In this document: positions 1 through 64,000 of the stretch, piece after piece | Position numbering within the stretch: the stretch's first letter is position 1 | Layout of the letters: every line of letters begins with the position of its first letter | Source: Podarcis gaigeae | Taxonomy: Eukaryota | DNA length: 64,000 nt | NCBI GenBank assembly: GCA_964106915.2 | Contig: OZ066927.1 | Reading direction: 5' to 3' (one strand) | Position numbers and translations under genes: made by a program | The notes under the pieces: generated by a model | Databases searched by the model: none | The model's input: the letters and a program-made list of their open reading frames with translations, nothing else | What the model was told of the DNA's origin: nothing

Positions 1-146
1 TTCAGGATGAGAACAGAAATCGTGCTCTGGCAGCGCAGTGGCAGCAGGAGGCCCCATTAGCTAAAGTGGTGCTTCAGGTTAAGAATAGTTTCAGGTTAAG
101 AACGGACCTCCGGTATGAATTAAGTACTTAACCCGGGGTACCACTA
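1..146. mobile_element. Tc1/mariner-pogo (Tigger-like) MITE, family A, truncated by the window edge
   Basis: Ends in ...GGTACCACTA|TA; near-identical to the full copies at 17999, 33469, 52942 and 54534. Confidence 0.8.
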
Positions 147-295
147 TATAGTCTTTCAAGGAGCACACGCAGGGGACAAGGTTCAGCTCTGAGCGGTTTG
201 CTAAGAGAAGAAAAATCGCCTCCCCGCTGCCTGGGTGCACTGGCCATAAATCGCCTTTTAGGCTTTTCCAGCAATTATCATGTTAGGATAAATCC

Positions 296-299
296 AATA

Positions 300-338
<39 letters not shown>
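296..338. repeat. (AAT)n microsatellite in PPIB intron 1
   Basis: Direct reading. Confidence 0.95.
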
Positions 339-482
339 CATTATTGCACAGAACCGGCCATAGGGCTTCTGCTGCTGCGGAATAGAGGGGTGCAAGCGCA
401 ACAGGGGGGACCCCCACCCTGCAGAGAAGTACAAGGGGGGAGGGGGCTGCAAATAAGGCCCCCCTCCCCCTCCCCCGCTCAC

Positions 483-647
483 CTTGGCCGTGACCTTGGG
501 CCCCTTCTTGCGCTCCTCCGCGTGAGCAGCCGGGAAGAGCAGCAGCAGCAGAGAGCCGCCCAGGCCCAGCAAGGCCGCGGCCGCCAGCAGCTTCATCTTC
601 CTCCGCTCGCAGCCCCAGCAGCGCCAACCCGGCCACAGAGCCCGCAT
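483..647 (-). CDS. PPIB: Peptidyl-prolyl cis-trans isomerase B (cyclophilin B), coding exon 1 (signal peptide); the rest of the gene lies left of the window. Start is either ATG 647 or ATG 596
   Basis: Translation ...ERRKMKLLAAAALLGLGGSLLLLLFPAAHAEERKKGPKVTAK followed by donor GTGAG at 482. It matches the vertebrate PPIB N-terminus (ERNMKVLLAAAL...DEKKKGPKVTVK), and PPIB is the conserved neighbour of CSNK1G1. Confidence 0.93.
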
Positions 648-649
648 CC

Positions 650-1040
650 GCCCCCTTCCCCTCTCGCTCGTCCTCCCCTCCCGCCTCCCCCGTGCGCAAT
701 GGTACAGCCCCGAGCCGGGCGGAGCGGAGTCCTGGGCGAGAGGGATTGGCCGCTTCCATCTCAGGAGAGGGGGAGGGAGGCCGTTCCCCACCCCCACCCC
801 GGGGGGCGTCGGCGGCTCCTGCGACAAAGGAATGCCACGTTTCCAGCTTCCGATTGGGCGGCGAGCTCGGCCAATGGGAAGCGGGCACGAGAGGCGCCGG
901 CGGCTGCGCGCCGCTTGGGCCAAGTGGCAGACAAAGGAGAGGAAGGACGCGCGGGGCGGGGACTACATTACCCAGCGAGCAGTGCGCGGCCGCCGGCGTC
1001 GTGCTCTTCGCTGAAGTTGCCGCCCTTCGCCTGTAGGGGG
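650..1040 (-). promoter_or_regulatory. PPIB CpG-island promoter with CCAAT boxes, an ERSE-like element, an XBP1/ATF6-like site and a ZNF143-like site
   Basis: CpG-rich; TGCCACGT 833-840; ATTGG 853-857; CCAAT-N9-GCACG 871-889; GACTACATTACCCAG 961-975; GC boxes. Confidence 0.75.
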
Positions 1041-1195
1041 CAGTGCAACCATCTGCATAGGATGGAGGAGGATGTTCTGTTTGTAGCCCTTTGGAAAAAT
1101 GGTTGCGTGTTAAAAGGATCAGACGTGTATAATTCCCATCCATAGCCAGATTTCCAGGGATCTGGCCCTGTTATGCTAGTGTCTAGTACACACTT

Positions 1196-1655
1196 TGTAG
1201 TTGTTGTTTAGTCGTGTCCGACTCTTCGTGACCCCCTGGACCAGAGCACACCGGGCACTCCTGTCCTCCACTGCCTCCCGCAGTTTGGTCAAACTCATGC
1301 TGGTAGCTTCGAGAACACTGTCCAACCATCTCGTCCTCTGTTGTCCCCTTCTCCTTGTGCCCTCCATCTTTCCCAACATCAGGGTCTTTTCCAGGGAGTC
1401 TTCTCATGAGGTGGCCAAAGTATTGGAGCCTCAGCTTCAGGATCTGTCTGTCCTTCCAGTGAGCACTCAGGGCTGATTTCCTTCAGAATGGATAGGTTTG
1501 ATCTTCTTGCAGTCCATGGGACTCTCAAGAGTCTCCTCCAGTGCCATAATTCAAAAGCATCAATTCTTTGGCGATCAGCCTTCTTTATGGTCCAGCTCTC
1601 ACTTCCATACATCACTACTGGCAAAAAAGCATAGCTTTAACTATACAGACATTTG
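1196..1655 (-). mobile_element. RTE-BovB LINE 3' fragment
   Basis: Peptides VMYGSESWTIKKADRQRIDAFELWHWRRLLRVPWTARRSN and LGKMEGTRRRGQQRTRWLDSV...GVTKSRTRL are typical of the BovB ORF C-terminus; (CAA)n tail. Confidence 0.9.
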
Positions 1656-1855
1656 TTGTATACACTTACCTGCTGCTTAGTGTGGTGTACTGCTACACAC
1701 ACAACGTATTTGCTCAATTCGGTGCAAACAGAGAAGCACGGGGCTATTAGATGCAAACTGGGTTTATGACTTACTTTGGCTTAAGACACTTGGCACATTG
1801 AGAAAGCAAAGGTATTAAAAAGCAAAGCAAAACATCTCAAAGATCCAGCTTATAA

Positions 1856-2160
1856 AAGAGTAAAGGGACCCCTGACCATTAGGTCCAGTCGTGGCCGACT
1901 CTGGGGTTGCGGCGCTGATCTCGCTCTATTGGCCGAGGGAGCCGGCGTACAGCTTCCGGGTCATGTGGCCAGCATGACTAAGCCGCTTCTGGCGAACCAG
2001 AGCAGCGCACGGAAATTCGGTTTACCTTCCCGCCAGAGCAGTACTTCTTTATCTACTTGCACTTTGACGTGCTTTCGAATAGCTAGGTTGGCAGGAGCAG
2101 GGACCGAGCAACGGGAGCTCACCCCGTCGCAGGGATTCGAACCGCCGACCTTCTGATCAG
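1856..2160 (-). mobile_element. Sauria-type SINE
   Basis: Closely similar to the copy at 47931-48262; tRNA-like B-box GGTTCGAATCCC on the minus strand; (ACCTTT)-like tail. Confidence 0.8.
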
Positions 2161-2381
2161 CATGATTTCGTGTTGCGCACTGCGCCAACCCTAGAAGTAC
2201 CGGAACAGGTTACTTCCGGGTTTCAGTGCTTGCATGTGTGCAGAAGCGCTAAATCGCGCTTTGCGCATGCGCAGAAGCACCGAATTTCGACCACCGTGCG
2301 CGCAGACACGGTGCTGCGGGTTGCGGACTCTGCGGACGTGCTTCCCGCACAGATCACGTTCGCAACCCAGGCGTCCACTAT
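2161..2381. mobile_element. Truncated Tigger-like MITE (CpG-rich, one TIR retained)
   Basis: Ends ...GCGTCCACTA|TA, resembling the other CAGTGG-type TIRs. Confidence 0.5.
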
Positions 2382-2578
2382 ACAGTACTGAGAATATAGG
2401 AAGCTGCCATGTATATACTGAGCCAGACCAATGATTTATCTAGCTCAGCGTTACCTGACTGACAGCAGCTCTCCAGGGTTTCAGGCAGGATTGATCCTCA
2501 GGAGTGATCCACAGCTCTACCACCAAGCTACAGCCGCTTCCTTTGAAGTGTTCTCTAAAATAGCATTGTGTAGTGTGC

Positions 2579-2695
2579 AAACCAACATGAGTTTGACCAA
2601 ACTGCAGGAGGCAGTGGAAGACAGGAGTGCCTGGTGTGCTCTGCTCCATGGGGTCACGAAGAGTCGGACACAACTAAATGACTAAACAACAACAC
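2579..2695 (+). mobile_element. BovB 3' end fragment
   Basis: Encodes TNMSLTKLQEAVEDRSAWCALLHGVTKSRTQLND; reverse complement of 1196-1300. Confidence 0.85.
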
Positions 2696-3589
2696 AACAG
2701 AGGGATATAAAATTATGCATGGTGTGGAGAGAGCAGACAGAGAAATGTATCTCTCCCTCTCTCATAATAGTAGCACTTGTAGAAGGTTAGAAGAATCAAA
2801 TTACATCTTCACACAGTGCAAAACTATGGAATTTGATCCCCCATGAGCAATGGTCACCAATGGATGGTTCTAAAAGTTAAATTCATTCTGAATTAAGGTT
2901 AATCACCATTACTAACCCTTTCTTCTTAATGTCAGTTGCTGGAAAACACAGGAAGGGGGAGTGCTGTTGTGCTTGGGTCCTATTTGCAGGTTTCCCACAC
3001 TGGCTTGATCCACAGGCTCTTATGTTTACTTAAACCTTATTCCTCATTCCGTTGCCCAACCATCCTAACAGAAGCATTTCAGAATTGTTCACTATCCCAA
3101 ATAACATGACAGCACTTGGCTACCTGGCCACTCACTCTGACTGCAGAGGATAGCATGCAAGTGAATGTAAAATACTGTGTTCAGTGTGCACATAGTACAC
3201 AACATATTCACTACAGCATCAAGACAGAGAGTAGTGTTTCATAACTTCTGCCTGATGATGACAAACAGCCTGGCGTTAGTAAACTAACCCAGTGCATGGT
3301 CTCAATTCAAAACCAAGGTGACAGAATTGAACATGAATGCTTCCTTTGTTGGTGAGACCATGGAAGCACAAAAGCACATGCAAGCTGTGTTTATGCTTCT
3401 TTTGCAAATATAATCTACGTTGCAAACATCTCCAGTTTTCTCTTAGACAATACAGTATTAGCATATTTTGTGGTTACTGGTTGGAAATGCAGTGTCTCAT
3501 CACAGGAGTAGCATCCTCTTTGTTTTCAAGATGCTAAATGTGATGGGACATGGCACCCGAGAGAAAATAAAAAGGACTACACAGATGTG

Positions 3590-6500
3590 AACAGAGCAAA
3601 TTTGATGGTTTATTTTACATTAAAAGGGTGCAAATAGGGGAAAGGGGGTTATTTAAGGTACACAACATTTCTTGCAATGTCCCATTAAAAACAGGCACAT
3701 CAGAAAAGATCAGTAGCAGGACCCAATTCCTGGCAAAGTGAAATCCAACTAGCGCCAGAGGAGCCTCCTGCACATCGTGTTTGTGAGCCCTTATCCTGAA
3801 CCGTTTCAAATGCATTTGAAATTGACATTCATGTTAAAAAATACTACGCTTCATGTTCACTGCCAAGTTCCAAGAGCAGTGCCAGGATTATATGAATAAA
3901 ACATTGCATTACACATTTAAAATAAAAAGATTAAAAATCAAAAGGCATTTCAACAAGAATCAGACATGTGCACACAATACTTTAAAAAAGATTTTTCACA
4001 GCTGATTTTTCTTTACAGTAACAAGAGTTGCACTCATTATCCCAATCATCCCATTTTTAAAAGCACAAAAGGCCTACATTAAAGAAACAGACTTAATAAA
4101 TTATACATCACAAAATTTCCAATGGGAACAAGCCACTTAACTGTGGTTTCCCTGTTTGGGGAAGATACAATATTTGGTATGGTCCACCTGCCCCCAAATG
4201 ATAATTCTCTTCTCTGCTTGGTAATTGCAAAGACAGACTTATCACTATCAAGTTGCTTTTCTAACTGGAGAAGATTAACCTGTTCCCAAGTTCCACAAGG
4301 TAGCCTATACAGTTATGCAGCAGTTATGCAGTTTGGAAAAGCATTTCTTAGAAAAAAAGTGATCATTTTCCTGAGACAGTCTTAAGAGGATGAGAGAGGC
4401 TATTTAAAGCCATTTTCCTGCCTGTGTTTGATTGGCATGCACCTGTCATTTCGGGGGGGGGGAGGATACTGAACTCAGAGCAGGCACTGGAACCAGGTGC
4501 TCAATGTAAGAGTGTCCCAGTCCCTCTCAGAAACCACACCCTCCAGAGGAGCAGTATTCTGAGGCAACAACTCCAGAACTAAATCCCCATGAGGTGCTGA
4601 AGTGGAGGTTCCTACTACATCACTAAGCTGAGGCAAGGGCATCCTGGTCAGAGACTGAGGTTTCCTCGCTATTAAGAAGTTTGGTAATAAAGCATGCAGA
4701 CTAAGCTGCAGCTCATCCTCAGACCCAAGGCCTGCTGCATAACAAATACTGAAGTAAAGATCTGCACCCCCTCCAGACATTCACACAGCAGAGAGTAATT
4801 CCTATAGTGGTTCATCTACAGCACAGATAGGAAGCCTGTGGCCCTCCAGATGTTGTTGGATTCCAGCTTCCGTTGGTCCCCGCCAGCATGGTCAGTGATT
4901 AGGGATTATGGGAGTTGTAGTCCAACAACATCTAGAGGGCTAGAGCTACCCCACCCGAGACCTGCAGTAAAACTATTAAGGGAGGCTTGAGAAATCAGTT
5001 CCCTTCCAGTCACTTACTGGGATATGCATAATACAAACACGGCACTGAGTACTGCCAAGGCAAGCAAAGTAGCCTGGCATTCTTAGGCCCTTTAACTGCT
5101 ACACATCATGCCAACATCAAGACCTGCAAAAAAGAAAAGGAAGCTCAATCGGTGAGGCTCAAAACCAATGGGAAAAAATAGCCTTCCAAGCCAAACAACG
5201 GGTACTTCCTTTAAGGCCTGATAAGCAATGGAGAAAGCATATTTTCCCTCTTCCCCCATCTTTAGTATTTTGAGAAAACGGGGCTTATGGCTTTGTATTT
5301 ATAGGGAGGTGCATATTTGGCAGTTCACACCCAGCAATACAACACCATCTTCAGACTACATACAAAGAAATGCTCACCATGGCAGTTTACCTTCCACAAA
5401 GCATCACTCATAAAAGCTCTTGGGAGAGCTTACAAGTTCCATTCGTCAAGGAGCAATATACATTTTGTTCCTCCATCCTGCATGCCATTATAAACCACGG
5501 ATGTGGAAAGATTTAAGTCATGCGTGCCTGTTTTGGACTACAGGGGCACTGGGCAGGTCATTTTGAAGAACAAGCGTCCCAGGAAGCAATAGTTTTTGAA
5601 GATAAATTCATGGCGTGTGTTTTAAAATACAAGATTAAGGCCTGAAAATTGAAAGGGAGAAAGGAATTCAAACCAGCCCCAAGGAAAAGAATTTTCTAAT
5701 TCTGCCACTGGCAATTTTCAGAGTGATATACTCATTACATCACAAGAAAGCTGCTTTTATAGAGACTAATGCAGATTAGCTATTTTAATTCCTTCCACCC
5801 TAAAAAGAAAGGCAACTGTTTGGTAGCAAAGTCTTGATCATGACTGTTTAAAATTCAAGAGGGTGGAGGGGTCTACAAAGGATTACCAGTCCATTTTACA
5901 GACACCTGCCTTTCCAAGCAACAAAACTGAAGGTAGATTTTGAATGAGCACTTGGAAGAACTACCCATGTCTTTTTTTAAGAATATGTGCTGACATGTTA
6001 TTCTCCGAGACCCAGAGAACATTAGAGGCCAGCTAGTCAGCTCCTGAAGCAAGGCAATCCCCACAATTAAGCAGATTTGGCCTTTGGAAAGACACACATC
6101 CAGTGATCAGAGGGAAAGGAGACCTATATAATCTTACTCATTCCTATTCACTAGCTTCTGACCGTTTGTTTCAAAATAATCAAATACCTTCAGCTTTGTT
6201 TTGCAAAGGATGGCGCTGATTTAGAACTGGAAGCAAAAGTAATTAGCTGTAGTATTATTGATGATCATCATAGTATTCTCTTCAAAACAGCTAAGATTGA
6301 ATAGTTAAGAATGAAGGGGGAGAAAGTCATTTTTACCACTGACTGTTCTCTGGGAAAATTAGCACATTTCAGAAATGGAGAAGAATTCTTGAAGATGGCT
6401 TCGGCTCCATGTTGCTTCATTGAAAATGGGAGGCTGCAGAGACAGCCCTGATATGAAGACACTGTATGGAAGCACTGGGAAACTGGGAGACTGTTTTGAT

Positions 6501-9100
6501 AAAATGGGCCAACACTTTGCATACATTCTCCCATATAGATGCTTAACAACTGAAATGTTCACTTGCAGTAGAAGAGGGTCGTACAAGTAATCCAGACCAA
6601 GTTAGTTTCTCTTGCTCCTTACCATGAGTCCACTAAATCTAGACTTTTACTCAAGTATCCCTACTGTGAGACATTTCTTACAGTTTGGTTTGGATAATAA
6701 CCTGCTTCAAGAGCACATGTTCCCTATATGCATACAAATATTTTCATTCAGAAGGAAGCTAGATCTCCTGAGCAATGGAGCAGAGAAGCAAAAGCAAGAT
6801 CGATTTCAACCATCAGACATTAAAAATAATGAAGACTTCTAAAGAAAAACAATTTGGGGGGGGGACTGTTTATTGTGTAGCTTCCTCCATTTGCAAATTC
6901 TAAGATGCTCCTCTGTGGAAGAGAACTAGACTGCAAAAGGACAGATGCGTGTGGTGCAGCTGGGAGCACAAAGATCAAGTTTTCATGAAATCTTACATCT
7001 CATATTTGATATTTCCCATGCCAAGAGCGGGAAGCAAGGCTCATTTTAGCAGGTGGCCTTAGAAACATTTAAAGAGAGTGTTAGTAGTCAGGAGGAATGG
7101 GCTGAGAAGTTTAAAAGGTCTTCTAAAAAAAGCAAACCCTTCTAATCAATGACTGATGGTGAAGAGTTCACTCCTCTTATCTGCATTTTAAATGCAATAA
7201 AAAGGCAATTGGCCACACTCAGAAAATGGATGCACAACTTTCTAGGATGGACAGCTCATGAGGAAAACAAGTCTACCATTTGGCTCAAGGGTTGAAGTAG
7301 TGTTGGGGGAACCAGGGAGAGGAAGGCAGTCAAAGCTCAGCCAAGCAAAGCTAAAAATGAGGCTTTTAGATTAAGAAGAATACTCAAGAAATTGACGGGA
7401 ACCAAAGGAGTTACTGCAGAGAGAGTTGCTTCTTCTCCCTGAGCAGGTTTCTTCTGTCTGTAGGCAAGGAGCTCCCAGAGTTTTTCCCAACAAGTTAAGA
7501 GGGTTATGGTCATGAGATAACTCCCTCCCCAAGGATTACTGTCTGAACTACAGCATTGTGGTGCCACCTATTAGGGAAGATGAGACACAAGATTTCAGGT
7601 ATCAAATTTCTGAAAAGGAAACATTTTCAGTTCACTTCAAGGCAGTAGGCAGAGGCCACACGGTATGTCCTGGCCTTTGGGGCCAACTCCCTCAAATTTC
7701 CAATTATTTGTCTCAAGCCATATCCACAGAAGATCTGCTGGAGTTCACAATCTCTGCCTTGGAGCACACTGAATGGAGAGCGGCCAATCCCATTTGGAAA
7801 GTCAGAATAAAACAAAGTTATCCAATTGCCTGGGGCATGTTAATAAGGAGCCCTGACTGCATAACAGAAAGAATCATAGGTAATACTCAGACTGCTCTGC
7901 TGGAAGCCACATGCTATTCTAGTCTGTATAGATGGCCTCGAACTTCTAAAAGGCCTGATAAAATATGTCATCTAAGGCAGTGGCAGTGTCCTCTCGCTGA
8001 TGAAATAGCTTTGCTCCCTTTAAATGGCCAAACTGCCTCATCCTTTCCACTTTCGGTTACAGTAGTCTGCATTTGCATTTCTGTGACCTGCCCAGAATTC
8101 AGCCCAGCTGACTTTTCTCCTTCCTGCCAGCAGAAAGACTTCCAATTCCAAGCAGGTTATGTCAGGCACCATGGAGAAAAACCACAAGAGGGGTGTTCAC
8201 TGACAGCTGGAAAGGGCAGCTGAAAATTCAAGTAAGCTTCAGTGCACAACCAACAGTGGGGTATGAAAACCCCTGAATAGTCCCAGGGGATTCCAAATGT
8301 GGTGGACAAACTAAGTCAAAGGGAGGCTTTGCACTCAAATACAAGCTGAACATGTGTGCTGGCATCATTCACACCCACAAGGGGGGGACGGGACACGCAA
8401 GTACAGCATACGCATACATAATGCTAAAAATAATTAAAAGTGCAACAACGTAAGTTCCTTTAGAACAACTGACACTTCTCTGTAACCATTCTGAGAAGGG
8501 AGATGCCACAGAAACCAGTAAATCAAGGCAACTGGAAATGTAGATTGCAGTTCTCTCGCCATTGGCTTACTATCATGGAATTCGTTGGAGTGCGATTAAG
8601 AAGGATCAGGTCTAAGCTGCCAGTGTAGTCAAAACTAAGCCGTTCGCAGCAAGAGGAGCTGGGTCCTCTGGAGAGCATCCTCTCTTCACCACCATCTTGA
8701 CCCCGCAGTTCATAAAGCCCCCCGCTGTTGGTGGGGGGGGAAAGCATGTCGAGAACAAAAGAGAAAGGGAGCAGGAACAAAAGCACATCCACCAGGAACG
8801 CCCTCTTTGCTGAACTGCTGTACAGACAGGAAGGTAGCCAGCCAACCTTCCAACAAGGGCAACGAGTGCTGAAAAGGATGCAATCCTGATTCCAAAAGGA
8901 GCTTCAAGCGTGGAGTGAGCAAGCGAGACCATTTAGGGAATCCACCTGAATGTTTATTTTGGAATTTCCCCCCCTTCCTCTCTTTTTGGTTTAATATGTC
9001 CCTTGTTTCTTGTCCTCTCCCCAAGAGAAGCCCCATTCAATAAGACGTGGCAGGAACAGCAGGTAAACAAAGTCCCCCAAAGACCTCAAGGAGACGCCTG
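3590..9100 (-). other. CSNK1G1: CSNK1G1 long 3'UTR (approximate end)
   Basis: Follows the stop codon at 9101; nearly TE-free; candidate AATAAA at 3609-3614 with a U-rich tract downstream. Confidence 0.55.
3609..3614 (-). terminator. Candidate polyadenylation signal of CSNK1G1
   Basis: AATAAA on the minus strand, followed ~40 nt later by TCCTTTTTATTTTCT. Confidence 0.5.
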
Positions 9101-9155
9101 TCATTTCTGGCGTTGGGAAGACTTCTTCCTTTTCCTCTTATAGAAGCAGCAGCAC
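9101..9155 (-). CDS. CSNK1G1: CSNK1G1 last coding exon (palmitoylation motif CCCFYKRKRKKSSQRQK*)
   Basis: Acceptor tttgtgctccag at 9156; matches the CK1-gamma C-terminal CCCFFKRKRKK motif; phase compatible with exon 24796-24902. Confidence 0.95.
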
Positions 9156-12100
9156 CTGGAGCACAAAGAACACAGCAAATCAATAGAGAGTACCGGGACC
9201 TCCAGCAAGCCCTCTCCTTCCAACACAAAGCATGTGACGTGGCCAACGTCTTCACTCTCAGAAACACACAACACACATGCTCCCAACACCCACCCTCTCC
9301 TGCAACAACAGATAAACTCAAGGCATTCAAAGCATCAAAGTAGTCCAATAATCACCACCAGGAACCTCCACCATGCTCTGGGGACCCATGTGATTTTTCA
9401 AGGGCTGTAATAACTTGAGGGTTACCATGACCAGTTCTAGCCTCTAGCTTTGGTATTATTTTCCAAACCAACATCATTTGCAACTAACGGGGAATGTGAA
9501 CATGGCACACAACTCAGAATTGCCACCCCCACCGCTGGCAGAAAGCTGCAAGAACACACACTTTTAACCAAGTTGCTTTCACCAACACAGATGATACATT
9601 TACTATACAAGAAACTATGAACAAACAGGATGCTTTTAGAGTGGAACCGTGGCTAAGAACTCCTAAGATAATTCTGAGACATGAAGAACCCTGGCATGGG
9701 ATGCTGCTGACACAGATGGACCTATGTAGCATAAGATGAGAAAATCCACCGCTGTTGCCTAAAAATACAAGAGGGATTGAAAAGAAGTGTGGAAGAATTA
9801 TTTAAACAACACGGGTTGGAATTCAACTGCTAAACACAAAGTTGTCTTGATGTGAAGTTTCCAAAACACTTGAAGTAGAATTCTAGAACAGTGACTTGAA
9901 CAAGAAATCGCCCTTGCTATAAAAACAGATGGAAAAAAACATGCTTTATAGGGAAGTGGACTTCAAGCAATCAATTTAATCTATGATTAATCAGAAATTA
10001 AAGTTGTAGTCATGACGATTTGTAGAAGATAATTTTATCAATTAAAAAAAATCAGTTATACAGGGTACCCAGATTTGTGTGCTTCCTCTTCTCTGTGTCG
10101 AGCTTGATGGGAAAAGGTACATTTTCTCCCAAGGTTAGCAGGTATTTTTTGCCTTACACCACAGATTTCCTTCTAGCATTAAGAACTACAGGAAACTGAA
10201 ACTTACGGTTGGATTCAATGCAAGTAAGTCTTTTAATTCTGTATTATCTTAAATGCTGGTGGGGTCTGAAATTGTTCAAATCTTGAAGCCATTTATATTC
10301 TGGTGTGATTGTCCATAATATCCTGTAATCCTAACTCTCAAAATGATACAAATAAAGATGTTTTTCGCCACTTTAGAAATGAGAGATAGGTTTTATCTGT
10401 TATTTGCTGTCTCATGTTGAAGAGCCACAGTGTCTTTCTGCCAAAATCACCACCACCAATACATACCCCCAAATTTTGGTAATATGGAAATTTAATCGAT
10501 CAAAAGCCAAGGTAGAATCAATTATTTTTTAAAGCAGAGTTTATAATTGATAAGGCAACAAAGATAAAGCAGGTGGATTTAACAACACGCTTAGAGTAGA
10601 TATTTTTGCTCTGAAGTAAAATGTATCTGGCATATGCATGAAAGCTGGATAAAACCTAGGCTTGGCTAAGCAGGATCTGCAGTAAAGGTGGACAGGCTTC
10701 ATGACTTGTGAGGTTACGTGGTTCTTTACCAGAACCCCAAGATCTACTAACCAGAGCCAGGTGCCAAAGACAGAAACATAGAATTAAAAAAATTATAAGG
10801 CCAGACATTTGCGTGTGTTTTTTCTTTCTTTTTGAGTACCAGAATGAAATGAAGTCATTCAATATAAAAAGCCCACTCCAGGTTATCATTTCAACTGCAT
10901 AATCTAGATCAAGAGAGTGTCATTTTGTTGTTAGAATGGTTAAACAGTTGGGAATCAGAAATCCTTGCAATCAACCTTCTTCCCAACACCACCCTACAAG
11001 ATTTTAGGAGATTATTTTTACAAATATCTTGAGAGACCAATAAAGACACAAGCAGGGAGGCAAGGCATTCCCATGCTTCAGCGGCTAGAAAGTTAAGCAT
11101 ATAATTACTAGATTAATAGTAAAATACCGTTCACAAAGTTAAATTGATAGCATGGTGGCAAATTTGCATTCAACAGGACATTTCTCTCAGATAACAAACA
11201 TGGAAAGATGATTTAATGATATTTTTTTTACAGATAATAGAGCCCACTCCATGTATACATATTGTGAACAGTTTTATATCAAATGTATTTGAGCAGTAAC
11301 TGGCACTCAAACTTATGCTCAAACACAAAATGAGTATTGTAGGGTAACTCCAATGGATTTCTCAACTCTTTCAGTTATACCCCAAAATAATAAATGATTG
11401 AATCTCTATCATAGCTGGGGTGGTTTTTTAAAAAAACACACACAAAAAAACCACATAGGCGGCAGTTAGTCAATGAAATGATTGGTCATCTTCCTAGGAT
11501 CTCAAGATTACACATTTATTAACAGCAACACAACTGGCTATTAGTCATAAATGAAAGAAAATTAACTTGCCCTCTATTGACCCCTGGTGCTTGAGGGTAT
11601 GGGCATGGCTTATTCAATTAAACTCACAAACGAGGTAACAGGGGAGGAAAGCAGCAAAGTGATTTATTGAAAGATTGAAGATTCCCTCACCCCTCAATAC
11701 TGGAATAATGAAGTCTATGAAAGATTGAACTTTTCAATCCCACTACATTCTGGGAATAAGTTGACCAACAGATGAATATCTGAATTAGCTAATTAAAAGC
11801 AAGTTAATACTGTTTAGATCATGATTTATTGTCATTAGATTTAATTAATATTTTTGTCTTCATTTGTTATTTATGTGTACTGTAATGTATAATTATTGTG
11901 GAATTATTGTGGAATAATTGCTTACATAATACTTAGTAGAAATAATATTTTTTTCAAAAAATTGCCGTGTTAGCAATTTATGGCCTAGAAGCCCTTCCCT
12001 GATAGGTCTCCTGCCCTTTGTGGTCAAAAAGGAATCACCCATTGCCTTCTCACAAATTAGATTATCCTCCAGGAGTTTTTCCTCCTTCCTTATAGCATGT

Positions 12101-14091
12101 TGCTTGCCTTCTTACCTGAGCCACCTGGACTTGCCTGACAAAATTTACTAGACAGAAGCAGCTTTCAACATGCGTCTTATCACCCTTGTACTCCCTCTTT
12201 CAATAACTCAAGGAGAAAACTATTAGTCACCCAAGCATAATGAAGCAGAACAAGGACAGATGACTTTTGAATGTTGCCCATTTTCATCCTCGAAACAGGG
12301 ATGAGAGAGGAAACTTTGCCCACATGTGACCATGAGGAGCTCTCCGTGGTTTGGAGAAAGACACCACAATGAACAGCCCATGCAAAGCAATAAGCCATTG
12401 CGTTGGTCTCACAGAGCTGTGAATGATGGGGAAGAAGGGGGAGGAAAAGAAAAGGCGGAGAACTCACTGTGTTGCACTGAGCTACAATCAAAGTTAACAT
12501 TAGCATCTGGTCACCCACTGCAATATCAAATGCCTATAGTGCATAGCCTGCCGCATTAGAACAGAGCTACAGGCACTGCTAGCATCAGCACAACTATGTT
12601 TCTCCCACTCTCAGTTTCTGGATCAATTACAATGTGTGTTTTTAAAGGAGACTCAACCAATTTGGGAGAATATGGCATGCTGGCAAAATGCTCAACAGTA
12701 CACATGGACTGTATGTATCCTTCCCTTTCCAGAGAAGTGAATGGTTTTTCCACTAACAATATTTAGCATTACGGATTCCACTACCTTCTACAATAGTAAT
12801 CAAAGCAGCTGCAATTGGAGACATTGCAGGGAGTGGACAAAACTTGATCTCCTCCTTGGGCGCTGGCAATCCCTACAGAGCCTCCTATGCTCCATCTCAT
12901 GGATGAAAAGAACCCCATGGCACCAACCTTGCTTGGAGCAAAGAAGAAGTGGCAAGGCAGTCCTTAGAGGTACAACTGGTTCTTGCATAAACTTCCACTC
13001 CACAAATAATAACTGTTTACCTAACTGAAATTTCTGTAACACAGACCTTACTAGAAAATTATTATTCACAGAAAATCTGCATCTTGAGAGATCGAAGTAA
13101 CTTAACTTGCTATAGAGAGTTGCTTATTTTCCATAATTAATTTTAGGTGTAAAATCTGAAACCTTGATTACACAATTTGATTTACTTTGCATAGGTAGCC
13201 CCATATAAGGCATGTGATCTCATTAGTGGATAAAACCTCAGAGAGAAAGACAACTCTATAATAAAACAGGAAGGTGACATATCTAGGTTTTGACATGGTG
13301 TATTTTAATCAATGATAAAATGAACAACATAAGTGAAGGAAGTTGATCTGTAAAACCTGGGAGGCATGCATGAAGCTAGGGTGACTTATGCTGCACAGAT
13401 GGCTTCCATTACGGATGACACAGGCTGGATGGTTGGCAGAACCAGACAAGCCAGTCTCTTATGAGAAGCCTGGAGTGGACACTGGGTGGCCTTCACCTAT
13501 GAAATTAATTCACTATGAAATGAAGCAGAGACAGAGAGAGAGAGTCACAAAGACTGATGGAATACGCGATATATTCCTTAAAAACACCCATTTCCCACGT
13601 TCATTGTTTCCATCTATACAAACAAGTGGCAGAAGTAGATATGCTAGCGATTATTTCTAATGTTCCCATCACCTCAAATTTCTAAGGTGGAAGAGTTGCC
13701 ATAAAATGGTTTCCCCTCCCAATAGTCACATGGCAAAAGTGTCTTGTGAAATTCACTATACTGTATAATTTCTGGCTAACCATGTCCTGAACATGGTTTT
13801 TCAGAAATAATACAAGGAGATCCGCCCCAGTTCTGACTTTCCCACTTAAGAAAATGGGTGTGTGTATCAGCTCTTAATGCAATGCAAATGATTCCATAAA
13901 TGCTAATAAATAACAATGGCCTACCACTCATGCCAATGGAAGATGTACACTTTTGAAATATGCAGCTTGCCCAGTCCAACCAAAAGATTATGACTGAGCA
14001 TGGTACATACAAAAACACACAGAAGTTGAATAAAATGCACCAATTATGCTAGAAGGCCGGCATCATAATGCAAAGCCATTTGCATATTTCT

Positions 14092-14093
<2 letters not shown>

Positions 14094-14124
<31 letters not shown>
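14094..14124. repeat. (CA)n microsatellite (others at 15356-15384 and 22910-22934)
   Basis: Direct reading. Confidence 0.9.
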
Positions 14125-14127
<3 letters not shown>

Positions 14128-16867
14128 CTACCCACCGAGATAGATGATGATGTTGCAATGCTGCCAGACAGCACAAATATTCTGCAATTGCTTCCAGCAA
14201 AAAACTTCACTAACTTCTCTGGTTTGCTCTGAGCAAAATTTAAAGTGCTGGTTTTGACCTATCAAGACCTAAACAGCCTAGGACTTTTACCTGCTAGGTG
14301 AAAATTATTATTCAGCAAAACTTTGGAATGGGTTTAATTATAGGGGCTTCCAGATGCCCAACTGCTTAAGTTACACTGTGTTTGTTTGTGTGCTTTTATT
14401 TGAATTTATTTTTTAGGTTTGTAAGCCAACTTGTTCCTAAACAGTAACAGAAGTAGAGGATAATATTTTGAAGACAGTAAATACAGGCCGTCAGACAGAT
14501 TGCTTGTTAAGGTATTTTAGCATTTTAAATGCTGCCCAAATATGAGAGGAGGGTCAAATGCCTCCAAGGGATATAACCTACAAAATAAGGTAGGGCAGTC
14601 GGGGACACCACCAACAGGATAGCCTTGGATTTTTAGTTCCATAGCCTATTGCAGCATTTCCCAACTTGGGGTCTTGCAGTTGTTTTGAACTACAACTCCC
14701 ACCAGCCCCAGCCAAATGGGAGTTGTAGTCCAAAGCAGGTGCAGGGCTGGCTTATTGCACACATTTGGTTTGGTAGCAAACAGATATCTAACATAGTTTT
14801 CTCTCTTTTAAAGGATCAGACAATGTTACAAAAGGGTGATCTAAGACTAAATTCTTGAACTGTGGGTAAAATTCCCTGGGAGACTAATGATCCACCACTG
14901 CCAAGTGTCAAGTTCTCCACCACCTAGAAACAAATGGACAGAATCATATACTCTTACTCCAGCAAGAACTCAGCAAACAAAGCCAGGGGAGGAAGGTACT
15001 TAGTTTGTAAGGAATGCAGGTTGGCCCTAATCCAAGATATTCTCACAAGTGTAAGAGATGTACTCCTGCTGAAATCTCCAACGTCACACACACTGTCCTG
15101 CTACAGGGTTAAGAGAAGTTCCCCCAGGCAGCTTATGTTTAGAAGGGAGACCCCTCTGAAGCACACACAGAGTATTTATGATATTTTAATTTTTGTGTGT
15201 AAACCGCTTACAATACTTCGGTTTGAAGCAGTAGGCAAATAAGAAATAAATCAAGTGCCCTTCCCACAGCTGCAGTGGGAAGCTATTCAAAAAGTAACAG
15301 CACATGATGTGGCTCAAAAGACTGCAGATACATACTCAGGAACTCTGAACTCTTAAACACACACACACACACACACACACACACCCCTAAAGAGTCAGGT
15401 ATGGCCAAGTATGTCTTAAGACTACAGAAATGCTAATAACCATGGACTTTATGGGACACTTTATGCACATCTATTGCTAGCTATACCTCTTTGGGGGGGG
15501 GGAATATATACACACTGGGTTGTATGCAATGCAGTGCCAAGTCACTAAGCAGGATACTTGCCCTGCGGGTGAAATGTTTTGCACCAGCAGAACGTTGTTG
15601 AACCAGAGAATGCATATACAGGCCTTTGGTAACTTCGTTGCGTGACAGACAGCACAATATGTTGTGCAATGAATTTCCACGTGTGCAATTATTGTATGGG
15701 ATTCACCTGTTGTGCAACATTAAAACTCATCCTTGTGCTAGCAAACAGAGAACACTGGATATAGACTATTGTATTTTATGAGCCCACTTGTTTGTACAGT
15801 TTATATTTAAAACAAAAAGGTAGCTACAGACAGAAATGAATGAATATGCGTGGATATAAAAGCCTACAGTTTAATCTGCAGCCCTCAGCAATAGTCAGAT
15901 CAGGAAGGAAAAATATAAGCATCAGCATCTCCAAACTATCTATGTTCCATTCGGCCCAACAAGACTTCAATAATGGCCTAATCCACAATCATAGTTCAAA
16001 TATGACTATTTGGTCAAACTACTGCCACATTGATGACAGAGTAAACATTTGGCATATATATAGACCAGGTCTGAAAATAACTTCAAGAAGGGGCAACAGT
16101 ACACAAGGAATAAACCCGTGAAAAGGTAAAGTAAAACACACACAGCCTAAAACACCCCAATTACTGGAAAATTCATGCCTAGTAGTGAATTCACTAGGCA
16201 TGTTTATCCTAGCCTGTTTATCCTAGCCTTATATTTAAGAATTTGCCTGTGATAGTGAATTTTATAGTGTGTGCACCTGGTAGAGAAGGGACTGAATGCT
16301 CCATCCCTCCCTTGCTAGCTCTCTGTGTTTCCATATACTTTCCTCTGCAGCCACCACAGAAATACAAGCAAGCAGAAACAAGACTGGTATATCACATAAA
16401 ATGAAAACATAGAACAAGCAAAACTTCAGAAAAAATAACATTAAAAAATAACATTAAGCTCTGCAAGCTCCATGGTTCCTTCATAAAAAGCCTTACAGAT
16501 ATAAACGCCCCACCACATAAATTGAATTCACTAGTCTTTTGTAGGAAGATGCTCCATAGACATAATGATACCAGTCCTGTTGGACAGGGACAAACAATTT
16601 TGTTTGCTAGGCTGGGATAATTATGCCTGAATCAGGCCATACATTTGTGCCTGAAACTCATGGGCTCACAGTGCCATGGTACTGGACGTCACGTAGAAAG
16701 CTAAGATTTGCTATGTGTTCAGTTTTCAAGACACTCTAGGTCCTCAAGTGGGGACACTTGTGCAACTCTCTAAGAATAGAGGCCAGGAAGCATAGCCCAA
16801 AATAGTTAAAAGTACTTGCATACCACCCAGAAGTAGAAATTTGGTATGCATACAGATGCCCCAATTA

Positions 16868-17092
16868 CAGTCGTACCTTGGAAGTCGAACAGAATCCGTT
16901 CTGGAAGTCTGTTTGACTTCCAAAACATTCAAAAACCAAATTGTGTCTTCTGATGAGAAGCCGCGTAAGCCCCGTTGGATGTTCAGGTTCCAAAAGAACA
17001 TTCGCAAACCAGGACAATCACTTCCGGGTTTGCGGCATTCAGGAGTCAAAACATCCCGAGTTCCAGGGCGTTCAACAACCAAGGTACGGATG
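16868..17092. mobile_element. Tigger-like MITE, family B
   Basis: TA|CAGTCGTACCTTGG ... CCAAGGTACGGATG|TA; related to the copies at 32712, 38090 and 41335. Confidence 0.75.
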
Positions 17093-17998
17093 TACTAGAA
17101 AAGTCTGAAAGAGGACCATTTTAACACTCAACAGTCAAAACTCAAGAATGGCATTTGTTCTCCAGGACAGAACACACACAGGACTGAATGTTGGGTTGTG
17201 AGAGTTCTGTTGTTCTTTAACACACTCCAATAATTAACTTATTTTGTTGTGGGAGGAGGAATTGTTACCAGTAGCAGCCGGAGTCAAGAAATCCATTATT
17301 GCAGAATGTAAGATACAATAGTAACATTTGCCTCTTGCAATGAATACATGATACTGCAAAGCAGCAGGAACCTGAGCTAAAACATGACTCGACTCTACTT
17401 TTCACTCTAACAATCTCAATCTTCTCTCTCTCCAGTGCCATCAACGCAGATGCAATTCACAAATGCAATTACAACAGGCTGTGTTTTCAACAGAGATTAC
17501 AGGCAAATGAGACTTCCTTCATGATTTCAACCCCAAACCTGTTAAGATTGCTACCATTTTTCTCCACTACAAGGTATACAACAGTTATCTGCCCTTTCTT
17601 TCAGCTACAACAGTAGCCAGGTCCTTATAAGAAAGAAACATGTGTACAAAAGACATAAACTGGGGAAGAAACAGAGCAGCCAAAATATTCTCAGGGCTCT
17701 AGATTTCATGGATTAGAACAGTAATTTCTTCCCCTGGTGGAAGTGCCTCATTAACCTTGACTTTTAAACTTTGAATTTGATGTTCTATGCAATAACCTAT
17801 ATAGTTTATTTTGACAATATCATAGAATCATAGAATTGTAGAGTTGGAAGGGACCACAAGGATCATCTAGTCCAACCCCCTGCAATGCAGGAATCTTTTT
17901 GTCCAGAGTGGGGCTTGAACCCACAGCTCTGGGATTAAGAGTTGCATGCTCTACAGACTGAATTAGCCATCTTCCTTTGGCTGATTTCGTTCCGTATA

Positions 17999-18211
17999 CA
18001 GTGGTACCTCAGGTTACAGACACTTCAGGTTACAGACTCTGCTAACCCGGAAATAGTACCTCGGGTTAAGAACTTTGCTCCAGGATGAGAACAGAAATCA
18101 CGCGGCAGCACGGCGGCCCCATTAGCTAAACTGGTACGTCAGGTTAAGAACAGTTTCAGGTTAAGAACGGACCTCCAGAACGATTTGAGTTCTTAACCCG
18201 AAGTACCACTG
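17999..18211. mobile_element. Tigger-like MITE, family A
   Basis: TA|CAGTGGTACC ... GTACCACTG|TA. Confidence 0.85.
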
Positions 18212-19323
18212 TATAGCCAGAGGAGGAAGAAACTCAAGGGCTGCAGCAGACCCTATGAGGGACTCAATACAGAATCCTCATGGGCAGCTGGTTCCTTAAA
18301 AACACTCCGCTTTCCACACGTTTCAGACATCACAAGCTTCTCACCTGCTTTTAAAGAGTCCAGTTGTCAGGAAAAACATTCCCATTTCATAAAAAAATGC
18401 ATCCCTTTCTCTACAAAGCCTCAGAGAAGAGAGAGGCACTAATTTACTTTCCCATTTCTTCCAAAGAGCATCTAGAAGTCACCCTCTGGGAGTGTCCCCT
18501 GCCCATTTGGTGAGTAGGACACCCAACACCACACAAATTCCTCTCCACTGCAGTTTTCAAGCAGAAAAGAAAGAGCAGGACTCCTACTTTCTCTATATCC
18601 CACACAATAAGAGAAGACAGAAAATACAGGAGTGGGATTGGTGGCAACTATGAACTTTGTGGACCCTTGCCCCAAATCACTGCTCAGAAAGGTAACAATT
18701 TGTTTAGCCATTTGCAGTAGCATTACAGACCTCACAGCAATAAAATCTTAAAGTTATCATTTCTTCATGAGACAGTTCAGGTTAAAATGCATGAGGATGG
18801 CACCTCTTACACAGAAAGGAGCACATAGTGTTTGACAACTATGAGAGCCCAGCTAGAAAGGAAGAAGAGCAGAGTTGGTAATCTTGGTGCATCAGGACAG
18901 GTAGGGGAGGTTTTGCCCCTTGTTGCCGTGTGTAGGTGGCCCTCAAAACTAGCCAGAAAGCAAGTAAACCTATCTCCATAGCCATTAAGCTGTGACTCTT
19001 GATTTCTGCAGCTCAGACAAGGAAACTCTTGCTTATTCTGGCCCCATCAGGGCTCAAAATAGGTGTAAGACAGAATTTTTAAAATGTTTGTACCCTAGCT
19101 TGCCTTTCCTCTGTTGGGGAACAACACATGGTCACATACATGAGAATCCCAGGTGGTCATCCATACAGAAACTGACCAGACCCAGAACTGCTTATCTTCA
19201 GTAAGGGAGTGGACTCAGGTGCATTCAAGGTTATACTCTGGCATGAAACATTATGGATGCCTTTTGTTCACACACACTGTTTGAGAGAACAGCTGCAGTT
19301 TGGGGCACACATAAAAACAAGTA

Positions 19324-19774
19324 CAGTGGTGCCTCGCAAGACGAAAAGAATCCGTTCCGCGAGTCTCTTCGTCTTGCAGTTCTTTTCGTCTTGCGAAGCA
19401 AGCCCATTAGCGGCTTAGCGGATTAGCGCTATTAGCGGCTTGGCGCTATTAGCGGCTTAGCGGATCAGCTGTTAAGCGGCTTAGCGGATCAGCTGTTAAG
19501 CGGCTTAGCGGATCAGCTGTTAAGCGGCTTAGCGGATCAGCTGATAAGCGGCTTAGCGGATCAGCTGTTAAGCGGCTTAGCGGATCAGCTGATAAGCGGC
19601 TTCGCGGCTTGGGAAAAGGGGGGGGGGGAAAACCTGCAGGAACTCGCAAGACATTTTCGTCTTGCGAAGCAAGCCCATAGGAAATTTGTTTTGCGAAGCA
19701 CCTCCAAAACAGAAAACCCTTCCGTCTAGCGGGTTTTCGGTCTTGCGAGGCATTCGTCTTGCGGGGCACCACTG
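19324..19774. mobile_element. Tigger-like MITE with an internal 24-bp minisatellite
   Basis: TIRs CAGTGGTGCCTCGCAAGACGAA / TTCGTCTTGCGGGGCACCACTG; TA on both sides. Confidence 0.88.
19451..19600. repeat. 24-bp tandem repeat AGCGGCTTAGCGGATCAGCTG(T/A)TA, about 6 copies
   Basis: Direct reading; gives the (L[ST]ADPLSR)n ORF artefact. Confidence 0.93.
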
Positions 19775-20567
19775 TATCAGCGATAATCACAATGGTGAGA
19801 GTAGTAGCTTTTCTCCAACTTGCAAACAACCCTCATCACATAGGTTGCCTCCTTGTCCTATCCTCACCCTCTACAACAAAATATGAAGCTCTAACCCACC
19901 TTCTGCAGCCTGGTGCCCTCCAGATGTTTCAGAATACAGTATGACCATTGGCCGACAGACATCTGAGTTCAAAACACCTGGAGGGCACCATTTTACAAGC
20001 TGAAGGCTATAAACTAACTCTTCCCCACAAACTGCAGGAAGCCACAGGAAGTCAAGTACCTTGATCTGTGCCTGGTATAAGCAGCCTAGATGTAATTCAG
20101 AAAATAGTTTATTGGTTCCCAGTCCAGAATAAATACTATTTTCTTACTGTAGAAGCCTAGCTCTGGAAATACCAAGCAAAGGGCGACACCCACCCAAGCC
20201 ACATTTTTACCACGAAGCTGCTAACAGAAATCAGGATTGAAAAGAGCAGAACTCTAGCTCTGTAGCAAGTGCAATGCTTTCAGGACAGTTGTGCCCCTGC
20301 CACAAAAAATTGACAACTGACAAAAGTGTGCAAGTAGAGAGAAAACTGCATAGGAAATGTATTGCCTCTAGCTCCAAGCACTTCCTAACTTCAAGTATTT
20401 GATCACCCAAGTAAAACTTAAAAGACAAGTGTATGGTGTGTTAGGATGACAGTCCAAGGACTCTGAGCAGCTCACCCACCCCTTCTGTTAATTTCATTTT
20501 GATTTGGCCAATCATGGCCTAGTCTGGTTCACGCCCCCTTGTATGTGAACCAGAGAGAGTGACTCAC

Positions 20568-20591
20568 CACAAGTTGAGCATTTTCAGGCAG
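20568..20591 (-). CDS. CSNK1G1: CSNK1G1 24-nt alternative microexon (gives ...EEAN-CLKMLNLW-CCC...)
   Basis: Long pyrimidine tract and tgtag acceptor; exon CTGCCTGAAAATGCTCAACTTGTG; donor gtgagt; symmetric phase 2; resembles the CK1-gamma3 insert NCQKVLNMW (recalled). Confidence 0.82.
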
Positions 20592-23500
20592 CTACAATAG
20601 ACAGTGTGAGGAGAAAGAAAGAAAGACAAATAAAAACACAGAAAGGTAGGGAGACATTAGTTCAGAGGCGAGATGGAAGCATGTCATGGCAAGTCATGCA
20701 AACATGCAGTGCAGATCTGTGATACACACGACGTCTACCTGCCTTGTCAAACCTGGTTCCACCTGAACCTTCTGCAACTAACCAGGAAAGAACTATCACA
20801 AGGGATTGTTGCTTTGAGACAAAGTTTTCACAACTGTCTAGGACAACTATGTTAGAGCATCAGAAAATCATCATTGACGGGAATGTGCTCTAGAGGACTT
20901 TGGCAGATAGGAGCAGCAAGAAGGTTTCTGACCCTTTTAAGTTGCAAGGAAACTCTAGAGATAGCTGGCTAAAAAGGCTCAAATGCAAATACCTTAAGTG
21001 CTTTGATGGAACATGGCAACTGATCAAAACAATACCCCTACATTTCCTTAACTTCATTTATCATTTTGAGAAGGAGTTAGTCTCCCTACATGCCTTGGAA
21101 ATAAATTATTACCACCATCACTACTGTGTTATTTAAGTTTCAGCATGTGCTGGAGAAAGCAGAAGTAACGCTTCTGGCACAAAGTATTTACAGTCTAACT
21201 TAGGCAGAACATAGGCGACAGTGGAAAATGTGGAAGAGAAACCAAAATAGATGGGACAACATCAAATGAGCTTATGGTCTGGAGCAAAATAATGGAGAGC
21301 CTTTAAATTTAAAAGCTACAAAAGACAAAGCTGGTGTGGAAAGTGACAAAGGAAGCTGGAAAAGAGATTTAAGACAATGGGTGACTTTCAGCTACGGTAG
21401 CCAGCAGAAAGAGGATGCAATACCATGGATGGTGGTTTAAAACAGTTTTAGAGGTGGAAACAGTAGCAGTATTAAGACAACAAGAAAGAGAAGCATTCCA
21501 TGTCCGCAGGTTTGCAGTCTTGGGAGATTGGGAAAATATCAAATTTCTGCCAGCAACAGAAGTAGGGACAGGTAGTCAGGAGAGGAAGTATCTGAGTGAA
21601 AAGATCCTACCTCTGAATACTAGCTGTTGAAAAACAACAGCAGGAAAAGACTATTGCCCGCATGTCCTACTTGTGGACTTCCCTTAAACGTCTCATTGGC
21701 TACTATGAGAAACTGGATTCTAGACTGCATAGGTCTTTGTTTTGATCCAGTAGGGCTCTTCTTAGGTTCTTAAGATTGATATCTGAATTCTTACCATGTT
21801 GTTTAGTTTGGGTTACAGGAGTTGTTAGCAATGCAATCAGAGTAAAAGAATTCATTAGAAGTTGATAATTAAGAGTTTTAAAAAGAGAGAATTTTTATCT
21901 GTATAAGTGTAGTAAGCACAAGCAATGAGAGCTAAATGCAAGCAACCAGAGGCAAATGGCTACATTTTGAATAGAAGTAGAGCATATTATGAGTCAAGGA
22001 ATGAGATAAAGGAAAAGGAAAAAAGAAGTTAAAGAGGATCATGTACGGCAAAAACAATATATTTAAGGGAAAGTTGACATGATTGAAGGTACCAGATTGT
22101 TTAATTAGAATGAAAGCTACTCTAAGGTTTGGCCAGAAGAAGGTATTGAAAACTTTGGTAAAAGCAGTTTCAGTGAAGTTAATCTAGCAAAAATCAGATT
22201 GAAAAGAGTAAAGGAAGGAGTTGGAGGTCAAAAGGTAAACAGGATCATACAAAATGCTCAACAAATTCTGCACGGAAAGGTACTGGATGACAGCTGAAAG
22301 TGGGGGAAGGATGAATATAAGGAGGAAATAAGGACTGAGAAATATTTGTATGTCTGAAAGCCCATGATAAGGAACTAGGCAGCACAGAACAAATGAAGAT
22401 AGCTAGAGAGAGAAATCAGAGGTAGGAAAGGATGGATCAAGAGATAAGGTTGCATGATTGAAGGTAGTGAGCATCTTTCATATATATTTGAAGGATAGAG
22501 AAACTGATGAATGACAAAACTAGGGAATTCTGCATATGGAGGAAAATAGAAAAAGGTCTGGATAGAAATTCACAAAGAGATCTTATATTATTCAAGCAGG
22601 AGATTCACAGCAAGAAAAAAAAAGAGCAGACAGAAAGGCTTCACTAGCAAGAATAAGTCTGGAGACACACAGACACAGCAGGCTTAAAAAATGACGAAGT
22701 CACACAGCTTGAGCTAGACAACATTTGAATGGTCTGTTAGAAGTTGATGGCTTAATAAGTAAATAAAGATCATCCATGGCTGGGAGATGAACAGGCAGAA
22801 AGGAAGAGTAAAAGGCAGAGTGAGGAAAGAGAAGAGACAGCATCTTGTCTAGAGGAAAGTAAAACTGAAACGCCTTTTTCAGCTTTCCAAATTTTACTAT
22901 ACAAGTTAAACACACACACACACACACACACACACTCATCAGTTTTATACATAGTTAATTGCCCAAAGCCCTATGAAATTAATAAGACTGTGGTATCAGT
23001 CATTTCCTTTGAATAGCTGTACATTTCAACTGAAGTATCATGTTGACCAGAAGTCTGTGTGAATTCAAATGTCTTGGAAACTTTTAGCATACCCAGGAAA
23101 TTGTGGGTAAAGCTTGAATGTGCAATTTCCATGGAAAGGTCAAATGCAGAGGAGATATGGTACACCGTGTTGTAACCACAGGACCTTCCCCAATTCTACA
23201 GTCAACATTAAATGTCCCTAACTTTCTTATTTACTGCAGAAGAAAACAATTCTTCACATAGCTCAGCTGTACAATCAAAGTCAGTAATGGTATTTTATTG
23301 GCATCTCCCACTAAGGAGGCAATCCTAAGCATGTTTACTAGGGAGTAAAAAAACTCAATGAATGTACTGTGATTTATTTTCAAGTTAAAATGCAGAGATA
23401 TTGCTGTTGTCACAGCTGCAGCAACAAGTCCACCACAGGAGAGTATGTCCTTGGGGACATTCTGGAGTCTTAATTTTTAGGCTCCATGGATATGGCGAAC

Positions 23501-24795
23501 CTAACTTAGCTGATGCTGCAGCACCAAAGCAAAGGCTGTCTTGCATAGAGCAACAAGCTGAACAATTTATTGAAAGCTAGTATCCAAAGCAAAGTATAAG
23601 TACTGAAGCTTAGTTCACTTGAGTAGCACTTGGTGGAAGCTAGTCTGCTGTCGAAAGAAACTCAGGCAGAAAGCTCTGTATCATATAACAATAAATATCC
23701 AAAGTAGTTAATACCTCATCCCACCCCCCATCTGCTGAAATATGCTGTTCCCCTGCAGAGGAACAGAGGCTCAGCTGGGAATGCAACACACAATTATTAA
23801 GTTTGCCACAAGGAACACTCAATTTTATTTAAAGACATTCAAATCCTGCAATTCCTGCAGCTATGAAGCTCTCCTTATGGCTGAAGACAGAAATGTTCAC
23901 AGAACGATAACACATTTCTTGGGTAATGGAGTGCTAGGCGATTACTTCTCAGCTGAAGAGTCATACCTAAAGCACAATTAGAGGTATTGCATACACTTGC
24001 TTTTCTCACAAGCAATTTTAGGCTATTTCCAGCCTAGGAAATAAAGAATCGCAATGTTTGCCAAGAAGCCTATGATTGCTGAGACATTCAGTAGCCACAA
24101 GGCAAGTCAGTCAATCTGCTATGCCTTGATCGATGAAGCCTTTGTGGAACCTCCTTCCCATAATGCATTAGGTGTGTGCTGACTTCATTTATAAAGAAGA
24201 GAGGACTGCTGATTACCTAGAGAAAATTCCACATCATGGTTCATGTAATGGTAGAAGATCATGCAAAGTGCCACCGAATGGTGGAGATGGAAAAACAGCC
24301 AAGGCATTACTCTCTCAACAAAATACCTTGCAACACCCAGCAGGCAGCTTTTAAAGTTACCTTACGTGTTTCCATAGCAAAAAAAGGAGGTACTCACAGT
24401 CTGGCAGGTTAACCTAAAATTGCATAGGCTCAGGTTTCAAGAATGAGGGATAAAGAGGGACTCTGGCTTCTGCATCCCCAGCGCTAGTTATGCGCATACA
24501 GTTTGACAAACAGAAACTACAGCCCTAACTCAAAGGACTTTTACTATACATGCCACTTGCAAATTCTTCTGAAATACTAATTTGCAATGCATGCTCTGGC
24601 CAACAGCAACATTAACTGGGCAGTGCAAGTGAAAAGAAGCTGTACCATCAGCAGCAGCAGCACTGAGGTTATCATGCAAAAACAAAGCATCTGATAGCAG
24701 GTTATGGATATAGGCATCAAACACAAGAACACACAAACTGATCTGACACACAAATGATGCAGGGGGGGGGGGGACTGCTTTCACGGCAAACATAC

Positions 24796-24902
24796 TTAGC
24801 TTCCTCCACTACTTCCACCTCAGTACGTGCTGCAATTTGTACATTGGAAGGTGCTCCTGTTGGTTCATCGATGTTCAACTCACCATTGGTCGAGTTTACC
24901 AC
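24796..24902 (-). CDS. CSNK1G1: CSNK1G1 coding exon ([35 protein letters not shown])
   Basis: ttttaag acceptor, gtatgt donor, 107 nt; homologous to the CK1-gamma C-terminal domain. Confidence 0.93.
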
Positions 24903-26687
24903 CTTAAAAAAATAGAAACAAAGCCCTGACATTAATATGAAAACATAGCCCCAGTTTGTGTCACACGCATTGACACATTAAATTAAATTAAGTGAAAATG
25001 AAACTTGGTGGTCAGTAAGGAAGTTCATTCTATGACCTGGGTTGTAAGTTCTCTGCAAACATCCCAGCATTTTTTGGTTTTTTCGGATTAGGATATACTT
25101 AAAAAATGTGTGAGACATAGAATGAATTCTGCAGACTACTAGTTTATGAATCTTAAGGCATTAATTTTTACACCTCTAGCCTAATTTGGGATCAAGAGGG
25201 TTCCAATGACAGAGAAGATCCACAGTGCTCTGAAATAATCAGTGGAAGCATCATCAAAAAGAAAGAAAGCAGTGCAAGTGGTCAAAATATACATATAGTG
25301 TACGTGACCAAAGTTTGCCTGTATAAAACTGTCTGAGGAGTGATGGCTTGTCTCTCTATCTCTACTATGTATAATATACACACTCCAACTACAGAGTGTA
25401 ATAACGATTGAAGCTGGGACCTACATGTGAAGCACATGGTCTGTCCACAAGTTTTGCTCTGCTTAGAGAGAGGGGTTTTTTTTTAAGGGCTTTGCTTTGC
25501 TTTGCTTTGCTCACATGAATGAAGGTAAATGGACTACTAAGAATCTGTGGGCTATTAGTTTTGTTTGCTTATTTTCAACACTACATTGGAAGCATTGACT
25601 TCTCTTTACCAAATGTTCAAGCAATTCTGATCGGTGAGGGGAGGAAGCAGATATCAGGGTAGCTGTAGCCAGATACCAGACAGCAGCAGCCTCCTTGTAT
25701 ACTCCCCACAAATTCTCATCTATTTCCTTATTGCCTATTTCAACTGGCTTCTATTATCCTGACCACTTTCAGATTTCTTGTCTCTCAGTTCTAAAACAGA
25801 CTTTGCATACTCATGTATGTATTTATTGCAGGGAGGTTGTAATGCAATTCCACTGAAATCTCAGAACAACTGCCTTCCTGTTTGAGATTCTGGGTCCTCT
25901 GGTCTGAAACTTTTTGCTCCCAAGGTTTGAGGCTTTTTAGTTTACTTGTTAAAAAGTGAGTAAGTGGGTGGGGAAATCACAAAGTTGTATGAAATCATGC
26001 ATGGCATGGAGAAAGTGGATGAGATGAACACTAAGGATCAACCAATGAAGTTGTCAACAATAAATGAACAGTCAACAATAAATAAAGTTCCTGGTACAGA
26101 ATAATAGAATACAAGAAAGAGTAAATCATATTGTGCTATTGGGTGAAATTTAACCCTTAGAAAATAAAGGTAATAGCTTTATAAATAGTTCTAAACTTCT
26201 ACTTTCCTCTTTCTCCCCCTTTCTAGCTACATAAATTATTTTATTTTTATTGCTTTAATGGTAAGTACAACCTATTTATAATGTTGTTCTACCCAATACA
26301 ATTATTTATAGCATTTGTTTCTAAGACACTGTGGAAATACCATAAGCATGGTAACATCAGTTACAAAATAAAAGTATCTGGAAGACACTAAAACAAAATC
26401 TGCAAAAAAGAAACAAACTCTGTCTAAAGAATCAACAAATGGTGACATCACACTTGCCTACCAAACACTCTCATACAACACCAAACTGAGGAAATCTGTG
26501 TCCCGGAGATATTCTGAGTACAGACAAAGTTCTCAATACTGTGCTGCCTCATACCTTGTGACAGGCAATTCACACATTTTAGCTGAAGCGTCAAGTTAAC
26601 CAAATATGCACCAGAATGTGGGGCATATGAACATTACAAGAAAGTGACTGCGGTAGAAAATTTGTGTGGAACAGAGAAGGACAATAC

Positions 26688-26795
26688 CTGTACTGATCCC
26701 CCATGCCGATCTGAAGTTAAGTGAGATTGCAGAAACAAAGCATTGGCTTGTCGCATTGGTGCCATTTCCCATTCTCCACGACGTTCTGATGCAGA
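26688..26795 (-). CDS. CSNK1G1: CSNK1G1 cassette exon (SASERRGEWEMAPMRQANALFLQSHLTSDRHGGSVQ)
   Basis: tatgcag acceptor, gtattg donor, 108 nt, phase 0-0; matches the known alternative CK1-gamma1 insert SERRGEWE...DRHGGSVQ. Confidence 0.85.
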
Positions 26796-27513
26796 CTGCA
26801 TAGGCATTTGCAAGCACAGAGCAAAAAGAGAGGAGGGAAGGCAAAGGTAAACCAGAGCAAAGCAATGCTTTATTTTAAAAAGCACATTGTCAGCTCGCTG
26901 TAGGGTGGGCGCCGAGAAGCAAAGCAATGAAGAAGTATTAATTCTGACAAGTCTACTCCCAACCGTTTGCACAGAAGCCAAAAGCAGTAAATACCAAAGT
27001 GGACTTCCTATGGGGGGGGGGGGTCCAGGGCAAGTCTCTGTTATCAAACATTTTAAAGGTTAGCCAAGCCTACTTGCAGTCACACAATCTCTCACACATG
27101 TGTACATACTTTATAGATATATACACACACATCATAGGTCCAAGTACAAACCTCTCTTCTCAGCCCAGTGCTGCAGTGGAAATGCAGATCATTCCATTAC
27201 AGCGATGGGTAGAGAGATCTAAAGCCATCCCAATACTGTAAAAAGTCCTATCTTGCAAAAAAAAGTCTCTCCTTCCTTCAAAGCCTGACATTCACCATTA
27301 TATATCACTCATTTCAAATATACAGTAAAGCAGATTAGCAGGAAAGATTCCTAAATAAATGATAATATTAATTATTCAGCCTTCCTACCACCCCAAACAC
27401 CCAAGAAACAGAATTAACAGTCTTTTCTCTGTATGTCCCTCTTTATAAATTACAAGTTTCAGTAAAGATTTGAATGGAAAGTTAATAGTTGAAACAATGT
27501 TATGCTAACAAAC

Positions 27514-27615
27514 CTGATTTCGGAGAGGCTGCATCGATGATCGATCCCTATGTGCATGGATGTCTCTTGTTACAGATGGTCCAGACTCCACATGCATGGG
27601 CCCCACTGGAGTGGG
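27514..27615 (-). CDS. CSNK1G1: CSNK1G1 coding exon ([34 protein letters not shown])
   Basis: ttttccag acceptor, gtttgt donor, 102 nt. Confidence 0.9.
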
Positions 27616-28596
27616 CTGGAAAAGAAACACACACACAAACAGAATTGACCCACCAGGTGACTCTCAAACAATCCGTTGACTTAACAACTAGAGCAGATAA
27701 TTTTTTAGTAGAAACCAAACAGATGCTGCCCCCCTATCTTCAATTAATGAACTTGCTGCTTTCAGCCAGTAGCCTACAGCTTCAAGACAAAGAGCTACAC
27801 CTGAAATCTCATGCTATCCAGCTGGCCAAAAAAATGCACATTTTTAACATCTACATGAATGTGGTAGATGCCACAGTGCTGTTCTGAACTTCTCGTTCTG
27901 GACACTCCTCTACCTTCCTGGAGGTTTAATCTTCCCCTGATAATGATGGACAAATGTCTCCTCAGAATATATGAGGTTTGCTCTTCGACCCCCTCTTGGT
28001 CCGAGAGGAGAGTTTGGCAATCAGATTGATTCACCCACCCTCACCCACTGGTCACGTTTGACCCTCTAGAGGGTGGGGAGATAACAATCTGCCTGCAGCC
28101 TGGAAAAGTTCCTCAATGCTGCCACACACGGCTGAAGGCAGGGAACAGATTATGTAACATGAAAATAATCTTATGGCGAATTTAGTTGATAAGGGAAAGG
28201 AGAAAAGGCAACTAAGTCATACTAAAAAAGAAGTAGAAATGAGCACAAACAGTTACAATCGGTCATATCTGACAATCTATGGTTCTTGAGGAGAGCCAAG
28301 AAAATATGCATTCTGTCATCCCTCCAGTCACAATGCAAGAGCACCAATTGCACCTACATTAAAATACCACTTGTTCGGAAAGACACATTTAGTAACTTGA
28401 ACAAAGAAAAATGTTTGGAGCCTTGAACACGTATATGGCTTTGCAGTAAAGTTTTCAATGTACAGCAAAAAGGTCATATTGTGTTCTCAGTTCATCATGA
28501 AGTGATTACTTGCAATGCAACTGGCATTTAAAAGGGACATTATAGAAAGAGCAACAGTCAAGAAAAAAAGGAATATGTCACTCAGCTCCAACATAC

Positions 28597-28745
28597 AATT
28601 GGCCTGCCAACCCAGTCGTAGGCGTAATCAAAGGTGAATCCTCTCTTTTCAAATAACTCTGTGAAGATTGTTCGTAGATAATCATAGTCTGGTCTCTCGA
28701 AGAAGTCTAATCGTCTGACATAACGAAGATAAGCTGCCATCTCCT
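28597..28745 (-). CDS. CSNK1G1: CSNK1G1 coding exon ([50 protein letters not shown])
   Basis: 149 nt, AG/GT boundaries, end of the kinase C-lobe. Confidence 0.95.
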
Positions 28746-30931
28746 CTGTTAAAGGGAATTAGGAAGAAGCAACATCAGATAATCTGTTCAGAAAGAAGTA
28801 GAAGCAGAATACATTTCAACATTACCTACTGGTTGGATTAATCCCCTAAGATATAAACCTACAAAAGTAGATGAGGGGGTCAACAAACCTGTGCCACTGG
28901 TAGGATGATATTTCCAAATGGTTCTCCTTAGTACACTTGAGGCCATTTAGACATATGAAAAGGCAAACTTTCAGGTAGCAAAAATATATACTGGAGAGCA
29001 GTTTAGAGAGCAGGAAGCATTTACACCAGACCTCCCAATTCTCTCAGTGGACATCAACATAAAAATACTCATTTTTTCAAGTGTACTACCTCAACAGTTC
29101 AGGGTAGGTTAAAGCATGAAGGGTAGGTTAACACTGAAGGGGCGCTGCGCAGAGAGGGAGAGCTGCGCAGCGACCTTTCAGTGAAGCGGGAGGAGAAACG
29201 AAGCCCCTTCCATTTCTCCTCCCGCTTTGCTGTAAAGGTGCTGCACAGAGAGGGAGAGAATATTTTTCCCTTGTTCTCCTCCTCTGAATCCAGGTGCGTC
29301 TTATGGTCGGGTGCGTCTTATAGAGCAAAAAATGCGGTATATTGAATAGATGGGCTCCTGTCTTCAAAACAAGGGCCCATAAGCCAAGTTACAAAGAGAG
29401 GCAAAAGCAAATGAAAATAATGAAGAATAGCTGCATTTTAAGAGCTATTTGAATCTATGTCCTTGCCATAACATTCTGTAGAGGTCATTGTGCTATAATC
29501 AGATGCAGGGAACAGAGCCTACACTGCTAATCTGGAGTCAGTAATAACCCAAATAAGGCCACAAATGTTTTGAACAATAACTCAACATACTGTATTCTTC
29601 AGCGTATAAGACACTATTTCCCCCCTATTTTTTCAAGTTTAAAATTGGGGATCGTCTTATACAGAGATAGTGCATATGGGGGATTTCTTTATTTGGAGTC
29701 CCAAAAAATGGGGGTCTTGTTATACACGGGGGCATGTTATACACAGAAATATATGGTATGCTGCTCAGAAGTTTAAAGGGCTACTTGATTTAAATCAGTC
29801 ACAACCTGCTGGTCTTGAATGTTCTTTGAGGTACAGCACCTCTGCTGAGCTACATATATATAATGACGAGTAATATGACAGCTATCAAACAGCAAAGAGG
29901 TATTTCTTCCCATTGTTAATTATGTTGCACTTGCATGCTGGACTAAAAGAAAGAGTGGGTGCAGGTAATTCTCTCCCCGACCCTCCCCGATGACATCAAT
30001 AGCAATCAGATTGCTTGAAGTCCATATAAGTATAAAACAGAGTATTTTCAGGTTCATCACACTTATCCAATGACTCACTGACTTAGGAAAGCTATTCAGA
30101 GCCACTACTGCCTCCCTAGGATTCAGTGAAAATGAGACAGAGTTGGGTGCTAGTGTGCTGACAACACCACACACCTAGTCTCCTAAGAACCCAAGGAGGA
30201 CTGGAACCACCAAAGGCAATGCCCATGAGGTCCACATTGGAAGATGTCCCAGATGGACCCCAGCCCCAGTCCATGATATTGGATATTACCACTGAGAGTT
30301 CTAGAAGAAACAGCAAAGAAAAACATTCCTCCCAATTCATTTTCCAGCAATCAAGGCACTTTCTATCCTTGAAATGGGTCAACAACCATGTTTGCTAACT
30401 TGTCACTCAGCTACTCACATCACCATTCTAGGGCCCTACCTATCAAAAACAATCAATTCCAAAGAAGCGCATGGAGGACTGTAGCCATATGCAGGCTACA
30501 AAAGAAAGCTGCCTCTCTAGCAGAGTTGTTGTGGACTTGACTAGACTGATGTACTCTGTGCTAGGACTGGCACTTATCATTAGCCAGGTGGCTGCAAGCA
30601 ACCATTTAAAACCAGCGAAGGGTAACCTGTGGCTCTCTGGATGTTGATGGGCTCCAACTCCCAGAAGTCACAGCCATTATGGTCAATGGTCAGGAATGAT
30701 GAAAATAGTTACCCAACAACACTTGGAGAGTCACAGGTTAAACACAAGTATCACTGAAATTTACAGCCAACTCTGATGTTAGCCATACATTGAACAAAGA
30801 ATCCAAGCATACCAGTAGGAACACATTTGTTCCAACACTTGAGCTCAGGAAATGCTGCTTTAACAGGAGCCTGGTTCCTATTTTCAGAAGGCACCTTGCA
30901 CAGAAGATAAACGACCCAGTATGAAACTTAC

Positions 30932-31016
30932 CTGGGAAGTTCTCACAGAGAACATCAATTGGAGTGTTCCTCTTTGTGTCCCCAATCTTCTGGTATCTCT
31001 CTTTTAATGTATCAGC
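30932..31016 (-). CDS. CSNK1G1: CSNK1G1 coding exon ([28 protein letters not shown])
   Basis: 85 nt, acacag / gtaagt. Confidence 0.95.
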
Positions 31017-31855
31017 CTGTGTAAAGCAAATATATATATTTTAAGAGGGTTAGGCTACGCAGTAAGGCAAGCCACTCTCTTCCCCTCTCTGCCTCCCATA
31101 TGCAACATGGGGATAATATTGACCTACTTTGCAAACTAAGATTATGTAAAGCCGTTTGAGCACTATAAAGTACCATATACACATTACTTGTTACTACTAT
31201 TGCATGAACAGATCTGCATGTGCAAGCTCCCACAACATGGCTTTCCTGCCAGCTCCTTGACCCATTACAGCCAGTCTGCACCCTCTCCAAAGCTCCTCTT
31301 TCTACACAGCCCAGAAAAGGGGTGTTTGAAGTTATTCTGAAACGTGCTCTTTACAAGAACATTTACTCTAAGACCATTACTATCTATAATGCATGATAAT
31401 CAGCAAGTTGAGAGCGACTCTACTAAACTAATTATCTCCTTCACCCATTAACTCTCTAACCCTTTGCTGTATTCATCCTGACAAAGGACTTCCATCTGCA
31501 CCACAGCACAGCTCATCAAGCATCTGTTTACAACAGAAGATCTAAAAAGGATGGGAGCCTGATCCTTCCCACCCGATAAAAGCCTATTCCAGATTTTCCT
31601 CCTTTATTTGCACACTAGACCTCTTTTTTGTTACTGTTCCTTAATGAGGTTCCAAGAACAAAACAAGGAGAGTTGATGCTAAACCTCTGTGTGGGAGGCC
31701 TCCTCCTTTGTGGGCTGACAAATTGGATGTGAGGGACTCCAGCTGTGAAGTGGACAGGAGGGGCTAGGCAGATGAAGAAGGGTTATACAGAGAAAAATCA
31801 GGCAAAATGAAAACAGGAACTAAAGGGAAGCTTGAAAATGCAGGTAGGTAGTCGA

Positions 31856-31992
31856 AACAAAATAAAAAAAAATCCTTCCAGTAGCACCTTAGAGACCAAC
31901 TAAGTTTTTTATTGGCATGAGCTTTCATGTGCATGCACACTTCTTCAGATATCTGAAGAATATTTGGTCTCTAAGATGCTACTGGAAGAATT
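31856..31992. mobile_element. Degenerate Penelope-like inverted terminal repeat fragment
   Basis: Homologous to the 40687-40883 palindrome; central palindrome TTCTTCAGATATCTGAAGAA; right arm internally deleted. Confidence 0.7.
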
Positions 31993-32232
31993 AAAAAAAA
32001 AATTTTTTTTAAATGTAGCTCATCTGCATTGGGGCAAAATTAAGGATAAGAGATGCAGCAGAAGAAGCATGTCTTGCAGTCATATTTAGCTGCTCAGTAA
32101 GGAATATGTCAGCAATTAAAAACAAAAGGGCAAGACATGCAACTTCCGCTGGCTGACTATCAGGATTAAATTCAAAGTTGACTAGCAAACTGAAGAGTAT
32201 CATAGTGAGTGGAGCTTGGGCAATGAACCAGT

Positions 32233-32666
32233 CAGGGCCAGCTTGTCCATGAAGACAGGTGAAGTGCCTGCCTCAGGTGGCAGAAATGCATGAGGTGGCG
32301 CCCCACCTGCCCCACCACTTCCGCTGCCATAAGGGAGACGTTCTAGCATCCAAACATTGCCTCTCATCTTCCCCGCACCTGGGGAGGGAGAAGCCAAGCG
32401 ATAACGTTTTGAGGGGTGCCCTGGCTCCTGCCAAGTTTGGCAAGTTCAAAGACATTTCTGTGTGACATGCTGCCACTTGGCTCCCACTTCCCCAATGGGA
32501 GGGGTGGGAGAAGCCAAATGACAACATTTTGAGGAGTGCCCCAGCCCCTGCAAAGTTCAGTAAAATCCAAGGCGCAGAAGAAGTAGTGTTGGGGGGTAAG
32601 GAGTGAAGACAGGAGGTGGGAAATCCTATTTTGCCTCAGGTGGTGAAACAGGAAGAGCCACCCCTG
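32233..32666. mobile_element. Old non-autonomous hAT element
   Basis: CAGGG...CCCTG ends; flanks GAACCAGT / CCACCAGT (6/8 TSD match); internal direct repeat. Confidence 0.5.
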
Positions 32667-32711
32667 CCACCAGTTATCACTGACCAAAGCCATGTTTTCT
32701 TATAAACTGTA

Positions 32712-32961
32712 CACTCGTACCTTGGTTGACGAACGCCTTGCAAGTCAAACGTTTTGGCTCCCAAACACCGCAAACTTGGAAGTGAGTGTTCCGGTTTGCT
32801 AACGTTCTTTGGAACCCGAACATCCGACACGGCTGACACAGCTTCCGATTGGCTGCAGAGGCTTCCTGCAGCCAATTGGAAGCCGTGCCTTGGTTTCCAA
32901 ATGTTTTGGAAGTCGAACGGATTTCCAGAACGGATTCCATTCGACTTCCAAGGTACCACTG
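32712..32961. mobile_element. Tigger-like MITE, family B
   Basis: TA-flanked; ends CCAAGGTACCACTG. Confidence 0.78.
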
Positions 32962-33063
32962 TACAAGTAAATCTGAATCCTCAGAGAAGAGAGTAAAGCT
33001 CTACGTCAAACAGGAAGTATCTGCTGGCAGCTATTATGTTGAGCAACACACTTTAGCAAATAC

Positions 33064-33149
33064 CTTAAGGCCTTGCCAGGGCAAACTGCCTCGAAGGAAA
33101 TACATGAACATATGTCCAAGGGCTTCCAAGTCATCTCGACGACTTTGCT
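33064..33149 (-). CDS. CSNK1G1: CSNK1G1 coding exon ([29 protein letters not shown])
   Basis: 86 nt; CK1 signature motifs SRRDDLE and LPWQGLK. Confidence 0.97.
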
Positions 33150-33468
33150 CTGAAAAGATGTAAGAAAATGCACCACTGCTTTATCCGCTCTATCAGAAAT
33201 GCCTACTAAATTACATTCCTAGCTCTGGCACAATGTTGAAAACATTTGTAGGCAACAGGGAGCACAGAAGGGGATATTTGTCAAAGACTCCTAATTGGCC
33301 ATGAAGTCTTAGTGTAGATTTATTCTCTATTTACAAAAAGACATCCCTGCTTCATGCTCTATGGATGAACTGGCTCCAAATCTAGATACAGCTATTTCAT
33401 TAAAGTGGTCTTTAGCTTATTGCAAGTCAGGAATAAAAACCCCAGCACTATGGTAAAAATAGCATTTA

Positions 33469-33694
33469 CAGTGGTACCTCGGGTTAAGTACTTAATTCGT
33501 TCCAGAAGTCCGTTCTTAACCTGAAACTGTTCTTAACCTGAAGCACCACTTTAGCTAATGGGGCCTCCTGGGGCTGTTGCGCCGCCGGAGCACGATTTCT
33601 GTTCTCATCCTGAAGCAAAGATCTTAACCTGAGGTACTATTTCTGGGTTGGCAGAGTCTGTAACCTGAAGCGTATGTAACCTGAGGTACCATTG
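33469..33694. mobile_element. Tigger-like MITE, family A
   Basis: TA|CAGTGGTACCTC ... GAGGTACCATTG|TA. Confidence 0.85.
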
Positions 33695-34720
33695 TATAGG
33701 GTTGCTTATGCAACCTCTACAAGATGGATAAATGTGTCCTTTCAAGTATGACATAGCCTATGCTGTGAAGCTTCCAAGATATTCAACGGAGTACAGTGCA
33801 CTCTACTAGTGTGAAGACAAAGCATTACGGGCAATGAGAAGTCAAGATTGCAAGGACAGTAAAACAGTAAAAGCTCCAAAGAAGCCCATGTGGATTACAC
33901 AAGTGCAACTAAGGCATTTACATAAGTAGCCAAACAAGAAGCACTCTGGAAGCTAAATAATGCTTTGGGTGTTTTCTGCTAGAGCTGGCTTACAGGTTGA
34001 CATAAAACAACACAAACACTGATTTGCTAAAAATCTATTTCAGAGTTTCAAAAAGCTATCAATACCAAAACAGCTAAGGACAAAACTGTGTGTATATGGG
34101 CAAGAGCAAAATCCAAATGGAACTAAAAAAGTGCAAGGAAACTACTGAAGAGCTAGTCAGATAAAAGCCATTAATGGACAAAATGAAAAGCTACTGCTGT
34201 TGGTAGGTTTTCATTTGGTCTGGTAAAGGCTATTTTATGTATATTATTTGTAATCAACATACCGTATTTTTTCTGTGTATAAGATTATATTTTTCCCTAA
34301 ATCCACTTATACATGGATAGTACATTTTCTTAATTTTGAGTCCTGAAAAATAGCGGGTGTCTTATACACGGAGGCATCTTATACATAGAAAAAGACGGTA
34401 TTTATTAATATTCTTAATAATGAAATTTAAATATATTTGTAAAAAAAGGTGCTACTGACAGGTAGGCATGCAAAATTATGCAACAGTAACAACAATATGT
34501 CTTTTAAGTTGTAAGCCTGAGGACAGTCTTCTTCCACTTAAGAGCAGGATAAAAATGCTTTGAAAACACACAAAAAGCATTCAAATGTCTCATTTTTGGT
34601 AACATCTGAAAATGTTTTAATGGCATAAGTTCTGTAGAAAAGAGCCTGAGCTCTTCCGCTAATACAGATGAAGTAATACATAATACAGATGAAGTAAGAT
34701 ACAAAGGTATCGTAACAAAC

Positions 34721-34955
34721 CTTTGCCAAGATGGGTGTTGATGGACATATATCTTGCTGTTCCAGTTAGACTCTTGTGTTCCCTGTAAGGTATGTGTTTT
34801 TGGGTTTCAGGATCAATGTACTCCTTGGCCAGTCCAAAGTCTATTATGTGGATGATGTGTTCTTTCTTATTTCCTTGTCGTCCAATAAGGAAGTTTTCTG
34901 GCTTGACATCTCGATAAATGAGATTCTTTGAGTGCACAAATTCCATTCGAGAGAT
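34721..34955 (-). CDS. CSNK1G1: CSNK1G1 coding exon (catalytic loop [28 protein letters not shown])
   Basis: 235 nt, cttacag / gtttgt. Confidence 0.97.
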
Positions 34956-35639
34956 CTGTAAGACAAGACAGTATTTAAATGCCTTTAATTACAAAACTGT
35001 CAAGGGTTTGTCAGTTATTCAAGAGCTAGTGTACATTAAAGTGTAAGTTAACATCATTCCCAGATGTTAAAATACCTTAATAAAAAAGAAATAATACGGT
35101 GTTTTTTATAGAAGAAATCCATCTGCCAAGGAAACCTCAAGGTGTTCCAGAAGATTTTGAAGTATGATCTACATAAGAGAATCAGTTCATTGAATGGCTC
35201 TGAGCATGCCTGTTGTCATTGTTGCCCCACATGAACAGACAGGCAGCGCAGAACATCCTCAACATCCCAAGGAATAGGACGCTTGACAGCAATTGGAAGC
35301 AAGCCAACTTCTAGGAGCCTTGTTCATCATTCCTCATCTCACTGATAACACCTCTTATAAGCTTCAAGAAATCCCAGAGTTCCATACAAGTTTGAATGCC
35401 ACTTCTCTAATCCATGTTCTGCTTTCCATCATCATCAGACTCTTGAAAACTAGAAGTTATCTAGCGCAACCTACTCTTCAACTCGTACACATTTAACATG
35501 ATGCACTTGCAATCAATCTGACCAGCTTAACACATGTACAACCATTTGAAAGTGCCCAAACTCTATTTTGGGAACCGAACCTTACGCACAGGACCAGCTA
35601 AGTTGCATTTCCTTGTCTGCCACCAACAACAAGGCCTGA

Positions 35640-36770
35640 TAATATAATTGTAGACCATGGGGTAGTAACCTCAAGGCTGGAATACTACAATGCACTCTTA
35701 TGTGGAGCTACCTTTGGCCTGGCTCAGAAGCTCCAACTGGTGCAGAATGTGGCGGTTGGACTGCAGATAAGCACCTGACAAACAACATGTGACACCATTA
35801 CTAAAACCTCTACACTGGCTGCCCATTACTACTGAGCCAGGCTAAAGGCCCGTGTATTAGCTTACAAAGCTCTTAACTATTTAATTCCAGGGTATCTTTG
35901 GGACTGCCTGATCCCTTACACCCCAGCTCAATCACTGACACATGAAGAAGAGTTGTTAGTCATTCCCCAAGTTTGTGAGGCTCATTTGACTGCAATAAGA
36001 AACCAAGCCGTTAATACAGGGGTCGGCAAACTATGGCCCCTGGGCCGGATCAGGCCCACCTGGGTCTAAATCCGGCCCATACTGCAAAGCCCGCTGCGAA
36101 GCCGAGACTCCTAGCGATGATGACAGGAGGAAGAGGCCGAGCAGCGGCGGCTCTGCCAATCAAATGCTATGCTTGGTTTACTTCAGTGCAGCGACATCTC
36201 TGCCAATCAAACGCCACACCTGGTTTACCTCAGTGGTATTTCACTGGCAGAGACGTCCCTGCGCCGTGCTGAGGTAAACCAGGTATGGTGTTTGATTGGC
36301 AGAGCTGCCGCTCGGCTTCTTCCTCCCATCGCCGCCCTGGTGCTCCTGTGAGCCAGAGAACAGCGAGGACGAGCTCACTCTGCATACCCGCTTCACAAGA
36401 GGCAGACGCAGCAGCGGCGGTGGTGATGGTGGCAGACCCTGGGAAGCTTTCTTTCTCTGGGCGGGGAGAAAGCCCGTTTCGCGCCACTGCTGCCAGCCCT
36501 TCGGCGATTGAGGCAGGCGGCAAACCAAGAAGGTGGCTGGGGCTGGGTGGGGAGGAGGACTACTGGCCCCCCTCGCAGTGTGCATATATAGTCCAGCCCT
36601 CCATAAAGTCTGAGGGACAGTGGACCGGCCCCCTACAGAAAAGGTTTGCTGACCCCTGCTTTAGTAACTATCACCAGCCCAGTCTTGTGGAATACTCTGC
36701 CAATAGATTCAGCAGGCACCTGTCATTTCAACTTTTGAACACCTGTTGAAAACTTTTCTATTCTGTCAAG
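35640..36770 (+). mobile_element. Decayed L2-type LINE 3' fragment, interrupted by a hAT insertion
   Basis: 35640-36010 is homologous to the reverse complement of the L2 at 58277-58975 (TSRL.Y.N.LY..LP / LQ.VQN); it appears to resume after 36660. Confidence 0.6.
36017..36658. mobile_element. Non-autonomous hAT (Charlie-like) element
   Basis: TIRs CAGGGGTCGGCAAAC / GTTTGCTGACCCCTG; flanks CGTTAATA / CTTTAGTA; GGCCC-rich subterminal repeats. Confidence 0.82.
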
Positions 36771-37430
36771 CTGAAATAGACGATTATGAATATATCTTTC
36801 CATAATACATAGTTGATTTCTAATTTTTATATTTTTAATGGTCTTTTTGTATATACTGTTGTAAACCACTGATATTTTTCACAACCACCAGATATGCTAG
36901 CTGGGGTTGATGGAATCTGGAGACCAATGAGATCTGAAGGGCCACAGGCTCACCAGCCCGACATATGCAATCAATAATCCTTTCTAAACATCAACAAGAA
37001 CATAAATCATTCCATTCAGTTCTTGATATGTTCTTGATATGTTCAAATCTTGCTGTCTAAAGTGAACAAAGCATAGTAAACAAACCATTTATACTTACTG
37101 AGTTACTGAAGATTAACTCAACTAAGTACGACTAAGAAGCAAGAAAAAAACCCAGTGAACTAAACAAATAAATCACACACAAACACTTACTTTTCTTGAA
37201 AACTGAAAGTTAGCATAGTGCAAGGGAAGCCTGTTCCCATCAGCCCAAGTCAGCACAGCCAATGGTCAAAGATGTTGGGAGCTGTAATCCAACATCTGGA
37301 GACACTTTGTTGGCTACTCCCCATGTAAGAGTTAATATGTAGTTTCCTGAACCATTTGTTAATATTAGGAAATCATGTAAAATTGTAAGCCAAAGACTGC
37401 GAAATCAGCACAAACTATTCTTTTACTCAC

Positions 37431-37582
37431 CAGCTGGATTGCTATCATTAAGACTGTCTTCAGAGTGAATGTTCTATCACAAAGGTCAAATAAGTCCTCC
37501 AAACTTGGACCAAGGAGCTCAAGTACCATGGCATTGTACTTTCCACACGGCCCATAGTAAAACACCTGGGGGAAGCCTTCAA
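37431..37582 (-). CDS. CSNK1G1: CSNK1G1 coding exon ([51 protein letters not shown])
   Basis: 152 nt; CK1 motif [10 protein letters not shown]; ctttcag / gtgagt. Confidence 0.97.
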
Positions 37583-38089
37583 CTGAAAGTATACAAAACA
37601 TACTTTTGGAATACATCCAGATGGTTGCAGTAGCATCATTACTATTGTATGAAAACTACCAAAGCCAGCAGATTTTACTTATGCCAGTCAAATTCTGTCA
37701 CAAAAATGGTTCTGAAATTTATCTATCAATTGTTCTCCCCACCACACCACATGAAACCCTTTCAATTAATTTGTGAAGAGGTGGTGGTGGTTGTGTGTTG
37801 CTTTTTTGTAGAGCTGGTGTGCACTAGGACAGTAATAATCACAATCCATCAAACTTTACAGCTGGTATTTAAGAGCTACTTGGATGGGTGCAACGGTTTC
37901 TTCATGCTGACCAGGATATTTTACCCTTTTTTTATTTAAGCAAACCATATGACGTCACAAAACTGTTTTTCAAACTCCCCCACAAATTCACTTTCAGAAA
38001 TGGCTCACAGAGCATGGGAAGATGCTATCTGAGACATCAAAAGTTTAAAGCTCCCTTGGGCATACAGAACTGACTGATCCTAACTAGTA

Positions 38090-38301
38090 CAGTCATATCT
38101 TGGTTCTCGAACAGAATGCGTTCCAGGAGTCCGTTCGACTTCCAGAACTGTTTGAAAACCAAGACGTTTTCAATCAGAAGCCGTGGAAGCCACATTGGAT
38201 GTTCGGCTTCTGAAAAACATTTGAAAACCAGAACACTCCCGGTTTCATTTGGGAGCCGAAACATATGAGTTCTGGGGTATTACAGAACCAAGGTACAACT
38301 A
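38090..38301. mobile_element. Tigger-like MITE, family B (degenerate)
   Basis: Similar to 16868-17092. Confidence 0.6.
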
Positions 38302-38434
38302 TCTCTGTTACAAGAACAAAAGAGTCATGCTGGATCAGACCAAAGCCCAACTATTCCAGCATCCTGTATCCCACAGTGGTTTATCAGATGCCTGCTGGAA
38401 GCCCACTTGTCCTCAGGACATGAGGACAATAGTA

Positions 38435-38901
38435 CCATATTTTTCACTCTATAGGATGCACTGGCCTATAGGACGCACCGCACCATAGGAGGGGGAGAAC
38501 AGGGGAGGGGGATTTTTTCTTGTTCTCCCCCTCTAAAACAAGGTGTGTTCAAGGTGCATTCACTCAAAGCCTCCGGAGCGCAGTGGGAGTTCCTGCTGCG
38601 CTCTGGAGGCTTCAGGCGGCTACCATCCCCAAGCTAGAACAGCGAGACGGTTCTGGCTTCGGGGACAGCCTTTCTAGCCTCTGCGGGGCAGCGGGGTGAA
38701 GGCACCTCGCTGCCCTGCAGAGGCTTTGCGCGCAGCCATCCCCAAGCTAGAACAGCGATACCGAGCGCTCCGCAGCACTCCGTCTCCCTGTTCTGGCTTT
38801 GGGCTTAGCTGCGCAGCCTGCATTTGCTCTACAGGACGCACACACATTTCCCCTTAATTTTTGGAGGGGGAAAAGTGCGTCCTATAGAGCGGAAAATACG
38901 G
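38435..38901. mobile_element. TcMar-Tc2-like non-autonomous element
   Basis: TA|CCATATTTTTCACTCTATAGGATGCAC ... GTGCGTCCTATAGAGCGGAAAATACGG|TA. Confidence 0.8.
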
Positions 38902-39776
38902 TACTTGCTCACTGTTGTTTCTCAGTGACTGGTATTCAGAGACAAGCTCTCTCTAATCCTGGAGGGAGAACATAGTCATGGTTAACAGCGGTTGGCTGAT
39001 ACCTTATCCTCCAAGAATTTATCTAGCCCATTTCAAATCGACCCAAGTTCTGTTTCATGGACCAATTCTCAGCCATAAAATACTATCCCCAAGCAAAGCT
39101 TCCAGACAATGGGTTTCCAGTCCTGGAAGTCAATGCCACACGTAAATTTAGTATCTACTGCTCTGTTCTTTGGCTGGGCTGTGAAGATCAAGTAGCATTT
39201 TCTTTATTTTGATGCCTACCCTACCCTACATAACAGACATCTTATGTCTTCAAAGAGCATGCCTGGTCAAACAAAGGAATTTATGCAGCAAGATGCAGTG
39301 GCGTCCATTGGCTTAGATGGCTTTAAAAAGAGGGCTGGGCAAACTCATGAAGCATAGCACTATCGATGGCTACTAGTCATAGTGGCTCTATGCTACCCTC
39401 CAGGATCAGAGGCAGTATAATATCCTGCTTCTAGGAAGCCATCTGGTTGACCACATTTGGAAACCAGGTGTTGGACTAGAGATGTTCTGATCCAGCAGAA
39501 CTGTTCTGGGTGTATCGTGTATCACACATGTGTTATGGCAGTCACATCTGTTTTCCAGTATACCAGCTACAACCCTTAAGTCAGATCTATTATACGTGCC
39601 TTCTACATATATTTTCTCAAAGTTACCTACTAACAGAAAAAAAGAGTTCCCTTTATGCTTGGGATACAAAGGTAAACAAATCTTGAGGACTGTGGTAGTG
39701 CATCAAAATTGCAATTGTCAGATCAGCCAAGGACAAACAGTGGTCTCCAGGAATGATATTAATGGGGTTTCAAATA

Positions 39777-40037
39777 CCGTATTTTTTGCTCTATAAGACT
39801 CACTTTTTCCCTCCTAAAAAGTAAGGGGAAATGTTTGTGCATCTTATGGAGCGAATACAGGCTGCGCAGCTATCCCAGAAGCCAGAACAGCAAGAGCGAT
39901 CACTGCTTTTGCTGCGCAGCGATCCCTCTTGCTGTTCTGGCTTCTGGAATTCAGAATATATTTTTTTTCTTGTTTTCCTTCTTCAAAAAATAGGTGTGTC
40001 TTATGGTCTGGTGCGTCTTATAGAGCGAAAAATACGG
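39777..40037. mobile_element. TcMar-Tc2-like MITE
   Basis: TA|CCGTATTTTTTGCTCTATAAGAC ... GTCTTATAGAGCGAAAAATACGG|TA. Confidence 0.85.
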
Positions 40038-40099
40038 TACATCAACTACAAGTTAAATACTCTCCTTTTATTATCATTTCTAGCGATGAGATTACTTAC

Positions 40100-40169
40100 C
40101 TGTGCAGCCAATGTGTTTATAAAACCTATACTCTAAATGCAGCTGTGGGGCACGAGATTTTAATGGCTC
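40100..40169 (-). CDS. CSNK1G1: CSNK1G1 coding exon (EPLKSRAPQLHLEYRFYKHIGCT)
   Basis: 70 nt, tttgtag / gtaagt. Confidence 0.95.
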
Positions 40170-40686
40170 CTACAAAAACAGAATGAAAAAATAGTCAAAT
40201 TAAATGGAACTCTATGGCAGCCTTAGCATCTCTCAAACTTGGAAAACCACCTAGGACCAGGATTTAATTTGACTGGCTTTGAAGAACTGCTATTAAATCC
40301 TTGCCCTTTGAATTTCCAACACAAAATATCAGGTGTGAATTCATGAGAGGCCAACTTCAATGTAGGCAAAAACTGAAGATAAGCAGCTACATGGTCACAT
40401 TGTCAGATAGGAAGGAGCCTAATATTAAGCATCTGTCAAAGAACTTAACTTGGGTCATTAATCTGAATTACATACATGATATTTCATATATGTATGTATG
40501 TATGTATGTATGTTACCTGCCTTAAAATCTGCGGATGAAGGGAAGGATATAAGTTAAATAAATAAATAAGTTAGAAAGAAGTGGCCATTCACTAAAAAAT
40601 ATTATTAAGATACATGGCAGGTTAATAACAAAACAGCTTTCCAAATCTCTTTATGGAAGCATTTCATGAATGTGTTTACAACAGGG

Positions 40687-40917
40687 AAAACAAAAAAAAT
40701 TCCTTCCAGTAGCACCTTAAAGACCAACTAAGTTAGTTCTTGGTATGAGCTTTCGTGTGCATGCACACTTCTTCAGATACACTGAAGAAGTATCTGAAGA
40801 AGTGTGCATGCACACGAAAGCTCATACCAAGAACTAACTTAGTTGGTCTTTAAGGTGCTACTGGAAGGAATTTTTTTTGTTTTGACTATGGCAGACCAAC
40901 ACAGCTACCTATCTGTA
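40687..40917. mobile_element. Penelope-like element remnant forming a perfect palindrome (94-bp arms, 9-bp spacer)
   Basis: 40687-40780 is the exact reverse complement of 40790-40883; flanking duplication TTTACAACAGGGAA at 40675-40688 and 40918-40931. Confidence 0.8.
40790..40827 (+). ncRNA. Minimal type-I hammerhead ribozyme motif (mirror copy on the minus strand at 40743-40780)
   Basis: GUAU-CUGAAGA-A-GUGUG CAUG CACAC-GAAA-GC-UC-AUAC: helix I GUAU/AUAC, core CUGAnGA and GAAA, helix II hairpin, palindromic AGCU helix III, UH site. Confidence 0.72.
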
Positions 40918-41074
40918 TTTACAACAGGGAAGTGTTCTACCAAGAGTTTAAAAGACAACAGTTTACAGAGATGTCCAGGAAAACATAGTCTAGATCAACG
41001 GAAGAATAATCTAAACTCCTAATTTGCTTAACACTCAGAATTTCAGAGATGTTTAAAAACTGCACATTACTCAC

Positions 41075-41115
41075 CAGTTTGATTGCTACGTATTCATTTG
41101 TATAAAGATTTTTGC
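41075..41115 (-). CDS. CSNK1G1: CSNK1G1 coding exon (GKNLYTNEYVAIKL, catalytic Lys)
   Basis: 41 nt, cattgcag / gtgagt. Confidence 0.95.
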
Positions 41116-41334
41116 CTGCAATGGAAACAGAGACACAATAAACATCACAATGGTGACAGGTAAGTCAGTATTGCTAGTTTTTCAGGTTTCCAGAATGAAA
41201 AGAGGTTTACTCCAGATATTAGGGCTACAAGTACCATCAGCCCCAGTCAACACAGCTGTGCTGGCTGGCACTGATGACAGTTGTAGTCCAAAACATCTGA
41301 TCTGCTGTATAACTGCATCAATTAAATCTGACTA

Positions 41335-41564
41335 CAGTCGTATTTTGGAAGTCAAATGGAATCCGTTCCAGAAATCCGTTCAACTTCCAAAATGTTTGAA
41401 AACCAAACTGCGGCTCCTGCAGCCAATCAGAAGCCGGAGAAGCCCCATCGGACATTCGGCTTCCAAAAATAGTTCACAAACTGGGACACTCACTTCTGGG
41501 TTTGTGACGTTTGGGAGCCAAAACATTTGGGAACTAAGCTGTTCAAAAACCAAAGGTGTGACTG
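41335..41564. mobile_element. Tigger-like MITE, family B
   Basis: TA|CAGTCG ... TGACTG|TA; similar to 16868-17092. Confidence 0.7.
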
Positions 41565-42554
41565 TATGTTATTATGAGTACATTTTTAATGTGCAAAAAT
41601 GAATTCTATTCAATATTAGAGGGGATAATGTGTAAGTCACCTATTCTTTATCACCCATTGTTTTAGAACTTAAATTCTTCAAAGTTTTAATGTTTCTTTT
41701 ATATACATTTAATAATACAAAACTATTCAGAGAAAAGTATGAACAAGAATGTCCCTATGTAGGGGGGGAGGGAACCAAAGAAAATTGTTTGAAATGTATT
41801 TTTTTAAAGAAAACTGAGCCTAAACAAACTTAAACAAACCCAAGTTTCACGTAAGCACAAAGGTCTTGAAATTGTCAGCTAGATTGCCTACTTCATTTAT
41901 ATACTATTGCTAAAGTTTAAAGTGTATGCATGGTAGTCAATTGAAATATAATTTATATCCAACTTTTATATGAACTACCTCGTGCTTATACTTTTCTTCA
42001 GAAGCATAACTGAAATCTGAGTTTAAATAAAATTCCTCATTCTTTTGAGGCTCAAATAAAATCACGATAAATGAAACCCTAGTGAGGTTTATTTTACTCC
42101 CCAGCTAAAACTTGCTGTAAAGTCTTTCCCAAGTAGTGTATCAGCTACAGAGTAAACACAAAGTCCAACCTCTTTGGGGTGAGGGGAGAAAGGTGAAGAA
42201 AGAGCATTCATGTTACGAGGAAGCAACAGTCAAAATTAGGAGCTGCCTACCTGCCCTTCAGTGTTTGGGGCAGGAGAAAAATTAAGGGTCCTGGACAGGG
42301 GAGGAAAATATAGGCATGTGTCTTGAATTCAGAATTTAAGATTTGAGTTGACTGAACAAGCAAACCACTGATTAGATTTGCATATGGGTAAAAGTATATC
42401 AGAAGAAGCACAATTCATTTATTTTTAGATGATGTGCATGTGTCATAGCAGAAACCTTAGCATTTCTTTTATGTGTGAGAAAACAGAGAATGTATGGGAT
42501 TATGGTTGGACAAACCTGAATAGCTAAACTGCCTCATTAGCATTGAGAATTTCA

Positions 42555-43754
42555 TTTTTTTTAATAAAATATTTATTAAAATTTTTAAATACAAATGCAA
42601 AAATAATAAACAATATAACATATATCATAACATAGTTTCATAACTTCTTTGGACTCCCTCACGTCTCCCGCTCCCACTTACATCAGTATAGATTTTTACC
42701 AGCAATTTATCATCTTGTTTGCGTTCTTATGTCCCGCTCTTTTAAGTATAATATAATAAATCTCCAAAAGTTTTATATTTTCCTCAATCTCACTTATCAT
42801 CCTAATTCCATCTAATTTAGTGGTGCTCAATTATTTATGATCTAGCATCCTTCTTAACATTCAACCAAATTACAATATTTTTGTAAATAAATCTTAAATT
42901 TCTTCCAGTCTTCTTCAACCTTCTCCTCTCCCAGGTCTCGGATTCTGCCGGTCATCTCAGCCAGTTCCATGTAGTCTATCAGTTGCATCTGCCATTCTTC
43001 CAGTGTGGGTAGATCTTGAGTCTTCCAATGCTTAGCGATGAGTATCCTTGCTGCCGTTGTTGCATATAGGAAAAAAGTTCTGTCCTTCTTTATCACCCTC
43101 TGGCCGACAATACCCAGGAGGAAGGCCTCTGGTTTCTTATGGAAGGTATACTTAAATACCTTTTTCAACTCATTATATATCATTTCCCAGAAAGCCTTCA
43201 CTCTAGGGCACGTCCACCAGAGGTGAAAGAAAGTTCCTTCATTTCCTTTACATTTCCAGCATTTGTTATCAGACAAATGGTATATTTTGGCAAGTTTAAC
43301 TGGGGTCATGTACCATCTATATATCATTTTCATTACATTTTCCTTCAAAGCATTACATGCAGTTCAACCCAGTGGTCCACAACCTTTCCCAGTCCTCAAA
43401 CATAATATTATGCCCAATATCCTGTGCCCACTTTATCATAGCCGATTTAACCATTTCATCTTGTGTATTCCATTTTAACAGCAAGTTATACATTCTTGAA
43501 AGTACCTTAGTCTTAGGTTCTAACAGTTCTGTTTCCAATTTCGATTTCTCCACCTGGAATCCTAACTTTTTGTCATTTTTAAAAACTTCTTTAATCTGAG
43601 CGTAATGTAACCAGTCTCGCACTTTATCCTTCATTTTCTCCAAACTCTGCAATTTCCAGTTGTCTCCATCTTTTTCTAGTATTTCCCAATATTTTGGCCA
43701 TTTGGCCTCCATATTGGGTCTTTTTCAGGCCTTAGCTTCCAGAGGTGAAAGCCA
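42555..43754 (-). mobile_element. 5'-truncated L1-clade LINE (ORF2 C-terminus, 3'UTR, polyA)
   Basis: CWKCKGNEGTFFHLWWTCPRVKAFW zinc knuckle; frameshifted ORFs 43353-43712 and 42854-43348; poly(T) at 42555; 16-bp TSD AGCA(T/C)TGAGAATTTCA at 42539-42554 and 43755-43770. Confidence 0.92.
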
Positions 43755-44899
43755 AGCACTGAGAATTTCAGAGAAGTGTGGATGAAATAGTATTTGCATG
43801 CATTATAGCTACCTAAGATGTTTTATATGGTGAGTAGCATGTGCTGTTGGTGTGGACAGGGGAAGGATGACTTTGTCCTTAGCTGGTGGTTTTACCCAGA
43901 AGCAAGAAAGTTTAGGAATAATATTGTACACACGGATCCCGCTATCAAAACACTTGTTATCTGAAATCTCGGTTATCTGAACACAAAGAATTATACGCAA
44001 ACTTCACTACATAAGGCTGGCTCAGATATCCTAACAACTGGAGTTTGCCTACCTTCTTACTTGTTTGTGTTTTGCTGGTTGGAGGAGGCAATTTTAGGCA
44101 GAAACCATGTGGGGGAGGGGGAGGGGGAGGGAGAGAGATCAGACAAATCAGTTTTTCCTTTGTTTTCCTTTAGCTGATTTGCTGCTGCAGTTCCAGGCAG
44201 AGTGGAGGGAGGTAGCATGGGTTAGAAATGTTCCCATAGGAAATAATGGATATCATCATCTCATTTTAAGAAACAGCATTCTGCAGCAACCAGTTAAACC
44301 AGTACAAACTGGTGGGTATTATACTGGGCTTTAATTATTTTATCTGCTCTAAAAAATAAAAACAAAATAATTGCTTGTTTATGTGGGAAAATTTCATTTA
44401 GCAGTATTATGGAACAGAAAATTATATACTGTACTGTAGAATTCTGAAAAACAGCCGCTCAAGAAAGAACTGCATTAAGCATTATTTATAAATTTATATA
44501 AGCTTCATCATTTTCTGTATATATGGAAATTACTCAGCTAAACCAAGTTATGTATAGTAAAAAATAGCATATTAAAACTTCCTGAGCAGAAAAGGGGGGG
44601 GGGGAGAAAGATGTCACCCAAGTAAAGAAGTGTTATTTATAACTTTCATATGAAACAATATGAAAAACATATGTTTTGAATGAGGTATGTATATACTGCA
44701 GCAAAAACTACCTTAGAAAGGGCATCCCCCTTACGCAGGCGAGAGGGAAATGCCTTTCCCAAGGTGACACCTGCTATCTGAAGTTTTGACATGTACTGTA
44801 CATTAATTGCACAATTAGGGACACCTTTTTAGCTGATCAAAAGATTTTAACTAAATAGTGTAGCCCTGTTTACAACCTGTGAAAGTTATATGCTCTTAC

Positions 44900-45077
44900 C
44901 TAGCCTGAGCTCTCCGAAATTTCCACTGCCTATCTTCTTGCCAACTCTGAAATTGGGCCCAACCATAAGAACACCAGAGGCTGAAGTGGAACTTGATGCT
45001 CGGGAACTGTGTGAACTTCTTGCTGGATTTCCTTTTCCGGTTCGCCTTTCATCTTTCTCCCTAGTAAGATGGTCCAT
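44900..45077 (-). CDS. CSNK1G1: CSNK1G1 first coding exon, coding part (exon 2 spans 44900-45291 including 5'UTR)
   Basis: [12 protein letters not shown]...[25 protein letters not shown]; donor gtaaga at 44899; acceptor ctgttgtag at 45292. Confidence 0.96.
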
Positions 45078-45916
45078 GATCTTAAAATAAAAATATCTCC
45101 CAGTGAGCAGGATTTGGACTTTGCACTTATTCTTGAAGAGAGAAATATATATCCAGAAGAATCATTGGGTCAAACTATAAAATCATTTGGAGATCTTTTG
45201 GCACCATATCCAGGTTATTCGTGTTCTTCCACCGAACATTCGATGGGCAACTCCAGAGTCCTCCACAAGGTAGGGGAGAATCTTATATAACCTACAACAG
45301 AAAAAAGGGCAATTGTAAGATCAAAATCCTATTTATAAAAGAACAAGCTGTTCACTAAAATAGAATTCAATGATAGCTATTTTGGAATCAGCATTTTCAT
45401 CAGGTTGCCAGTGTCAGTGTAACCATTTGTTGTTTCTCACTGTGGAAAATATAAACTTGAATAGAGATGGACACTACCCATAGCCATTCCCAGCTATGGA
45501 AACGGCAGTTTTCCTCCATTCCAAAAGTCTCACACTTTTCAATCTAAGATATTAGAAGAATATCTTAGCTTTATATCAGGTAACAAAGAAGTGGATCTGG
45601 CTACACTTATGAACAATGTTCATGAGTCTAGATGTACAGAACAAAGGGACAAATAACGCTTGACAGAAATAACGCCCAAGAACACAAATGCATTTGTACA
45701 TCATACAAATCACACAATTTGTCAGCTAATGCTTTGGGTAAAGTAAGGGTAGCCAGAGTTTAATTTTTAGGTTTATTATATGCAAGGCTTTTGCATTTCT
45801 GCATTATAAATACAATTTCAACATTATATTTTACAAAATTAAGATTACGAATTTTAACCATTATATGTGCTATGTAGAATTCTACAAGGCAATCTCAGTC
45901 AAACCCCAGAGTTCTC

Positions 45917-46076
45917 TTAAAGTTTGTTAAATCTGTCTTAATGCAGAAGTGGTTACTGCTAAGTTTTGTAGCATTTTAAATAGTATTTAAAACAAAGTAA
46001 GTATAAATACAATTTAAAATGTTACAAAACATAGCAGCAATTGCTTCTGCATTAAAACAGATTTAAAAGACTTTAA
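45917..46076. repeat. Imperfect AT-rich inverted repeat (about 60-70-bp arms)
   Basis: AAATCTGTCTTAATGCAGAAG...TTTTAAATAGTATTTA pairs with TAAATACAATTTAAAA...CTTCTGCATTAAAACAGATTT. Confidence 0.8.
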
Positions 46077-47930
46077 ATTCTATATTGTAAGTAGCCCTAG
46101 AAGTTTTCAAACTGAAGATGGGGTATGAAATGTTGAACATAAAGTTGGTTTCAAAAGCAGACATGATAAAATTCTTCAACCTAATGCTGATTATATTAAG
46201 CATTGTCACAGCTTCAGTTTTTAAATGTTAGAAGGAAAGTCAATTTTACTCACACACACACACACTCCAACACTTTTAAATGCCTTATTCATCAAACTGG
46301 CATAAGAGAGGCAATACTTCTTTGCCTAACAGTGTACCCTTCACACTTAGCCCCACTAATCATGAAACAAATTTAAAGTCTTTCATTACCGATGGTTACT
46401 TGCCCAATCCCCAGCCAAGAACACAAAAGCTAAGTCCTCAGATTCTGGAGACATCACAGACCCAAAACATAATGTCTATTACTGCCAGCTCTAGAGATAG
46501 TTGTAAACATTCTCGGTAAATGTATCTCACTAAGAAATAGTTCATATCCATGTACTTTTAAATTTTTCAGCCACATATGAAGTTCTCTGTATCACTATTG
46601 CCTAACATTTAAGAATTGTTGTCTGCTTGATATAAAATACTTCCTTTGAGGGAGATTTATAACAGAAAAGTAAAAAAATTAATTAAAATAGTTCCTTAAT
46701 AGGCTGGGATACTTTTATCTTTAGACTGACCAATTATACTTGCACTTTGACATTAATATGCACATTCAAAGAAAGACAGAGCCTTGTTGACTTAATTTGA
46801 ATACACCATAGGAATCAGACTTCATTGAAGTTGTGCAGCTTATTTCATATAAGTCAATTTATAAAACAAAACATTAGAAATGACAAGGTTTTATCTTCCT
46901 AGGGGCCTGATAACAGCCTATTACCATGAGTTTGGATTGCTTCCCTATTATAAAATTCCCTAATCCTTCTTGTGTATTAAAGCTGTACATTCAGTTTGAC
47001 TCAAATTACTCTGATTGCATTAACTTGTATTCCTAATTATATGTACTTTTCTGCTCATCACAGCGCCTCTTCTGTAATACAGTCCTGAAGATTGTCAGAA
47101 ACTTTTAAGATACAAATAAACTGAGGCTGAATAATAAAGACAAGACAACCTAGTGTCCATGCACTAAACTAACATTACCGTATGGGAACAGTTCTGCTCT
47201 AAAACATAATCTCAAAGAATAGCCATATCCAAATGCATTTTTAAAAAATGAAATAGAAATAGTTACTAATATTGTATTCTGTTATCCTAACTTTTTACTT
47301 GTCATATTCTGCTGTTTGACAACCCTAGAATGTATTTTCAGAGCTCCTGAAACCTTTACTTAGTTCAGTAACTCTTTAACTTGCTTAAAAACAGGTAGAG
47401 ATGGGGGGTTTTAAGTCTGGTACCTGACATTTTCACTAAAGGATAAACTATGTTATATGAACAAAAGAAACTGTCATATACCAAGTCCGAATATTGGTCC
47501 ATCTTGCCTAGCCTTGTCTGCTCTGACCAACAGTTTTCCCCAGCTCTACTACCCAAAAGCTAAAAACTGATACTGAACCAAAGAACTGATTCATGCAAAG
47601 CATTTAGACTTCCAACAGCGGGACGGGGGGGAAAGAACTGGGGGAGAACCCATATGAACCATTTTCTCTTTTAGAATAAATAATTTGTGAAATGCTTTTT
47701 TAATAAAGAGTTTTAAAGTATTGTTTTAACAGTACTTTATTCAATCAAAAATAATGTAATACCTTTGTAACACTCTAACAATATTAGGCAATTACCATTC
47801 TCAGCATCGGATTTAGGGAAGTTTAGACAGTTCCCCCCAAAAAGGTGCCGAGCCGAAGGGGTGCATAACAATAACAACAACAACAACAACAACAACTTAT
47901 ATTTACACGAGTACCTACTCAAACTTGCTT

Positions 47931-48262
47931 AAAGGTAAAGGGACCCCTGACCATTAGGTCCAGTTGTGACAGACTCTGGGGTTGCGGTGCTCATCTCGCT
48001 TTATTGGCCAAGGGAGCTGGCGTACAGCTTCCAGGTCATGTGGCCAGCATGACAAAGTCGCTTCTGGCGAACCAGAGCAGCGCACGGAAACGCCGTTTAA
48101 CTTCCCGCCGGAGCGGTATCTATTTATCTACTTGCACTTTGACGTGCTTTCGAACTGCTAGGTTGGCAGGAGCAGGGACCGAGCAACGGGAGCTCACCCC
48201 ATCACGGGAATTCAGACCGCCGAACTTCTGATCGGCAAGTCCTAGGCTCTGTGGTTTAACCC
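47931..48262 (-). mobile_element. Sauria-type SINE
   Basis: Homologous to 1856-2160 along its length. Confidence 0.8.
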
Positions 48263-51200
48263 TTGCTTAGGGCACCATATTACCAAAGCCAGCCTCTGAC
48301 TCTGTACACTGCAGACATGTATAACTCGAAGCTATTTCTGTTAAGATGAGAAAGCCTACTGTTTTCCCCACAAGAAAATTCCACATCTGTTGAGGGAACA
48401 GCACTTTTGCTAGAACAAATTTCCATATACATTCATTCCAATTAATAGATTTTTGTACACAGCCACTAGATATGTCACTGCACATGAGAATCTCCTCACG
48501 CTCACCCACTAAAAGATAGTAGTTGTTGCTCGGCAAGGCAGTGATGGGGACAGCAGCTCAGATAACTTAAGATGCCTCCACAAGTTCAAAATATGCAAGA
48601 CAAACTAGCTTAAAATATTGGTTAATGGCCATTCAAGCTCACCAATCAGTTGGCATTTTACTGTCCAGTCCATATGTGGATATTGCACCATACAAAGTGT
48701 AAGGTGGCTTTGTGATCTCATTTGGATGGAACTGAGAGGCCACTGCCAGTCAGAGTAGACAATACTTCACAAGATGGATCAACTGTCTGACCTGGTATAA
48801 GGCGGCTTCCTATGTAAATTATGTATACCCGGCTGCAAAAGCAAAAGATGAAAAGCCCAAGTAGAAAATACAAAAGAAACAGAATTCCAATTTGCTTCAT
48901 TTCTGTCTAGGAAAAAGGTAATGTCAGATGTAGTACTGTAATGCAGATATGTTTGAAAAACTGTATGATCTGATTTTGTGAAAATTTAAGGCAGTATCTA
49001 ATTTTCCGTATTTTTTTTAATGGCTGCTATAATAGGCTATTTTTCTAACTACTATCCTCTTAGACTCCCCATTAACCTAATTATTTTGACATACCTGGCT
49101 CAGAAAGGATAGGTACAATAGCATTTTGTCGTTTAACCCAAGAAAAATCTTTATGTTCCAAGTTACATGTCTTCTGTAAAACCCAATTGGCCGGTTGATG
49201 TTGAGAAGCTGCATCACCCTAGAATGTGAGAGACTCATAGAACTTAGGTGGCTGTGATAACATAATGCTGTTCAAGTGTTATTCAGCGAGTATAATCACA
49301 ACCGTTAGGAAGGCAAGGAGTCCTCACGTTGAATAATATTTTGCCGTTTAAATATATAGTAATAATCAAAAAGTCACGTGTATTATTTTGAAGTCATGTG
49401 TATTACACTTAGAATTTACTGAGCACTTTAAAAACTATGGGTTGTATCCAGCTAAGTTCTACCCTGAGTAGACACACTGAAATTAATATCTCTATATTAG
49501 TCACATCCATTAATTTTAGTAGTGAGCATGACTAAAATTGGATACAATTCTATTATGCACAGCACTGACTCTGTCCAACAAGATTTATAAATCAATACTG
49601 TACATACTGGAATTATTCTCTTTCTGCAAGTTCTTTAGCACTTAAAAGAGCTATGTGAAGGAAGAATAACCCTAATATTTCATATGTCTACTTTGTGTAT
49701 ATGACCAACCAACCAACAGCTCCTCTTTCTGGTCTGTAGAAACAGATATCTTTCTGCTCATATTCAGGCATGAAAAGACAGAACACAAAACTATTAATGT
49801 TTAGCCCAGAATAAAACAGTTTAATCACTTGGTGTCAAGAATGAATGAGAAGTATGTCTACTGGGCCTGGAGAGGTATTTGGAGCCATGCTTTATCTATA
49901 GCTGCATTAAAAGCTGGGACCAGAGCAATATTCCAAAAGTTTCAGCAATGACAAGCAAGTCTTCACCAGAGGTACTCAATACCGTGTTAGAAACTCAGAT
50001 ATGTAAGCTATTCACTAAATGGCTCCTTAAACCTAGACTATGGGCGCAACAACAGAATGTCTAGTCACCACCGGGGGGGGGGGGGAGATTGTGTATATTG
50101 TCAATGTTAATATATTTTACAATTCAGTCACACATTTTAACAATTACGGTAATCTTTTTTTCAAAACAAGTGAACTAATATACAATTCACATCAATGACT
50201 CATTTTTAATATCACATTTTTCATGGCAATTATTAACGGACCACCAGAAACATTAATGGGGGTTAGCCTCAGCAGTAGTGGACAATCATAAGTCATTTGA
50301 ACAATTAATATTTATAAATACCGGTATGTACATAGATACTCTTAACCAAATATATTAAGTCGCAGGTTCATCAAGTACTGCAGTCACAGTTAAATATGTT
50401 TGTTATATCAGAATTCTTGGAAGAACAGGCCTAACCGCAGAATCCTAAACATTTCAACACAGAAATAGATGCTACTGAATTCAAAAGAGCCTGCTCTCAG
50501 GCAAATGGGATTGGGATCACAACCTAATTCATAATTTTTCAGCAGTACCTCTATAATAGCATGTTTATGAATACTCCATTCGCAAGATAACGTGTTTTGC
50601 AGGACTGCTTGTACAACTGAGTCTTCAGAATCTTGTTACCTAAAAGGTTTTGGGTACTTGGGATGCCACATTTCTTGTGGCATGTAAGCTCAGAGACCAG
50701 GGACGGTGGTGGCTGTTGTCCAGTGGACTCCCAAGGAGAGAGGAGAGAAGAGGAGGCCGAGGGAACACTTCACAAGGGAGGGTGTTCAAAAAGAGGTGAG
50801 GGGCTGCCCACAGGCAACAGGGGAGCTGCAGAAAGAATGGTTGGTCAAGGGAGCAGTGGACTCAGAAAGGTTGAAAACCGCTGGTGTACATGATCAACAT
50901 CCAGCTCAATTGTCTACCAGCTTGCACTGCTCAGATTAGAACTCTAACACATATGTTACTATTATTATAGTTGTTGTTTTTGTTGCTGTGGTAATTTTCA
51001 GCAAAGTTCCATGATTCCTACTGGGGCAAAACCCTAGCATGTGCAAGCTTGACTCAACAACAGATGGCAACATTCTTTCTTTAGAATTTAGGCAGCAACC
51101 CTATGGAAAACTTCACACATATATTTTAAAATCAACTAAGACTGCCATCCTCAGTCCATTTATCTGTAAATAAGCTTCAATGAATTCAATGGGATTAGCT

Positions 51201-52941
51201 TGAGTAGGCATGTATAGGATTGCATTGTAAATTTATCTATACTGGGGAGGTAAAATAATTGGGAGCTGAGTCCTGTGGAATGGAGTACGATGAAATACTT
51301 CCACCTTTTCCTCTCTGTATCCATACTGAATGAACTCTGATTTCAGTAAGCAGCACTGTATAGTGCTAAAGTTAGGGGGCTAAGTGGCACTGGTACACTC
51401 AAAATATAAAACAATAATTATCATAAGTCTTTCTTTTTCAGCAAATAACAAATGTATCATGGCAGGAGCTTTCATGGACCACTGTTCAATCCAGATGCAT
51501 GAAGTTTTTATCCCAGGTTGTAAGTAAATGTGCGTGGCATGATATATTTGTTTACAGACATATACACATGTTAGGTAGGTGGAGTGTAAACAGTGAGATT
51601 AAATGGAAAAACTAAAACCAGATTTTCCACATTTCATTTCCCTCTGATTTCACTGTTTACAATAAGCACCTGATAAATTTTGGGGTAATACTAATATTAA
51701 CAGTCTTCCAACATTTATAACAGGCCTCTGTCTCCTCAGAAGTAATCCTCTCTGGGCTCTAGAGGACTTACTCTCAAGGACTGAAGTCTTATTTTACTAA
51801 TCCTGAGGGAAAGAAGAAACATTACAACTTCTATAATGAAAGGAGAGTCAAGCCCAAATTCTTAAAGAAGGAAAGTAGCCAATGGAGGTGGCAGGAACAG
51901 AAGCTTGCATAATCTCCCCTCTTTCTTCCAAATGTCCTCACCAGCTGCTACTTCTGACAACAGAACAAGGGGGCAACAAAATATATTATTTGGGGGACAA
52001 GTTGGTGATGGTAACCCACCTTCCCCTTCCATGTTGTCCTCTGCTCAGTTTTCAAAAATTAATTTGATAAACGCACTCACTGACATGATCTTTCTGATGT
52101 TTGGCGGCACTTCATCTTCAAGTCCACCAAGCCTACCCCTCTCTCTCAACTCACAAACCTTTCAGGCAAAGCAATAAAAATATTATAAAAGCAAGCTATA
52201 GCCTGCCACACTCACACTCTTAATGTAGCTCCTCTGCTCTCTGAATGAATAAAAGATAAAGATTGGGAAATGCTGTAAACTGGATTGGTTGGAGGCATTG
52301 ATTGGGACCACCCTTTCTCTACGGTATATTGCTCTGTCCTGAAGGCCTGCTGAATGTTGGGAGGGAGGGTTAATAGAGGGGTGCTCCATCCCATTGCCCT
52401 CCCTCAGGTTTTTCTGTGTATGAAGGAAAGAGCTGACATGGGGGGAATTGTCCCCACCACAGCAAACAGGGGTGAGACCTAGCAACACATCATATAGCGA
52501 TTGTTCAATGGATGCATGCATGCTGAGGCTTGTAGCTGCCTGGCCTTCAGAGGAAGACTGAAAATGGAGTCCAGAGAGACTGAGAGAGTAATTTGGTGAA
52601 GGCCGGGTGGGGGCAAAGAGTGGAGCTCTGATGGGGGCAATCATCATAATCTAAAGTGAAATCCCCCTTGAGAGATGGATTAATGTGTGTTGCAGGGAGA
52701 ATAACAGAGACTGGGTTCTTCTGGCTTTAAGAGTTCTGGAATTATTGGGAGAGCAATGCTCCACTTGTGCAAACTCACCGTCATCCCCAACACTCTAAAC
52801 TAGAAGAACAAAGCAGAAGCAGAGCTTAGAATTTGACTGGGGTTTGGAGTCTTGCTCTGAAAATGAACAAGCCAAGATGAGTTCCACTTCTCTGGACAGG
52901 CAAGAAAATGCCGTGACCTAAATTTACCAACCCACCATATA

Positions 52942-53183
52942 CAGTGGTACCTTGGGTTAAGAACTTAATTTGTTCTGAAGGTCCGTTCTTAACCTGAAAC
53001 TGTTCTTAACCTGAGGTACCACTTTAGCTAATGGGGCCTCCCACTGCTGCCACACCACCACCGCCCAATCTCTGTTCTCATCCTGAAGCAAAGTTCTTAA
53101 CCTGAGGTACTATTTCTGGGTTAGAGAAGTCGGTAACCTGAAGCATCTGTAACCTGAAGCATCTGTAACCCGAGGTACCACTG
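52942..53183. mobile_element. Tigger-like MITE, family A
   Basis: TA|CAGTGGTACC ... GGTACCACTG|TA. Confidence 0.85.
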
Positions 53184-54533
53184 TATATCAATGTCTATAA
53201 ACATTTTGAATAAATCTGCATAGTTTAGCCACTTATTTGTAGTTCAGTCAACAGCTAAAAGTGGTTACCATGGATGCAGTTCACAGTTGTACCCACGCAT
53301 CAGTGCTGAGAAACTGAACAAGTAGGTGGCTACAGGATATCTGAACCCTGATAGCACAAAGAGGCTGGATTTTTTCTGCAGCAATAAGTTCTACTGCACC
53401 CATAAATCATAGGTTAGAATAAATTATCTTAATATTTATGCTCTCTCCAGGTTACATAAGTTTCCCAGTAATGACAAGCAGCGTAATAGCAAATGCCACA
53501 CAGACGTTCTACCATGGCAGGCATCATTGCTCAGTCATTTTGTGTTTATAAAGCACCTACAATAAGCTGTACAATAATAACTAGGTAAAATGGTAACCAA
53601 GACCTTGCCCACCTATTTATCATAAAAGTGTTCAGAAGACAGCACCAAATGAAGCTTTCTGTTTTTTAACATGAAACAAAAGCTTCAACTATTTTAACTA
53701 GTCTTAGACCCCACATACGGAAACCTAATACATACTCATCTGTACTGTAATCCAAACCAAGGCTATTAACATATCTAAAAGCACGCCTAACAGAAATGTT
53801 ACACAGCCTCTAGATTGAGTTCAAAGCATTTCCCTGGGTTATCCATTCCAATGAATAATAATAATAATAATTTATTTGTACCCTGTCGATCTGACTGGGT
53901 TGCTCCAGCCACTCTGGGAGGCTTCCAAAGTATATCAAAACATAATAAAACATTTAAAAGCTTCCCTTTACATAATAATAACAATAATTTATTATTATGA
54001 GCAGATGACCACCTTGAAAGGAGGCTCCCACTGCAGTTCCCTAACATTTTCTCGATCTGCATGTGGGTTGGTAGCTGTTCAAGGTACAGCTGAGTTTACA
54101 TTTGCAAGGTCTGTGCCATAAACAGCTTTATAAAAACAAACACAGTCACTTTGAACTAATCCCAGAAGTTAATACGGAACCAATGTAATGCTGCAACACT
54201 GGTAGGACCAATTTCCTCTTCCCAGTATCAGTTAGGTAGGGCAGGATGCAGCATTTTGCACCAGGTGTTCCAAACCACGCACAGGCAAACTCAGCCCTCC
54301 AGATGTTTTGGGACTACAACTTCCATCATCCCTAGCTAACACGATTAGTGGTCAGGGGTGATGGGAATCCCAAAACATCTGGAGGGCCGAGTTTGCCTAT
54401 GCCTGTTCCAAACCATTTTCAATAGTAACTCCACGTTAACAACAATGTAGCAGTCAATCCTATAAATTGCACAATGAATAAAGACTATTGCAAACAAAAT
54501 GTCACAAAGATAAGAAAGATTCAAGATTCAGTA

Positions 54534-54775
54534 CAGTGGTACCTCGGGTTACATACACTTCAGGTTACATACGCTTCAAGTTACAGACTCCGCTAACCCA
54601 AAAATATTACCTCGGGTTAAGAACTTTGCTTCAGGATGAGAACAGAAATCATGCTCCGGCGGTGTATTGGCAGCAGGAGGCCCCATTAGCTAAAGTGGTG
54701 CTTCAGGTTAAGAACAGTTTCAGGTTAAGAACGGACCTCTGGAACAAATTAAGCACTTAACCCGAGGTACCACTA
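54534..54775. mobile_element. Tigger-like MITE, family A
   Basis: TA|CAGTGGTACCTCGGGTT ... AACCCGAGGTACCACTA|TA. Confidence 0.85.
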
Positions 54776-55279
54776 TACAAAGAAACCTCTACGTGGCACA
54801 TACCCTGCACACACACCCCAACACCTCTGTCACTGCTGGATTCACTTTCACTATCCCCTCAAAAATAGCTACCAGGCATTAGTTTAGAACTGGCACCACT
54901 ATTCTAACTTGTACTTTAAAAATGACAAATTGAACTTAAGTGAGTTATTGAATGATCCTGAATTCTAAATCGCCAGTGCCTCTATATAGATACTGAACAA
55001 CAAAATCACCTTTCTGAAATGTGCTGGATTCTATTAAAGACAACTAATTTAAGTATAAATATCTGTCATTTTCAGCTACCAGGTGTATACTGCAGGCAGA
55101 AGTTTGGAAGTTTGCAAATCACATGGGAAGAACGCCCTTATTGCACAAGTAGAGCAGGTAAGTCTAAGTGACATCAATCCCATAAATGAGCATGGCTCCA
55201 GTAATTTATGAACCTAACATGTTTGATAAATCAACACTAGTACCACACACTGCTAAAAGAATTTAGTCACATTCCAGTA

Positions 55280-55489
55280 GAGCGGTACCTTGGTTTGCAA
55301 CCGCTTTGGTTTACAACCGTTTTCTATTACAACCACGTCAAACCCGGAAGTGTGTGTCCCTTTTTTTGGATTACAACCAATTTTTTGGAGGGAGGCCCCA
55401 TTGCCGAAAACATGCCTTGGGTTACAACCTGTTTTGGTTTACAACCAGACCTCCAGAACGAATTATGGTTGTAAACCAAGGTACCACTG
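55280..55489. mobile_element. Tigger-like MITE
   Basis: GGTACCTTGGTTT ... AAACCAAGGTACCACTG|TA. Confidence 0.7.
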
Positions 55490-57399
55490 TAATATCAATG
55501 ATGCTAACTCCTAGATCTGTACTTAAATGTCAGGCTACCAGAATAAAAATTGCTAAAATTTTATTTTTGCTTGTGTCTGTGAAATTTGCTCTATTTCTGA
55601 ATCATGCAGCCTTCAGTTTTAATAACAATTTTTTAAAAAATCTATTCTACAGCTTTCTAACAGGAAGACAGTGACCATTTTAGGAGCACCCAATGTTTGT
55701 AGCTGCTCACGCACACATTGCATCAAACCCGGAAGTGACCCAAAAACATTACAAAAAGAGGTGGAACAGGTTGGGGCGTTTGCAGGCTTTTTCAATGGTG
55801 TTTCAAATATACACAATGTGTGGTGCCTTGGAACGAAACCCTGCATAAATTGGGAGTTTTCTGTAGCTGCAGAGTGACAGGTCACCCACGGTAGTGGAGA
55901 TCGAAACATCTTCTGGTAATATACTTCATATACCACATATAAGATTCACTCAGGTCCTAACAAAGAATTAAACAAACTTGCTGCTCCCCCCCCCCGAAAT
56001 AAACAAGTTGTATTTTATAAATAATGTAGTGCAGAAGCATATGCAGGCATTCCATCTGCACTACAATAAGACAGCCAAACTTTAAGCATGACTTGAGAGA
56101 CTGATTTAACAAGACCTAGTTTCAAGTAACTATGTTTAAGATTACCTCTGGTTTTCAGCTGCATATTTTTAACAAACACAGAGTACACTAGTATAATTTT
56201 GGCACATATCTTGGCATCCTTGGACACCATATGAATCTTGCACACATGGTAGTATCAACTGGACAAACACCAAATAAACTATTTTTAAAAAAATTACAAG
56301 CTAATACAATCCGAACAGCAAATTATTTTTCTTCATACAAACAATCCTCTTTCAGCCCCACAACTAGTAAAATGCAGAAACAAGGCATATTAAGAAGCAC
56401 AGCAACAGATCAACATTAGTTTAAATCTCCACATAAAGGGTAATAACAATAAACTGCTGCATTTTGTCTATGGAATCATCAAGGCTTAGAGAAGAAAAAT
56501 AATATGCTCAACAGGCCCATAGCAGAAAGAAAGCAGAAAAACTTCCAAGTTCCTTTAATGGAGTCACATCCTTACTCTTCCTAAATTGTTTAGCTTGGCT
56601 TCCTACACAGAGGAGCAAAAGGCTGCATGCTCCGGATATGAAGGATATGAAGTATCCAACACCCACAGAGCATTTCAAAATTGCCAGAAACTTGACTCAT
56701 AAACACTATGGGTGTGACCCCCAACAGGTTTAAAGAAAAAAAGACAAACCATGTTTTCCACACCATGTGCAGCTAGCCAGTGGAAGTGTGTTTCACGGGA
56801 TTTGTGCGTCACAACCCTGTATCAGAAGTATCCTTTTAAAAAAGACTGACAACCAAACATGATTTCCTAATCTTTGGCAGCATTATTTTGTATGGTGCTC
56901 CTTAATTTACCAATACCGCCCCAATATGACCAAATCTTGTAGACAAAAGGCTGACCTAGACAGACCATTGGCCTGAACCCCTAATAGCAATTTGGTCTCC
57001 TTTGACGGTAGGAAGCATCATAGCAGCAGCACTATTGTCTTCTCCAAAGGCAGAGCTGGTGGGAGGGCAAAACCTGGAAGCTAGGAAACTAGGCTTTCTC
57101 ACACACACGCGCGCGAACTTTTTGATCAAATACCCCTTAGGAGCCAGTCCTTCGTGGTGAGCAGCAGCTCAGCATTTTGCTAGAGTACATCGAGTTAAGG
57201 CAAATACAATAATCACCATTATTATTCTGAAAACAGGTTGCAGCGGAAAAACAACACACACACAAAGAACCCTGGAAACACCTGCGCAAAAGCTCCTGCA
57301 TGGCTGAAAAGGCTCCGTTCTTCAGCATGGAGGGAAAAGGCGAAACTCTGCTCCAGGCATCCCCCCCCCAAAAAAAACGGGGCACACGCAGCCTCCACT

Positions 57400-58110
57400 T
57401 TGGGCAACCTCAGCGTATGCGCTTCACGCCAGGCGCGCCAAGTGTTATCAGGTAGGCGAGGCCTGGGCAAGTCAGAACATGCCTGAGCCGAGGGAGCGCC
57501 CCCCTCCCCAAATCCCCCCTTCCTCTCGCCCTGCCTCGCAACGGCAGGCCCCGTCGACCGCCGTTAATGGCACAGAGAGACGCCCCCCGCGCCGCCCTCC
57601 TCGGAGGTAAAGCAGCAGCCTGAGGCGCCTCTGCGCTGAGGGAAAAGTCAACGCCGCAAACGAGCGCTATAGACCGCCGGTACCCGCCCTGACCTCCTAC
57701 CGTCCTGAGGAAAGGCCGCTTCTCCCGGGGTAGGGGGTGGGGGTAGGGGGGGCGCGGGAGGGGGCGCGTACCCCGAGCCACTGCCCCCTCCTTCGTCGAA
57801 GCACTCTCAGGAGGGGGGGGGAGAGCGGGACACCCCGGAAGCTCTTGCTGCGGGCTCACGCCCTACGCCCAGCCAGCGCCCTATCGGAGGGAAGCCAGCC
57901 GGCCCGAGGCGCCGTCACAAAAACTGCTTCCGGGTCGCGGGCTCCGCGGACGCGCCTTAGCAACCGCGTTCGGTTACCAAGCGGAAGCTGGAGGGGATTT
58001 TATGGTGAGAGGGGGGTCACGTGACTCAGAGGGGGAGGAGTTGCCGCCGCCCTGCCCCCCGCGGAGCAGCCGCTGATTGTGAGGATGTGGAGACACGTGG
58101 ATTAAAAGGA
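57400..58110 (-). promoter_or_regulatory. CSNK1G1: CSNK1G1 CpG-island promoter and non-coding exon 1 (candidate donor ACG|GTAGGA, exon end 57701; TSS roughly 57900-57950)
   Basis: The only unique-sequence CpG island upstream of exon 2; ETS CCGGAAG at ~57927-57933; palindromic GTCACGTGAC at 58016-58025. Confidence 0.7.
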
Positions 58111-58276
58111 ACCGGAGGGGTGAAGGCGACGCATTCGTTCCAGAGAAGTAGCCAAGTTAATGTTTCCAACAAAAGGTTGGCTGGAAGCAGAACTGCTATG
58201 TCTACTCTAGTGCAAGCCCCCATTCAGTTCAGATCCCTGGCCTGCTCCTGGGAAAGTAGGCATAGGGTTGCAGCCA

Positions 58277-58975
58277 ATAATAATAATAATACATTTTATT
58301 TATACCCGCCCTTCCCAGCCAAGGCCAGGCTCAGGGCGGCTAACAAGCAATAATAAAAACAGGTTGAATGAATACAACTTAAAAACAAGCTTAAAACACA
58401 TTTAAACATTAAAATGCAGCCTCATCGCAGCAGGAGAAAAAAGAAAGAGGGGGAGGGAATCAAATTGACTCCAAGCCAAAGGCCAGGCGGAACAACTCTG
58501 TCTTACAGGCCCTGCGGAAAGAAATCAGATCCTGCAGGGCCCTGGTCTCATGAGACAGAGCGTTCCACCAGGCCGGTGGCTCTAGTTGAGGCTAATCTAA
58601 CTTCCTTACGGCCCGGGACCACTAGGGTGTTGCTATTTATGGACCTTAAGGTCCTCCCTGGGGCATACCAGGAGAGGCGGTCCCGTAGGTACGAGGGTCC
58701 TAGGCTGTGAAGGGCTTTAAAGGTCAAAAGCAGCACCTTAAATATGACCCTGTACTCCACCAGTGCAGCTGGAAAAGCACTGGGTGAATATGCTTCCATG
58801 GCAGAGACTCCATGAGGAGCCTCGCTGCAGCATTCTGCACCTGCTGGAGTTTCTGGGACAGCTTCAAGGGCAGCCCCGCGTAGAGCGAATTACAGTAGTC
58901 AAGCCTGGAGGTGACCATTGCATGGATCACTGTGGCCAGGGCGGTGTGGGAAAGGTAAGGGACCAACTGCTTGAA
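58277..58975 (-). mobile_element. L2-type LINE 3' fragment
   Basis: YLSHTALATVIHAMVTSRLDYCNSLYAGLPLKLSQKLQQVQNAAARLL and YRVIFKVLLLTFKALHSLGPSYLRDRL; microsatellite tail at 58277-58291. Confidence 0.88.
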
Positions 58976-59281
58976 GCTCCCCCGCCTGCGTGCTTCATCA
59001 CCTTTGTCATTCCTTCCCAATCTTCCCCTTCCTCATTGAAGGCAATGCCAGCTGCCCTCTTGAACAGACTTGAAGAGTTGGAAGGGACCCGCTGCCATGC
59101 AGGAAACTCAGCTAAAGCACCCATGACAGAGGGCCGCCCAGCTCCGCTTAAAAACTTTAAGCAGAGTTCATTCACAACCTCCCAAGGGGGACTGTCCCAC
59201 TTAGCTGTGGATTTATCTCTGACTCTTCTTTCTGCTTGAAGATCAGAAGAATCTTTATTTGCATCAGTCACTAGCCGTAGC

Positions 59282-59419
59282 CAATGCTTTTTTCTGGGGG
59301 GGATGCATACCCCTAAACATTCTGTGAACCAAATTTGGCCTCATTGAGTGGCAGTATTTCAATATGTGTAGAAGAATGAGAGTACCCCTAAACATTTTTT
59401 TAGGGAGGGAAAAGCACTG
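59282..59419. mobile_element. Small hAT MITE (138 bp)
   Basis: TIRs CAATGCTTTT / AAAAGCACTG; TSD GCCGTAGC / GCCGCAGC. Confidence 0.75.
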
Positions 59420-60118
59420 GCCGCAGCAATAAGATAAAACATACTGAAGATAGAAATAAAAACCTTAACTATACAAAATACATTTTGGAGGCTTACATCA
59501 ATAATCAAATCATTTTATTACTTATTACACTTATTTACCACCTTTTTTTCCAGAGAGCTCAAAGTAGTATATTTTCCTCCCCAGCTCATCCTCACGAGCC
59601 TGTGAGGTAGGTTGGGGTGGTGACTGGCAGAAGGTCACCCTGTGAGTTTCATGGCTGAGTGGGGATTCAAACCTTGGTCTCCCAGGTCATGGTCCAACAC
59701 ACTAACAATTTCAATACACTGGCTCTCAAAAATACATTCTCTGTCCCTTTGGCAAAGGCCCCGCGGTCACTGCTCATTTCTCACCTAGTGTGAGCTGTTC
59801 TTTTCTATCTTCTATCCCCCATGCCTATCCAGCTTTCTGCTGCCATAATCAGGGGCGCCGACTTATAAAAAATATTGGGGGGCCCATACTGGGGTCCTGC
59901 CCTGGGAAGTTTTCTAAGATCCGCTCCCGGCCCGTTGCTGCTGCTGCCACCCGCCTCGTGGCCCCCTCGCCAGCTGAGGGAGGGAGAGAGACCGAGAAGG
60001 AGAGAGATGCGTGGTGGGCAAGGCAAGTGCCCGCCGCGCCTCGCCTCCCACCGCCCCTCGTGCCGGCCGCCCCCTCCCCTCCCTTCCCCGCCCGCACTCG
60101 CTCGCTCGCCCTCCTCAC

Positions 60119-60227
60119 CCCAGCTCTTGGCCGTTCGCCCCAGGAACTCGCCGCTGTTGGGGTTGTAGATGAACCTCCGCCACTCGGCCATAGACTGGCT
60201 GAAGGGCTTCTCCTCCTCCTTGGCCAT
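60119..60227 (-). pseudogene. ATP1B3: Captured orphan copy of Na,K-ATPase beta-3 coding exon 1; intron-1 sequence extends to ~59920 and 5'UTR to ~60455
   Basis: [37 protein letters not shown]|GTGAG: 109 nt, phase 1, matching the ATP1B3 N-terminus ([22 protein letters not shown]). I found no further ATP1B exons downstream. Confidence 0.9.

Positions 60228-60230
<3 letters not shown>

Positions 60231-60265
<35 letters not shown>
60231..60265. repeat. (GA)n/(TC)n microsatellite immediately 5' of the captured ATG
   Basis: Direct reading. Confidence 0.95.
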
Positions 60266-60270
<5 letters not shown>

Positions 60271-60582
60271 CTGGAAAGAGAGAGGGAGCTCGGCGGTTCG
60301 CGGGCGGCGGTTTTTCCCCTGCCGAAACAACAGCGGCTCCTCAGAACCGCTAAGTAACTCTCCCTCAGGCGCCCGGCGGGAGAGCAGAAGAGAGGAAAAG
60401 GAAAGAGGGGCTGGGCCAGTCGCACGCACCGAGCAAAACTACTCGCGCCGCCTCTTTTACTACCGTAATAATTATTTGTTTTAACTCATTACTGAATGTA
60501 TTTTAAAAGGTAACTATCATCAAACAAGGAAAATAAAAAATACCAACATAATTTTGTGATTTTACAAAGCATAATATAACTA

Positions 60583-61900
60583 CCGTATTTTTCGCTCTAT
60601 AACACGCACCTGACCATAACACGCACATCGTTTTTAGAGGAGGAAAACAAGGGGAAAAAACATTCTGAATGAAACAGTGGATGTATCATTTTTGTGCTTC
60701 ATGCTGTGGCCACAGACATGTGATCTGATGGTGAATTTGGGGTGACCCAATGCAAAAATCCTGAGGATCCATGTGGATCCATGTTTTGTAACCACGTTTT
60801 TGCACCATTGCAGCCCCAGGCAACAGTGGGTGCGTGATTTTGGGGGGGCAGGCTGTAGCCATGGACATGCTATGTGCTCTGATGGTGAATTTGGGCTGAC
60901 CCAATGCAAAGATCCTGAGGATCCATGTGGATCCATGTTTTGTAACCACGTTTTTGCACCATTGCAGCCCCAGGCAACAGTGGGTGCGTGATTTTTGGGG
61001 GGCAGGCTGTAGCCATGGACATGCTATGTGCTCTGATGGTGAATTTGGGCTGACCCAATGCAAAGATCCTGAGGATCCATGTGGATCCATGTTTTGTAAC
61101 CACGTTTTTGCACCACTGCAGCCCCAGGCAACAGTGGGTGCGTGATTTTGGGGGGGCAGGCTGTAGCCATGGACATGCTATGTGCTCTGATGGTGAATTT
61201 GGGCTGACCCAATGCAAAGATCCTGAGGATCCATGTGGATCCATGTTTTGTAACCACGTTTTTGCACCATTGCAGCCCCAGGGAACAGTGGGTGCGTGAT
61301 TTTGGGGGGGCAGGCTGTAGCCATGGACATGCTATGTGCTCTGATGGGGAATTTGGGCTGACCCAATGCAAAGATTCTGAGGATCCATGTGGATCCATGC
61401 TTTTTAACCACATTTTTGCACCATTGCAGCCCCAGGCAACAGTGGGTGCGTGATTTTTGGGGGGCAGGCTGTAGCCATGGACATGCTATGTGATCTGATG
61501 GGGAATTTGGGCTGACCCAATGCAAAGATCCTGAGGATCCATGTGGATCCATGCTTTTTAACCACATTTTAAGTGGGGAGGGAAGGAAAAACACAGAAGG
61601 GACACGGAGCAGGAGAGGGGTGTGCAGAGAAGCAGCTGGCTAAGAATGCAGGAGAGGGGTATAACAGGAGGAGGGAGGAAAGGAAGGCAAAAGTTTTCCC
61701 TCACCTACCCACCCAAGTCAGCCAGCTCGTGCGCTCTCTCTCGCTCTCCCTCCTGCACGGAGCACAGAGACACACTCTGCTTTCCCTCTGCCTGGAGGGG
61801 AGGGGCTTTCCCTGCTCTTTGTTCCGTTTGAGCAAACACAGCAAGGAAACAGAGCAGGGTGGGCAGTAAGACCCTGAGGCAGAATGCCGGAAAAATACGG
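60583..61900. mobile_element. TcMar-Tc2-like element nested in the Pack-hAT
   Basis: TA|CCGTATTTTTCGCTCTATAA ... GAAAAATACGG|TA; left end similar to the 39777-40037 family. Confidence 0.8.
60718..61570. repeat. 154-bp tandem repeat array, about 5.5 near-identical copies
   Basis: Repeating ORFs start at 60773, 60927, 61081 and 61235 (154-bp period); each unit contains GGATCCATGTGGATCC. Confidence 0.95.
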
Positions 61901-62085
61901 TAATAATTTTCTTAAATTATTGGGGGGCGGAGCCCCCCCAAACGAATTTTTGAGGGGGCTCGGGCCCCCTCAGGCCCCATGGAGTCGGCGCCTATGGCCA
62001 TAATCAATCATGACACCCCTGCTTAGATCCCTACACTGGTTCTCCTCTCCCTCCTGCTTCAAGGTGCATCACAGCCAACCTAAGC

Positions 62086-62086
62086 C

Positions 62087-62132
<46 letters not shown>
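62086..62132. repeat. (CTAT)n microsatellite
   Basis: Direct reading. Confidence 0.95.
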
Positions 62133-62830
62133 TGTTGTAAATAAAAACTGACCTTTTCCCTTATCGGGTATCCAAGAGCCCATATAGAGTCCTTACATAG
62201 GTTCCCTATTGGTAGGAGAGAATAACAGAGGCCAACCAGAGAATATTGAGAAGCAAAGCAGCTAGTAAGCTTGATCTTTATTGATCTGTTGCAACAGGGT
62301 GCTCCCCTCACCTGCAGGAGAGAGGAGGGACCCAGAAAAAGGGAGCGCAAGGCCTTATAAAGACTTTTGAAATTGCCACCCTGTAGATCAAGACCACCTC
62401 CAGAAACATCATACATACATCACAGAAGGGGTGTAACCTAAGACCACCCCCAAGATACATCATAACTACATCACAGAAAAGGCAGTCTAAAACAGAAATT
62501 TGAATATTGTTTTTCTCCTGTTGTTGTTTATCTCCTGTCTGGCAGGTTACTTGATTGGATTGCCTGGGGAGCCTGGCCATTCTTTTGTAGTGATAAATAC
62601 TTAGTTCCTGGGACAGGTCACAGGCTCACACCCTATTCATATCTTAAATGTGTCCTTAAGACAGGATTTGTGAGGAAAGAGGCAATGGGGAGGTTTCCCA
62701 CTTTCACCTTGCAGAGAAAACATTTGGTCAGTTTGGTCAAAATGGTTCCAGGTCGGTCTTCCTGTGTTGATCTACGTACGTGCGGTTATGAACATTACCA
62801 TACATCTACACATACAAAATTCCTATCACA
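62133..62830 (-). mobile_element. Solo LTR (~700 bp) of an ERV or LTR retrotransposon
   Basis: TG...CA ends, each flanked by CTAT (4-bp TSD inside the microsatellite); minus-strand TATA-like TTTATAA at 62355-62361 followed by AATAAA at 62277-62282. Confidence 0.7.
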
Positions 62831-64000
62831 CTATCTATTTTAAAGATTTATTGGTTTACAAAAGTATGTGCAACATCTCTTTTTTTCAAGTTACATTTTC
62901 TACAGGTCAGTTTCATTTGTTGAGACTCTTCTGAGCCCTCCCCTGGCCTTTCCCTATCTCTTCTCTCACTTTGCTTTCATGAGCTTCACTTATCCACCTT
63001 GACTGTCGTCTACTGCCTCATGGGTGCCTGCTCTCTGATTCTGCCTTACTGATTTCTTCTTATTTCCTATTACCCTGTATGTTTAAAACCAGTCTCCAAA
63101 ATAATTGCCTTCCAAAATATATTCAGGATACCACTTCTTCCTTCAAAGCCAATCTGTTTCATGAAATCTTAGACACAATCCTATTTCCATACAAAAAACT
63201 TCTGACTGAAATAAGCATTCTTCCTGTTTATTCCCATTACTGCTTCCCTCAAAGTGCCACATTTTAGACTGCAAATTCCTCAATGCAGAGAGCTATCCTT
63301 TTGTACAGTTGTTCAGCTATTAGAACACGAGAGTCTAATTTCAGGATGGTGGGTTTGAGCTCCATGTTGGGCAAAAAAGATTCCTGTATTGCAGTGGTCT
63401 CTTCCAATTCTACGATTCTGTGAAACACCAAGCATACTGATGGCACTGCGTAAATAATAACTCTCAGTTCAAATGGAACCTATCAGTAATTGTGTTTTGC
63501 ATATTAGCTTTATTATGACAGCTTTCATGGGTTAGAGTCCACTCCACATTAGCAGCTAAAGCATTATTCTCACTCAGCAGATATTATATGCAAGTACAGA
63601 GACCAAAGGCCATAACACCCTGTTGGTATTTGTGCCCTTTGTATAGTTACGGTATATGTATACAATATAAGGTGTCGTATCAATAACTGCGAAGCCCAGC
63701 TAATGTGTAGGTTTAAAGATTGGTGAACATGCAAATATACCCTTAAGTCAACTGAAACTATTGGATTGTGAAATTTGACATTTTAGCTAAACTTTAAGGG
63801 TGGGATTCAGCTAAGATTTACTCAAAACAAACCCACTGAAATTAAAGGATCTAACATTTATCCTCATTATTTCACTTGGTCTTCTGTGAATAAAAGGTAG
63901 CTGAATACCACCCCTAGAGCAGGAGTGGCAAATCCACAGTCATTTGAAGTCTGCCATTCCCCAGCAAAATCCTTAACTTCTTCTACTTCTTGCCCCTCCT

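What the first reader, a model, noticed from the sequence alone, without database searches (positions are those of the whole stretch)
59842..62004. Pack-hAT transposon that has captured ATP1B3 exon 1 with its 5'UTR, splice donor and intron DNA
Seen: a 2147-bp unit bounded by 14-bp TIRs and a perfect 8-bp TSD (GCCATAAT), with no transposase. Inside is ~540 bp of CpG-rich DNA with an uninterrupted 109-nt exon encoding [36 protein letters not shown], a GTGAG donor and ~200 bp of following intron-like sequence. Known: this peptide and the phase-1 junction are those of ATP1B3 exon 1; ATP1B3 is not a neighbour of PPIB-CSNK1G1 in mammals; 8-bp TSDs are diagnostic of hAT elements; gene capture by TIR elements (Pack-MULEs) is well described in plants but much less so in vertebrates. 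Inference: capture happened at the DNA level, since intron sequence is retained, and the loaded element then transposed here recently, since the TSD is perfect and the CpGs have not decayed. It may be a multicopy family that spreads a portable first-exon/splice-donor cassette.
Basis: partly seen in the sequence, partly recalled or inferred. Interest (0 to 1): 0.93.

Follow-up and report, generated by a model that had tools for sequence, protein, structure and literature searches.

The report
Transposon spreading ATP1B3 first exon
In a wall lizard, a jumping DNA element picked up the start of a sodium-pump subunit gene (leader, first coding exon and splice signal) and has since multiplied to roughly a hundred or more copies, one of which landed 2 kb upstream of a kinase gene; gene capture by such elements is known in vertebrates, but reported cases have only a handful of copies.

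Summary
A 2,147-bp non-autonomous hAT-type element (59850-61996; perfect 8-bp TSD, TIR 12/14) carries 537 bp about 98% identical to the native Podarcis ATP1B3 5'UTR, exon 1 and first 198 nt of intron 1. The native promoter boxes were left behind. A related species has the empty site with one TSD copy and a single-copy ATP1B3 exon 1. Within-run k-mer depth of the cargo suggests about 120-180 copies per haploid genome in a second individual of the source species, 10-40 in another species and 1 in a third: a young, lineage-specific burst (rough estimates). The empty hAT shell has about a thousand copies or more in all four runs. This is a Pack-TIR (Pack-hAT), a known class, but the published multicopy animal cases have about 3-5 copies; in effect it resembles bat HelibatN3. 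Transcription is untested. Splicing into the neighbouring CSNK1G1 exon 2 would give an upstream ORF, not a fusion. The scan noted a second ATP1B3 copy and similar PKD2, CENPW and GNAL captures elsewhere in this genome (unchecked here).

The parts
59842..59849 (+). left target-site duplication (8 bp)
   Evidence: identical to 61997-62004; present once at the empty site in organism E (tables 5 and 5c)
59850..59863 (+). left 14-bp terminal inverted repeat
   Evidence: 12/14 complementary to 61983-61996
59850..59920 (+). left hAT arm (71 bp), no inner TIR
   Evidence: absent from native ATP1B3 loci; high depth in all four runs, including E which lacks the cargo
59921..60118 (-). captured first 198 nt of ATP1B3 intron 1, starting with the GTGAG donor at 60118
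   Evidence: aligns to intron 1 of L001-L004
60119..60227 (-). captured ATP1B3 coding exon 1 (109 nt, 36 codons + 1 nt, phase 1); two substitutions versus all four lacertid natives (Lys6 to Glu; one silent)
60228..60457 (-). captured ATP1B3 5'UTR / CpG island with a (CT)n microsatellite at 60231-60269; ends about 8 nt downstream of the native CRE-like box
   Evidence: near-identical to Podarcis natives; contigs of X2, X4, X7 all break or diverge at 60457
60458..60582 (+). AT-rich internal hAT segment, ending in the TA target of the nested MITE
   Evidence: depth of about 1,100-2,600 times single copy in all four runs, summed contigs
60583..61900 (+). nested non-autonomous Tc1/mariner-type MITE (1,318 bp, TA duplication at 60581-82 and 61901-02)
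   Evidence: inverted ends (I3); related ends at four other window sites; MITE-free joined form 60580 to 61901 in all four runs
60718..61570 (+). 154-bp x 5.5 tandem array inside the MITE
   Evidence: TRF 97% matches
61903..61996 (+). right hAT arm with GC-rich subterminal hairpin; right TIR 61983-61996
   Evidence: (I4)
61997..62004 (+). right target-site duplication
57400..58100 (-). context: CpG island taken as the CSNK1G1 promoter/first exon, about 1.8-2 kb downstream of the element in the same orientation as the captured exon
   Evidence: CpG profile; promoter role inferred from position
44900..45291 (-). context: CSNK1G1 exon 2 (AUG at 45077), first strong acceptor the captured donor could use
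41075..41115 (-). context: CSNK1G1 exon 3, phase-1 acceptor in frame with the captured exon

Best explanation
A young multicopy Pack-hAT subfamily. Step 1 (shown): an abundant non-autonomous hAT shell (left arm, AT-rich segment, usually a nested mariner MITE, right arm) already existed across these lizards. Step 2 (capture shown, route inferred, about 60%): 537 bp of the ATP1B3 CpG island was copied at DNA level into the inside of one shell, most likely by template switching during repair of a break or stalled fork within the element, since both breakpoints are internal, have no TIRs, and show only short imperfect homology. Step 3 (shown by depth and empty site): the loaded element kept both ends, so a hAT transposase acting in trans moved and amplified it, to tens of copies in species B and more than a hundred in species A; one copy inserted here and duplicated 8 bp. 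Step 4 (inferred): most copies are probably silent passengers because the upstream GC, CCAAT and CRE boxes were left behind, but each carries a good AUG context, an open exon and a live donor, so copies in sense orientation in or upstream of genes can act as exon traps or alternative first exons. Here, splicing to CSNK1G1 exon 2 would give a 61-codon upstream ORF ending about 140 nt before the kinase AUG (repressive), and splicing to exon 3 an in-frame product lacking the glycine-rich loop.
For: TSD/TIR anatomy. Cargo 9-10 substitutions in about 479 aligned sites from three Podarcis natives, 24 from Lacerta; boundaries sharp. Complete seven-exon native gene elsewhere, only exon 1 here. Empty site at single-copy depth in organism E, where exon-1 contigs are single copy and continue into unrelated, presumably native, sequence. 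Single-contig cargo depth over single-copy flank depth: X2 123-176, X4 10-38, X7 0.6-0.7; X1 summed overlapping contigs 240-1,075. Arms and internal segment are high-copy even in E. Several cargo variants among contigs (13-24 contigs at some sites in X1), and one base (59949) private to this copy. Reading frames.
Against: The tool warns that contig depth is not a copy number; X1 and X2 differ 2-6 fold (overlap double counting, GC bias or real variation). I saw no second copy with its own TSD directly; the only one is an unchecked scan note (s1-670731). The right junction is not spanned by a listed contig, and the left only by 24 nt. The native ATP1B3 locus of species A and the empty parental hAT were not seen, so microhomology is not established. 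No transposase was tied to these ends. No RNA evidence; no chimeric protein found.
Confidence: 0.88

Rival explanations
1. Same multicopy Pack-hAT, but born as a composite: hAT pieces first sat on either side of exon 1 at the native ATP1B3 locus of an ancestor (or alternative transposition with a nearby cryptic end occurred), and the outer ends carried the exon away; inner ends were later deleted. This rival concerns the capture step only.
For: Another agent reports this route for a PKD2-carrying hAT in this genome (s1-656164, unchecked). A 13/14 match to the left TIR lies in native intron 1 about 155 nt beyond the breakpoint in three of four lacertids (0.3% chance per kb, post hoc).
Against: No TIR at either cargo junction. 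No hAT arm at the breakpoints in four native loci or, by contig continuation, in organism E. The cryptic TIR points away from the exon and lies outside the captured piece. Left arm and internal segment are both high-copy in E, as expected of one pre-existing shell.
Confidence: 0.25
2. Single, transposition-independent gap filling: an empty hAT already stood here and copied in ATP1B3 DNA in place; the high cargo depth has another cause.
For: This is the commonest route for animal Pack-TIRs (PMC8277862). Whether species B has an unloaded element here was not resolved.
Against: The orthologous site in E is empty of any hAT; cargo depth is more than 100-fold single copy and the amplified interval ends at the hAT junctions.
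Confidence: 0.04
3. The cargo is multicopy because of a tandem array or segmental amplification of one loaded element, with only a few true transpositions.
For: Depth alone cannot tell dispersed from tandem copies; the 2-6 fold difference between two individuals would suit an unstable array.
Against: This copy has its own perfect TSD and unique flanks; a second copy is noted on another scaffold piece with a length 312 nt shorter, close to two 154-bp units (inference from s1-670731); copy number is graded across species.
Confidence: 0.06
4. Misassembly placing a repeat contig at this site.
For: No listed contig spans the whole element.
Against: The insertion splits the site exactly as a TSD predicts relative to the empty allele in E; an independent individual has the left junction at single-copy depth.
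Confidence: 0.02

Closest known systems
Animal Pack-TIRs, especially Pack-hAT-N8_XT carrying CAPSL 5'UTR in Xenopus tropicalis (Tan et al. 2021, PMC8277862)
   Same: Host DNA inside a non-autonomous hAT, parental gene unlinked to the element, GC-rich 5' cargo, absent at the orthologous site, moved by transposition after capture.
   Different: That survey of 100 genomes found four multicopy cases (1.4%) with about three to five copies and none in the one lizard surveyed. Here the estimate is 100 or more copies, and the cargo is a whole open first coding exon with its donor.
HelibatN3 of Myotis bats (NUBPL promoter, 5'UTR, exon 1, part of intron 1; PMC4224331, PMC4778049)
   Same: First exon plus donor amplified to high copy (about a thousand), able to trap downstream exons; 5' gene ends are over-represented among cargoes.
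   Different: HelibatN3 is a rolling-circle Helitron without TSD or TIRs, carries the promoter, and its exon trapping is demonstrated. Here the vehicle is cut-and-paste hAT, upstream promoter boxes are missing, and activity is untested.
Plant Pack-MULE / Pack-TYPE elements including Pack-hAT (PMC8903248; PMC8277862 introduction)
   Same: Gene fragments with introns between TIR arms, GC-rich cargo, often multicopy, modification of 5' ends of genes.
   Different: Plant genomes; mostly Mutator or CACTA; this is a vertebrate hAT with a nested mariner MITE.
Ssk-FB4 of Drosophila (PMC8277862)
   Same: Young multicopy TIR-borne gene copy with distinct TSDs.
   Different: Nearly whole gene, four copies, expressed as protein; here one exon and no evidence of expression.

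Membership tests
hAT superfamily, non-autonomous element | 8-bp target-site duplication | tested here: met
   perfect 8-mer on both sides; single copy at the empty site
hAT superfamily, non-autonomous element | short terminal inverted repeats (about 5-27 bp), starting CA/TA | tested here: met
   14 bp, 12/14, both begin CA; range from own knowledge
hAT superfamily, non-autonomous element | ends shared with an autonomous hAT encoding a DDE transposase | not testable with these tools
   no transposase in the element; an autonomous hAT is noted elsewhere in the genome (s1-670749) but its ends could not be compared
hAT superfamily, non-autonomous element | dispersed repetition of the ends | tested here: met
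   arm depth hundreds to thousands of times single copy in four runs; dispersal itself inferred
Pack-TIR (Tan et al. 2021) | internal host sequence with an identifiable parental copy not flanked by the element | tested here: met
   about 98% to native ATP1B3 in three Podarcis, no hAT arms there; parental locus of species A itself not seen
Pack-TIR (Tan et al. 2021) | TIR-element sequence on both sides of the cargo | tested here: met
   left arm 59850-59920; internal segment and right arm 60458-61996
Pack-TIR (Tan et al. 2021) | DNA-level duplication, not a retrocopy | tested here: met
   exon-intron junction and 198 nt of intron retained, no poly(A), no exon 2
multicopy Pack-TIR | several copies with distinct TSDs | tested here: inconclusive
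   multicopy by depth; TSDs of other copies not seen
multicopy Pack-TIR | no unloaded element at the orthologous site | tested here: met
   empty site in organism E; organism B unresolved
Helitron-type capture (HelibatN3) | TC...CTRR ends, 3' hairpin, no TSD | tested here: not met
   unit has TIRs and an 8-bp TSD
exon-trap / alternative first exon | spliced chimeric transcripts from the captured donor | not tested

The most novel reading that the evidence does not exclude
Wall lizards host a recently or still active hAT system that repeatedly captures CpG-island first exons (ATP1B3 here; PKD2, CENPW, GNAL by unchecked scan notes) and amplifies them to hundreds of copies in a species-specific way, and some copies, such as this one 2 kb upstream of CSNK1G1, are transcribed and spliced into neighbouring genes: a cut-and-paste counterpart of bat HelibatN3 and of rice Pack-MULE 5' remodelling in an amniote.
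Probability: 0.35. Interest if true: 0.85.

Novelty: new variant of a known kind. Interest (0 to 1): 0.7.

Why it matters
The main published survey concluded that animal Pack-TIRs are nearly all single-copy by-products of repair in dead elements, with a few cases at three to five copies. A Pack-hAT with an intact first coding exon at about 10^2 copies, absent in one close relative and intermediate in another, shows plant-style capture and amplification running recently in an amniote. With many Podarcis genomes available, it makes testable how TIR elements capture DNA (parent, shell and empty sites are all recoverable), whether first exons are favoured at capture or at amplification, and whether silencing of hundreds of copies feeds back on the essential parent gene. 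Practically, these copies will confound read mapping, methylation and exon-capture data for ATP1B3 in these lizards.

Tried and rejected
Search for chimeric or read-through proteins starting with the captured exon: only native ATP1B3s and read-throughs of native exon 1 in other taxa; P0210 (turtle) is a full ATP1B3 with a kinase-domain stretch in front, probably a merged gene model. These searches are length-limited and the source species may be unannotated, so the blank is weak. Search for other copies of the hAT arms in the window and in about 170 kb of lacertid loci: none. Inner TIRs that would mark a composite: none. Rfam: nothing. Literature searches for squamate or Podarcis hAT gene capture: nothing relevant. 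Retrocopy and Helitron readings rejected (intron kept; TIR and TSD present). The reads tools did not refuse this stretch.

Full report
Observation. The unit 59850-61996 (2,147 bp) lies between two identical 8-mers at 59842 and 61997; that 8-mer occurs only once elsewhere in the window. Its ends are a 14-bp inverted repeat with two mismatches, and nothing else in the window matches it at two mismatches or fewer. On the minus strand, 60227-60119 is an open 109-nt exon followed by GTGAG. The peptide hits Pfam Na_K-ATPase (E 2.5e-8) and human beta-3 best among solved structures (E 3e-13). It differs from Podarcis, Pogona and Tiliqua ATP1B3 at one of 37 residues, Lys6 to Glu. No transposase-sized ORF is present.

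Source of the cargo. I fetched native ATP1B3 loci of Podarcis muralis, P. raffonei, P. lilfordi and Lacerta agilis. The window matches them in one block only, about 59921-60457: 230 nt of 5'UTR with a (CT)n tract, exon 1, and 198 nt of intron 1. Outside the microsatellite there are 9-10 substitutions in about 479 sites against the three Podarcis and 24 against Lacerta; the Podarcis differ among themselves at 4-7. So the host is very likely a Podarcis (inference) and the capture is recent. The native gene has seven exons over about 38 kb; the window has only exon 1. In the native loci GC boxes, an inverted CCAAT box and a CRE-like motif lie immediately upstream of the breakpoint and are not in the cargo (motif reading from own knowledge). 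Two or three of the cargo-specific changes are CpG transitions (60028, 59949, and one inside a 4-nt duplication near 60095), so decay has started, but 46 CpGs remain.

60583-61900 is a Tc1/mariner-type MITE with a TA duplication and a 154-bp x 5.5 array; related ends occur at four other places in the window. The hAT proper is small: 71 bp left arm, about 125 bp AT-rich segment, 94 bp right arm.

Reads. Four public runs were laid on 59000-62600 as Logan contigs: X1 and X2 are two samples of the best-matching organism A (X1 may be the assembly sample), X4 organism B, X7 organism E. (a) Empty site: one X7 contig at single-copy depth (179; flanks 148-179) joins 59851 to the sequence that follows the second TSD, leaving one copy of the 8-mer (checked). 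(b) In X7 the exon-1 contigs are at depth 99-164 and run on for 277 and 442 nt into sequence unlike the window, as the native gene would. (c) X2 has a 215-nt contig with no mismatch from the flank 24 nt into the left end at single-copy depth; this is under the tool's 31-nt bridging rule but near the limit a 31-mer graph allows into a repeat. The right junction is next to an (ATCT)n tract that the tool skipped and is not shown. (d) Depth: relative to the median of unique flank contigs in the same run, cargo positions give 123-176 in X2 (59949 and 60315 rest on single contigs), 10-38 in X4, 0.6-0.7 in X7, and 240-1,075 in X1, where many overlapping contigs are summed and overcount. The tool states that depth is not a copy number; I use it as an order-of-magnitude ratio with an internal control (E gives one). 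(e) The arms and AT-rich segment are about 750-7,000 times single copy in all four runs, including E, so the shell predates the capture. (f) A MITE-free joined form (60580 to 61901) exists in all four runs, so the mariner is a secondary insertion into the shell; it is the minority form in A and E by depth, which suggests the shell amplified with the MITE inside (inference; the joint list is truncated).

Mechanism. Shown: DNA-level capture, insertion at this site with an 8-bp duplication, lineage-specific amplification. Inferred: capture by template switching inside a shell copy. Both junctions are internal and lack TIRs, the native loci have no hAT arm at the breakpoints, and each junction shows a short imperfect run of similarity to the native continuation (four bases after one mismatch on the intron side), but without the unloaded parent this is not proof of microhomology. 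This fits the FoSTeST or gap-repair-then-transpose models of PMC8277862. The rival is a composite origin, reported by another agent for a PKD2-carrying hAT (s1-656164, unchecked). One unexplained hint: native intron 1 has a 13/14 match to the left TIR about 155 nt past the breakpoint in three of four lacertids (0.3% per kb by shuffle, post hoc), pointing away from the exon.

Possible effect here. The gene below is CSNK1G1, on the minus strand, with a CpG island at about 57400-58100, exon 2 at 45291-44900 and exon 3 at 41115-41075. The captured exon has the same orientation, 2.2 kb upstream of the island. Read in phase 1, exon 2 stops after 24 codons, giving a 61-codon upstream ORF ending about 140 nt before the kinase AUG; exon 3 is in frame but such a product would lack the glycine-rich loop encoded by exon 2. 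Three AATAAA signals lie between the donor and the island. A functional fusion at this locus is therefore unlikely; a repressive leader or silence is more likely. The joined model was not built or searched. No RNA run of organism A was offered and protein searches found no chimera.

Comparison. It meets the tested criteria for a Pack-TIR of the hAT type. That class is known: 370 cases in 100 animal genomes, 208 hAT, only four multicopy, exemplified by three copies of a CAPSL 5'UTR in Xenopus; the anole scored zero (PMC8277862). It works most like HelibatN3, which spread the NUBPL promoter, first exon and donor to about a thousand copies in bats and traps exons (PMC4224331, PMC4778049), but it is not a Helitron. 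I found no paper on hAT gene capture in squamates; the library lacks most subscription journals. The scan's own unchecked notes list a second ATP1B3 copy of 1,851 letters, 312 shorter than this one and so close to two array units, and similar captures of PKD2, CENPW and GNAL 5' ends; these are leads, not support.

Verdict. Real, correctly interpreted, and a new variant of a known kind: the class is described, the scale (about 10^2 copies, graded across close species) and the intact first-exon cassette in a cut-and-paste vector are not, as far as my searches reach. Interest 0.70; it would rise to about 0.85 with evidence of chimeric transcripts or current mobility.

Noticed in passing
L001:5466, L002:5475, L003:3472: 13/14 match to the element's left TIR in native ATP1B3 intron 1, about 155 nt beyond the capture breakpoint, conserved in Lacerta and two Podarcis, partly deleted in P. 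lilfordi; orientation away from exon 1; no partner end found within 6 kb. Unexplained.
   Followed up: partly
window 60459-60472: The bases just outside the cargo's 5' breakpoint look like a mariner excision footprint (TA + 3 nt + TA) with the same flanks as the nested MITE site at 60581/61901; may be filler DNA copied from a sister element from which the MITE had excised.
   Followed up: partly
window 60475 (X4 loose end): In organism B some copies of the shell have different GC-rich sequence left of 60475, suggesting another cargo or the parental interior at nearly the same position.
   Followed up: no
window 59268-59458: A separate roughly 180-190-bp high-copy insertion (joined forms skipping it in several runs), probably another small hAT-like MITE.
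   Followed up: no
window 62146-62800: Very high-copy repeat right of the element, LTR-like by appearance; not characterised.
   Followed up: no
window 60718-61570: 154-bp tandem unit inside the mariner MITE contains short palindromes; unit number appears to vary between copies (inference from s1-670731 length).
   Followed up: partly
window 40687-40884: Long inverted repeat in a CSNK1G1 intron with a related copy at 31858-31960; noted by the scan as a hammerhead palindrome, but Rfam gave no hit at gathering threshold.
   Followed up: partly
window 42854-43712: Two ORFs resembling the 3' part of a LINE reverse transcriptase on the minus strand in a CSNK1G1 intron (identification from own knowledge).
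   Followed up: no
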